A stretch of 64,000 bases of DNA from Laetmonice hystrix (Eukaryota), in assembly GCA_965235115.1 (NCBI GenBank), contig OZ249437.1:27466001-27530000 (forward strand), given 5' to 3'. Below the pieces are notes generated by a model. That model saw only the letters and a list, made by a program, of their open reading frames with translations. It did not search any database and was not told the DNA's origin. Of this stretch, positions 1 to 64,000 are shown one piece after another. Each line of letters opens with the position of its first letter. Within the stretch, counting starts at the first letter, position 1. Position numbers and translations under genes: made by a program.

Positions 1-145
1 AATGCCATTAGTGATATTCTTCTTAGTGTAATCCAGCTCAGGACCATTCTCTCAAGATGGTCTACCGGTTTCCTCTGTATCGAATTATGTGGACAATGAA
101 AAATATACAAGTTTATATTATGTGGACAATGAAAAATATATATTA

Positions 146-697
146 GCCATGGTGAGAGATATGAGAGAGGGATAATAGAGATGACCAGAGAGGTAGGCCC
201 CTGTATGAGGCCCACGATGATGATGATGAAAGCCAGTTTTTCTTGGTGGAGGAAACCGGAGTACCCGGAGGAAACCACCGGTATTCGGAAAGGAACGGAC
301 TGAAAAAACCTTTCACACTGGCCGCGGATCGAACCCTGACCGCAGTGGTGTGAGGTGATGGTCCGAGGTGTCATGAACCAACACCTTAGACCACTCGGCC
401 ATCCGAGGCCCCCGGTCCCTGTGTGAGGTCCACGTGTAGGTCACATCAAGATAGGTTTGATGAGGCCATGGTGAGAGATATGGAAAAAGGATGATGGAGA
501 TGACCAGAGAGGTAGGCCCCTCTATGAGGTCCACGTGTAGGTCCCTGTATGAGTGAGGTCCACGTGTAGGTCACATCAAGATGGGTTTGATGAGGTCATG
601 GTGAGAGATATGGAAGAGGGCTGATGGAGATGACCAGTGAGGTAGGTCCCAGTATGAGGTCCACGTGTAGGTCACACCAAGATGGGTTTGATGAGGT
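146..697. repeat. Degenerate ~110-120 bp tandem repeat (about 3 copies), interrupted by the SINE
   Basis: The unit catggtgagagatatgga...gatgaccagagaggtaggcccc...gaggtccacgtgtaggtcacatcaagatgggtttgat recurs at about 146, 465 and 595. Confidence 0.75.
216..412 (-). mobile_element. tRNA-derived SINE with V/Meta-domain-like core and (CAT)n tail
   Basis: On the minus strand: A box TGGCCGAGTGG (401-391), B box GGTTCGATCC (335-326), core GGTTTCCTCCGGGTACTCCGGTTTCCTCC, and a 3' tail of CAT repeats (229-216). Confidence 0.85.
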
Positions 698-2063
698 CGC
701 TGAGTGAGGGCAGGCGCCGCCACTCATGATCCCATGTTTACCTCTATGGTATTTGATGGGGCAGTAGTCGGTCTGGAGAGATAGGCAGTTTTTATCTGTC
801 TTTGAGAACGTAGATCAAGCAGTTGTTTATCTCAGGCCACGTGTGCTGTAGAAGATCACCCGAGGACAAGGAGAGGGAAGAAGAGGGATGGCTTGAACAA
901 GTTCACGGGGATTTACAAGGCAGACACAGTCTCCTTAGTTGGTGCAAGGATCACGGAACAACAGCGAATGTTCCAACATGTCCAGAAGGTCATGAAGTGC
1001 GAGTCAAGGTGACCGATGAAATACGAACACTGCGCTTTATGGTTCTGTTTGTGACGCGGTGTAGAATAGATGTAGAAAATAACGCCATGTAAGGTCACGA
1101 TAGACGCTGTAAAGGTCAGTCTGTGAGACGTCGTCTTGGTGCTGAATGGCCACGGAAATCGAAACTCCTCCGGGCGCGAAATGGAAACACATTCCGACTG
1201 CCGGATGGGGATAGATGCAGGCAGATCGGCTAAAACCTTCGCCTTTGCTTACATTTTTTTTCGGCCTCATGTGATAGAATAGACAAAAAACATATTAGCG
1301 TATTTTTCGTCCTCATTTATATAGGTGTCATGGGTATAATCAGTGGCTTTTATTTCAGGCTGGTCTAACGTATGCCTTACGGTGTGTGCTATACGACTTA
1401 ATCTCTTTAGAATGCACGGCAGGCACTTACTCAAGTCGCCTCTACTCCTCAAAGCATACATCTTGGTGGCTAGCTTGTCGGGCTGGATTAAATTGCTTTC
1501 AGTCTGTGTGGGACATGACTGATGGGGCAAACAGTGGACCGGAGCAGGCGGGTATAGAGGCGCGCCGTAAGTTGGAGGCTGCAGTCAGCCATGGTTGTCA
1601 GGGATGGGAACGGCGTCAATCTGTGTTCATTGATATACGAGTAGGGTGCAAATCAGGAGGCGTTAGGACGCCGCGGGCAAATCACCTTGTCTGGTGCGTC
1701 GGCGTGTACAGCTGCAGGTGAAGGGGTCTATCACTTTTAGCACCTGTTATAGGATTCGCTGAGGTAGTTTGGTGGCCACCACTTGGTGAAGTGTGGTTGT
1801 GCAAAATGTAACCTGCCTGCAAAATATCTGAATATGGTAGTGTTTGCCCCTAGTCAGATCACGTTGTAACGTGTTCAGCTTCACCCAGTCAGTGCAAATT
1901 ACATGTTTTCCTAAGTTCGTGTGAGGGTGGTGGAAAATTTGGTTCTAGACAACATCTTAAAGAGGAGCTCACGTGACGTCACAGGCAGGACCCGGCGCCA
2001 TTGACTAGCCTTTGACGTCACGTCTAATGTGGTGATAGAAAGCCTGTATGATTGACGTCACAT

Positions 2064-2535
2064 GATGAAGTCTGCCAATAACACTGAACCTGGCGATAAA
2101 GTTTGCCATGGGTTGAACCAATAACACTGAACCTGGGATGAAGTCTGCCATGGGTTGAACCAATGACACTGAACCTGGGATAAAGTCTGCCATGGGTTGA
2201 ACCAATGACACTAAACCTGGGATGAAGTCTGCCATTGGTTGAACTAATGACACTAAACCTGGGATAAAGTCTGCCATCGGTTGAACTAATGACACTGAAC
2301 CTGGGATGAAGTCTGCATGGGTTGAACCAATGACACTGAACCTGGCGATAAAGTCTGCCATGGGTTGAACCAATGACACTGAACCTAGTGATGAAGTCTG
2401 TCATGGGTGCAATAACACTAAACCCGGTGATGAAGTCTGCCATGGGTTGAACCAATAACACTGAACCATGATGAAGTCTGCCATTGGTGCAATAACACTG
2501 AACCTGGTGATGAAGTATGCCATGGGCTGAACCCA
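2064..2535. repeat. 42-bp minisatellite, about 11 copies
   Basis: Unit gatgaagtctgccatgggttgaaccaatgacactgaacctgg. Explains the ORFs at 2005 and 2024. Confidence 0.95.
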
Positions 2536-2944
2536 AAACATTCGTGTCACAAGCAAATCGGGTCAGCAATGCCGAGAATAAGTCGGCGACACTTGACCAT
2601 GTTCCAAGCTTCACAAGAGCCTCGTCCAAGGGCTATTTGGGCTGGCAGGTGACGGGGCTGAGTCCGGGAACGGGCCATTACAATGTTATCGGCCTTGGGC
2701 CAGTGATGGCAGGAGATGAAAGGACACCCAGTCCATATCGTCCCCTGATGAAGTAAATATGGATCCAGCCTTCCGACTGATCCCATCGTCCTTGTAACTT
2801 GCCCAGTTACACCCCACTCCCCTCCATACACGTCCTCCAGCTCCTCAAGGTCATGTAGACGCGGTCAGGTCAATGTATGTCAACCTGTACATGTACCTGG
2901 AGCCGGCGTTGTCAGGGAAGGGGATCGTGGCGATAACAGGCGAA

Positions 2945-3357
2945 AATGGTGGAGTTAAGGTGGCCGTGTGGGCGGCAATGGTGGAGTTAAGGTGGCCTTG
3001 TGGGCAGCAATGATGGAGTTAAGGTGGCCGTGTGGGCGGGTGGAGGTGGTGTAGGACCTGAGGGTGGGGCGGCAATGATGGAGTTAAGGTGGCCGTGTGG
3101 GCGGCAATGGTGGAGTTAAGGTGGCCGTGTGGGCGGCAATGGTGGAGTTAAGGTGGCCGTGTGGGCGGCAATGGTGGAGTTAAGGTGGCCGTGTGGGCGG
3201 CAATGGTGGAGTAAAGGTGGCCGTGTGGGCGGGTGAAGGTAGTGTAGGACCTGAGGGTGGGGCGGCAATGATGGAGTTAAGGTGGCCGTGTGGGCGGCAA
3301 TGGTGGAGTTAAGGTGGGCGGGTGGGCGGGTGGAGGTGGTGTAGGACCTGAGGGTGG
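2945..3357. repeat. 32-bp G-rich minisatellite with an interspersed ~33-bp second unit
   Basis: Unit ggcggcaatggtggagttaaggtggccgtgtg; the variant ggcgggtggaggtggtgtaggacctgagggtgg occurs three times. Confidence 0.93.
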
Positions 3358-3390
3358 AGATAATGGGGTTCGGGGTGGGAGGCTGACTAT

Positions 3391-3557
3391 ACGGTACATC
3401 TGCTACATCACCCGTGATACCTTAAAACCCATGATATTTGGTCGAAAGTAAAGATCCATAGCCCTGACGTTATCCCTACCCCTCTCAAAAACATATTCCT
3501 ATCCAAATCCCAGACCTTAACCCAAACCCCTGCCCAAATATTTGGTGGGGAAGTTAC
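3391..3557 (+). mobile_element. Dispersed non-autonomous repeat (Helitron/Helentron-like, with ccctatcc/ccttaaccc motif), copy A
   Basis: Aligns by eye with the reverse complement of 9697-9873 (acggtacatctg...catagccctgac.ttatc...aaaaacatat.cctatcc...cccagaccttaaccc...gaagttac). The family assignment is inferred. Confidence 0.65.
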
Positions 3558-6300
3558 TGCCCTATTACAGACCCGTGGAAAGGGGTGGCCTACCTGGTGT
3601 GGTACCATTGATATGTTATTCTAACCAGGTGGATGGAGGACACATTTTTTCTTCGAGTCCCAGTTAGGACAAAGGAGAACAGTCCAGTAAGAATCTGTGT
3701 AAGCCACTCAGTTATACACTAATCAATGGTCAGTGCCCGACCGGTTGCTGAGCCACTGGTTGCTTACGTTTAGGAGTCCATTGGTAACCATCGGTGATAG
3801 TTGGTATGGTACACGGCTAATGGCGAATGTGGGAGTAATTTATTATTACCCAGTGTAATGTACCACCAGGGCATTATAGTATTCTGGGTCACTGCCCTAC
3901 TGGTTCAATAACCCTGTAACCCCAGGGCTTCCAACGTGTCATCCGGGTATTATCTGGTATAGAGATTGATCAATAATAAAGTCTCATTTAAATAACAATG
4001 CTTTATAATCTTGGCTGTGACAATTAATCATGATTAGAGAGTGTGATCGTTTTAGCGTCATTAGTACCTGGCACATTTTGTTAAATATGAGCTGCCTTTT
4101 ACCATGGATCAGCCGTAGAGCCCCAGCATAGAACATGGATACATGGAGGACAGGGAAGCCCGTTCAGAGTTTAGTCCATCAGTGATTTGACATCATTTTA
4201 CAGAACATTATAGGCCACAGTTGGTTGTAGAACGTCACCACTGTGGCCGAGGAGACAATCAGTGCTCCGCCGCGGCCCATTGTCGTACTAAATGGGGTCG
4301 TGTTGCGCACAGCACTCAACCCACTTTGTGTGTGGTCACTGGGTGCCGTGTTTTATCGTATACTGCCCCTCATCCACGGTCTGTGCTGGAGTAACCAAAG
4401 ACAAGGGCACGGTTCGGCGGTGTGGAGGACAAGAAGGAAGGAGAACGGAAGGAGGAGGAGTAAAAGGAGGTCGGGTTGAAGTAGAAGGTCCAGAGTCTCA
4501 GGCAAGTCAAGTTGAGATACGACGAGGCAGTTACACAAATCGGAGCGCATTTCAGCGGGGTGGTACAGTAGAGGGTGTTTAGAAGACGTGGCTGAGTGCA
4601 TGTTGAGGGGTAATTTGTGTGGGCAAGACGGCAATAAGATGCCCGAGGACCAGTGAGGTATGAGGCCAGCCGTGCTGGGGGCACCAGTGTCCAGGCATTG
4701 TACGCCACTGTCGGGGGCCGGGTCTGGTGGCTATTGAAGGCTCATTCCCATGGCAGACCTGATGCTGGTGGCAGCAGTTTGCTCCATCGTCCCAGATTAT
4801 ATCTCGCCATACATCATCCTCATCATTGAAGGCAGGCTGTTAGATGGATCAAAGGCTCCCAACAACCTGGTTCAGCATCAGCCTCCCGGGTCCAGCCATG
4901 GTGGTATGTACCCGACACTCTTCACAATCTTATCTAAGGGTAATAGCATTTACCCCTTGTATGGTTATGTAGTATGGATTCTACTTGGCCTTGAGCAGAC
5001 ATACCATTACGTAAAGGCAAATCGGGTAAGGATTTTTTTCAGGAACCACAGCTGAAAAACGCGGCTCTGGCCAGTGTTTGGCAATCTTCATCACTCCCGT
5101 ATATTACAGGCACCCCCGGCTTCAGGCTTCTTTCTCGAAAACAACTTTCTCTGCCCTTATTTTATTACCGGGATATAATGAAAAACGCCATGAGAGGTAT
5201 ATATTATTAGGAATTTATGACCCTCCCGACCCTCCCGACCCACCCGCCTTCGCACACTCGGTAAAGGTCAACGTGTCCCTTGGCAAGTTTCAGAAAGTTG
5301 TGTTGGACAGCTGTACGCAGGTCTCAGGAAACTACATTGTAGTTTCATTCGGTTTTGATTACATCAATAGCGTGTGTCACAGGAGTGCTAAATTACTTCA
5401 CAAACTACCAATCAAAACTGTGAAAGTAATTATCGACAAAGCCCATGTTATTGCAGTATAAAGTCTCAGAATATACCTGGTTTTAATGGATAAATGACGT
5501 GGAAAAATTATAATTAAAATCCATAAATTAAAGAGAGAAAAAAACGCTGTCAGTGGATCATTATATTTGTGGCGCAGTGGAACATTATTTTTATGGCGAA
5601 TGGAAGTTGTGCCTGGATACGTGGCTGCAGAACGGGTGTGGATCGGGGTGCGTGTGTGGCGATTGGGATGTGACCTTGGTCATAGCTTCTTGAAGGTCAT
5701 CGCGATCTGAGGATATCACATCGACGTCAGAGGCAGGCCACCCGAGGCGCGCCAACCAACGCAGCCGTCCGTTCGTTGGCGTCACCAAAGTAATTGAACT
5801 TGGTGGCCAGGAATAATGGGGTAATATTAAATAAAGCAGTATTACTAAGTTAAATATAATGATGTTGATTCAAGCCAAATTACTCGTACAAATGGTAACT
5901 CCGAAATTCACTTTCTAAGATAGCAGAGTTTTTGGAGTAACGTATTAGTGTCTGAGGAAGTTGCGCAGGCTGACGTTAATTAGGTTGAAGTACGTTCGTG
6001 CCTGTTGCCGCACGGAGACCGGGCCTCGTCGCATGACGTTTCGTTAGCTCTCGGTCGGTGGTATGCCAGGGTATTTAGACTGGGAATTGTTACGGATGAG
6101 AGCTTAGGGAAGTCATGCAGCAGTACTGGGTGCATATTGTGTTGGCAAGGACTGAGATAGAGAGGGTAATTAGCTGAGTCAGCAGAATCGGTGAGGATTA
6201 AACGTGAACATTCACGAATGATGAGATTCGAGAAGACATACCATACGAAAACGATATCTGTATCGGGTGTCATATTGGGGGACAGATGGGACAGATTAGA

Positions 6301-7314
6301 CAGATGAGAGGACAGCGGACGGCATGCAGACCGTATGGGACAGATGGGAGGACAGAAGACGGCATGCAGACCTTATGGGACAGACGGGAGGACATAGGAC
6401 GGCATGCAGACCGTATGGGACAGATGAGAGGACAGAGGACGGCATGCAGACCGTATGGGACAGATGAGAGGACAGAGGACGGCATGCAGACCGTATGGGA
6501 TAGATGAGAGGACAGAGGACAGCATGCAGACCGTATGGGACAGATGAGAGGACAGAGGACGGCATGCAGACCGTATGGGATAGATGAGAGGACAGAGGAC
6601 AGCATGCAGACCGTATGGGACAGATGAGAGGACAGATGACGGCATGCAGACCATATGGGACAGATGAGAGGACAGAGGACGGCATGCAGACCGTATGGGA
6701 CAGATGAGAGGACAGAGGACGGCATGCAGACCGTATGGGACAGATGAGAGGACAGAGGACGGCATGCAGACCGTATGGGATAGATGAGAGGACAGAGGAC
6801 AGCATGCAGACCGTATGGGACAGATGAGAGGACAGAGGACGGCATGCAGACCGTATGGGATAGATGAGAGGACAGAGGACAGCATGCAGACCGTATGGGA
6901 CAGATGAGAGGACAGAAGACAGCATGCAGACCGTATGGGACAGATGAGAGGACAGAGGACGGCATGCAGACCGTATGGGAAAGATGAGAGGACAGAAGAC
7001 GGCATGCAGACCGTATGGGACAGATGGGAGGACAGAAGACGGCATGCAGACCGTATGGGAAAGATGAGAGGACAGAAGACAGCATGCAGACCGTATGGGA
7101 CAGATGAGAGGACAGAGGACGGCATGCAGACCGTATGGGAAAGATGAGAGGACAGAAGACAGCATGCAGACCGTATGGGACAGATGAGAGGACAGAGGAC
7201 GGCATGCAGACCGTATGGGAAAGATGAGAGGACAGAAGACAGCATGCAGACCGTATGGGACAGATGAGAGGACAGATGACGGCATGCAGACCATATGGGA
7301 CAGATGAGAGGACA
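6301..7314. repeat. 40-bp minisatellite, about 25 copies
   Basis: Unit cagatgagaggacagaggacggcatgcagaccgtatggga. Source of the 290-369 aa minus-strand ORFs. Confidence 0.97.
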
Positions 7315-9696
7315 TCATGCCGTATGGCCGCCTGGCTGCCGCTGGTTTGCCGCTGTATATGTGGACTGCAAGATGACAACAGTTACTCCAAGGCGTCCTC
7401 CGTACCCGAAGGCAGGAGACCCAGCGGATGCCACTGGAAGCCGCCTACCGTTGTGTATTTGGCCCAGATTCAGGGGCATCAATTAGTTCACACGGTGTGT
7501 TCCGAGGCTATTTATCGAACCAATTTACACAGGCCACTGATCAGTGGGCTGTCGGCTATTGAAGTGAGACGGGGGTTCTCAACAATTAGCCGGCCCTCAC
7601 ACCGACTACATCCTGGAACGTACACGGTGTATTTTTAGCGTGGGGTGGTGTAAAATAGAGGTGTCACCCAGGGAGGTTGATATAGTGTGGGGTTAAATGG
7701 AGGGGGGGCAACCTTTCTCAAAATATCTTATTGCATTATTGCATATTTTCGAACAAACGGGGTGGACCCTGCCCCGAATACGGACAGTCTGCTGCAATTC
7801 TTCTTGAATAAGTAGTATACAGAAAGTGCACTTTGAATCAGGCACGGGGAATGAATTTGTTGTTGCTTGACGATATCACAACCGAGATATCCAATGGGAG
7901 ACGAAGGAAAGATGATGCACCATGGATTGCCATGGATCAGTAGTGTTATTAAAGAGTTATCAATGCCGACCTATCCAGTAGGGTGGTGGAGTTTGGTGTA
8001 TACGGTGCGGTGTTATGGCTCCCTGCTACGGATTTATACAGAGTGGTACAAACACACAATCCTATCGCCAGATTGTACAGTGAATTCCCTGGCTGCGTTC
8101 AGATAAATAGGCAGGAAAATGTCGTTTTACTGATTAGGGTGTTAATTTCGGGTCCACTGTGATATTGACCTCAGCTGTTGGCCTACTGGCCACCACAGGC
8201 ATGACAATATAAACGTACGAGTGTCGTCATTAAGGTGGCGAGGGCTGAGCGGATGAAGTGAGAGCCTCATTACGAGAAGAGAGTGAGATCGGCGGATGTT
8301 ACAGGTTATATTTCGGTCCAGAAACACCAGGTGGCGTCCAGATGAGGTGTATGTGTAAGGCACTAACTTCAAACATGTAGGAAAGGCACCACATATTTTT
8401 AATGAGAGGATACAGGACAAGGTTTTATAGAGAAGCTTACGTACTACCTTCGTCTACTTAATGACGAGGAGGTAGGAGTCCATCACCTAGGCGTTTCTTA
8501 CCCTCATCTAATCTCAATCAAATTTCACACGGTGAGTTCGTTTAATTTTCACTGTGAGAAGAGTGACACCCTTATATGACGTGCAAAGCCACGCTGTGAC
8601 GTGACAGTGTGTATCGGATGGCGATGATACGTCAGACGTGCAGACATCAGCTACACATTGTAGTCTCCGCTTCAGGGAAATCACGTCTGAGCTTCTGAAA
8701 AAGGTTGAATTGTTTTGGTGAATAAATCTCAAGGATGCATGTCACTGGCACGTCACACGGTATGGTCGTTTCCACTGCTATTGTTCCCCATGGGACAGTA
8801 GGAGGGGGTGATACGTCACTCTCGAAGTAAACACGTGACACAGAATGGAATCTATTTCTCAGTGTCGCTTGTAGTTGTCAACAGGGTGTGAAACATCGAG
8901 TCTTACACTGTGGGGTTGTCACGCAGTGATGGCCCCCAGGTGGGGATGACGGAGTCGAAGATGGGCCTCCCCGCCCCCCCTCCCGTCTGTCCCGGCTCAG
9001 TGTACCGTGCAGTTCTCGCACCTGCACCGGCGGCACGGGCCTGCACCTGCACCGGCGGCACCTGCACCGGCGTGTAGCTGTCGCCGGATCCACCGGTACA
9101 TTGACAGGGGCGTCTGTGTCGGCTCCTTGTGACGTATGGCCGGCCAATCAGCGCTCACTATGTAATCACGTGATGATGTATGGCCGCCCGCAAAATCCAC
9201 CAATCAAAACGGACCCCTGCATGGTACGTTAGCGCCTCCCAAATCCCCTTGTTTTCTCACTCTCAGCTGGAGATTTAGGACCCTCTCGTATTGGCATCTG
9301 AGCCATTTGAGAATCAGAGCGACTGGGTAGGTTTTAGTGCGACGTGGGATTAGTTATTAGTTCTACGCCCTGTCCGAAATGGTTAGTTTTCAACGCAATG
9401 ATGCATTCTTTATACGTTGTCCGTTGATGAAGGGAGCTTCTGTTTACTTTGATCCTGGAAGATTAAAAAAAAAACAATTCCTTATTGCTTGGGTTCATAC
9501 AATACGCCTTCTAAAAGCTCGAGCAGGTGTAAAATGCATGCGATAGACTACCGGTTGCAAACTGAAAAATTGCATTAGACTTTAGTCTCTGGTAAATCTT
9601 CAGGTTTGCGGTTCAGTGTATTGGATATACTTTGGATTGGCTACATTTTGTAGACTACAGAATGGGCCTTCTGGTAGTGTGGGTTATCCCCCCATG

Positions 9697-9873
9697 GTAA
9701 CTTCTACACAAAATATCTGGATAGGGGTTCGGGTTAAGGTCTGGGTTAGGGATAGGGATATGTTTTTAGAAGGTGTAGGGACCAGGATTAGGAGTTAGTG
9801 AGATAAGGTCAGGGCTATGAATCGTTATTTCCGACCAGATTTTGTGGGGTTTAAGTCACCACAGATGTACCGT
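9697..9873 (-). mobile_element. Copy B of the 3391-3557 dispersed repeat, inverted orientation
   Basis: Homologous to copy A at roughly 75-85% identity by eye, with a ~20-bp insertion. Confidence 0.65.
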
Positions 9874-11444
9874 GGTGTAATGTTTTGTAGGGTGCCTGAC
9901 TTGGCAGGCAGACCCAGCCATGACATTAACACACTGCCCTTGGGGTGAGAGGCCTTCACGTCAGAGCCCCACTGGGAGGTGGGGTGATTACAAGATGTCG
10001 CATTGATGCCCTCCAGGGAGTGATATTTCTATCCGCCTTCTAATAGATCTCCTGCGGGCCATTGACATGACCTAGAACTGTCAGATCTGGCAGGAAGGTC
10101 ACATCGAACAAGACCGGATTTCATAACCGTCACCTTGTGTATACATGTTAGGTTTAAGGGAATAAAGGCCTAAATGACGTGATCAATAGGTTGGATCCCA
10201 TATGACCGTCACGGGGATTGTGTGGATATTGCCATCTTTAGATTCATTCGGTCACGTGGTCAAAAAGAGCCACCAGTATTACCGTCCGCCTAGCGGATTC
10301 TAGCTGAACTACGGCCAGACCCTCAGTTGTCACGTTTCACGTTGAAGACCTGAGACCTTCAGCAGCGAAGCTAATGCCGTCAATAAGTAGCAAAACAACG
10401 ATATTTCCCTTAATCTATACCTCGGCCTCGGCGTATATTTGGGTCAACGTAATTTGTCCAGGGTTGGAAAGCTTGTAACTGGTGCCCCATACATTAACTG
10501 AATTACTTTGTGCTCACTGGAAGTTTCTATAAATAGACTGCTTAGGTAAACTTATATCAGTAGCTATATTATATAAAGCTATAGCTGTGTAATTGCAATT
10601 GCCAGCTAGAAGAGGCAATCAAACTGTGTATGCAGAAAACATGCGCAATGTGTCAGGTCGACGCCACAGTGGTAGCAGACAACGAGTTGATGCCAAAACC
10701 GCTATAAATGCACGAGATACAAGACATTAAAAAAAATAAAAATAAAATGTGTGTCTTCTTTAAAACGTCTTTAGATGTAGTAACAATTAAATTAACTAAT
10801 CCCCTGTGGGTTTTTTTCGTTTTTAATAGGGACTTTTTTGATTTACAGTATGCTGAAGTCAGATTTGTAGACAGGCAGCTAAACGATTTATAAATTGGTG
10901 GTGGCCATGTTGGTAATTCATTATTGCCTCAGCTGAGATCATTATATGATCATGTGTAAGCGCCGTAATTAATAAGTTGGATAACATCTCGTGTTTCTCG
11001 TGGTAGAGAAGCCACCTAGAGTTCAGCGGTCACGGCGTCGGTGTCCTGGGAATCAAGGACGCGGGTTCATGAAACTGTTATATATGTATAATATGGCCGC
11101 TTATATTTGGTTTGACGGGCATTTGGCGGAATTATGTGCAAGGCAATTTAGAAAGGAATATTTAGTTGACCTGATACTCCGTTACACAATGTCAATGGTC
11201 GAATTAATCATCACATAAACAATGGGCACAGCCGTGTAGGTTAAATCTGGTTCATCTCTCATTTAGAGTGGACTCTCTCCTCCTAAATGTGTAATATTCC
11301 AAACGGAAAGAGCAAGAATTGAAAGAGTATTATTAATGTGATTTCCTGTTATTAATGTGATTTCCTGAGTAGCACGCCCTATAACGTTCAACCGGGCCTC
11401 AGTCAGTGTCATTATGAGGGTTCACCTGTCTCACAGTATAATGT

Positions 11445-12015
11445 TGTCACTGATTGAACCGTGGCAGACTTAGCTCCCGGCCTTGGTCCCCCGGCCCTGT
11501 CGGCCGTCACTCTCCCTCTCAAACGCTGTCATTAATTGAACTGTGGCAGACTTAACTCCTGGGTTTGGTCCCCCGGCCCTGTCGGCCGTCACTCTCCCTC
11601 TCAACCGCTGTCACTGATTGAACCGTGGCAGACTTAGCTCCCGGGTTTGGTCCCCCGGCCCAGTCGGCCGTCACTCTCCCTCTCAACCGCTGTCACTGAT
11701 TGAACCGTGGCAGACTTAGCTCCCGGCCTTGGTCCCCCGGCCCTGTCGGCCGTCACTCTCCCTCTCAAACGCTGTCATTAATTGAACTGTGGCAGACTTA
11801 ACTCCCGGGTTTGGTCCCCCGGCCCAGTCGGCCGTCACTCTCCCTCTCAACCGCTGTCACTGATTGAACCGTGGCAGACTTAGCTCTCGGGTTTGGTCCC
11901 CCGGCCCTGTCGGCCGTCACTCTCCCTCTCAAACGCTGTCACTGATTGAACCGTGGCAGACTTAACTCTCGGGTTTGTTCCCTCCACCCTGCCGACCGTC
12001 ACTCTCCCTCTCACT
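11445..12015. repeat. 82-bp minisatellite, 7 copies
   Basis: Unit tgtcactgattgaaccgtggcagacttagctcccgggtttggtcccccggccctgtcggccgtcactctccctctcaaccgc; starts at 11445, 11527, 11609 and so on. Confidence 0.96.
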
Positions 12016-12732
12016 CTAAGTTGTCACTCTAAGGTAAAGTTGATTAAACCAATACTGCTAGTCCCCTGCGGCGGACAAGTCAGCCACTACTACCACTTCG
12101 CCTTCAAGCTCTGCTATATGTATGTTGTAAATAGAAAATAAAAAAGAAAAGGAAGGAACCTATATAATCATTTATGAGAAAGCCGACTTGCCTGGAGGCG
12201 GTTTAAACTGTTAGCCACATTAAACAGGCGTGTAGTGTTGGTGAATGGGCGAGTACCGATTCGACTTCTTCTACTGAATACATAATGAAATTACGACAGT
12301 CAGCATTAGTTTACGGGTGGGGCGTAGACAATGATAGATGCGCTCACCTTACGTCGATATTTAAACTGGGTCATAGGAGTGTTTCGCATGCAAATTGGCT
12401 GATTACCATAGAAATGATGCAGTAGGGTCATGGCGATGTGGGGCAGGCATAAAAGAAAACCTTGCAGTATTCATGGGGGGAAAGCTCTAAACGTCAGGTA
12501 ATAAAAATGGTATGAAGGGTGCGAGCACTTCAGACCACAGAGGTAGATTATATGCCAGCGGGTGGCAGAACCATTCTGTGGAGAATGAATAAATAGCCCA
12601 ATTCAAGTTGCTAGATAGCACAATGCTGTCACCTCACACAAATATTACAATAGAGCCGTAAAAGTCAATGTGAGATGTAAGTAATATAGTAGATGGGGAC
12701 GGAAGATTTAACCTCTCGCAGCAAGACAGTCA

Positions 12733-13385
12733 CTCTCCGTGAAAAACACCAATCTGCTGTCCCTCTCCGTGAAAAACACCAATCTGCTGTCCCTCTCCGT
12801 GAAAAACACCAATCTGCTGTCCCTCTCGGTGAAACACGCCAATCTGCTGTCCCTCTTCGTGAAAAACACCATTCTGCTGTCCCTCTCGGTGAAACACACC
12901 AATCTGCTGTCCCTCTCCGTGAAACACACCAATCTGCTGTCCCTCTCCGTGAAACACACCAATCTGCTGTCCCTCTCCGTGAAACACACCAATCTGCTGC
13001 CCCTCTCCGTGAAACACACCAATCTGCTGTCCCTCTCGGTGAAACACACCAATCTGCTGTCCCTCTCGGTGAAACACACCAATCTGCTGTCCCTCTCGGT
13101 GAAACACACCAATCTGCTGTCCCTCTCGGTGAAACACACCAATCTGCTGTCCCTCTCGGTGAAACACACCAATCTGCTGTCCCTCTCCGTGAAACACACC
13201 AATCTCCTGTCCCTCTCCGTGAAGAACACCAATCTGCTGTCCCTCTCCGTGAAACACACCAATCTCCTGTCCCTCTCCGTGAAGAACACCAATCTGCTGT
13301 CCCTCTCCGTGAAACACACCAGTCTCCTGTCCCTCTCCGTGAAGAACACCAATCTGCTGCCCCTCTCCGTGAAAAACACCAATCT
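12733..13385. repeat. 30-bp minisatellite, about 22 copies
   Basis: Unit aatctgctgtccctctccgtgaaacacacc. Open in four frames, so the ORFs are artefactual. Confidence 0.97.
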
Positions 13386-14205
13386 TCTAACAGCTCGCGG
13401 CCATAAAGGATCGCCCTATACCTCCATATATATTCAGAAGTAACCCTTAATTATCTTAATTTGGACAGTAATTTGATCTCCAGGACACCCGACTGTGAAC
13501 GGCGATTGTCTTTTAGCCTGGATCCGGATCCGGCCTGTCCTGATGTGTCGGCCTCCCAACGGTCTTATTCAGGTCGTGGTTCTGTGTTTCGCCGCCAGGA
13601 CTCGCGCTCAAAGGTTAGGGTCAATTAGATGTGTCCCTCGTGTAGCCAACAGCCACCAGGGGGTTTAGCAAGTTTGTTAGCGTGTGGCTATTAGGCTGAT
13701 GAGGAGAGGGAGGCATGCGGCAAGGGTTGTCTGGGGAGAGATGCAGGCAAGCCACAACCTGTCGCCTAGCTCTCACTTCATGCATCACCCTTTCATTTCC
13801 CGATCCCCGGGAGATTTTACCCAGGAACAGGCAGTCATTGAAGCGCTATCCGACTAACTGTTGGGTGGAAGTAAAAGCAGGTAAAAGCCAGTGAGGTTTT
13901 CCCTGTCACAAACAGGCCTACAATACTGCAATCCTACAATACTGCAATCAAACAGTCAACTGGTGAGTTTAAACTCCTGTTTTTAACGCGTACAACGTCA
14001 CCGGCTTTTGCTGATAAAGTCGATGTCGGCATTTCCCGAACAGATAACCTTTAAAGATCAAAGGATTGTCCCTCAAAGCACTGAGATATAAACCGTCCGC
14101 AGTCTCAGATTTCTCCACGTTTTGGCCTCAAAGTGTGTTGTAGCTGTGCAGTGTTCGCCGTGAGATATTCACGGACGACGTTAGTCAGGTGGTAAGACAT
14201 ATAGG

Positions 14206-14357
14206 CAGGGTGTCAAGTTCCTATTTTTTGCTATTTTTCGGCATCATTCCTTTTTTTTCTTATTTTTTGAGTAAACTTCCTATTTTTTCCTATTTTTGGG
14301 CACAGCACATTCCTATTTTCCTATTTTTTTTGAGGGTCATTGGCACTTAACACCCTG
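14206..14357. mobile_element. 152-bp MITE with hAT-like CAGGG termini and T-rich interior
   Basis: Left TIR cagggtgtcaagt and right end acttaacaccctg match at 12/13 as inverted repeats. No clean 8-bp TSD. Confidence 0.6.
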
Positions 14358-14614
14358 TATTAATAGGTCCAGTGAGACAGACTTGTAAGGGTATGCCAGC
14401 ACTGTGGCATTTAATGTCGCCTCACGTTAGACAGATCCTGCCGGAACCGTGCTCTGAATAACCAGTGGATCATAATACAGTGTGTCCAAGCGTGGCTATT
14501 TACTTTTACTGACGGACTTCATTCAGTGGGCAGCGAAAACGTCAGATCAGAAGAAAGATGCTTTCCTTTCTTAAAATAAAGCCAGATCATAAGAAAGACG
14601 CTTTCCTTTCTTAA

Positions 14615-14954
14615 AGGTGCTATTCGTGAAAAAAAGTTCAATTTTTTTATTTTTAATTTTGTTGACGTTTATGTGATCCCACCTATCATGGAAATAGATT
14701 CACAACAAAGGAAATCAAAATTTTTCATGGATAACGGCACAAATGGGGCTCTCTCGGAAGGCCTGTGGAGACCCTGACACGCCCCACCATAGGAAATGGC
14801 TCTATCTCGGTGCGCACCGAGATAGGTTTCAAATGCTGCACACAAACTAATAGAAGGTTTATCAGGCAAATGGTGTCGGTAGGAATTTGTTCTAGTACTA
14901 TGTGCACAATGTATGATAGGAGAAATGCCATTCTGTGCGAGACGAATAGCACCT
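14615..14954. mobile_element. 340-bp Kolobok-like MITE
   Basis: Perfect 13-bp TIR aggtgctattcgt / acgaatagcacct, flanked by TTAA on both sides (14611-14614, 14955-14958). A TTAA TSD with purine-purine 5' termini fits Kolobok rather than piggyBac. Confidence 0.8.
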
Positions 14955-15516
14955 TTAAAACAAAACCAAGTAGCGAGTCTACCAGGGAAACAGGCTTAAG
15001 AGTTAAGTTCAGAAATCGAAGTATTTTCTTCCATAAGGTTTTAGAGCAGCTGGCGATACACAGACTCAGTTAGTCCCCCAGGGGTTGGGGATGGCACCCC
15101 CCTCCCCAATACGGTAGTAGGTTGACCAGTAAAATAGAGCGCCGTTATAGACTGCGGGTAGAGAGTTGATTCAGGGACGGTGCTTTCATCTAGATTCAAG
15201 CGGTGTAGGTCTCTCACCCGCCGGGGGAGGGCACTGTTAGCTCTCTGTCTGGTTCGTCCACCATTGGATTTGTACAAGGAGGGGTGGTAGATAAGCTGAG
15301 GCTCCAGACCTGGGGCGATCATAGCTTCACTGAGTTTGGAGAATCCACCATTATGAGAGATTTCTGTTCTCCCAAGAATCTCATCAAATCGACCAGGAGA
15401 AGCTCATGCTGAGAATCGACTCTCAGTTGTTATGTTCTGACGACCTTGGTGGTGGGTCTATGGACGTAAAGATGCGACACTCCTCCCGACATGTGACATG
15501 CTGGGTTCTATGTCCG

Positions 15517-16056
15517 CACTCCGGCTGGGGTAGAGTCCGGCATGGCTGAGTCCTGTGGTCACACTCCGGCTGGGGTAGAGTCCGGTGTGGCTGAGTCCTG
15601 TGGTCACACTCCGGCTGGGGTAGAGTCCGGTATGGCTGAGTCCTGTGGTCACACTCCGGCTGGGGTAGAGTCCGGTATGGCTGAGTCCTGTGGTCACACT
15701 CCGGCTGGGGTAGAGTCCGGCATGGCTGAGTCCTGTGGTCACACTCCGGCTGGGGTAGAGTCCGGTGTGGCTGAGTCCTGTGGTCACACTCCGGCTGGGG
15801 TAGAGTCCGGTATGGCTGAGTCCTGTGCCACACTCCGGCTGGGGTAGAGTCCAGCATGGCTGAGTCATGTGCTCACACTCCGGCTGGGGTAGAGTCCGGC
15901 ATGGCTGAGTCCTGTGCTCACACTCCGGCTGGGGTAGAGTCCGGCATGGCTGAGTCCTGTGCTCACACTCCGGCTGAGAGAGTCCGCCATGGCTGAGTCC
16001 TGTGATCACACTCCGGCTGGGGTAGAGTCCGCCATGGCTGAGTCCTGTGATCACAC
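15517..16056. repeat. 45-bp minisatellite, about 12 copies
   Basis: Unit catggctgagtcctgtggtcacactccggctggggtagagtccgg. Confidence 0.96.
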
Positions 16057-18086
16057 ATAAATAAGGTATCGCGGAAATCTCATGTTGTTTTCGTCTGACA
16101 GAATCAGTGGAGAGGGTGAGACCTTCAGGAGTCAGTCTGGACAGGTGAGGTGGAGGATAGAGAAAACGTTCTGGTCCTATCCTGGGTGGAGCGCGATCAG
16201 TATGTCACAGAAAGAAGGGAGTGAGTAGATTAGGGAAGACACGCCAGTGTTCCCAAGGATATGAACAAGAGACTTTAGTATAAATCATGGTCAATGCCCT
16301 TGGACGAAGTGTATGGGAAATCCGTCCAGGAATTAATGTTGATCAGCAAGCCAGTATTGCCGACTCAGTGATAGCTGGAGGAACCAATCCACAACAAACA
16401 GCAATCGATCAGTCCTGCGACCATACTGAGGCGGCCACCCAGGGGGAGATCTCTAAAGGGATCCGAATAAAGCTTTGAGTTAGAGTGGTCAGAAAGAAAG
16501 CTCACATACACACCAATCCCTCACTGGGCCGGGCGGGCTGTCTGTAGGTCTGGTAATCCTACCATTGATTGTGGCCTAGAGTGGTATTTAGTACAGAAAG
16601 GTAAGGAATCTATATGGCTGGCCGGCAGGTTACGTAGAGCTTGTCTTTTGAGGCGCGCAATTACGCTTGTGCGTCATAACGCACCTAAAATTGCGCAAAG
16701 GCGGTCAAAAGATCTGGTGGTATAATCGGGGCTAATTACATTTAGCTCACTGCAGAGTAACAAGTAATTGTATTTATTTATGTTTAATACTAGACGTCCT
16801 TCAGGTCTGCAGGGTGTCAGAAAAAAATGCTCGCCTAGAGTTTCCAATTGAAGTTTAGGGGAGTAATTATTTGCTCGCCTGGACTTTTCAAAGGACAAAG
16901 CCTATGTCTACCTTCACCTGAACACCGGCACCAGATCCTGGTATCATTATTCGCTGCTCAACGATTGGAACAGCACGATTGGTACAGCACGATTGGAACA
17001 ACAGGTGTCTAGTCGTCTGCAATAATAACACTGATGCAGCGGAAGGTAGAACTGATAGAGGATATAGGGCGGAACTCGGGGCTACAATTAACTGATGAAA
17101 CAGTAATGTAAGAGGATCTTTCACAAAGTCTTGTCTGAAAACTATGTAGTTCTCGGGCAGATTGGGCAGGGCCTATCGAGTTGTGTTCGGACCAAAGCCT
17201 GGTTGATCCACCCGGCGGCATTTATGGCAGGATTTGTACGGGCAGATTGTGTGCGGGTTTGCTTAGGCTTATCAATCAGAAGGTCCAGTCTCATCTAAAC
17301 GGTCCCTTCAATCACAGGGAATCTGTCTTAGGGAACCCCAATAAAGCTACCATGCAGTGTCATAAATTTATTGTTCTCTTAATTGCATATAAATACGCTG
17401 TACGTTATTATATTGATTAGGTATCCTGTAACGCTGCCGTCTACTGAGCAGGCAGCCCCCTTAAATTTAATAAAAAGACGACAGATTGGGTTTTTGTTTA
17501 TCAATGATCGTGGCCAAGGGAAAGGGTGGAGTTGCTAGGCAACTTCAACTCAGCTGTTGTCAAGTGTTGCAGGGAGAAGCACACTGACGTGGTTTCAAAT
17601 TCCACCTTGTCCCATGGGTTCTCAGTGGGTACCACACACAGCAAGACGGTCAGACCGTCTAGGGAGGTTGGTGGGGAGTGACAACATGAGTGGTCGAATG
17701 GGACTGTGGTCTGCGTGCTGAGATCCGTGGGAGGATGGCCCAGAGACTGCGCCTTGGGACTTGTGTAAAAGTCAGAGTTTGCTATAGCTTAGGGCAAACC
17801 TTGCTTTAAAGCCTGTAGTCAGGAAGCCGACTGGCCGATTCTGAAAATGATATTGGATATCGTGAATGAAACGGATATTGGTGGCTTCAGTGGACATGTA
17901 GATATAAATACGATATAAAAGGATCTAAAGTGTGAACATATTAAAATGTATTGCATATAACAAATACGATTTACATGAAAAAGTAGGCAGCTGGTGTCTC
18001 AGAAAAGCACTGTTATAATGAAAACGGGCTGATTGCTTACGAAACATTGGAACTCTTCTTTTGCTAGTGCGTGTTATTTACTTGAA

Positions 18087-18152
18087 AAGAGAGGGAGGGA
18101 GGGACAGCGCGAGCGAGCGACAGACAGAGACAGAGACAGAGAGAGGGACAGA
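18087..18152. repeat. GA-rich compound microsatellite
   Basis: gagagggagggagggacag...gacagagacagagagagggac. Confidence 0.8.
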
Positions 18153-18242
18153 TCGTGTGGCTTGATTTATACCGTTTTCCGTCAGAGCAGGTGATATCAT
18201 TTAACAGTTGAGTTAACCCCGGTCTGTTGCTTGTGTTTACAG

Positions 18243-18516
18243 GGATGGGCGGTTACAGGAGAGTGACCAGATCCTAGCGATCGACCGGCAGGTGTTGGAC
18301 ACCAACATCTCACACCAGCAGGCCATCAGCATCCTCCAGAAGGCGTCAGGCCGGGTGGAGTTGGTGGTCGCCCGCGGACCCATCCCGTGCGCACCATCCA
18401 CCGCCCCTGCAGTCGCTACCACCGCCGGCTCGGCCGACGACCTCAGCGCCGACCCTGGCGATCAACCGTATCGGGCACCATCCACGCTCAGCGAGTCGCA
18501 GAACTCCGACATGGTG
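18243..18516 (+). CDS. MPDZ: MPDZ/Patj exon: C-terminal half of PDZ1 plus linker, (R)[45 protein letters not shown]...SQNSDMV
   Basis: Acceptor ttgtgtttacag at 18242 and donor GTG|gtcagt at 18517. DGRL..DQILAI and [11 protein letters not shown] match MPDZ PDZ1. Codons are GC3-rich. Confidence 0.95.
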
Positions 18517-19432
18517 GTCAGTATCTATGATTACAGTGACTTTTTACCGATAATCGGTATCGGCTAGTTTAGATGAGCTCAAGTTCCCTTGGCAGGTCAG
18601 GCACGGTTCCTTAAGGTTCTGGAAAACATCGAAAAACAAGTTATATCTAAATTACGTTTGAAGCAGAAGTAAAAGAGGATCATGGTATCTATGGAAACTA
18701 ATACTCCTTTCATTTTTATTTAGAGTGATACCATGAGTATTTGTAGGACATCGTGGTTTCAATTTATAACATTAACCTGGGAGCCAAAACGATTTACTGA
18801 TATAACAAATTGATGCTTGTTAGGTAATTTTTTTCCATCGATGTTTTCTAGTGGATGAAATTAGCTCATGTGCGTCCCACGTACAGCTAGTAATATATTT
18901 TAGGAACATTAACAGGGGGGTTGTAAATGGGGAGGTATTCTTCATATATTGACTGATCTCCGGGAACATGGGCTCATCTACATAAAAATCCATTTATACC
19001 TCTGATGCATAATTTGATTGTTGTTGAGATTAATTCTAAGTTGCCTTGGCAAGTTGAAAGCATGATTGCATTGAAAATAGATGAGAAACCTGATAAATGG
19101 AGCTGGAATGGATTATGAAGACAAACAAGTGGTGGTGATCAATTAAAGTACCGTTATGGAACAGTATCATGGCAACATGGGAGGACGCTGGAAGGCCCAT
19201 TAGTCAGGGCTTCATTTCATACTCGTCATTAAAAGTGATGAATTCAGGTCAAGATGAGAACGTTTTCCCAGCCCCTGGCAGGAGGTAGGCTATAAAACAA
19301 TGGCCGGTAGATTAATGGTGGTGTAATATTAATAGCTGGGGTAGAGGGGGATACTCCATTGAGCTGTGACGAGCTGTGACTGGAGACGACCGTCATACAT
19401 GATAAGTGGATGGTCTGGGTTCCTCCTGGTTT

Positions 19433-19469
19433 GGGAGAGAGAGAGAGAGTGAGAGAGGGGAGAGAGAGG
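19433..19469. repeat. (GA)n microsatellite
   Basis: Direct reading of the sequence. Confidence 0.85.
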
Positions 19470-20307
19470 CGGTTAGGGGTTCTCAGCACTGGAGGCAGAG
19501 AGTGATTGTGTGTGGCGTGGTGAATATTACCATATCCTATACTCCTCCAGTGGAACATTCAAATCCAAGTCACATACGGGTGGTTTCTGGTGTTGCAATA
19601 AACCCTCATTCAGTCACTCAGCAATAGACGATAGAGAAACCTACGAACCTGGAGAGGGGCTCAGACTTCATTTAATGAGAAGTAGATGTTACAAAACAAA
19701 TATTTTTAAGAACAATAAAATTGCACTCGTAGGCCTATTAAGTGACGGAAATCGGATGACCATGAGCTGCTGGTAGAATAGATGGGCCAGATGTCTTGTT
19801 TGTGGTATGTGCTCTATCTCTCTCTCTCCTGAGGAATGAAAACATAGATGTGTGCTGTATGTAGACGACTTCCACGGACAAGGCTAGCTTGTAAAAGAAG
19901 TGTAGGGAGACACGAAAGAATGGGAAAGACATGGTAACGAAAGTGAGCCCTAATCTCTATCCCGCTGTCAAACTGTGAATTACACAGTCAAGTCGTGCCA
20001 CCATGGAGTTCTAAGTTTAGCCTGGGGACCGACGAACACGACCAATCAGAAAATAACCCTCCTGAGGGACAGTACAGGTGGGTGTGACTGGAAGGATATG
20101 GTGACCACGTGACCAGGTTACGGCGTCCGTGTCGGAGACGTCATCACGCTGCCTTCCCCGTGCCTAGAACACTCTTAATTACCTGTCCAATTAAATCGAA
20201 ATGAAATAGTCCAATTAAGGACGGTGAACCTCGTGCTCTCTGCATGTGGCAAAGTGAGCCAAAGTGTGGAGATAAATTACATTATTATAGTGTAGCTCGT
20301 ACGGATC

Positions 20308-20470
20308 ATTCTATCCATGTAATTAGACTGTTGGTGGCTTTATTGCGGGAGTAGTAATGTATCATTCCATCCAATTTGACTGTTGGTGGCTTTATTGCGG
20401 GAGTAGTAATGTATCATTCCATCCAATTTGACTGTTGGTGGCTTTATTGCGGGAGTAGTAATGTATCATT
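20308..20470. repeat. 52-bp tandem repeat, about 3 copies
   Basis: Unit attccatccaatttgactgttggtggctttattgcgggagtagtaatgtatc. Confidence 0.9.
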
Positions 20471-21000
20471 TAGACTAACACCATCGACAACACTACCTTC
20501 TCGTGCCGCTACTAGATGGCGCTGTGGTGGCGCGGTCTCTGGTTGAGAGTTGTGAGAAGCTGTTCGCCCCGCCCTCGTCGTGATGTGTTTGACGGCTTCA
20601 GTATGGATCACTGTCTGTGATCCGGCACAGTTTTACCAACGGGTTGTTTGACTTGGTTCACGGCCACTGTTGACCGTGTCAAGAGATATGTTCATCTGAA
20701 TGATCCCTCGCGCCAAACACAGCTTGTGATAAGCACATATGACGGCTGCCTTCAGCGGAACGGGGAATTGCCTGCAGAATTGACGGCTTTGTACTCCATA
20801 AATCACCGCCAGGTGTCAGCAGCTACTTCCTGATATCTGTCAGCACACCATGTGGAGGGAAAGTTTTCTATGAATAGCGTCGAAAACACGGCGTGATGAG
20901 CAATATAATTACGATGAGAGGTCTATAAGAGGCCCAGGGGGACAGTTGGTGCACCGTTTGTTTGAGTTTGTTTGTCATGTATGCATTGTAAGGTCCCAAT

Positions 21001-21590
21001 GCACTGCAGTCAGAATTAAAACACGTGACTGCAGTCAGAACGAAACGTACGACTTGCAGCACTGCAGTCAGAACGAAACATGTCACTTACAAAAGTGGGA
21101 TCAAAATAAAAACATGATAACCTGATGCACTGCAGTCAAAACAAAGACATGATGACCTGATGCACTGCAGCCAAAACAAAATCATGATAACCTGATGCAC
21201 TGCAGTCAAAACAAAAACATGATAACTGGTGCACTGCAGCCAAAACAAAGACATGATGACCTGATGCACTGCAGCCAAAACAAAAACATGATAACTGGTG
21301 CACTGCAGCCAAACAAAGACATGATGACCTGGTGCACTGCAGCCAAAACAAAAACATGATGACCTGATGCACTGCAGTCAAAACAAAAACATGATGACCT
21401 GATGCACTGCAGCCAAAACAAAAACATGATAACCTGGTGCACTGCAGCCAAAACAAAAACATGATGACCTGATGCACTGCAGTCAAAACAAAAACATGAT
21501 GACCTGATGCACTGCAGTCAAAACAAAAACGTATGACTTGCTGCACTGCAGTCAGCAATAAAAGTATGATTTGCAACGCTGCAGTCAACA
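21001..21590. repeat. 35-36 bp minisatellite, about 16 copies with degenerate edges
   Basis: Unit gcactgcagtcaaaacaaaaacatgatgacctgat. Confidence 0.95.
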
Positions 21591-22382
21591 GATGAATTGC
21601 AGCCAGAACTCAAAGCGTATCACACATGTCTAACCAACCTCCATCCCAACTAATAAGTTTGTCTGGCCAACCTCTACCCCAGCATAATGCGTTTGTCCAG
21701 CAAACCACATCATGCCATAATCATATCGGTATATATAGCCCTGGAGTTCCGTCCTGCGACCCGGATTTTGTTTTACCATATTTATTTTAAATAATGATAG
21801 TTCTCGTAAAACCAAATACAAGTACAGTGCAGTGGAGAATAAGTGTAATTCACTCTAGAGCAAATACCTGACAGTCATAGTGGTGGGTGCCACAAAACAA
21901 AGATATATTTTTACTGTGAGTTGGTCAGCGACAGTCGGTTTAGAATAGGGGTGGCAGACAGATATCTTTCGTCGTTACAGTCATATTCACAAACCAAAGG
22001 CTTTTGTTCTGGCTCAGTGCATCAGGTCGTCATTATTTTATTCTGATTCCTGTTTTGCAAGTCACATATTGCTTGCAGCCGAGGGATTCTCTCCGCAGGC
22101 TGTGGTTATCAACCGGAATTAGGATTATACGATACAGCCGACGACGGCTTATGATGGGATGCAAGATGAGAAAAAGAGAAAGAGTTCATCAGTAGAGGAT
22201 AAGGGTGCGGTCCTGGCCGGGCCCTGCAGCAGTCAGTCGGATAAATCTACAGGGTAGATGGCGCCACTGATCGACTGTATTGTGGACAGGGTAGGCGACG
22301 TTTCAAATGGGCCGATAACCAAAGCCTTAATCTATCTGAATTATATTAATGAGGGAGGACTGGTGAATACTTGGCCGGTGGT

Positions 22383-22490
22383 GAGGGAGCGAGAGAGACA
22401 GAGAGACAGAGACGGAAAGACAGACAGAGAGACAGAGACAGAGAAAGGGCGAGAGAGAGAGAGACAGAGAGGGGGCGAGAGAGAGGGGGC
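22383..22490. repeat. (GA)n/(GAGACA)n microsatellite
   Basis: Direct reading of the sequence. Confidence 0.88.
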
Positions 22491-23170
22491 GTGACGTGGT
22501 ATCAACTGAGCTCCGCACGGTACGCTCAGTAAGTGTGGCAGATGTGTCATAATGGAGGAACACGCGCCCTTCGTGATACGGCCTGGATCGAAGCACAATT
22601 AGCTCCCAACAATGCAAATGTTCTTTTACATGGTAATTCTGGTAATTCCCTGCGGGTTCTCCACAGGCAGAGGTTTTTTTCACCTGAATTAAGATAATTC
22701 CCAGTATGGACTGATCGTTTTACGCCATGATTTGGTTATCACATCCCAGGAATCAGTGGAGATATACGAGATGTGGCTTCCCATATAACCAGAATTTTGA
22801 TTGCATTTCGTGTTAATTCCTCTCCAGATGGGAACCCGGTTCTGATGTCGGTTTTTTTATGTGTTATCTTTTAGTATTCCACTGCTTTCGTTCTCGGAGG
22901 GAAAAAAGTAAAATTATGCTCTTCTCTAGGGATTGTCGGATGAACAGCCAGAAACTGTGAAAGGCATCCTTAAAACTTCGAATGTGGAACAGTAAATTGA
23001 GAAAGGAAGGAAGGGATGGAAGGATAAATGAAGGCTGACACATACCAGAGAGTGAATGAGGCATTAGCTTTTAAGCCTCGTTTATATTAGATGCACCAAG
23101 TCTTACCTCGTGTTAGGTAGAACTTCAGCCTATAGGTCATTTTGTATGGCTCCATCATTTGTGGAGTTTT

Positions 23171-23577
23171 GGGGTGGCGGGGAGGGGGCGGTTAGTGACG
23201 GTCGTTCGTATTGGTGTGGCGGGGAGGGGGGTTAGTGACGGTCGTTCGTATTGGTGTGGCGGGGAGGGGGCGGTTAGTGACGGTCGTTCGTATTGGTGTG
23301 GCGGGGAGGGGGCGGTTAGTGACGGTCGTTCGTATTGGTGTGGCGGGGAGGGGGCGGTTAGTGACGGTCGTTCGTATTGGTGTGGCTGGTAGGGGGCGGT
23401 TAGTGACGGTCTTTCGTATTGGTGTGGCGGGTAGGGGGCGGTTAGTGACGGTCGTTCGTATTGGGGTGGCGGGGAGGGGGCGGTTAGTGACGGTCGTTCG
23501 TATTGGGGTGGCGGGGAGGGGGCGGTTAGTGACGGTCGTTCGTATTGGTGTGGTGGTGAGGGGAGGTTATTGACGGT
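23171..23577. repeat. 42-bp G-rich minisatellite, about 9.5 copies
   Basis: Unit gtgacggtcgttcgtattggtgtggcggggagggggcggtta. Confidence 0.95.
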
Positions 23578-23990
23578 GCTTAATTAAAGACTTAACGGAG
23601 ACAGATCTCCTTCAGTTACATCTGCACGCTCTCCATAGGGACACTCAGGTGACAGACGTTCTTTTTCGTCCCTAGATAGAGTCCCATTGTCTGCTTGATC
23701 ATCTGAACACACGGACGTGGTTGAGACAAATTCCATTTGAGGCGGTTGGGTTGGGTTTACTGGTGTTTGTTTTCTGAGAGAGTCTGCTGCAGACAACCAC
23801 GTATGACAAACCATGCTACATTGAATTGTCTACAGACTGCCAGGCGGGTATCTATCTCAAAGCTTTCAGGATGCTGGCGGGTGTCTGAAAGTCTATACAG
23901 CCTCTCGGGTGGGGTACCTGCACGGTCTTCCTTCAGGCTGCCTATAGGATTTCTCAGTGTCTTCGTGCAGACTACATGGCTTATACTTGA

Positions 23991-24300
23991 AGACCTGCAG
24001 ACTGCCGGGTGGGTATCTGAAGGCCTGCAGCTTGCCCGGCGGGTATCTGAAGGCCTGCAGCTTGCCTGGCGGGTATCTGAAGGCCTGCAGCTTGCCCGGC
24101 GGTTATATGAAGGCCTGCAGCTTGCCCGGTGTGTATTTGAAGACCTACAGCTTGCCCGGCGGGTATTTGAAGGCCTGCAGCTTGCCTGGCGGGTATCTGA
24201 AGGCCTGCAGCTTGCCCGGCGGGTATATGAAGGCCTGTATAGCTTGCCCGGTGGTTATATGAAGGCCTGCAGTTTGCGTAGCGGGTATCTGAAGGCCTGC
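23991..24300. repeat. 30-bp minisatellite, about 10 copies, grading into degenerate units upstream
   Basis: Unit gggtatctgaaggcctgcagcttgcccggc. Confidence 0.93.
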
Positions 24301-26873
24301 TCAGTTTTCATGCTTGAATTAATGAAGATGCCGAGACGAAACCGTGCACTGAATCTCAACCTTCACATTAACGTGGGCAGAATACAGCAGCTGCTCTTCC
24401 TGCTGTGCTTCCTACGGCTGCTGCCGTATTCAAAGGTTATTCAAAGCAGTATACTCTCAAACTGAGGTCATTCAAAGCAATGCACTCCAAATAAAGGTCA
24501 AATAAAGCAGCATATATCTAGTCTTAGCCTGCTCTAAGAGGAATCTTTCAGCGACCTTCTTAAGTAACACTGATGGTCAACGGCGGGAGTATCTTCACCG
24601 TCCCTCGATGGAATGTGGGTAAGAAAACCAAAGCGAAACATCAGGAGCTTTTAACCTTTTTGCTAACTTGCCGAAGGAATTTAGCCTCCCCACATCCCAT
24701 TGCCATTGTCGACTTACGGCGTCCGTAAATATTTGATGTTTGTAAAATAAAACCAACTGACCCCTCATACGGACCTTGATGGGTTCTCGGCGCCTTGGAG
24801 ACGCCAGGAGAACCTTTTGCAGACAGTCTTGTCCTTTAAGTAATTGATGTTTTTTTTCTCCATCCCTTTTCTGTATCAATCAGAATTTGCCCTCAGATGA
24901 GGTTTTTACATAAAGGAACCGAGAATGAATTTTTAAAAGGATTGCATTGAATGAAAATTTGTTGGAAAAAGAAAATATAAAAAGAAAATATAAAAAAAAA
25001 TTCCTGGAAAGTGGTTAAGTGTGTGGATGGAGATGCTCTCAATTAGCGTAATTGGAGACTATGGGACGAAACGTTTGGCAAGGTGGTGCCGCGCCTGTCA
25101 GCTGTGGCGACAGGCGCTGGCTTTGTGACGCTCCGACAAGTAGAACCAGCCGCAAAGTTTTCCTCATTAAGGTTTCCATCAGTCACTCCACTCCGCCCGC
25201 TTCGAAAGGATTCAAGAGAGAAAAAAAACCTGTTCTTGATCATGACCAGCCGGTGGGAACTCGGAAAGAGATCTGTGGAGTGATTTTTATTAATTACTGA
25301 CGGCAATGGTAGCGCCGTCTCCCTCGGGTTCTCTCATTTGCAATGCCATTAGCAGACTGTTTTGTTGTAAAGGCAGTATTTATACTTTGGCTACATGTAC
25401 TTATCCTCCATGGGCCTATACAGCTGCTTCTTTTAGATATTGTGGTTTGCCTCAAAGAGTGATTACATTGGTCTGTCATTAAGAGAATTGTTATGGCTTT
25501 TTGTGCTGGTGGTTACGGACTAAGACCAGCGGCGGAAACCACGAAAGCAACCAAACAGTTCCCCTATTTAACGCCAGGTGGCAGCAGCGGGGTCCAGTGC
25601 CTGCACTCAGGGGTTGATATAGTGTTCTTGTCGACAGGGCCTTTCACTAGTTTCAGTCAGTAAATGTTTTAATAGAATGCGTTATGGAAAGAGGAGTTTC
25701 TTCTTGTGAGGACGATATAATATGGTATATATGCGTCTAAATTAAAACGTGAAGCGGCGTAGATAAACGTAAGGCTTTAATATACCAGTGGTGGAGTAGA
25801 TGAGTGTAGTTCCTTTAGTACGTTGTCAGTCTAACAGCCTAAACGGATCAGTTTGGAAATAAATGTATAGAGGAAACCTTTTTATTCCATCCGAGCGTTT
25901 GAATGTTTTGAATTCTCCAGTACCGAGCTATCGTCCAGACTCCAGCGCCGCCTGGTGTTGAATGATGTCCAGGCCAGGTCGCCCCCCCCCCCATTCTACC
26001 CCCCCCCCCCCCCCCCAACCCGTCGAGGCCTCAGATTAACATGTATGGCGGTAGCTAGTACTGGGGAGGGTGAGCCCAAGGTCGGCTGTAAGACGGTGTA
26101 TATGGAGCCCTCGTCCATGTAAGACTTAGCTCTATAGTAGAGTCCAGCCGGCTGGGTCTGTTTACCATCATGTCGTCTGTTGGCTACCAGTACCTCCCAG
26201 CCAATATGTACTCTCGTATCGGATCTATTGTCCCGCCCAGCCGCACTGGTCTCTGCAATGAAATAGAGAAAATAAGGTATACTGTGTAGAGCGCCTACTT
26301 TCCAAGTCATAATCGTGTTAGAATATGTTTGAAGTGTTAGATGGGGAAGACCCCTTTTTAATCCTGAAGAGCATTTTAAACATTAGTAATGCAAGAGTGA
26401 GATTGCGTTGTGGACTTGAGTGTGCGTGTCTTTTTTCTATGCTGGTTGGAATAGAAGGTAATGAATAGGTTTATTGCAGATTGTTGTTTTTTTTCTGATT
26501 TCAAACTTTAATTAAGGCATCTTTTTGTTGGCTTTTTGTCTGATTTCAAACTTTAATTTAGGCATCTTACATAAAGGACGTTTGATTGTGGTAAGAATAT
26601 TATCACAATGGTCCTCCTTCCTTACACCTTCGGATATCCGAATTATATAGCGACGTTTGCCATACGAATTTGTGCCTAGTCGTATCAAGCAAAGGACAAT
26701 AACGTAAATTAATTTGTCCTGTCGGCGAAATGTCCATATACCGGTTTAGGACCCTCCAGAAGTTAGAGAAACGCTATAGTGATCATCCTCCAAAGTGTAG
26801 AAGAGTTTTATTTATGTGGGCCTCACCAGATTGTGATATATGGGGGCTGTAAATGACAATCGTCAGCTGAATC

Positions 26874-27575
26874 AGCCAGTCCTTGTCTGTAGTGACGCCC
26901 TCGGCCCCAGTGTCCCTATCAGCCTGTCCTTGTCTGTAGTGACGCCCTCGGCCCCAGTGTCCCTATCAGCCTGTCCTTGTCTGTAGTGACGCCCTCGGCC
27001 CCAGTGTCCCTATCAGCCTGTCCTTGTCTGTAGTGACGCCCTCGGCCCCAGTGTCCCTATCAGCCTGTCCTTGTCTGTAGTGACGCCCTCGGCCCCAGTG
27101 TCCCTATCAGCCTGTCCTTGGCTGTAGTGACGCCCTCGGCCCCAGTGTCCCTATCAGCCTGTCCTTGTCTGTAGTGACGCCCTCGGCCCCAGTGTCCCTA
27201 CCAGCCTGTCATTGTCTGTAGTGACGCCCTCGGTCCCAGTGTCCCTACCAGCCTGTCCTTGTTTGTAGTGACGCCCTCGGCCCCAGTGTCCCTACCAGCC
27301 TGTCCTTGTCTGTAGTGACGCCCTCGGCCCCAGTGTCCCTACCAGCCTGTCCTTGTTTGTAGTGACGCCCTCGGCCCCAGTGTCCCTACCAGCCTGTCCT
27401 TGTTTGTAGTGACGCCCTCGGCCCCAGTGTCCCTACCAGCCAGTCCTTGTTTGTAGTGACGCCCTCGGCCCCAGTGTCCCTATCAGCCTGTCCTTGTCTG
27501 TAGTGACGCCCTCGGACCCAGTGTCCCTATCAGCCTGTCCTTGTCTGTAGTGACGCCCTCGGCCCCAGTGTCCCT
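26874..27575. repeat. 47-bp minisatellite, about 15 copies
   Basis: Unit ccttgtctgtagtgacgccctcggccccagtgtccctatcagcctgt. Confidence 0.97.
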
Positions 27576-27715
27576 GCAGTCCGATGTCTGTGTTGAGTGG
27601 GCTGGATATGACGGAAAACGTGGCTCGGTGTTTTTAATGGCCATCGGACGTGGTGGGATGGCTATCTGTCACATCCCTTTCCACAGGGTCGTCGGGCCGT
27701 GAAACTGGCAGTGAT

Positions 27716-28976
27716 AACGGACGGCGGCACTGGGAGTGACCGTGGGATGACGGATGGTTTGACTGGGAGTGACCGTGGGATGACGGACGGTGGGACTGGG
27801 AGTGACCGTGGGATGACGGATGGTGGGGCTGGGAGTGACCGTGGGATGACGGACGGTGGGACTGGGAGGGACTGTGGGATGACGGACGGTGGGACTGGGA
27901 GGGACTGTGGGATGACGGACGGTGGGACTGGGACTGACCGTGGGATGACGGACGGTGGGACTGGGACTGACCGTGGGATGACGGACGGTGGGACTGGGAG
28001 GGACTGTGGGATGACGGACGGTGGGACTGGGACTGACCGTGGGATGACGGACGGTGGGACTGGGAGGGACTGTGGGATGACGGACGGTGGGACTGGGACT
28101 GACCGTGGGATGACGGATGGTGGGACTGGGACTGACCGTGGGATGACGGACGGTGGGACTGGGACTGACCGTGGGATGACGGACGGTGGGACTGGGAGGG
28201 ACTGTGGGATGACGGACGGTGGGACTGGGAGTGACCATGGGATGACAGACGGTGGGACTGGGACTGACCGTGGGCTGACGGACGGTGGGACTGGGAGTGA
28301 CCGTGGGATGACGGACGGTTTGACTGGGAGTGACCGTGGGATGACGGACGGTGGGGCTGGGAGTGACCATGGGATGACAGACGGTGGGACTGGGACTGAC
28401 CGTGGGATGACGGATGGTGGGGCTGGGAGTGACCGTGGGATGACGGACGATGAGACTGGGAGTGACCGTGGGATGACGGACGGTGGGGCTGGGAGTGACC
28501 GTGGGATGACGGACGGTTTGACTGGGAGTGACCGTGGGATGACGGACGGTGGGACTGGGAGTGACCGTGGGATGACGGATGGTTTGACTGGGAGTGACCA
28601 TGGGATGACAGACGGTGGGACTGGGAGTGACCATGGGATGACGGACGGTTTGACTGGGAGTGACCATGGGATGACAGACGGTGAGACTGGGAGTGACCGT
28701 GGGATGACGGACGGTGGGACTGGGAGTGACCGTGGGATGACGGATGGTTTGACTGGGAGTGACCATGGGATGACAGACGGTGGGACTGGGAGTGACCATG
28801 GGATGACAGACGGTGGGACTGGGAGTGACGGTGGGATGACGGACCGTGGGACTGGCAGTGACCGTGGGATGACGGAAGGTGGGACTGAGAGTGACCGTGG
28901 GACGGACGGTTTGACTGGGAGTGACCGTGGGATGACGGACGGCGGCACTGCCAGTAACCGTGGGATGACGGCCGTG
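27716..28976. repeat. 33-bp G-rich minisatellite, about 38 copies
   Basis: Unit gtgggatgacggacggtgggactgggagtgacc. Open in all three minus frames and one plus frame. Confidence 0.97.
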
Positions 28977-29505
28977 ACAATGGTTGTTCGGGACGGTCAA
29001 TGATAGCGGTACGATGAATGGCCCCCAATGGTCAGTGTGAGGAGAGGCTGGACGTCACATCTTTCACCCACAGGTCGTCAGAGATGATCTACACCACTAG
29101 GACTGTGGGCCGGGAGATCCCCGCCACTACTGGAGCATCTACATGTATTTGTCGATGCCCATGTGTAACCTTCACGGCTAGCTATTCAACCTTTGAAAGT
29201 GGGGAATATTTATTAGCGGCCGTCTTAGCGCAATCTCTTTATATTCTGCCAATTAAACAGAAAGAATATGTTTAGCTGTAACTAATTCATGCAGTGAATT
29301 AGGAAAGATTGATAATGTCATTGTACGAAGTGATTACCATTGTCAGCAGCAGGCCTCGTGCCTCTGACAAGTGGTGGGTGTATGGAAAGTTAGGGCTCTG
29401 TTGTGGCTGTGCTAGGTCAGACATGGGTCATCAAGGGTTGCAGTGTGGCTGTAATAAAGTAGGAAAGGATAGAATGGCGGCAGTGAAAGGAGTTTGTTAG
29501 TGTCC

Positions 29506-30404
29506 GTATGATTGGTTGTCATGGGGCCGACTCTGACCAGAGGTGGCAGTATGAGGAGTGGGGGCAGGGTGGGTCGTATGATTGGTTGTCATAGGACCGA
29601 CTCTGACCAGAGGTGATAGTATGAGGAGTGGGGGCAGGGTGGGTCGTATGATTGGTTGTCATGGGGCCGACTCTGACCAGAGGTGGCAGTATGAGGAGTG
29701 GGGCAGGGTGGGTCGTGTGATTAGTTGTCATATGACCGACTCTGACCAGAGGGGATAGTATGAGGAGTGGGGGCAGGGTGGGTCGTATGATTAGTTGTCA
29801 TAGGACCGACTCTGACCAGAGGTGATAGTATGAGGAGTGGGGGCAGGGTGGGTCGTATGATTGGTTGTCATAGGGCCGACCCTGACCAGAGGTGATAGTA
29901 TGAGGAGTGGGGCAGGGTGGGTCGTGTGATTGGTTGTAATAGGGCCGACCCTGACCAGAGGTGGCAGTATGAGTGGGGCAGGGTGGGTCGTATGATTGGT
30001 TGTCATAGGGCCGACCCTCACCAGAGGTGATAGTATGAGGAGTGGGGGCAGGGTGGGTCGTATGATTGGTTGTCATAGGGCCGACCCTGACCAGAGGTGA
30101 TAGTATGAGGAGTGGGGCAGGGTGGGTCGTGTGATTGGTTGTCATAGGGCCGACCCTGACCAGAGGTGGCAGTATGAGGAGTGGGGCAGGGAGGGTCGTA
30201 TGATTGGTTGTCATGGGGCCGACTCTGACCAGAGGTGATAGTATGAGGAGTGGGGGCAGGGTGGGTCGTATGATTGGTTGTCATAGGGCCGACCCTCACC
30301 AGAGGTGATAGTATGAGGAGTGGGGGCAGGGTGGGTCGTATGATTGGTTGTCATGGGGCCGACTCTGACCAGAGGTGACAGTATGAGGAGTGGGGCAGGG
30401 TGGG
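29506..30404. repeat. 69-70 bp G-rich minisatellite, about 13 copies
   Basis: Unit gtatgattggttgtcatggggccgactctgaccagaggtggcagtatgaggagtgggggcagggtgggtc. Confidence 0.96.
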
Positions 30405-30540
30405 GTGGGACTGTGATATAGAATGGTGTAGTGAGGCGGTCTACCATGCCATCAGGCGATGCCGTGTACGGTCAGGAGGGGCGCTGATTGAAAAGCCCCC
30501 ATGGGAAGATGGCCTCTTGCCGTACCCCACTCTACACTTA

Positions 30541-30936
30541 GGGCAGGTTCACGCAGGATTTTCCCCGGGTAATACCCGGGTCAGTGGTGGTGAGCTGTAT
30601 GCGAACGCGCTTCGCCCGGGGTAACTTACCTCAGATTCTCGGCCAGGCGGATGGATTATTAGCGGCTCCGGAGCAAATCCATACCCGGGGTAACCGCAGT
30701 CTGAATGCAAACCATGCCGTCGTAAGGCACCAGGGGGCATTGCGAGCGATCAGATGTATGCAAATTCTCGTACAACCGTCACGTGACAAACAAAAGCGCC
30801 ACCTGGAGTCTGTTCTGGGTTAACTGCCTGTAAAAGATTACAGGGGCGGGAAGACTTCTTGTCCCGGGTCAGCGTGGTTCAGTATGAACGCAAATGAGCG
30901 GGCGATTTCATCCGGGAAAGAAGTGTGAACCTGGCC
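30541..30936. mobile_element. 396-bp PIF/Harbinger-like MITE
   Basis: Left TIR gggcaggttcacgc and right end gtgtgaacctggcc match at 12/14 as inverted repeats. Flanked by TTA on both sides (30538-40, 30937-39). Internal cccggggtaa repeats. Confidence 0.8.
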
Positions 30937-33900
30937 TTACACACCCTGCTTGCCGACTGGGTCGACCGGCCTCCGCCAAGAAACAATCCAAGCTCTCGTT
31001 ACTGACTCAGTAACGATTGCATGTTACACTGTCATAACTGTGGCTCCATACAGACGTACCATTGATCGACTAAAGACATGGGATGGCTGAATGAATGGGA
31101 ACTGTCGACATCAAAGATCAGAGTAAGACTGGCCGATGTCTATGTACATTCTTCGTGTTATTACCTACCCAGGAACGACACAGAAAATCAGATGCTTGTG
31201 GGAGATGTTTTTGTAAGGTTGGCAAGGTTTTTTTGTTTAATGATGAGAAACAATTACCCAGTTGACGATACCTGAAATATTTATTCGCGGTTGTGTATTT
31301 TAGGAAGAATTGAATGGCAGTTGGTTGTTAAAGAAGAAATACTTCTTGCCTACCTCCTGTTAAATCTGTGTAAATTAATCCATTCCAGGTTAAAGTTTAA
31401 TGATACAGTCCATGAGGATATAGAGATGGCGTCATTGTTTGTGTACACGTAGGTGACCGAGTAATCTGGATTCTGATTCAGCCGAGTATATGAGCAATGG
31501 TTGATGGTGATCGATCCTGATATTTGCTGATGCTTGCCTTGCCTGCAAGCAATCCCCCCAACTGTGTATTAAGATATACTACTTAATGCGGGCCGTCTCA
31601 CGGACGGGCGTCCCTGTGCCCGCGTGGTCCCGTTGTTGTGGTCCACGCCCGGAGATGGATGGCGCCAAGTCTGAGACGTGACATCGGAACCCGCCGTCCC
31701 ACTCCCAGCTCATAGAGGAGGAAGCGTGGAACTGGAACAGGCGCCGACCACACGGCGACTCCTATACCGCCAGCCTTCAAGGTCTCTTTTAGTGGATGTC
31801 TTTACGTCATGGCGGCACACCGGACTCGGCGATCATCTTCTGACGGAACATGAAGTCGCCCCAGTGTCATTGACAGGGACCGTTACTGATGGACACGGGA
31901 GTCAAGTCTGACGGAGGAACTAAACCAAGAAACTCGCCACAAGATGAAGTAGATATCGGGTTGGAACGTCAGACGTCGCTGTTCAGGTCACCCTGGTGAT
32001 CTGTTTGGGTTTGTTATGGTGGTTGGGATACTTAGCTACTCCAGGGACCCGTTTATATAGCCCAGTGGTCTTTAAGAAAGGCTTTCCGGCTGTAGGACTA
32101 CTGGAGGATGCAGGGGGCTTCTCTAACACCAGGATAGCTCTAGACATTTCACGTGTTGAGTTCTTCCGTGGACTGTTGTTCAAAGACTGGTCGCGACTAG
32201 TGGACTGTGTGACCAGTCACCCCAACACGGGCAGGCAGCTTCTAAAGAGATTTATCCTACTCATCAACGGGCTCCAGGAGACCGAATTGGTTCTGTGTGC
32301 CAGGACGGGGGAGGCTTTACGGGGATAAGAGCGTCGGATGGGTCTCATCATTACAGGCGCCATACTCAGGAAGAGGTTAGCTGGAGATCACGCTGTCATT
32401 GTGATAGAATGTCACCTGACAATATGGACACAGCCCAGCGGTTTACTTCAAGGCCTCAGGAGTGTTGGCATTTTGTTCGCTGTCTGTCTGGGAAGGTAGT
32501 TCTGTTTGGCTGCGGTTGTGAGGAATACGTGAAGCTATGAGGCAGGTGTTTCTACAAGATTCCAACCGGAGAGTTTCATGACACGTCGCTCTCGGCAACT
32601 GAGGACTGAGGACAGCTGGCAGTGTCAGCAGTTAGTGACTTCTCTACGTGCAAGTCCGATGTCATTGTCCTGTATATGTGATTGTGTAATGTGTATTCTC
32701 GAGAAAGGAGCACAGCTTCTGTGGCCTGCATGAATCACACACTATTCATACTCACAGCACTGAGAACTGTGCAGGACCAACTGTTTGGTTTACAGAACAC
32801 TTTTTTTATCCGTTATTAATGAGAAAAGAGATGATGATAAGATAAGGAGAGACGTTCATCAGGCATATACTATATACATAGCCAGAGCTATTTTTGTCGA
32901 GAACGACATTGGCAAGCAAACTCCTGTTAATTATGGGGTCAGTGTATATATTAGTTGACTTGGATACGTTATAGACAGTGTCGGTGGCGTATGTATGCCA
33001 GCCGTGTCAAACAGGACGTTCTGTAATGTGTTCTTTGGATAGAATATAGAGGTAGAGACTATGATGTCATGCGCATAGTCTGGTCCTAACCGCCGGCTGT
33101 GTTTGCCACGACAGGACCCTGCGAATGAGGGAACGAAGGATGCCGTGAACATTTTTGTCTTTGTCGTCACGCCAAGTCTGCCTCTCGGCCAATCTCAGTC
33201 CACACGTAGAGTGAGAATAACTCGGCAGCACGGCCAGAGAATCCCAACCCCTCTACGGCACTCTGATGATCACAGCGAGAAACCGTCACGCAGCATCAGC
33301 TGGACCATCAGTCCAGCACAAAGACTGCCTTTTGTATGAAGATCTGTCGTTGAGGATTTCATTTAGAAACATCTAACTTTAGGAGTACATGTTGAAGATA
33401 GCACTCTGCACTGTTGATTGTGTCCGTAATATCTCAGAGTGTGTTCTTTTGATATGTATTCAAAATTACCCCCGGCTGCCGTGAAGGGTTAAGTCTCAAG
33501 AAATTGAATAAGGTTCAAAGGAAGGAACACTAAAGGATAACAAAAAGCCACAATATGCGATGGGAATGCTTTATGGCTCTAATTGCCTTGACGGAATCAA
33601 AAAGTATTGAGATGAAAGGAAGCGTGAGCACTTGTCGTCAATTGTAGGGTGTTTCTACAGCTGACAGTCACTTTGAAGGTGTAAAGGATGCGGGAATCGC
33701 CATAGCATCCATTTGTAACGTCTTGGCTTCTCTCATCTCTGAGAAAATGGCGACTGGAGTACAACAGGCCGTGTTGGATAAAGGATTCTCCTCGCCCATG
33801 CGGTATTAAACCGATGCTGTCATTATTGGTAATATGGAACAATTATATCGTGTTTCAATGTGCCACTGTTAGAAAACATACAAGTTGTGAGCCACTCTGT

Positions 33901-34111
33901 GCCCGGAGCCTCTCAGCGAGCTGAATGGATAGTGGCCGGATTTTATAACGTTTAAAATTTCTAGCCACTCAGATTTCAGAGCAGATGAAGTGCGGACAAG
34001 TGAGGTAGTCAGTTGTCATGACGGGTTTCCCATGAACACCGTGGCTGACAGTACCGATTGTTGCCGGGAGTTGGCTGTCGGGTAGCGGATTACGGCCCGT
34101 CAGCCGCCGAC

Positions 34112-34420
34112 AGGCCGTGCCGCCGGGAAGCCGCTGGTATAGGCCGTGCCGCCGGGAAGCCGCTGGTATAGGCCGTGCCGCCGGTAAGCCGCTGGTATAG
34201 GGCGTGCCGCCGGAAACCGCTAGTATAGGCCGTGCCGCCGGGAAGTCGCTAGGCCGTGCCGCAGGTAAGCCGTTGGTATAGGCCGTGTCGCCGGGAAGCC
34301 GCTAGGCCGTGCCGCCAGGAAGCCGCTGGTATAGGCCGTGTCGCCGGGAAGCCGCTAGGCCGTGCCGCCAGGAAGCCGCTGGTATAGGCCGTGTCGCCGG
34401 GAAGCCGGCAGGCCGTGCCG
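34112..34420. repeat. 25-29 bp GC-rich minisatellite, about 11 copies
   Basis: Unit taggccgtgccgccgggaagccgctggta. Confidence 0.93.
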
Positions 34421-36248
34421 TTTGAGCTGCAGCATTTCGTTCTCTGACATCCAGCAGTCGTGTATAGGCCTACATTCAGACATATGCGACGAATCCCAGA
34501 GTGAGCTTGTATTCGCGACCAGTAACTCCAGACCCTATAACTGGTGGAGTGAACGACTGGCTGAGGTCAACTCGTGACTCGCTCGGTGAGGTGGTGAAAT
34601 GGACGGTGCCCTCTGGATGACGAATGGGGACACAGGTCAGGGGATCAGTGGACGGCAGCAGGGTCAAAGGGCACAGGGTCTGAGTGATCTGACCTTGGAG
34701 ACCTGCGCGGCGGCACTTGGACAAATGAAACGACTATCTCTGCTGTGGAGAGCTAGGGGATGTGGCAGTTTTCAAGGTTTTACGTTTCGATCTGCTGTGC
34801 ACACGTGGTAAACTTGATTCAATTCGTTACGATTGACCTCGTCTGATGATTCTGTTCGGATAAAACATGTTTCATCTGACAGACCCTTGAGCACATTTAA
34901 TACTCATTCTAGGATGGATTTGATATGGTGTGAGTATTTCAAGACAAGAGCTCACTGAAATCAACCAAGACTGAAAGACCCGCGCCATGCAAGCTGCAGC
35001 ATCACCCATTGCGATTAGTTCCCGGGGCGCTCAAATTATTTGTAGTTGTTTTCTTGGGACAATCAGATGTCATTTCCTTGGTTTGTTCCTTGGGATTTAT
35101 TGTAGACCCTGGAGTACGTGCGGGTTTGATCTACCATGTAGAAGACGGCTTTGTGTGACCACGGTGGCCAGTTTGTAGGCCGGGGTGTGTACCTCTGTGT
35201 CTCAGTGTAGATGAACAGTGACAGATGCTGGCCGTAACGAAGGGGCCGTGATCTGGCCCGCCCTCCGGCCTGCCCCAGCCGGTGACAGTAGTTGGTACTG
35301 CCGACACCACACGGTCCTGCAGGCAGACAACCAGGCACTCAAGGCAGGCAGGAAGTCAGGCACGTGGTGACGTCGACGCCGAGTGCCAACGACAGTCCCC
35401 GTCGTGTGGACAGCAGACTGCAGTCTGCTGCCGATAGAACGAGCACCTGTGGGCAGTTGTATGGGAGCCGGGGAGGTACTCCACGTGGTTCTCCACCATA
35501 TCATCTGTCAGGAAGGCCAGGCAGGCAGGCCGCCCCTGGAACTATCCCACTGAAGAAGGTGGGACTGCTGGACATACAAGCTGATCAGTCCCATGGCACA
35601 CTGCCAAACGGGACCATGAGACAATGACTATTAAGGAACCTTAGACTTGGAGTGTGGAAGCAGTAGTCCGTCGGACAGTCCATGATGGGAGGGTGAACAG
35701 GGTCAAACTATAAAACACGTGCCAGCCAGCGGTGAGTCAGTGAGTGTTGAGGACCGCGGCAACCGAGCCGCGGCAGCCGAGTTGGACGTCAGGACCGGAG
35801 CGCTGATGATAGCGGAAGGATTGATCTTTTTATTTAATCAGTGTAATGGACCTTTAAGCAGGGTCAATAGTCCAGTCGTCGTGGCAGCGACTATCAAGGA
35901 TGACAGGCATTGCTTTACCGTTCCCCATGTTAATACCAGTCAATACCTGCGATTTCAGAACATGCCGGAAACTCTCATCGCGACAGATAAATGTTAAAAA
36001 AGGTCAATCGATTCATGGCGGTCGGCTTGGGATTCTGACATCGAATCTATAGCGCTTTTATCTACGTGGATTCAAAGCGTCAGCCATCGTGCAGCAGATG
36101 ATCAGAGCTGACGAAATGAGTTCAGATCGTGGTCTCTTCATCTCTGCTTCCGAGGCTTTTTTTTATTGATTCACACTTAATGTTTGGAAGCATGGAGATG
36201 GCTGTCAGACATGGTGACATTAGGAACATGGTCTCCGGGCGGGGTAAA

Positions 36249-36510
36249 GGTAGCTGGGCCGGGCAGTGGTAGCCGGGCAGGGCAGTGGTAGCCGGGCAGG
36301 GCAGTGGTAGCCGGGCAGGGCAGTGGTAGCCGGGCAGTGGTAGCCGGGCGGGGCAGAGGTAGCTGGGCCGGGCAGTGGTAGCCGGGCCGGGCAGTGGTAG
36401 CTGGGCCGGGCAGTGGTAGCAGAGTGGGGCAGAGGTAGCTGGGCCGGGCAGTGGTAGCCGGGCAGTGGTAGCCGTGCGGGGCAGAGGTAGCTGGACAGGG
36501 CAGAGGTAGC
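36249..36510. repeat. G-rich 15-20 bp variable minisatellite
   Basis: Units gggcagtggtagccg(ggca) and gggcagaggtagctgggcc. Confidence 0.9.
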
Positions 36511-37857
36511 CTGCCCCAAATGCGCAGCCCCACCCTACCTTCTAGTCTCCGTGCTTCGGTATTGACTTGAAAACGGCAAGGAGATCGAAAATTCAAATTT
36601 TTGTCAGACCCTGCTGAATAGCGATTGTTTGTATCGACAGCAGGAAAGAGCAAGAGCGAACTATGGATATAAGATAACCAACGGGATGTTACAGCAACTT
36701 CAAGTGTTGTGGCAAATGTGGATAGGTTATTGACAACGTCTGCAGAGCATTGTCTTTGAAAAAACACGCCGCGATCATTGCTTTTGTGTGTTTCTGTGTG
36801 GAGAGCGAGACCTTTCATTGAGAGGTACCTTAATGGGCCGTTCGGGTGCCGCGACCGAGTGGAGAATTTTCACCTTGGTCTGACGTTAACCCAGCCGGAT
36901 GGAGACATATCGGAGAGTGGGCGGAAGTCGGGTTGGGGAGCTCATTACGAGAGGACATAGAGAGTGGGTCGGACTCTCACACAGCTGGAGACACTCTACC
37001 TCCGTGTGTCGGGGGGGAGGGGTTCTGTTATAATGGCATTGGTGTTCTACAGGAAGTGGCGGGGTTCTGAGGTAAAGTAGGCACTGCTTAGGGAGTTCTT
37101 CTGTAGATGGCGCAACCTTTCCTATTGCTGTTTTCCCCACCAATGGCACCGCCTATAGTGGGTTCTACAGAAGAGATAGAGTTCTTACAGTATTCACGAC
37201 CCCTGCCCATAGAGTTAATGGACCATGTGCCCTGGAGGTTCTCCAGTAGACGAAGTGTTGCGTGTAAAGGTTTGACAGTTGAGGTGTCCCTGTTGGATGA
37301 TGGTGACGGAGAGCCAGAGGAGTTCTAGCATACGGCCTGTACTGTCGCACCACCAGCCGCCGCGGGCTGCACAAGTACTGTTAACATCGACCCTCTCCTT
37401 TCGATCACATGTCTCCTACTTCTGGGTACGTTTTGCTGGAGCTATTACCGATGCTGACAGTGGGACCTGTTTTTTTTATGCGATGTGGAAGCCACAAGGA
37501 GGGAACACACTCTGAAACGTTTCGTTTTGTGACGTCGTCAGCAGTATGCTGACGGAATGGAGTGGCACGTATCTGTGAATGTTGTGTGGATGCTCAGCCT
37601 CGCTGTGACTGTGCACGCGGTGAGATGTTGTGGCTCCACGTACACTTCGACTGGGTGAATACCTGCGGATTAATATCGTACAGAACAGTTTGCAGCATGG
37701 ATAGGTCGGTGTCTGTTTCCTGACCATGTGTGGGCAGATCTCTCAGCACCTATTAAACTGAAAGAGGATACCTGGAAATTTACAATGATGTGAGCCATAG
37801 ACATTGAGTCGTATAGATGTGGGACTTGGACTCTTCCCATTGAAGAGTATTTGGGCG

Positions 37858-38022
37858 ATGTCGCTGGCTGGCAAGGACGTCGACTTGTACTGTAGTGCCA
37901 TGCTGATGGCCATGTACTACGTGCAGTCCCGGCAGAGTAACCCTCCTCGCAGGGTCCCACGGGGAAGGGGTAAAACACACCCTCTTAACGACCCCCGCAA
38001 CATAAGGCGCATCTCTAACAAG
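37858..38022 (+). CDS. Candidate alternative first (or cassette) coding exon of the MPDZ/Patj gene, MSLAGKDVDLYCSAMLMAMYYVQSRQSNPPRRVPRGRGKTHPLNDPRNIRRISNK
   Basis: ATG at 37858 with G at -3. 55 open codons, 40 of them ending in G/C. Donor AAG|gtaggt is in phase 0, matching the phase-0 exon at 49808. Confidence 0.5.
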
Positions 38023-41008
38023 GTAGGTAAAGACAGGGTGACAGTGACACCCCTAGAGCAGTAGGTCTGGCTCACAGGACTCGATCTTTACAAGATGCTA
38101 TGGAATTGCTTTATTCGGCAAGATTCCTCTGATAAATAGATAAATTGTAATGAAATTGGAAATTTCTAGATTCTTCTCATAAGAATTGATCCTTTGCAGA
38201 CAGACGTTAACGGTTAAGTAAATATTAACGGAACGTATTATAATATTAGCAACACCAAAACATTAGGTAGAATTTTAATTAAAGAGTGAATAGATACCAG
38301 AGCTAGTTGCTGAAAGTTCTCTTCGCATTCCGGATATCATATTTTAGGAGAAGCCATTCTTTTCGACTGGATTCATGGAGTTTTATTTGTACGGAAGAGA
38401 ACGATCAACAAATGCCCCGCTGAGGCATCAATCATCTGTTTTCTAGTAGACCCTGCCCGAGTGGCCTCAAAAAGTCGATAAAAATGTTTTTTAAATAAAG
38501 TATTTTACCAGTGGTTTCGACTGTGGAGGTGGCCTGGGACCCAGGGCGGGTCGGCTGGGGCTGATAATTTCCGGAAATCGTCTGATTGATTTAATGAGAA
38601 CGAGGCTGACGAGGATTGATGGGAAGCTGGTAGATGTGAGCCGCATATGGACGGTATTGTTATCTCAGCTCCTCGCCTCTCTTAAAATACACTCAGACTC
38701 AGACATCATTAATGTTCCTCGGACAATGTAAACAGTTATGTTCTACTTCTTAGAATTTGTTCAACATTAGAAGTTGAGAAGTGCGAATTACAGATAGATT
38801 TAATTTAAGTGAGCTGTACTCCGTTCATCATGTGAATTCTCTGAGGGGACGGTGAAGGCAATACTTTGATATAATTCCGAAACTTCTTCAGACATGAGCC
38901 GTTGAAATTATACATGAGACAGTGGCAGTCTGAATGAGACATTGCCAGTCTAAAGTGGCCAGTTATGAGGGACTCATCTCATGCGCAGTTCTGTTTGAAT
39001 AGTCTAGCTCTGTTATTGGTTTTGAATACTTCAGAATTTTCCAGAATCTTTGTCAATCTAGGTTTTAGATTTATTATTACAGTTTGGTATGCCGACATTT
39101 AATATTTTCATTATGCTGACTTTAGCGTTTCCCAGGAGCCTAAAGTTACGATCGCACGGCTGGCCCGTCGTAACCCTGCAGCCATATAAACGGTCTCTTT
39201 TTGTACAGGCAATTTCGTCACATATCACGTGGAATGAAATTGTCTTCCGCTAACTGAGTTATCAAGCTTCCCTCCATCAGGCGTGTGAAAGAAACGGCTG
39301 TCGGTAAAATGGGATGGAGTGAACACATTGGGCTAATCCCGTAATATCATTTGCCGCTGCGCAAATTTGAAACTGGGTGGACGCTTAAAACTCGTCAAAG
39401 TAGAAAACGTTGTGTTATTATTGGTAGCAGTTTGGCCCAGCAAAGAGACGTGCACGGTAAGCGATGGGTTGGTCACATTATGTTGACTTGTGTTAGTGAT
39501 GACGGTTCCCTGGATGCTGGAATTGTTATCAGTGATAGGAATGCTGCTGCTAATGTCACGGCAGAACCAGTGAGCCATCAACCGTACTGCAACTAGAAGA
39601 AAACTAAAAGACTTTAAAAAAGAGTGAAAGGCTCAAACTTTTCTAGCTTTGGATAGGAATTATTAAGACCACACGAGCGAGTCAGACTTTTACGATAAAT
39701 CAATAAAATTGAATTGATGAAATTGCTAGCACATTGCTAACAAAGACGGTGTCCGTTTTGTCGTAATTTTGTATAGTATATACAGACTTGAATCTGATGA
39801 ATTGTAAGGTTTGCTCCTCGTGTAGGTCTTACTGGTAGCTCCTGGATCTTTGTACGATTTACACAAAGCTGTCGCCAACGATAGATGGCTTGAAATTTTT
39901 CTTTCGTTTTTCAATGCGGTCTTCGACAGCAGATTGGGAGTGCTGCCGACAACATCGCCGCCTTCTTTATAATGGAATCGTTGTGCTGTATGAGCAGTTA
40001 GAAGGATGATATTGAACACACGCCGGGTCCCTAATGCACAGGGAAGTACTCGCCACCTCAATCAAGAGGAATTCACGGAGAACAAGACTGGACTTGGCCG
40101 CCTTTCGCTACATGATCTGATAACGAGATATGTCGTCATGAAAATCACATCGGACAGTTGCCTGGCGGGGTGGGACCAGATCTAAGACACGCCTTAACGA
40201 GTGCCCAGGACGGTATGGCGTAGCCCTTGTGTGCCAACCGCAGCACCAAGCCATATTTGGTGTAGAATTTCTCCTGTGTCACATCAGCGACACTTAGTTT
40301 GTCTAGGCTGCTGTTTGAGCTCGTACAGACTCTGTGTGGCAAATCTCGGCTATTGAGGGTCGGAGGGAGGGAGGGGGGACAAAGGGCATGAGGTTCTGGT
40401 CCTGTGGGTAGGGCGCAGAGATAAAGGCCCACTGGCTGAGATAAAGGCTTGGCAGTGAGCCTGGAATGGGCCGTTGATGAGGTGATTGCCTCCATACGGT
40501 AATGTGACAGCGGGCTGCTCTGCGTGGGAAATGAGAAAATGGCGCGGAGCGTTGGACTGTTGAAATAAATTAAGTGGTACGTCAATGTGTAATGATCTGA
40601 GCTCAGGACATGTCAGGAATGTAGTTTTTTCCACCCTGTTGCAAGGTTAGCAGCTGCTCCACCGGTTTTGACCTTTAACTGTGTTTTTTGATCAGTGTAA
40701 TCTTCCCGAAAAGGTCGTGACGATAGGTGTTTTTGCCCATTTTAATTAAATTGTAATTAGAAAATCTCACCATGTAAGTTTTATGGAAGTCTGAGGCAAT
40801 ACTTTCCGACTTGGCCGTTCATGCCCGCACCCCGTCAGATTATGCTCATATTTTTTCATTATGCTGTCATTATTTTAGCATTTGAATATATCTCTGTCTA
40901 CATTGTCATTTCTACAATGGAGAAAGTGTGTCTATCACTGCTGCTGTGAAGAGACGATAATATTCTTTGTGACGACTGACAGTAAGTGTGAGAAGTTGTG
41001 TGAAACAT

Positions 41009-41340
41009 TATAGAGACGCGAGTCAGTCCATAACATGATAAACACAGCCATATTCCGCATTATCAGTATTGTTATTATAGAGACGCGAGTCAGTCCATAA
41101 CATGATAAACACAGCCATATTCCGCGTTATCGATATTGTTATTATAGGGACTCGAGTCAGTCCATAACATGATAAACACAGCCATATTGCACATTATCGA
41201 TATTGTTATTATAGAGACTCTAGTCAGTCCATAATATGATAAACGCAACCATATTCCACGTTATCGGTATTGTTATTATAGAGACTCGAGTCAGTCCATA
41301 ACATGATAAACACAGCCATATTCAGTGTTATCGATATTCC
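41009..41340. repeat. 67-bp minisatellite, 5 copies
   Basis: Unit tatagagacgcgagtcagtccataacatgataaacacagccatattccgcattatcagtattgttat; starts at 41009, 41076 and so on. Confidence 0.95.
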
Positions 41341-44300
41341 GCTATAATAATGACATATACATGTAGTATAGGACGGCAATGTTTTTTCTTAGTCATGTGT
41401 GTTATATTATGACTTTATTCAGATCAATTCCATTCCTGTTCTGGCTTGAATTCTGTTTCTGTATTCCATTGGTTGGTAATGAAATCAGAACTTGTACATC
41501 ATGATGGACTAAGATCGTATTTACCTCCTCGCAATTTGATCGATATTTCAATGTTACCGTCACTATATATTAAAGAAACTGTGGGATGAGAAAGGTTTGT
41601 ATTGACAATACATCAGAGAACGTAAGCTTAAAGCAGATTACCCAAACATAATGGATTTTCTATCAGTACAGTCACAGCAGTCGACAATCCTAATTCAGCA
41701 TTTTTCTTGTTTCATGTGAGGTAATGGCTTCTGCCAGGCTCACTGAACACTGTTTTTTTAGACGTGTTTTATAAAATGGCCTCCATTCTCTCTCCCCAGC
41801 AGGGAGTGATTGTTATTTTATTAGAAACACACGGACAGGCCATTAGTCTTGTAGGTCGCATTATGGGAACGTCCCCACACAGCACGCTGCGAACGCCTTG
41901 GGATGGGAAACTGAAAAATACATGTTTGTTACCATTTGATGATACCTTGGGAGTAACTGCCGCGTTTTTGTTTTTTGTTTTTTTGTTCCCGGATTCTCGA
42001 AAACATCCGGAAAAGAGGGTAATTGAGTGTTTTGTTGAATGACAGAAATTCGTAAAAACATATTTTAGACGAAGGGCTCTATCCCCTATAGGCTCTTAGA
42101 GGAAACGTCCCTTTGTTCTCTTCAATTGTATTCCACGTCATCCTATCAAAACATTACAAAGTCTGCAAGAGGTATAATCAACCCGTGGTTTTCGGACCAG
42201 CGTTGAAAGAAGAAAGAAATCGGATTTCTAGTCTTTGAACCACGAGCAAACTGTAGGCTTGAGGTAACACGGTGTGGGCAGTACATTATTGTGTAGAACA
42301 AGAAGATAGGATTCGATGAACAAGTACAGGAGAGGTCAAAGTTAGAATTAACGTTTGCTGCTCTTTAGATCTTGACCTGTTTCCTGACCAGCTACAGATC
42401 AGTTCTCCTTGTGGTGCAGTGGACAGCGCCTTGGTTTGTCCTAGCTGACCCAGAAATTATCTACTGATTGGTCGTGCCTTCGATCTTACTCTGGGAATGG
42501 GCTGCTAATATTGCCACATATAAACGCACCACTTGAACAGGCTCGCTTGAATGTAGTCTAAATGAGAGCTACATCATAAAGGTTTGGTGCACTGGAAGGT
42601 CATTGAACGACAATTGAAGGTTGTCATTACGTTACCACTCTGAAGTCCGGGTCATGCCTCGATTCAACACTCATATAATTTATGTTGATGGATACAGTAT
42701 GAAAGCTGACAAAATGAGAAGCAACACTTAACTTAAGAAGTGGTAGAGTGGAGTTTTGAATTTTCGATAGAAACTTATCACTAAACGACAGAAGAAGCTG
42801 CTCAGAGCGACTGTGTAGAATGACAGAGTTAGGATCTCTCGCTGTTGTCATCTTGCAGGTATAACGGGTACCGGTAAGTAGATATCTGTGGCTCTAAGGC
42901 ACATAAAAGGGACCGCCCTCATTAATGTCTCGAATCATGTGTAAACTAATTACTTCAGTGGAGACTGTGTCTACAGATTATCTGCCTGCCGCGGGCCTTC
43001 TGTTTGCAAGCTTTATCCTTGGCAGGCAGGGAGCAGTCTTTGCTTCTGCTGGCAAGCTTTAGTCCTTGTAGGGGGGAGGGGAAGTCCTTGCTTCTGTTTG
43101 GAAGCTTTATCCCTGGCAGGCAGTATAAATGGTCACGGAAAAGGCCGATAATAGTAACTTTGTCGACCGAATCATTGAGCAGATGACGATCCTATTCAGT
43201 CGTTTCGTCTCGTGTTCAGACGGTGACAGGATGAAAGACTAACACTGAGTGATAGAAAGGTGGTCTTAGAGTGGGTTTGTGTCGTCGTACTGTGGTTAAA
43301 GTCGTTAACAAGCTTTGTACCGTCACTGTAACCATTGGGTTATATCATGTCCCCGGAGGCGGGACGTGAGCAAGACAAGTCGTGGAAGGACAGAATCATT
43401 CATATCGTCAGATTTAACCGCCAACAGAATAACTTGGAGGGTAATACTCTTCATACATCACGGCTGAGAGGCTGGTGTGGTGCTGTTCAGATATTGATTG
43501 GGTTCAGGGACATGTCATCGTGAGAATGTGATGAAGGCCCTGGTATTGGGATGTGGATGGCGGTGTCAGAATAGAGATGGTGTCATTGAGAGCATATAAA
43601 TGTCCCCTGTGACCGCTACTTGTTGGGTGGCGCGCCGGTAACCAATAGGAAATGCGATGACAGAAAGGCTCTCGGTTGTCTGTGGGTGTCGGTGAATTAC
43701 AAACGGGATACGGGAATGGTGAAGCGGTATTGGTCAAAAGCTTTGTAAGATATTTCACTCATGCAGTCCACGGTGTGTGCTTGAAGTCGCAGTTATATTT
43801 GATATTGTACGTCCTCGTATGGCGTAGTTATTATTTGGCGGACCTTCAGAAATGGTAAATTTTTCCCCAAACATTGTAATAAATGTTTGAGCTTTAGCTG
43901 TAGGTAAAGCCCGATCTGAATACAGCATCCACACTCAGAACTCTTAAGGAAAAGGGGGAAGGCTTGCGCTTGGGATGGGGGGGGGGGGCAGGGGTTGTAA
44001 AGGCCTGACGTTTACCGTATATATTTAAATATTTAATGGAACGTTGGAAAATTCCATGAGGATGTGATTGTTGGCAGGGCCCTTGATGTTGTACAGGATA
44101 TACTCTCTATTTATAGATCCAATGGTTTAGCCGTGCTGGGCCTCTAGTCTTACGTATTCATGTCGCTCGGTCACTAGGTCGTCGGCTTCGTAATAGATTT
44201 TGGAGCCTGTATACGGAAAGAGCAATATAGTTTAGACACCGTGCTATGCAGGGGGTGGGGTAATTCTGAACTGGTCTGTTGCTGTGCTAAAGTGCATATG

Positions 44301-45039
44301 AAGCAACCCCATATTTTATCTACTGAAATTGCTGTCGTTGAACAGCTCAGTCCACAGAACAGGGACCCACTGGTTGGCTTCATTGGGAAACCATTGTAAG
44401 TAGTGTAAGAAAAAGGTCGCTGGATGCAGGTAGTAGACGATAGTAGTACATGGAAAGGGTCTCCTGAATCAGGCTTTCTGTAGCTCAAGAGTCGTCTCAT
44501 CTGTCATTGACAGCAACATTTTGTATTGGATAAATGCTAGATAGAACTACTTGGAACTGACCAGCACATTAATACCAGAATTAGTGGCACTTTTCTCTCT
44601 GGCATCGGACTGCAGCTAAAGGCTATAATGGCTAAACTGAGGATTGAGGTCTTCGTGGTTGAAGAAAAAATCAATAAGAAAGCAGAAAGTCCTGAGCAAT
44701 ATATGCAGCACTTTAGACATGAAGACTGCGGGGCCGCAATTGTGACGAATGAAGAAAAGTGGGCAGTATGATAGCGTCTTTGACCTGTATGGGTGCTCAC
44801 TGTCGGGGTGGAAGAGACAGATACCCCACGGGTCAGGGGGCAAGTCACAGTAAATGCACCAGCGAGATTGTCAATGGTTCTCGTGTGTGTACTTCGGTGG
44901 TTCTGTTAGTGCATTGGGTTTCACGTCAGGGATTTGCTATATTTGCAGAAGCGTTCTTTGATTGTACCCTATAACTATGAGGTCCTTTTGTAAAGAATAT
45001 TATATGTCTAATATGGCAGCCTAGATGGCTGACAAATAG

Positions 45040-45083
45040 GTCACGTGACGTCCATCGGAAGCAGGTGGGGCGCCCCCTGGCGG
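45040..45083. promoter_or_regulatory. Candidate intronic regulatory element: palindromic E-box, ETS-like core and CTCF-like site
   Basis: gtcacgtgac (45040-49), cggaag, and gcgccccctggcgg (45070-83), whose reverse complement CCGCCAGGGGGCGC is 13/14 to CCASYAGRKGGCRS. Confidence 0.4.
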
Positions 45084-46831
45084 GGATATCTCGACTGGCC
45101 ATCAATCCACCTTGTTGATGCATCATTATGGACGCTACTTGTAGTGTTATCTTACGTGGGCTTACTGAATAAATGGTTCTCCATCAGGTACACTGCCCTC
45201 ATCTGAACCACAGAGGACCTTAGATATCTACAGGGCGCATTACTGTCATGCTACATGGAGGGGTAGGTTTCCAGCACAGAGTTTGATGCATTACTTTTAA
45301 CTACAAAAACCAACTACAAAAATCTCAAAAACCATGGACGTTACTGTTTTAGTCAGTGAATCTTGCAAAGGATGTTTGTAATAATATTTAAGATTATTTA
45401 CATGAGAATGATAAGCTACTTCATGTGTGCGTTTCTTTATGAAAGCCCGTACATTGAACATCGGGTACATGCAGTGGATGATACAAGTTCCTTTTCTTAA
45501 AATAATTCCAAAGCCATTAACAAGGATGGGGTCATGATTTGCTTGTGAAGGAGGTCCATTAGACCTCCTAATGGAACATGTGATCTTGGCGATGTCGGCA
45601 TGGAGTATCGCGGCAGGCTATCATGGGAATAAGGACGGAGCCAAGCCAAATATGAAGTCGATCTATAAAAGACGACGTCTGATGCTGCCTTTGGGATCCC
45701 TGCCCTCGTAATGAGGCTTTCACGGATTGTGAAAGCAAGCGATTGGCGCCCTGCCAACATCTGGAGGTGGTAGAATTCAGTGAGACAGCAGACGACGTCA
45801 TTAACGCGGGACAGAATGAGAGAGAGACCGGACAGGCACATCTACTGGTCCGTGAACCAATCTCATGCCAGTGTCTTGGGAGGAATGAATATCAGGGAGC
45901 GTGTAAATAGGGCCCAGTGCTGAGGTGGGGCAGGAATTGATCAACTTATTGATCGTGCCTCATGGTGATGTGTGAGGTGAAGATGGAATGGCAAAATATT
46001 GGAAGAAAAAACAATAAATAAGTCAAAAGTATCATGAAGGTTAGAGACATGGGTGTCATTACTGGTGGAGGAAACGTCACTGCAATACATTGATTGGTAA
46101 GTGATTGATCCTAATAAAAGTGGTGACTTGGTGGCCATACAAATGGACCCTGACCGTTCCAGTGCCAGTGTCGGCCCTGTTGACCAGTTTTAGTTGTTTT
46201 TTTTAGTTTGTTTTTTTAAGTTTGTTTTTTTATTTGGTTGGGGGAGGGGGGGCAGTGTCGGGATGGTGGGCAGTCAGTGTAGGGGTTAAACCGTGGTGAC
46301 AGAAGGCCTGTACATGGTCAGTATCAGCAAGGCGCTCACCCACACCATGTTAGATGATACCGGTGGGCCGTCCCTCGTGTACTCGTGGTAACAGTATCTC
46401 TGGATACTGTGCAACATCTGTCACGTCAAATATTCTCACACAGGGTTCACGTGACCAAGGGAGGGGCAACTCCTCATGTGGGGGCTATCAGATGTGCATC
46501 GAGAATAATAGAACATAAACCACCTCTGACTGCTGATAGAAGGCGCCAAGACAGGCAGGTAACTGATATGGTCCGGTAGGGTGACCGATCCCAATGTAAT
46601 GACCGACTAGCAATGAACCCTGATGGGAACGGACACGTAGCCACACAGCTCGTTTAGGTTGGTTTATTTGGGTTATCAGAGTTATCAGCCTGGGTTCGCC
46701 CAACTAACACTGTATTTCCCAAACGTTGGGGCCATCAAATGGGTTTGGTCCACATTAAGCCAGGCCTACCAGAGAGGACCGTTGCAATTCCCTTGCCTTG
46801 CCTATTTGAGATCTGCTTCGCGGCGCCCATA

Positions 46832-47023
46832 CCAGCGCCCCCAGTCTGATTGAAAGTTGTGCCCTATGCCAGCGCCCCCAGTCTGATTGAAAGTTGTGCC
46901 CTGTGCCAGCGGCCCCAGTCTGATTGAAAGTTGTACCCCCTATGTAAGCGCCCCAGTCTGATTGAAAGTTGTGCCCTGTATTCTAGAGCCCCCAGGATTG
47001 AAATTTGCCCCATATGCCAGCGC
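46832..47023. repeat. ~37-bp minisatellite, about 5 copies, bracketed by a direct repeat gcctatttgagatctgc
   Basis: Unit ccagcgcccccagtctgattgaaagttgtgccctatg. Confidence 0.85.
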
Positions 47024-48426
47024 ACTTAGCCTATTTGAGATCTGCGTTCAGACTCTCGTATCAGCGGCCCCAGCCTAATTGGAAGTTGTCTCCTATCCCA
47101 GCCTGATTGAGAGCTCCCCCCCCGACCACATCGCCAGCACTTCGAAGGCCTAATAAAACCGGCCCAAACGATGCGCTTTCCCGACCTTTCAATCGGACCC
47201 AGTCTCAAGGGAGCCATTTAGTGCACTCCGGAGGGGAAGGGGCCGAGAGAAAATGAGACATGGATCGGCCTGGAAGGTTAGCTGGGCAGATTTGCCTCTT
47301 TCCTGGCTGGAGATACAGTTTATGACACGGCCTATAGGAGCTGACCGGTCAAATCAAGCCAGGCTGCTGCCCGACACGCACCTATTGTAACCTGTTGTCT
47401 GGTGTGTGGGTGTGGGGATAACTGATGTACTACTGTCTGATACTCGCTCTCTCTACCGACCGCAACGTCGTGTGGCGCCGAGTGGCTTTCGGCAGTCACA
47501 GCCACTGGAGTACAACCTTGGATTTATGGTTGCTACCTCTTCAACAAATCGAAAACAAAACGCTATCATTCTCCATCAACGAGATTTAAGGGGGAAATCG
47601 AAATCAGCGTTCATTCTTTCAGACTGGCAGACTGGACCGAGGGTTAGGCACAACACATGGTGGGCAGGCCACTGTTACTAGACCAAAGAAAGACCATACG
47701 TTGGCAAATCTTTACTATGATGGCCATTGGGAAGTCTATTATTAGGGCATTAGTCAGGTCTTTACGTGGGAAGAATCATTGGAGGCTCACTCACAAACAG
47801 TGGCGGTTTTATGAATGATCTGGCTCAATATTCCGCAACCATTAATTCCCACCTGCCGGGAGAACGTCATGTGATTATAATGAGATCAGATCGAAGACTT
47901 GACGTTACGCCATCACGTCAAGCAATCTTTCTGTCGCGCTCCATTTTTACGGTGAATTTAGCAAATACGTTCGGCCACTCAAGCAGTTGTTGGCATCCAG
48001 TGGGATTATGTGAGACATTCTAGGTTAATTGAATTTAATCTTTACCTGCGAATAAAACCGACGCTTGACATGCCATTAACGGATGGTGGCTTTCACTGTG
48101 ACGTCGAGTATCGGTGTTAGGAAGATGGCGAGGTGACAGGCCATTCATATTGATTTGCACCCAAAGGTCAGTGACACGGTCCTGTTGAATGTGGCAAGAA
48201 CATCTCAATTCTAGGAGGGCAGAGGAGATGTGAGCGGTGGTCAAGTGGCCAGGTCAGCGGTCGTTCCTGGGTGATTGATTGACAAGTCCAGATTGTCGAG
48301 GTGTTAGGTTCCAAGTATGCAGGGGTAAGAGGCAGGAGGACATTCAAAGTCAACGCCTGCGTGAAGGACCCGTAATAAAGGAAAGGAATGGTCCCTTGTG
48401 GGTAGGAATCATGGGGTCTGCTGCGG

Positions 48427-48755
48427 GTTGGCGTGGCAGGTCGGTGAGGCCGGTTGGCGTGGCAGGTCGGTGAGGCCGGTTGGCGTGGCAGGTCGGTGAG
48501 GCCGGTTGGCGTGGCAGGTCGGTTAGGCCGGTTGGCATGGCAGGTCGGTGAGGCCGGTTGGGGTGGCTGGTCGGTGAGGCCGGTTGGCGTGGCAGGTCGG
48601 TGAGGCCGGTTAGCGTGGCAGGTCGGTTAGGCCGGTTGGCGTGGCAGGTCGGTGAGGCCGGTTGGCGTGGCAGGTCGGTGAGGCCGGTTGGCGTGGCAAG
48701 TCGGTGAGGCCGGTTGGCGTGGCAGGTCGGTGAGGCCGGTTGGCATGGCAGGTCG
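48427..48755. repeat. 26-bp G-rich minisatellite, about 12.5 copies
   Basis: Unit gttggcgtggcaggtcggtgaggccg. Confidence 0.96.
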
Positions 48756-49807
48756 TAGGCGTCGAGTGCAGTGCTGCCCTGTATGTGGCCAAGCTTACAG
48801 GCACGCATGGACGGTTAATGCATTGACACATGTACACGACCTAGTTCCACCATCATAGGCACACGATTTTCTGCCAGCCATTGGTAATAAATGGACACCC
48901 AACACTGGGAGATCTCAGCGGCCAGGGCGGAGGGAAGCGATGTCAGGTTAATGAACTGCTCTGAGAGGAGATTATAAACCATATGGTTGATAAATCTGCA
49001 TTGTACCTTACTGAAACAGGTCACTCTATCTAGGGAGATCGTATTATTTGCTCTGTTGGTTAGACAGGTATCTCTTTAAAAGTGGTTATATCCTCAACAT
49101 AATAGCAGTAGGAATGAAACCAGGTTGTACTTCGGTATCGAACCGGTAGGTGTCGTACCGATGAGAGAGCGTTCATGCGCATGCGTTCGGCACTAAAGTT
49201 CAGCCATGCTGAGTGACAGACGTTGTAATTTTAATTTCTTAAAATGGCCCTATTTGTTGACGTTTTGACCTATTTATCTGAAATTTGTACCACAGACCCC
49301 AAATAACCAGATGATATCATGTTCCAAATATTATGACATTGAGGTAAAAATTACACACTGGTAAGTTAGTTTAATCTATAATTAACTGAAGTGAAGACGC
49401 CCCTCCCCCTCCACCATCCAATAAACGATAAGATCATGTACAGTATCCAACCGGTGTTGGTGTCAGATATCATTAGCCAGTGGAATGTGAGTTGTTTTAG
49501 GCAATTATTGGATGGACTAATGAGCTACAAGCTGAGACAATTCAGATATTTTTTTCATTAATTAGTGTAGCACAGAATTGTGAGATTGGGCATTAGTGAT
49601 GTACATCACACAGTGTCGGCAGTATATCATTACTTAGAGCTCCATGCTGTAATCTGTGCCGGTCGTAATGATGGTTCCTATTGATTGGAGCTTTTTTTAA
49701 AGATTGATTAAGGGTTGTTTTCTTTTCTGATTTATTATTATAAAAAGAAACCTGTCCGTTTCATTGGTCAGCGCTTGATGTTTTTGCCTTTGTTGTGTGT
49801 GTTGCAG

Positions 49808-49942
49808 CTAAGTACAGAATGGACACAATTAGAAGTAATCGACCTGATCAACGACGGCTCTGGGCTTGGCTTTGGCATCATTGGTGGCAAGAGCACCGGT
49901 GTAGTCGTCAAGACCATCCTGCCGGGGGGTATCGCCGACCAC
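49808..49942 (+). CDS. MPDZ: MPDZ/Patj exon: N-terminal half of PDZ2, [45 protein letters not shown]
   Basis: Acceptor gtgttgcag at 49807 and donor CAC|gtaagt at 49943. Contains the GLGF loop. 135 nt, phase 0-0. Confidence 0.97.
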
Positions 49943-49980
49943 GTAAGTATTAGAGTACACGCTCCACATACCTGCCTCAC

Positions 49981-50741
49981 CGTTAACTGTGGGGCCTTCA
50001 CATCTAAACTCTACCCAGACCGTTGACCGGTGGCCTCATTGCTAACTGTGGGGCCTTCACAACTAAACTCTACCCAGACCGCTGACTGGGGGCCTCATCG
50101 TTAACTGTGGGGCCTTCACATCTAAACTCTACCCACACCACTGACTGGGGGCCTCATCGTTAACTGTGGGGCCTTCACATCTAAACTCTACCCACACCAC
50201 TGACTGGGGGCCTCATCGTTAACTGTGGGGCCTTCACATCTAAACTCTACCCAGACCGCTGACTGGGGGCCTCATCGTTAACTGTGGGGCCTTCACATCT
50301 AAACTCTACCCACACCGCTGACTGGGGGCCTCATCGTTAACTGTGGGCCTTCACATCTAAACTCTACCCACACCGCTGACTGGGGGCCTCATCGTTAACT
50401 GTGGGGCCTTCACATCTAAACTCTACCCAGACCGTTGACCGGGGGCCTCATTGCTAACTGTGGGGCCTTCACATCTAAACTCTACCCACACCGCTGACTG
50501 GGGGCCTCATCGTTAACTGGCCTTCACATCTAAACTCTAGCCACGCCGCTGACTGGGGGCCTCACCGCTAACTGTGGGGCCTTCACATCTAAACTCTAGC
50601 CTCACCGCTGACTGGGGCCTCATCGTTAACTGTAAGGGCTTCACATCTAAACTCTAGTCAGACCGCTGACTGGGGGCCTCATCGTTAACTGTGGAGCCTT
50701 CACATCTAAACTCTACCCACACCGCTGACTGGGGGCCTCAT
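49981..50741. repeat. 59-bp minisatellite, about 13 copies, starting 38 nt after the exon 49808-49942 donor
   Basis: Unit cgttaactgtggggccttcacatctaaactctacccacaccgctgactgggggcctcat. Confidence 0.96.
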
Positions 50742-52056
50742 CCAAATTCACGACGCCGTACTGCTGAGTGCATGGGCCTTCAAATCCAAACTCCCATAGC
50801 CGCACCGTGAACCTTGTCAGTATAGGCACTTGTACCAATTGCTGGATATAATCAGATTACGTGAATATAAAGGGCCACCCAGGCTTGCTTCTTTCCGTGA
50901 ATGCTTTCCCCCACAAATGATTATGTCAGTATGTATATATTAGGGTCGTCCCAGGAGATGTGACCGTCGGGATATGGAGAAGGTTCAGGGACCACGATAT
51001 TGATCCTAGGTACAGGGGGAGCAGATATGGTTTATACATGAGAGGTTTATAATGTAAGCCTGCAGTACGCATCTCATCAATCTGTCCTCCTGTCAGTACC
51101 TAAACTGTGTACCATTTGATTCAGGGGGGAAGCTTACGCCTGGGGCCACATATACAATGAATGTAAAGTGTTTACAAACCACCTCTGAGATCCCGACGGT
51201 GCCATCAGTGTGCCATGTTAATGTTGACCCGGGAGGGAGTAGATCTATAGGTGTCAGCTTTGTTCAGTATGGAGACATGGGGAAGGTATCGTGTGGGAGG
51301 AGATGGTTGACAGCGAATGGTGAGGGAATCGGTTTGTATGACATGGTACGGTACGTAAGGTACGACATGTCTAGGAGAGTCTGTGAGAAAACGGCATGGT
51401 CTGAAAACAGTATGGTCTGAAAACAGTATGGTCTGAAAACAGTATGGTCTGAAACACGTTAGACAGTACAGAGGTAAACCCCAGACACCCCAGAATATGC
51501 TGAACTCCTGTATGTTCTCAAGTTGAAGATGACCAGGCGTAGCATCACCCATCACCCACTTACAAGGGATCTCTCCCCAGTGTGCACCATGGTGCCTGTG
51601 GAGAAATGCGCAGTAGAGAATTGAGTTATGTTGTTTGCTCCGTTATATTACTGTTTGGCGGTGTGTGAAATGGTTCAGCGTCCCTATTCTTCAGCAAAGT
51701 GCTCGGAGCAGGCGAGATGGGGCCATGTCAACGTAATGCCCCAGGGGTTGGGTTTGGGAAAGATTGGGGATTACAATAAGATAGGCAATTCATTTAATGG
51801 TATGTGTTTTGCCGACATAACAAAAGCAGTGCAATTTCTGTGGGCCCCTTGGGTCAGCTTAACCGCTGGTCTCTGGGCAGGGTCTTTGGTGTCTGTCGGG
51901 CATGCTGGGAGGCCCGGGACGTAAAACAAGGTCAAGGTACTGTACGTCAAGGGCACACGTCAAGGTTAAATTAAAGGTGTGGCCCTCCGTAAGGAAAGGG
52001 CTATTGGACGCGGGTGAACTGGGGTCCATTCGTTGGAAGTCGGAACTTGGCCTATG

Positions 52057-52269
52057 AAGTGCTGAACCCACCAAGGCGATTCCCCTTGAGACGCCCATGC
52101 GATTTTGACACCACCCTTTTATTTTACTGTAATTTTGTAATTAAAGGATGGAACCCATTTCCTGAAACGAAGAAGGCCAGCCAGGAAAAATTTCAGAGTG
52201 AAATTCCACCATTAAATCAAAAACCGTATGGCCGTCGCAAGGGGAATCGCCTTGGTGGGTTCAGCACTT
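52057..52269. mobile_element. 213-bp MITE with 37-bp TIRs, probably TA-targeting
   Basis: Left aagtgctgaacccaccaaggcgattccccttgagacg and right cgtcgcaaggggaatcgccttggtgggttcagcactt match at 36/37 as inverted repeats. TA follows the right end; the left flank reads TG. Confidence 0.85.
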
Positions 52270-52382
52270 TAGTGACAACACCTGACATAGGGTTCTAAAC
52301 GTTTGCCATCACACAATACATGCCAATGTAAAACGTGAACTTTTCATAAGTTACGATATATATTACAATTGATTATTTTCAG

Positions 52383-52763
52383 GACGGTCGACTTCGGAGT
52401 GGGGACCACATATTTCAGATAGGTGACGTTAACGTGCGGGGCATGGGGTCGGAAATGGTGGCCTCAGTGTTACGGCAGTCGGGCAGCCACGTTCGCCTGA
52501 TCGTCGCTAGGGGCGTGCAGGAGCCGTTCCCGACAGCCCTGCCACACGCTCCTATCGTACCAACTCACGCACTCGACGAGAACCTACGTCACCTGTATGC
52601 AGCCCTGCTGGCGGCCGACAACCAGGCAGCCGAGAACTACGACTTGATGGCGGCGTCGGCAGCAGGTGGCGGGGGAGGTCATCTAGACGGCATCGAGGTC
52701 ATGGACATCCACGACATCAACTCCCGAGAATACGACCCCTACTATAACGCACAGATTCATAAG
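52383..52763 (+). CDS. MPDZ: MPDZ/Patj exon: C-terminal half of PDZ2 plus linker, DGRLRSGDHIFQIGDVNVRGMGSEMVASVLRQSGSHVRLIVARG...YNAQIHK
   Basis: Acceptor ttattttcag at 52382. The PDZ2 motifs are clear. The 3' end is less certain: weak donor AAG|gtgtcc at 52764, with an alternative phase-0 GAG|gtcatg at 52698. An in-frame stop at 52773 requires a donor before it. Confidence 0.9.
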
Positions 52764-53070
52764 GTGTCCATCTAAGTCGATCTCTTCTGTGTTTGCTTAA
52801 GAGTTAATTGAATGCATTGTTTTTGATCTAAGAACTTCGAGATCGTTCAGTTGTCAAAAGAGAAACGTGCCTTTTGATCTTTTTTAACGGTACTAAATTA
52901 GGTCGTTATGACCATATTACGGTGTTTATGTACACCAAGCACCGTCCTTTTGAAGATCAAATGAAACAAAAGTTTCGTTAGAATATACATTCACTCATGT
53001 GATGATTCACCCGAAGCTGGTCTAGGTGCCTCATGAAGTCATGTTACATGTTGAACCGTTTACCCTGCAG

Positions 53071-53194
53071 CCTCCGATGGATAGCGACATGAGGCCAGAC
53101 TCTCCTGACGTCGATTTCTTTGAAGCAGAGCTCGTGAAGGGCACACAAGGACTTGGTATAACAATAGCGGGATACGTCGGCGAGAAGAACTCAG
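53071..53194 (+). CDS. MPDZ: MPDZ/Patj exon: start of PDZ3, PPMDSDMRPDSPDVDFFEAELVKGTQGLGITIAGYVGEKNS(G)
   Basis: Acceptor tttaccctgcag at 53070 and donor G|gtaaaa at 53195. GLGITIAGY is the PDZ3 signature. Phase 0-1. Confidence 0.94.
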
Positions 53195-53612
53195 GTAAAA
53201 CTGGTTCTCACAGATCTCGGACAGCTCAACTTCTCTGTCAATCTGTTACCTGATCGTAGAATTTGAAAATCTATCGTTTACAACCTGGCCTCAGGAAATT
53301 AGGTCATGTGATGCGATGGTAATGTCTCTGTTAGATCTGTCCCCATACTCCTGTAGATTGTCTCCCCATATTTTATCATCCCAGGTAATCGGGGGGGGGG
53401 GGGGGGGCATCATTTCATTACTCTCGTTGAATATTCAATTAGATCAATTTATCAAGCACATCAGCTTTAAGTGGTATTTTATATGTATCACGTCATTAAT
53501 TTTAATTTGATACTTCCAAGTATATTAAGCTCACATAGATATCAGCAAGGGACGTTTCTGTCGTCTGATGTATTAGTGTATGATCAGTGGGATGGTATTG
53601 GGCATGGCGTGC

Positions 53613-53671
53613 TGACGTGACGTAGTTACGTGACGTAGTGACGTGACGTAGTGACGTGACGTAGTTACGTT
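53613..53671. repeat. 13-bp tandem repeat of ACGT cores (gtgacgtgacgta)
   Basis: Seven TGACGT and two TTACGT in about 60 bp. Confidence 0.85.
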
Positions 53672-54449
53672 ACATACAAGTGTGTTGTCAGGACTCGAGG
53701 AGAAACGGTCAGGTGTGCCAGCCAGGCGACCACACTATGATATAAGATCATTAGTCAGGGGGAACTTGGCCAGGACTGGGAGATTACTTGGGACCATCTA
53801 TTACAGGTGGTGGTGACAGGTAGTATGAGGACGGTCTCATATTATCGGAGCTCGCTAGAGGGAGCCACTGCCTAACGACTGCCCCCCAAGCCGCCGAAGC
53901 AGGCACTGAAGCCTGTGCATGTATTATTCAGACTTCGGTACTTGGACCAATCAGTCTACCGCCGGTCGATATTAATTATGTAATAGTTTATGAACGACTG
54001 AGATCGTGATGTCCAGTATTTATACCAACTGGAAGTGACTTCCAGCCTGTGTTGAGGTTTTTGTCATGCTGTTGTTGACTGATGACCGTAATTAATTCTC
54101 AGGAAATACCACTCAGGCTACGATTCTCTTCACTGTCTTTCATGGAATCATTTAATCAAAACCGAGGTCTTAATGTTAAATAAAGGGCATATTAGAAATA
54201 AGATTGTTTTCCGAGAAAACTCCAAAGAAGGATAGTGTATTTAGTATTCTATTAATCTTTTCTCTGTTTTTATCGATTTGTTTTCGTTTTTCCCGACTTT
54301 AGCCATTTCTCCAGACTCCTCATTAATTTGGAGAGATCACATCCGAGCATGAAGTCTTTTGCTGATTGAAATACGTTCATAAACATTGAGTGGGAATTAT
54401 TGCCCATTAATGTCTGCCTTGGATCTGACGTCCAAACGTTGTGTTGCAG

Positions 54450-54541
54450 GCGAGTTGTCGGGTATCTTTGTGAAGAGTATAGCTGAAGGCAGTGCCGCCG
54501 CTCTCGACGGCCGAATTCAAGTCAGCGACCAAATCATTGAG
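54450..54541 (+). CDS. MPDZ: MPDZ/Patj exon: middle of PDZ3, (G)ELSGIFVKSIAEGSAAALDGRIQVSDQIIE
   Basis: Acceptor gtgttgcag at 54449 and donor GAG|gtgaga at 54542. Phase 1-0. Confidence 0.96.
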
Positions 54542-54826
54542 GTGAGAGAATTTGATTGTTCACCTCCTGATTACTCCTGCTAGAAACTATACTTGATGGT
54601 GAATGTCTGGTGGGAAATCGATACATTTTAACATGGGTCTGGGGTTAAAATAACTACAAGGATTTCAATTTTATTTGTTAGAAATATAACTTGTAAGAAA
54701 AGTGCGGTCATTGTTTAATGTAAAAGTAAAACACGTAGAATGTTCAGACAAAACTTGCAGAATTGTGCATGTTTTATCATGAAGACATTGAAGTGTAGAG
54801 TTTATGAGAGTTGGTAAATTTTGTAG

Positions 54827-54962
54827 GTGGACAACCAACCTTTGGAAGGCTTCAACAATCACCAGGCTGTCGAGGTACTCCGGAATACGGGCCAGGTAGT
54901 CCGACTGAAACTGGCGCGCTACAAACATGGCCCCAAGTACGAGCAACTCCTGTCCTATGCAA
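54827..54962 (+). CDS. MPDZ: MPDZ/Patj exon: end of PDZ3, VDNQPLEGFNNHQAVEVLRNTGQVVRLKLARYKHGPKYEQLLSYA; absent from the ORF track
   Basis: Manual translation. Acceptor ttttgtag at 54826 and donor A|gtgagt at 54963. GF.N.QAVEVLR.TGQ.V.L matches MPDZ PDZ3. Phase 0-1. Confidence 0.95.
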
Positions 54963-55272
54963 GTGAGTATCTAATGAGTGAGTACAAACCTTTCTACTCA
55001 GAATAATTACCAAATACATACTACAACTGTAAGTAATAAGACAAGCTGCTGATGTTATCATGTAAGATGATGTCTGCGTTTATAAGATTTGTATCTGAAG
55101 CTTCCGATAACGACCATATTCATGTTATCTACGACCATATTCATGTTATCTTCTACGCAGGAAAGAATAAGCAGGAAAAGAGTACTTGAAGTACATGAAA
55201 ATAAATGAAGTGCATTATGCACTGAACTGCGGGTTTGTGTTGGAGATGACAAAAGGGGTTTTCTGTTTTCAG

Positions 55273-55386
55273 TACAAGCTATTCAACCGACACAAGGAAT
55301 GCAGTACAACTTGGACCATGATGCAATAGCAGGGGCGTCTCACCTCAGTCTTGATGACATTCGGTTACTCGCCACAGAGGATTTCA
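55273..55386 (+). CDS. MPDZ: Probable MPDZ/Patj PDZ3-PDZ4 linker exon, (I)QAIQPTQGMQYNLDHDAIAGASHLSLDDIRLLATEDF(S)
   Basis: Strong acceptor ttttctgttttcag at 55272 and donor A|gtacgt at 55387. 114 nt, open frame, phase 1-1, fitting both neighbours. No domain homology to confirm it. Confidence 0.75.
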
Positions 55387-57095
55387 GTACGTATCTCAAT
55401 CTCACATCTGTCTAAACCGAAACGTAAACTCCTTTCGTACGATTTGGTTAAATGTAAACTGAATATATCAAGTGACTTAAATAAGGTGCCAACCAGGGCC
55501 CTGCTGTCACGAAAACAACACGAGTTGTGGAGACAGGCGGTCGTGGCTCGGATTTAGCAGGGTGTGAAATGACTGCGGGTAGGAGAGGGAGGGTGATACA
55601 TCAGTCAAAGTGACACTCTAGGGTGGGTGATTCAGCTGGGGAGGGTGTGGGTGTGTTGGGGGTGTCTTCATCAGTGATGCTGTCAGTGTCTGCACCTGGC
55701 CTTGGCATACCCATCAGAGTCGGATAGACAAATGATGGCTAAAATTAGCCTGGGGTATTTATTGTAAATGAGAGAAAAAATGTCCGTTTTATAAATCAAC
55801 TTTAAAATATTATTACTACATAAAAGTCACTGAGTGAGGAGTACTGTTCGCCCGGTACCATGTGGAGTTGAGAACCTGGTCGGACGGACCTCCCTCGGGA
55901 GGCTGGGAAATATTTCCAAGCGGAACTCTAACCTAGAGGCGAGGTGGTCGAGGGAGATGGGGCTGGTACTAGTTTACAGACAGGTAAGTTGTTAGGACGG
56001 ACTGAGTGAGACCAGACGTGTCAGACTGCAGGCCGGGTTATCCTGATACTGGTCACTTGATGCAGACACACCTGTGTTGGTTGGAGAGGGAGTTGTGGCT
56101 GACACTCTCCAGAATGGGGAGGGGGGCAGGTGTTGGTGTCTGAGCACAGCCCTAGGAGGTGCTGGACCCCCCCCCCCCCCCGGCAGACTGTAGCGGCAGG
56201 GCTGAGTTACACTACATTATACATCAGGAGAACTGATACCAACATACAAGGCCACAGACTTGTTTCCAACTCATCTCTTCTCCCCCGGTTGATTACGAGA
56301 CGTGTTAGACATCATCCTCACCTGAATGAGGTTGACACAGCTGACGTTGACACAGATGACATTGACACGTCAGTGGGAGTGGCCTGTCTCCAGCCACCTG
56401 ATTCCCTCCTTAGTATGTGCAGTGTAAGCATGAGATCGTTGTATCCTCGTGTTGGCAGCCGGCGTCAGTCGTACCTGTGTGGTAGAGGAGAAAGCACGGA
56501 GTATTACAGAGAGATACACACGGCCCGTTTTCACTGTTCTCAGTGTACCCATTTCAGGATTACTGAGTAAATATGGCGAGCCGGTGGGCCATCGCTGGAC
56601 ATTTCTCCGTTTATTAAGATTTGCGCAGATTTGGCAGCCTGCAAGCTTTGTATTCAGGACTTTAATCTGAAATAGACAAACTGAGAAAAGTACCGTAAAC
56701 CTCCCGCACAGAGACGTAGGTGCTGATTCTGTCTTACTCCCAGGAACAGTGTCTTCCCAGAAACTCCAAACACCGTAGTCCGACATTCCGGACTCCTGAC
56801 TTCATTTAACATTTGGATGACACAAACAGTTGTTTCCTTAGACCGTCTGGGTCCGAGTAAATGATTCTGAGTGACTGGGGAGACAGGACCCACATCTTTC
56901 CATCTTCTCCTCCTCCTCCTCCTCTAGCGAGGGAACTGGGAACGATGGAAGCCAGCGGGCAGATTACAGGTAGGATCAGGCAAACAAAACCTTCGGAAAC
57001 ATTGGTTGCTCAAAGTTTGAGTTATACCAAAGAGGAAAAAACGCGGTTATTTTACCACTACCAGTAAAATTGTAACATGTAAATATTTAACATGA

Positions 57096-57179
57096 CACTT
57101 TGGGGAATCTCCTCAACACTTTGGGCAATCTCCTCAACACTTTGGGCAATCTCCTCAACACTTTGGGCAATCTCCTCAA
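57096..57179. repeat. 21-bp tandem repeat, 4 copies
   Basis: Unit cactttgggcaatctcctcaa. Confidence 0.92.
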
Positions 57180-58089
57180 ACATAAGGTACTGATATTCAG
57201 TGTTAGTGTGCGGAGACCCAATAATGAGCGTACTCAGTAGTGCTGCGCTTAGAACTTATGTTTTGTCACAAGGCCTTTGTAAAAATTGAAATGTAAATAA
57301 GGGACTAATCTTTGCATCCTGCTGAGATGTCAGGAACACTCATTTGATTGCCGTGCCAGGGAGATTGGAAAGACATTTATGTTATATATGGCTTCCCACG
57401 AGAACTATCTAGAATGTTCTTATTTGGTAGATAAAGCAAACTTAGGGCCCGTTATGCTTGAATATGCTCGGTTGGAAATTGAATTAACTTCAAGATAATT
57501 GTTCTTAATTAAACTTCTTATCTGAAGCGGATCTAAGTGGTTGGGAATCTGTAGCACGGCTGGCCAAGGTATATAATATATTTATACAATTAATGTTGGC
57601 GTGAAAGGGGCTGGGGTATGGGGAAAAACTCACTTTGGGGTCAGTTTATTACTTATTGACACCACCAATAAATGTAAAAACGAGGGGAAGCAGCAGTTAT
57701 TTGATGGAATGACCTAGATCTGAGTTGCCTTCCACTGAATGACCATTGATACCTCACAGAAGGACCTATCAGCCTGTCAGTGTGGTTTTCATAGCCAATT
57801 TGTCCTTGTGGGTGTGCACAATGAGAGCCTAAATCAATGATTGTCTGTAGTCCGTGTCAAGGCCAGTTGGGGAGCACGCCTCCTGTGTTAGCAGGCCGAG
57901 AAGGCAGTCTCATGTTGCCGGTTAAATCGGATTCCCTTGGTACTGGAGGCATTAGATTGAACTGTTTCCGGTCGAGGAGACTGCCGACAAGTCCGTATTG
58001 ATCACATCAGTCTGACCCTCTGGTCGTCAAAATGAAGTTAGGTGAGGTCCTAAGCGTGAAAGGTCAGAGGTCAGCTCTGCCTCCTGTGT

Positions 58090-58240
58090 TGGGTGTAGAA
58101 CCAGAGGACGCCATAGAGTGGATTTAATACCCAGTATTCTGATTGGTTGCGAGTTGTTGTGTCTTGGGTGCAGAACCAGAGGACGCCATAGAGTGGATTT
58201 AATACCCAGCATTCTGATTGGTTGCGAGTTGGTGTGTCCT
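58090..58240. repeat. 75-bp tandem duplication, 2 copies
   Basis: tgggtg(t/c)agaaccagaggacgccatagagtggatttaatacccag(t/c)attctgattggttgcgagtt occurs twice. Confidence 0.9.
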
Positions 58241-58254
58241 ATCGGCTGTTTATT

Positions 58255-58596
58255 ACAGCCTTACTGAGAATCGTGACTGTAGGCATGGCCCGGAACCCTG
58301 GACCGAGTAATGACGGTTGGTAAGATCGAGTTAAAGATCTAGTCTCATGTCGGTATCAGGATCCTACCACAGCCTTGCTGAGAATCGTGACCATGGGCAT
58401 GGCCCGGAACCCTGGACCGAGTAATGACGGTTGGTAAGATCGAGTTAAAGATCCAGTCTCATGTCGGTATCAGGATCCTACCACAGCCTTGCTGGGAATC
58501 GTGACTATAGGCATGGCCCGGAACCCTGGACCGAGTAATGATGGTTGGTAAGATCGAGTTAAAGATCCAGTCTCATGTCGGTATCAGGATCCTACT
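58255..58596. repeat. 114-bp tandem triplication
   Basis: Unit starts at 58255, 58369 and 58483 (acagcctt...caggatcctac). Confidence 0.95.
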
Positions 58597-58690
58597 AGCT
58601 CAGGGAGAGACTGGGAACTCCCCGGCAACAGCTTCAGGAAATCCTGGGCCTGTGTGACAGCAATCCAAGTCCCCCTGAAATGCAGTCCGA

Positions 58691-58859
58691 CGGACCTGCA
58701 TTCCTAGGACTTGGTGATCTTGATTTATTGAAATATTTCTTACATTCCCTACACCTAATCCTAACCTTAACCTTAATCCATATGTATTTTGTTAATTATA
58801 TTGTCTTATACCACGAAGTTGATGAACTAGGACCTGTATAACCAAGGAATCCAGGTCCG
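58691..58859. mobile_element. ~170-bp non-autonomous element with inverted ends and a cctaatcctaaccttaacc tract (Helentron/HINE-like or MITE)
   Basis: cggacctgcattcct and aggaatccaggtccg match at 14/15 as inverted repeats. The family assignment is inferred. Confidence 0.6.
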
Positions 58860-59438
58860 GCTGACCTCCATTCCGGCAGACTTGCATTCTGTTCACGCCT
58901 GCCTCGCGTGGCTGTAATTTAGCGGCCCCAGCGACTGCATACTACCTTATAAGTCAACATCATTGCAATCAGACGCTGAGGATATGTCAGACAGTTACCA
59001 TGGGTACACATTTATTGTCAAGAATGGAAAATACCACAAGAATGTTGTAGCAAATGCCAGACTAATTTGAACGATTATAACAGACGTTGCTAATACCTGA
59101 AACCTCAAGTAGAAAGCAGATATCTGTAAGGGAATCCTGTAATGCTGATACAGCAACAGTTGCCGTCAATAATCCGGTCCGACAGGAAAGTCCCATCTCT
59201 CAGCCCAAATGACGATATTTTCCTTCATTTTTTTTTATTCAAATTTACCAAACATGTAAGAGACGTCAAGACATGCACGTTTATCAAATGCTTGCTGTTC
59301 GTTTATTTCCTCAAATCTTTCTGTTTTCATACCGACAGCAGGCAGATGAAGTTTCACCTAATGTCATGTTTTGTTATTTTGTTGTCCTTCACCAAGTTGT
59401 GGTCTCATGTTTTTTTTTATTTGGTTTCCCCCCACCAG

Positions 59439-59692
59439 GTACTGAACTGCAGCCTGAGGTGGAGTCAGCCCTTAAAGCAAAGTGGCAGCCAATCGTCGGT
59501 CAGGACTTCCAGGTTGTGGTGGCCCAGCTGTCCAAGTTCCGGGAGGGAGGTGGGCTGGGTATCAGTCTCGAGGGTACGGTAGACGTGGAGAACGGGGAGG
59601 AGGTGAGACCACATCACTACATCCGCTCCGTGCTCAGTGCTGGACCCGTCGGCAGGAATGGTAACCTTCAAAGTGGAGACGAACTGCTGGAG
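59439..59692 (+). CDS. MPDZ: MPDZ/Patj exon: N-terminal part of PDZ4, TELQPEVESALKAKWQPIVGQDFQVVVAQLSKFREGGGLGISLEGTVDVENGEEVRPHHYIRSVLSAGPVGRNGNLQSGDELLE
   Basis: Acceptor tttccccccaccag at 59438 and donor GAG|gtgagt at 59693. PDZ4 signatures GLGISLE, HHYIRSVL and SGDELLE. Phase 1-0. Confidence 0.97.
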
Positions 59693-60122
59693 GTGAGTTT
59701 TCATCATCTTGGATTTCTTTGAAATATTTATCATTTCTGCTCTTGGAACGAATGAAGCTGAAAGTAATAAAATGGCGGCATTGTGTAAAACATGCTATTA
59801 CCCACATTAAATGATCAGTTCGGCGGTTGTCATGGCAGCACCCAGAATGTCAGTATAAAATCTAGTCCAATATCAGTCGACTGTCGGGCCCAGACTAATC
59901 ATACTGCCAGCTACTGCCCTCAACTCCTGGCATAGCGGAATATGTCATGTTGACAGGCTATATGGAGGTCATAAAACGAAGGCCCTAACGTTGACATTGA
60001 GGTGGTTGCACGGTCATGACAAAGTTCGTTTCGGCAACAGTAGTATATTGGAGAAACTAGACACCAGTTGTCAAGTTGTTAGTATTCTATTGGAATTACT
60101 AGGTACTAGTTGTTAAATAATT

Positions 60123-60764
60123 GTAATGAATTTGAGTTACTAGGCCCCAGTTTTCCAGGTATCGGTAATAAATTGGAGTTACTGAGCCCCAGTTTGCCAG
60201 GTACCGGAAGTGAATTGGAGTTAGTAAGCACAGGTTTTCCAGGTACCGGTAGTGAATTGGAGTTACTAAGTCCCAGTTTTCCAGGTAACGGTAATGAATT
60301 GGAGTTAGTAAGCACAGGTTTTCCAGGTACCGGTAGTGAATTGGAGTTACTAAGTCCCAGTTTGCCAGGTACTGGTAGTGAATTGGAGTTAGTAAGCACA
60401 GGTTTTCCAGGTACCGGTAGTGAATTGGAGTTACTAAGTCCCAGTTTTCCAGGTAACGGTAATGAATTGGAGTTACTAAGCCCCAGTTTTCCAGGTACCG
60501 GTAATGAACTGGAGTTACTAAGTCCCAGTTTTCCAGGTACCGGTAATGAATTGGAGTTACTAAGCCGCAGTTTTCCAGGTACCGGTAATGAATTGGAGTT
60601 ACTAAGCCCCAGTTTTCCAGGTACCGGTAATGAATTGGAGTTACTAAGCCCCAGTTTTCCAGGTACCGGTAATGAACTGAAGTTACTATGTCCCAGTTTT
60701 CCAGGTACCGGTAATGAATTGGAGTTACTAAGCCCCAGTTTTCCAGGTACCGGTAATGAACTGG
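60123..60764. repeat. 42-bp minisatellite, about 15 copies
   Basis: Unit ccagttttccaggtaccggtaatgaattggagttactaagcc. Source of the 235-aa and 237-aa ORFs. Confidence 0.96.
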
Positions 60765-63625
60765 TCAATGTACCGGTGATGTTTCCCAGTAAAATAACCG
60801 CCGCGGAGGGCAAACTCGTTTGAAATTCTATGCCTCATTTACCATTTTCTTGACTGCCGCATGTTTACAAAGAGTATTGAATGGATCAATAATATTATTG
60901 TATGGATTCCTTTCATGAGAATGAAGAATATAAAAACGTGTTGTCTGTTCATTTGCCTGTACTTTTTTCTGCATGGAAGAGAGATTTATTATGAAGGGAT
61001 CAAAGTAAACACATGAAGGATTCTTAGGAGGCGAAGAGATTTGAAATGTTCCTATTACCTTACAACTGAATGCATTATATATGTAAATCTGAGAGCGCCG
61101 CTTAAAAAGTCGTCAAGAATGTTGCTTCAAGGGATTCAAAAACAATGTAAAGCAAGTACATCTGAGTACCAGCTCAGGCAATCGAGATGTAGTCTTTGAA
61201 TGTCAGACATAAAATCATGATTCTGTTTGTATTTCTAAGAACGGAAACATGGTTTCAATTTGTGGGATAGAAAACTGATACAACCCGTTAATGGGGCCCA
61301 TTCACGGGGCCCATTCATGGGGCTGACTGTAGGAGCCCTGATGTATAACTGTGCTGTTTGAAACCCTCTCGTTGTCCTATATCATTACATGTGATTGTGT
61401 AGCGCCTCCACTCACACAGTCCCCACGGCCTGGGTAATGGGGCGCTGTGCCCACACTCCCGCAAGTCCTATACATAACGGCCTGTGGTATACAGTGTCGT
61501 GGAACAAAAAGAAGGCAGTGTAGGAAGTCTGTTGAGCATGTGTCTGAGAGCCCTCAGGGTAACAGAATTCTACGAGTATCGTCTGTATTAATGTTCTAAT
61601 CTTGATAAAGAGCACTAGTTGTGATGTACCACAGTATAGAGCATTACGTGCTTATATTATTGCCCCACAGCTTGACATTGGGCAGCAATTATTTAAATGC
61701 CCACGGTCCGACAACGAGCTGTCCGTGTAGTTATCCATCAGTTTCTTTAAGATGTTTGTACCCTGATTGGCAAGCGGCCCGGTAGAGTTGTAGCTATCTT
61801 CCACCGCCCCCCACCCCCCACGGGTTGGGACAGCCTTGGGTTGGGCACAGGGCAGGCAGGCGACCACTACATTCAGACTTAATGAAGACCGTATTGGGTG
61901 GGGATGGGAATTGGTAAGACGGAGCGGCTGGCCGACTGTTTCAAGGACAGTAGGGACCAGCGGTCGGTCTAATGAAGAAGACTTGTTTTATGGGGTAGAA
62001 CGTCACCCCAGGGGTAGATACGTCACCCCTGGGGGTAGATAAAGATGTAGATGGAGGGGAATATCGCCGTCTAGACGGTAAACGTGAACAGCGGAGCTGG
62101 CGGCTCTGCCAGTTTTCTGCCTTGAGGATGTTTTCTTATGAGGCATTTATTAGTGGAGCCCTAATTGCTAGTTAACATAATGTCCAGTTTTAGTGACTTT
62201 GTTATGTAGGTCGGTTAACGTAGACCGGAGATAGTTGGATCATAATGATTCTTATGTCAGTCGGGCAAACAACAGTAGAGCAGCTCTAGTCACGATTTGT
62301 GACATGCTAATTCTGCTGTTTCTAGTATTCCGCGCACGATTCTGATGGAGGACATGATGATATTGTAGGCATGGTATATTACCATGAATTAATTGTACAG
62401 AATAGAGGTTTGAATTATCCGACGCTACAGTAACTTAATCTCTCTCACAGCCCCTAAAACAAATGTCGGCACTGTACGCTATAGATAAGCGGTGATTGAT
62501 GAAGCATTGTAGGAAAATTAATTTGAACGCCCAGGCGCACTGCCAGTATACTGACTGAGTGGTTCTAAATCATTATATATTTAAAGTCAAGATTTTATAT
62601 CTCAAGGATCGAAGAAGAGTCGTGTCAGCATGACAGGCGACTGTGATTCGAAAGGTCAGATGATGTCAGAACCCTCTGGTGGAGACTACATAGACTAACA
62701 TTTCACTAGATTACTACTAATACGAGTTCTTGGAATATAGAAACATGCCTGTTTATAGCGACCGGTGTAATGGTTCGCCTAAAGTCCAGTATTATCATGT
62801 CGACTCTTGGAGTCCGTAATTATGTGTTAGAAGACTGCCGTCTCGATATACTCCGTATTACAGACGTGAGGCGTCTGAATAGAGTCTGGCTGCGTCGGGA
62901 CCAATTAATGGGAGACCATCACGGCTGACCAAGCGGCACTAACCTCGTACTAGCAACAGAAATGAACAGTTGTAACGGTGTCTGCTCGAACCAGAAAGCT
63001 TGATAGAGGACAGAAAATGGCAAAACTGCAGCAAAACATAGGACGGGTATCTCTTTTGCCATTTTACCATTTGAGGACAGTGCTGCTTTAATGTAGTCAG
63101 GAGTGCAGCCCCAGTGTCATATGAACCTGTCCTGGACTGCTGTTGACTCGGCTTCTAAATACAAACGTTGTCAAATATGTGACTAGAGGGATCGTTTGTG
63201 CCGCTGTCTAAGGAATATGGCTGCTTTTATTACTCGTCGGCAATTAATGTTGATGTACTAAAAGTCGATTGAAAGTGTCAGCTTCATTATCATGATCTGC
63301 TTTGTTGTTTAAAGCTCGATTTATCTCAAATGAATTTCAGGTATTAAAGACAAAGTGCTTGTCCAAAGGTTTGTGTAAGAAATACCAGTATTGATGAGTA
63401 AATTAAAGAAGTCATCTTTAATGATTCCAGCTTTAAAACCAAATTACTTTTGATTATCCAGTGTTTCGATAACAAACAGTTTAAAACATTTTCCCTCAGT
63501 TCAACAAATCGTTAAAGGAGCATCAGTCGACATCAAGTAGAGGACAGGCAACCCAAACTGGGAAGTTTTCCAACCGTTTACACTGGAAAGTTATAGAACT
63601 GATGAATGCTGACTTGATGTTTCAG

Positions 63626-64000
63626 GTGAACGGTCGTCGACTGCTGGGACTCGACCATATCGAGGTGGTGGAGATCCTCAAGGAACTCCCCAAACACGTG
63701 CGTATCGTGTGCGCCCGACAGAAGGCTCCCTCGGACTTACTCTATGCACAAAATCGGGACACGTTCTTCCAAACACCGAGTCCGCCGGCGGCGTACGCTG
63801 CCAGCGGGCCCACACATGTACAAACTACCACCATCTCGGACCGGCTGGTCAAGGCCAAATCCGAACAGTCTCTACCCGTGTCCGGGGTGGGTGTGGAGAA
63901 CTCGCTGAACAAAATGAAGTCGCGGTCGTTGGAACCGCTGACAGGCCTGGCCATGTGGAGTAGTGAACCGGTCGTCATCGAATTACAGAAAGGAGACCGG
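63626..64000 (+). CDS. MPDZ: MPDZ/Patj exon (runs off window): end of PDZ4, linker and start of PDZ5, VNGRRLLGLDHIEVVEILKELPKHVRIVCAR...RLVKAKSEQSL...KMKSRSLEPLTGLAMWSSEPVVIELQKGDR; absent from the ORF track
   Basis: Manual translation gives 125 open codons. Acceptor gatgtttcag at 63625. VNG..LLG..H..VV.ILKELP matches PDZ4. Confidence 0.96.
   Translation, partial: MNGRRLLGLDHIEVVEILKELPKHVRIVCARQKAPSDLLYAQNRDTFFQTPSPPAAYAASGPTHVQTTTISDRLVKAKSEQSLPVSGVGVENSLNKMKSRSLEPLTGLAMWSSEPVVIELQKGDR

What the first reader, a model, noticed from the sequence alone, without database searches (positions are those of the whole stretch)
37846..38022. Hidden coding exon in the 31-kb intron: candidate N-terminus of an MPDZ/Patj isoform lacking L27 and PDZ1
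Seen: 55 open codons from ATG 37858 (MSLAGKDVDLYCSAMLMAMYYVQSRQSNPPRRVPRGRGKTHPLNDPRNIRRISNK), 40/55 ending in G/C like the real exons. It ends exactly on a codon boundary at a good donor (AAG|gtaggt), the phase needed to join [13 protein letters not shown] at 49808. A possible phase-0 acceptor (ctcttcccattgaag|37846) would allow cassette use instead. Known: the L27 domain links Patj/MUPP1 to Pals1/Stardust in the Crumbs complex. Inference: an internal-promoter isoform would swap L27-PDZ1 for a short Arg-rich peptide (RRVPRGRGK...RNIRR), possibly a membrane-binding or nuclear-targeting element, uncoupling the scaffold from the Crumbs complex.
Basis: partly seen in the sequence, partly recalled or inferred. 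Interest (0 to 1): 0.75.

Follow-up and report, generated by a model that had tools for sequence, protein, structure and literature searches.

The report
Conserved hidden start exon in Patj/MPDZ intron
A 55-codon stretch inside a 31-kb intron of this marine invertebrate's Patj/MPDZ scaffold gene is a real protein-coding exon, kept under selection at the same place in a distant relative. It most likely starts a shorter protein that lacks the part tying Patj to the Crumbs polarity complex, but no RNA data were obtained to show the splice.

Summary
ATG 37858 opens 55 codons (40/55 ending in G/C) that end on a codon boundary at AAG|gtaggt (38022/38023). The stretch is single copy in the genome.

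Sequence alone would not prove an exon, because this window has dozens of open frames of 70 codons or more. The decisive result is comparative. An unnamed relative (ENA ERZ25767047) carries a 61-codon homologue (78% amino-acid identity) in the orthologous intron, between the same PDZ1-end and PDZ2-start exons and on the same strand.
- It is the only alignable block in the 31-kb and 43-kb introns.
- Differences by codon position are 14/7/30 (p = 3e-4), and all gaps are whole codons.
- dN is 0.17 with saturated dS, which lies between the values for the gene's accepted exons.
- The ATG, an in-frame stop upstream of it, and the phase-0 donor are kept in both species.
- Conservation stops exactly at the donor.

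In the relative there is no phase-0 acceptor between the upstream stop and the ATG. This favours the "own start codon" reading over the cassette reading.

The join to 49808, the promoter and any function remain inferred. Only DNA runs were found, and no protein in the databases carries the peptide fused to PDZ domains.

Verdict: a real coding exon (about 0.9) and an L27/PDZ1-less Patj isoform (about 0.65).

The parts
37858..38022 (+). Coding part of the hidden exon: ATG plus 54 codons. It comprises a predicted hydrophobic helix (about residues 4-26, core LYCSAMLMAMYYVQ), an Arg/Gly-rich linker (RRVPRGRGK) and a fully conserved tail HPLNDPRNIRRISNK.
   Evidence: sequence; 78% aa identity to P0001, codon-position differences 14/7/30, dN 0.17 with saturated dS; AlphaFold2 from a 2-sequence alignment: helices 4-26 and 46-53, mean pLDDT 69.5, modest confidence; net charge +8.
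38023..38028 (+). Phase-0 splice donor, AAG|gtaggt. The relative has AAG|gtaagg at the same codon.
   Evidence: Protein conservation is 15/15 up to the K and collapses right after GTA(A/G)G. The read-through tails differ (VGKDRVTVTPLEQ* against VRR*).
37798..37800 (+). In-frame stop (TAG) 19 codons upstream of the ATG. The relative has an in-frame TGA 6 codons upstream of its ATG.
   Evidence: in-frame translation of both upstream regions.
37831..37845 (+). It could bring in an untranslated leader exon or, in this species only, allow cassette use. It is not conserved as a phase-0 acceptor in the relative.
18244..18516 (+). Accepted Patj/MPDZ exon: C-terminal half of PDZ1 plus linker. It ends ...SDMV|gtcagt in phase 0.
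   Evidence: Pfam PDZ 7e-5; orthologous exon in the relative, 57% aa identity.
49808..49942 (+). Accepted Patj/MPDZ exon: N-terminal half of PDZ2 ([27 protein letters not shown]...). It has a phase-0 acceptor and is the inferred splice partner of the hidden exon.
   Evidence: 96% aa identity to the relative; exon border shared by many animals.
52383..52763 (+). Accepted Patj/MPDZ exon: C-terminal half of PDZ2 plus linker.

Best explanation
Window 37858-38022 is a real protein-coding exon with its own start codon, lying in the 31.3-kb intron between the PDZ1 and PDZ2 exons of the genome's Patj/MPDZ orthologue. Transcripts that begin inside this intron, or that bring a short untranslated leader to an acceptor just before the ATG, would be translated from ATG 37858. 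They would then be spliced from the phase-0 donor at 38022 to the next phase-0 acceptor, most likely the PDZ2 exon at 49808. The product would replace L27 and PDZ1 with a 55-residue head made of a hydrophobic helix, an Arg/Gly-rich linker and a conserved basic tail containing RRIS, followed by PDZ2 and the remaining PDZ domains. Without L27 it could not form the L27 tetramer with Pals1/Stardust, so it would act as a Crumbs-independent form of the scaffold. Shown: the sequence features, single-copy status, purifying selection on the + frame, orthologous position, and conservation of the ATG, the upstream stop and the donor. Inferred: transcription, the splice partner, the promoter and any function of the peptide.
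For: (1) The only real relative among 5.8 billion and 1.84 billion proteins is P0001, an ORF on a 3-Mb ENA contig. (2) Walking that contig and tblastn place it 20.4 kb after the PDZ1-end exon and 22.7 kb before the PDZ2-start exon, on the same strand and in the same order as in the window (19.3 and 11.8 kb). (3) It is the only block that blastn or tblastn aligns between the two introns. (4) Coding signature: 21 synonymous against 12 non-synonymous codon differences; differences by codon position 14/7/30 (chi-square p = 2.8e-4); gaps only in whole codons; dN 0.175-0.21 with dS about 2.2 or saturated. The gene's accepted exons give dN 0.02 (PDZ2a), 0.05 (PDZ2b) and 0.33 (PDZ1 end plus linker). 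(5) Both species have the ATG within two codons of each other, an in-frame stop upstream, and a strong donor (AAG|GTAGGT, AAG|GTAAGG) at exactly the point where conservation ends. All neighbouring exon borders are phase 0 in both species. (6) It is single copy in the 627-Mb genome, so not a transposon fragment. (7) No variant was listed in 37479-38054 in the contigs of three DNA runs, while flanking contigs show about 2% differences and indels (weak, one sample). (8) A possible third, much more divergent copy exists in ENA ERZ25069853: ATG, 36 codons, CAG|GTTAGT in phase 0, 7.2 kb upstream of PDZ2a on the same strand, sharing M.SL....D....A....MYY.Q.R. The shuffle test gave p 0.003-0.04.
Against: There is no RNA evidence at all. 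The run search returned only DNA contigs of one sample. That search used a 3-kb query in which the exon is only about 6% of the words, so the blank is uninformative. Among 120 PDZ2a-containing proteins of 57-182 aa, the few spliced ones show only the canonical ...DMV|L(S/N)TEW junction and none shows ISNK|LSTEW. No database protein carries the peptide fused to PDZ domains, although isoforms hidden inside 50% clusters would be missed. No CpG or sequence signal of a promoter was found upstream. Upstream ATGs at -41 (window) and -63 (relative) require a short leader. Two other relatives showed no copy within 10 and 17.7 kb upstream of PDZ2a, but those introns were not covered fully. Conservation rests on one clear relative.
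Confidence: 0.65

Rival explanations
1. The exon belongs to an independent product nested in the Patj intron. This could be an unspliced small protein (68 aa here, 64 aa in the relative, reading through the GT to the next stop), or the first exon of a separate gene whose later exons are too short or too divergent to detect.
For: The frame stays open past the donor to a nearby stop in both species. No RNA shows splicing. No fused peptide-PDZ protein is on record.
Against: Conservation is perfect for 15 residues up to the K and ends exactly at a strong GT donor in both species. The read-through tails are unrelated in sequence and length. No other block is conserved anywhere in either intron that could serve as a further exon. 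The next conserved phase-0 acceptor on this strand is the PDZ2 exon.
Confidence: 0.2
2. It is a cassette exon inserted between the PDZ1 and PDZ2 exons of the full-length protein, using the acceptor at 37846. This would add 59 residues to the PDZ1-PDZ2 linker.
For: In the window the acceptor ctcttcccattgaag|AGT is in phase 0 and the frame is open from 37801.
Against: In the relative an in-frame TGA lies 6 codons before the ATG, and none of the codon boundaries between it and the ATG follows an AG. Protein conservation starts at the ATG, not at the acceptor.
Confidence: 0.05
3. It is not coding: either a chance open frame or a conserved non-coding element, such as an intronic enhancer or an exon read on the other strand.
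For: Open frames of this length are common in this window, and two antisense frames overlap it.
Against: Substitutions concentrate at + frame third positions and are rarest at second positions (14/7/30, p = 2.8e-4). Gaps fall only in whole codons, and the frame, ATG and donor are all kept while synonymous sites are saturated. Neither open antisense frame has its wobble position on + position 3 (worked out from the coordinates), and antisense matches to the relative are short and weak.
Confidence: 0.04

Closest known systems
PATJ / MPDZ (MUPP1) / Drosophila Patj, canonical form
   Same: It is the host gene. An L27_2 exon lies upstream. There are multiple PDZ exons, and a PDZ2 sequence and exon border are shared with many animals, one hit being named 'multiple PDZ domain protein' by its source.
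   Different: The canonical protein starts with L27, which pairs with PALS1 L27N in a tetramer (background in PMC9006659). The inferred isoform starts after PDZ1 with an unrelated 55-residue peptide that has no Pfam match and no named relative.
Alpha/beta N-terminal isoforms of DLG-family MAGUKs (PSD-95, SAP97, PSD-93); from my own knowledge of the literature, not tested here
   Same: Alternative first exons give either an L27 domain or a short Cys-containing peptide in front of the same PDZ array. This switches how the scaffold is anchored. Here a short peptide with a Cys conserved in two species (LYC) would replace L27.
   Different: It is a different gene family with no sequence similarity. 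PDZ1 is dropped as well. Lipidation of the Cys is untested, and the possible third homologue has Leu at that position.
C. elegans MPZ-1, the candidate PATJ orthologue without a recognisable L27 domain and with about ten isoforms (PMC9006659)
   Same: It shows that PATJ/MUPP1-type scaffolds exist and work without an L27 domain, and that they have many N-terminal isoforms.
   Different: In the worm the whole gene lacks L27. Here L27 is present, and the L27-less form would be an extra product. The start peptide has no match there.

Membership tests
Protein-coding exon under purifying selection | Open frame kept in diverged species, with substitutions biased to third codon positions and dN much lower than dS | tested here: met
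   differences 14/7/30 by codon position (p = 2.8e-4), 21 synonymous against 12 non-synonymous codons, dN 0.175-0.21, dS about 2.2 or saturated. Accepted exons of the same gene give dN 0.02-0.33.
Protein-coding exon under purifying selection | Insertions and deletions only in multiples of three | tested here: met
   gaps of whole codons only (12 nt in the DNA alignment; three 2-residue gaps in the protein alignment).
Protein-coding exon under purifying selection | Orthologous (syntenic) position in the relative | tested here: met
   it lies between the PDZ1-end and PDZ2-start exons, on the same strand, and is the only conserved block in the intron.
Alternative first coding exon of Patj/MPDZ | Own ATG with an in-frame stop upstream, conserved across species | tested here: met
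   TAG 19 codons upstream in the window and TGA 6 codons upstream in the relative. The ATGs are within two codons of each other.
Alternative first coding exon of Patj/MPDZ | Conserved splice donor whose phase fits the downstream exon | tested here: met
   AAG|gtaggt and AAG|gtaagg, both phase 0. The PDZ2a acceptor is phase 0 in both species.
Alternative first coding exon of Patj/MPDZ | Transcripts joining the exon to PDZ2 exons (junction reads or cDNA) | tested here: inconclusive
   One search found no RNA run (the query was too long for a 165-nt exon). laid DNA contigs only. Searches show no ISNK|LSTEW junction among database fragments of 57-182 aa.
Alternative first coding exon of Patj/MPDZ | Transcription start site or promoter upstream of the exon | tested here: inconclusive
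   no conserved upstream sequence and no CpG o/e peak. CAGE or 5'RACE is needed.
PATJ/MPDZ host gene | N-terminal L27_2 domain followed by a series of PDZ domains on one strand | tested here: met
   the one L27_2 match reported in the genome (45 bits, over the cut-off) lies at C2:27415667-27415831 (+), about 50 kb upstream of the window. PDZ matches in exons at 18.2, 49.8 and 52.4 kb.
DLG alpha-type lipid-anchored N-terminus (analogy only) | N-terminal Cys that is palmitoylated and needed for membrane or synaptic targeting | not testable with these tools
   Cys12 is conserved in two species but is Leu in the possible third homologue. No lipidation data exist.

The most novel reading that the evidence does not exclude
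Lophotrochozoan-type Patj/MPDZ genes carry an old internal start exon. It produces an L27- and PDZ1-less scaffold whose hydrophobic-helix plus Arg/Gly-rich head gives a second, Crumbs/Pals1-independent way of anchoring or regulating the PDZ array, analogous to the alpha/beta switch of DLG MAGUKs. The divergent 36-codon exon in ENA ERZ25069853 would then be the same module, and the helix M.SL....D....A....MYY.Q.R would be its ancient core.
Probability: 0.3. Interest if true: 0.6.

Novelty: new variant of a known kind. Interest (0 to 1): 0.45.

Why it matters
Patj/MPDZ is usually treated as a Crumbs-complex component because of its L27 domain. A conserved internal start that removes L27 and PDZ1 would mean that part of the protein pool in these animals is built to work outside that complex. 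It would also give a clean handle, a 55-residue isoform-specific peptide, for separating the two roles with isoform-specific knock-outs, tags or antibodies. On the practical side, it is an exon that gene predictors are likely to miss, and it shows that one syntenic relative can validate such short exons when RNA data are lacking.

Tried and rejected
- RNA evidence. The look-up of sequencing runs with a 3-kb query returned only three DNA-type runs of one sample. With hindsight, the exon alone should have been the query. Read laying on those contigs shows DNA coverage only.
- Pfam found nothing on the 87-aa frame, and the ESM Atlas had no usable hit.
- Representative search. Besides P0001 it gave only two repeat-inflated artefacts: P0002, a 2,696-aa tandem-repeat ORF, and P0003, a triplicated ERM/FERM-like fragment. 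I rejected both as relatives.
- JGI metagenome contigs. The protein-pattern scan and a degenerate DNA pattern for NDPRNIRRISNK|GT found nothing.
- More relatives through their PDZ2a ORFs. ERZ25069859 has no copy within 17.7 kb upstream. The next walking step landed on a repeat on another contig. ERZ25084518 has none within 10 kb. No DNA was served for ERZ25072384. These introns were not covered fully, so absence is not shown.
- Profile search with three sequences. It returned only P0001 and P0124, which is the ERZ25069853 ORF itself from another haplotype contig.
- Promoter signals. There is no CpG o/e peak and no conserved upstream block.
- Spliced-leader idea for the 28 loose letters at 37830. 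I rejected it because the 28-mer belongs to a satellite of about 560 copies, is not followed by GT, and has no Rfam match.
- Transposon origin. I rejected it because the stretch is single copy at both DNA and protein level.

Full report
**Observation.** ATG at 37858 is followed by 54 further sense codons giving the quoted peptide. The last codon, AAG, ends at 38022 and is followed by gtaggt. Forty of the 55 codons end in G or C (codon list). The stop-free frame spans 37801-38061. The polypyrimidine-AG at 37831-37845 exists and is in frame. The neighbouring exon borders are also as stated, and both are phase 0...GAC ATG GTG|gtcagt at 18516 and ttgcag|CTA AGT ACA GAA TGG at 49808.

From this genome alone the frame is not convincing. 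The window contains dozens of stop-free frames of 70 codons or more on each strand, many produced by minisatellites. Two antisense frames over the same place are open as well. ATG-started frames of 50 codons or more that end on AG|GTR are rarer: four places on the + strand, two of them at accepted exons of the gene, and one on the - strand.

**Host gene.** Pfam finds PDZ halves in the exons at 18.2, 49.8 and 52.4 kb. The one L27_2 match reported in the 627-Mb genome lies on the same strand about 50 kb upstream of the window. The PDZ2 exon is nearly identical to exons from many animals, one of which its source names 'multiple PDZ domain protein'.

**Single copy.** The 1-kb region and the peptide each occur once in the genome. 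The exon is therefore not a repeat or a transposon fragment.

**A relative with the same exon.** The word-indexed search of 5.8 billion proteins found one hit: P0001, a 64-aa ORF called on a 3.04-Mb contig of ENA assembly ERZ25767047. The exhaustive search of 1.84 billion cluster representatives found the same protein as the only credible relative. The other two hits are tandem-repeat artefacts.

I walked along that contig through neighbouring called ORFs and merged 57 kb of it. tblastn of all window frames against it finds three things in order on one strand:
- the PDZ1-end exon (57% identity, ending ...SSDMV|gtgagt);
- the hidden exon, 20.4 kb downstream of that;
- the PDZ2-start exon, 22.7 kb further on (96% identity, ttttgcag|CTG AAT ACG GAA TGG), followed by the next PDZ2 exon (92%).

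In the window the corresponding distances are 19.3 and 11.8 kb. This is the orthologous intron, 43.3 kb long in the relative. Sensitive blastn between the two introns aligns nothing except the hidden exon.

**Coding signature.**
- The DNA alignment shows similarity starting at the ATG and ending a few bases past the donor. The flanks are as different as random sequence.
- In the 55 aligned codons, 21 differ synonymously and 12 non-synonymously.
- Differences by codon position are 14, 7 and 30 (chi-square p = 2.8e-4). All gaps are whole codons.
- dN is 0.175 (NG86) to 0.21 (LWL85), and dS is about 2.2 or too saturated to estimate.
- With the same method the accepted exons give dN 0.02 (PDZ2a), 0.05 (PDZ2b) and 0.33 (PDZ1 end plus linker), with dS 0.7-1.7.

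The hidden exon therefore evolves like a moderately constrained coding exon of this gene. The periodicity fits only the + frame. By their coordinates, the two open antisense frames put their third positions on + positions 1 and 2.

**First coding exon or cassette?** Both species have an in-frame stop upstream of the ATG: TAG 19 codons upstream in the window and TGA 6 codons upstream in the relative. In the relative, none of the codon boundaries between that stop and the ATG is preceded by AG. A phase-0 cassette joining PDZ1 to this frame is therefore impossible there. This favours translation from the exon's own ATG.

The nearest upstream ATGs are at -41 (window) and -63 (relative). The leader within this exon should therefore be short. 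Alternatively, an untranslated leader exon may be spliced to an AG just before the ATG, and both species have such AGs. These data cannot distinguish the two options.

**The donor and the partner.** The last 15 residues (HPLNDPRNIRRISNK) are identical in the two species. Directly after them come AAG|GTAGGT and AAG|GTAAGG, and then similarity ends. The read-through tails are VGKDRVTVTPLEQ* and VRR*. The simplest reading is a conserved splice donor.

Nothing else is conserved in either intron. The next conserved phase-0 acceptor on the strand is the PDZ2 exon, so the join 38022->49808 is the most economical inference. It remains an inference.

**What was not obtained.** The run search returned three DNA-type runs of a single sample and no RNA run. 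I made that search with a 3-kb stretch in which the exon is only about 6% of the sampled words, close to the tool's holder threshold. The blank therefore says little. Another agent's note suggests RNA runs of this organism exist.

Laying the DNA contigs added only a weak hint. No variant is listed in 37479-38054 in any of the three runs, whereas the flanking contigs carry about 2% differences and several indels.

Among the 120 best PDZ2a-containing proteins of 57-182 aa, most are genomic ORFs. The few spliced ones show the canonical ...DMV|L(S/N)TEW junction, and none shows ISNK|LSTEW. Longer proteins could not be reached because of the length filter. Scans of JGI metagenome contigs were blank.

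**How old is it?** Two other relatives showed no copy within 10 kb (ERZ25084518) or 17.7 kb (ERZ25069859) upstream of their PDZ2 exon. Their introns were not covered fully.

A third assembly, ERZ25069853, has three haplotype contigs (L014-L016). On the same strand, 7.2 kb upstream of PDZ2a, it carries an ATG followed by 35 codons and CAG|gttagt in phase 0, encoding MESLDMSNTDAFLGAIVAGMYYMQVRKQAQQLQQWQ. This aligns with the start of the window peptide (M.SL....D....A....MYY.Q.R) and lacks the basic tail. Shuffling the query gives an equal or better score somewhere in the 10 kb upstream in 11 of 300 (window peptide) and 1 of 300 (P0001) trials. Taken with its position, strand, ATG and donor phase, I regard it as a possible distant homologue, not an established one.

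**The peptide.** It has no Pfam family, no named relative and no Atlas hit. AlphaFold2 on the two-sequence alignment predicts a helix over residues 4-26 (pLDDT about 87 for residues 11-20), a disordered Arg/Gly-rich middle and a short helix at 46-53, with mean pLDDT 69.5.

The first helix is strongly hydrophobic (LYCSAMLMAMYYV), and the rest carries ten Arg/Lys, for a net charge of +8. The relative expands the middle into RRRRGGRGRGRG. RRIS fits the R-R-x-S pattern of basophilic kinases (my own knowledge). A hydrophobic helix followed by a basic cluster is compatible with membrane or partner docking. A nuclear signal or RNA contact through the RG repeats is equally open. None of this was tested.

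**Comparison with known systems.** Canonical PATJ and MUPP1 start with L27, which forms a tetramer with PALS1 L27N. C. elegans MPZ-1 shows that this scaffold type can lack L27 and has many isoforms (PMC9006659). The nearest functional analogy, from my own knowledge, is the alpha/beta N-terminal switch of DLG-family MAGUKs, where alternative first exons give either an L27 domain or a short Cys-containing peptide.

Two literature searches found no report of a PATJ/MPDZ isoform that starts between PDZ1 and PDZ2 with a dedicated peptide. The library is incomplete, and the official annotation of this genome could not be consulted.

**Verdict.** The exon is real and coding (about 0.9). The reading as the start of an L27/PDZ1-less Patj/MPDZ isoform is the best explanation (about 0.65) but lacks transcript evidence. 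The cassette alternative is unlikely, and the functional proposals are open. It is a new variant of a known kind: an alternative N-terminus of a polarity scaffold. Interest is moderate.

Noticed in passing
window 37830 (run X2); G000 C2 28.72-28.75 Mb, C3 21.14-21.23 Mb, C5 14.54-14.59 and 16.24-16.28 Mb, C6 30.10 Mb, C1: One contig of DNA run X2 carries 28 foreign letters directly before 37830, which is 28 nt upstream of the ATG. That 28-mer belongs to a tandem repeat (period about 1.67 kb in the C3 array, variable elsewhere) with about 560 copies in the genome. It has no Rfam match and no GT after it, so it is not a spliced leader. It is either a chimeric contig or a polymorphic insertion.
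   Followed up: partly
window 6.2-7.4 kb, 12.7-13.4 kb, 15.4-16.2 kb, 21.1-21.6 kb, 23.1-24.3 kb, 27.6-29.1 kb, 29.5-30.5 kb, 36.1-36.9 kb, 60.1-60.8 kb: Many minisatellites give long stop-free frames in several frames and on both strands (up to 465 codons at 27.6-29.0 kb). They inflate ORF lists and are not genes.
   Followed up: no
window 37107-37283 (+): A second ATG-started frame (59 codons) ends on AG|GT, 750 bp upstream of the hidden exon. It has no counterpart in the relative's intron, so it is probably chance.
   Followed up: partly
window 38031-38044; relative (ERZ25767047), merged coordinates about 29140-29151: A short motif G(G/C)TGACAG(T)G(A)CAC is shared 8-15 nt downstream of the donor in both species. 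It could be an intronic splicing element or chance.
   Followed up: no
P0003: The peptide's helix DVDLYCSAMLMAMYYVQ weakly resembles the ERM FERM-domain motif DVYCPPEAAVLLASYAVQAK. The E-value (4e-4) is inflated by three tandem copies in P0003, and I judged it chance.
   Followed up: partly
P0004-P0123: The acceptor before L(S/N)TEW.Q.EVI (start of PDZ2) and the donor after ...PGG(V/I)AD. are at the same codons in more than 100 genomic ORFs from many assemblies, so this exon border is widely conserved. P0098 (a 987-nt Logan contig) has intron-derived residues before the exon but is spliced after it, which suggests a retained intron or a start just upstream of PDZ2.
   Followed up: no
L012 670-5782 (-), ENA ERZ25069859 ctg22029: An LTR-retrotransposon-like block (protease, RT, RNase H, integrase, plus a Baculo_F envelope-like ORF) lies next to a 70-aa ORF that is repeated on more than 100 contig blocks of the collection. 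This stopped the contig walk in that species.
   Followed up: no
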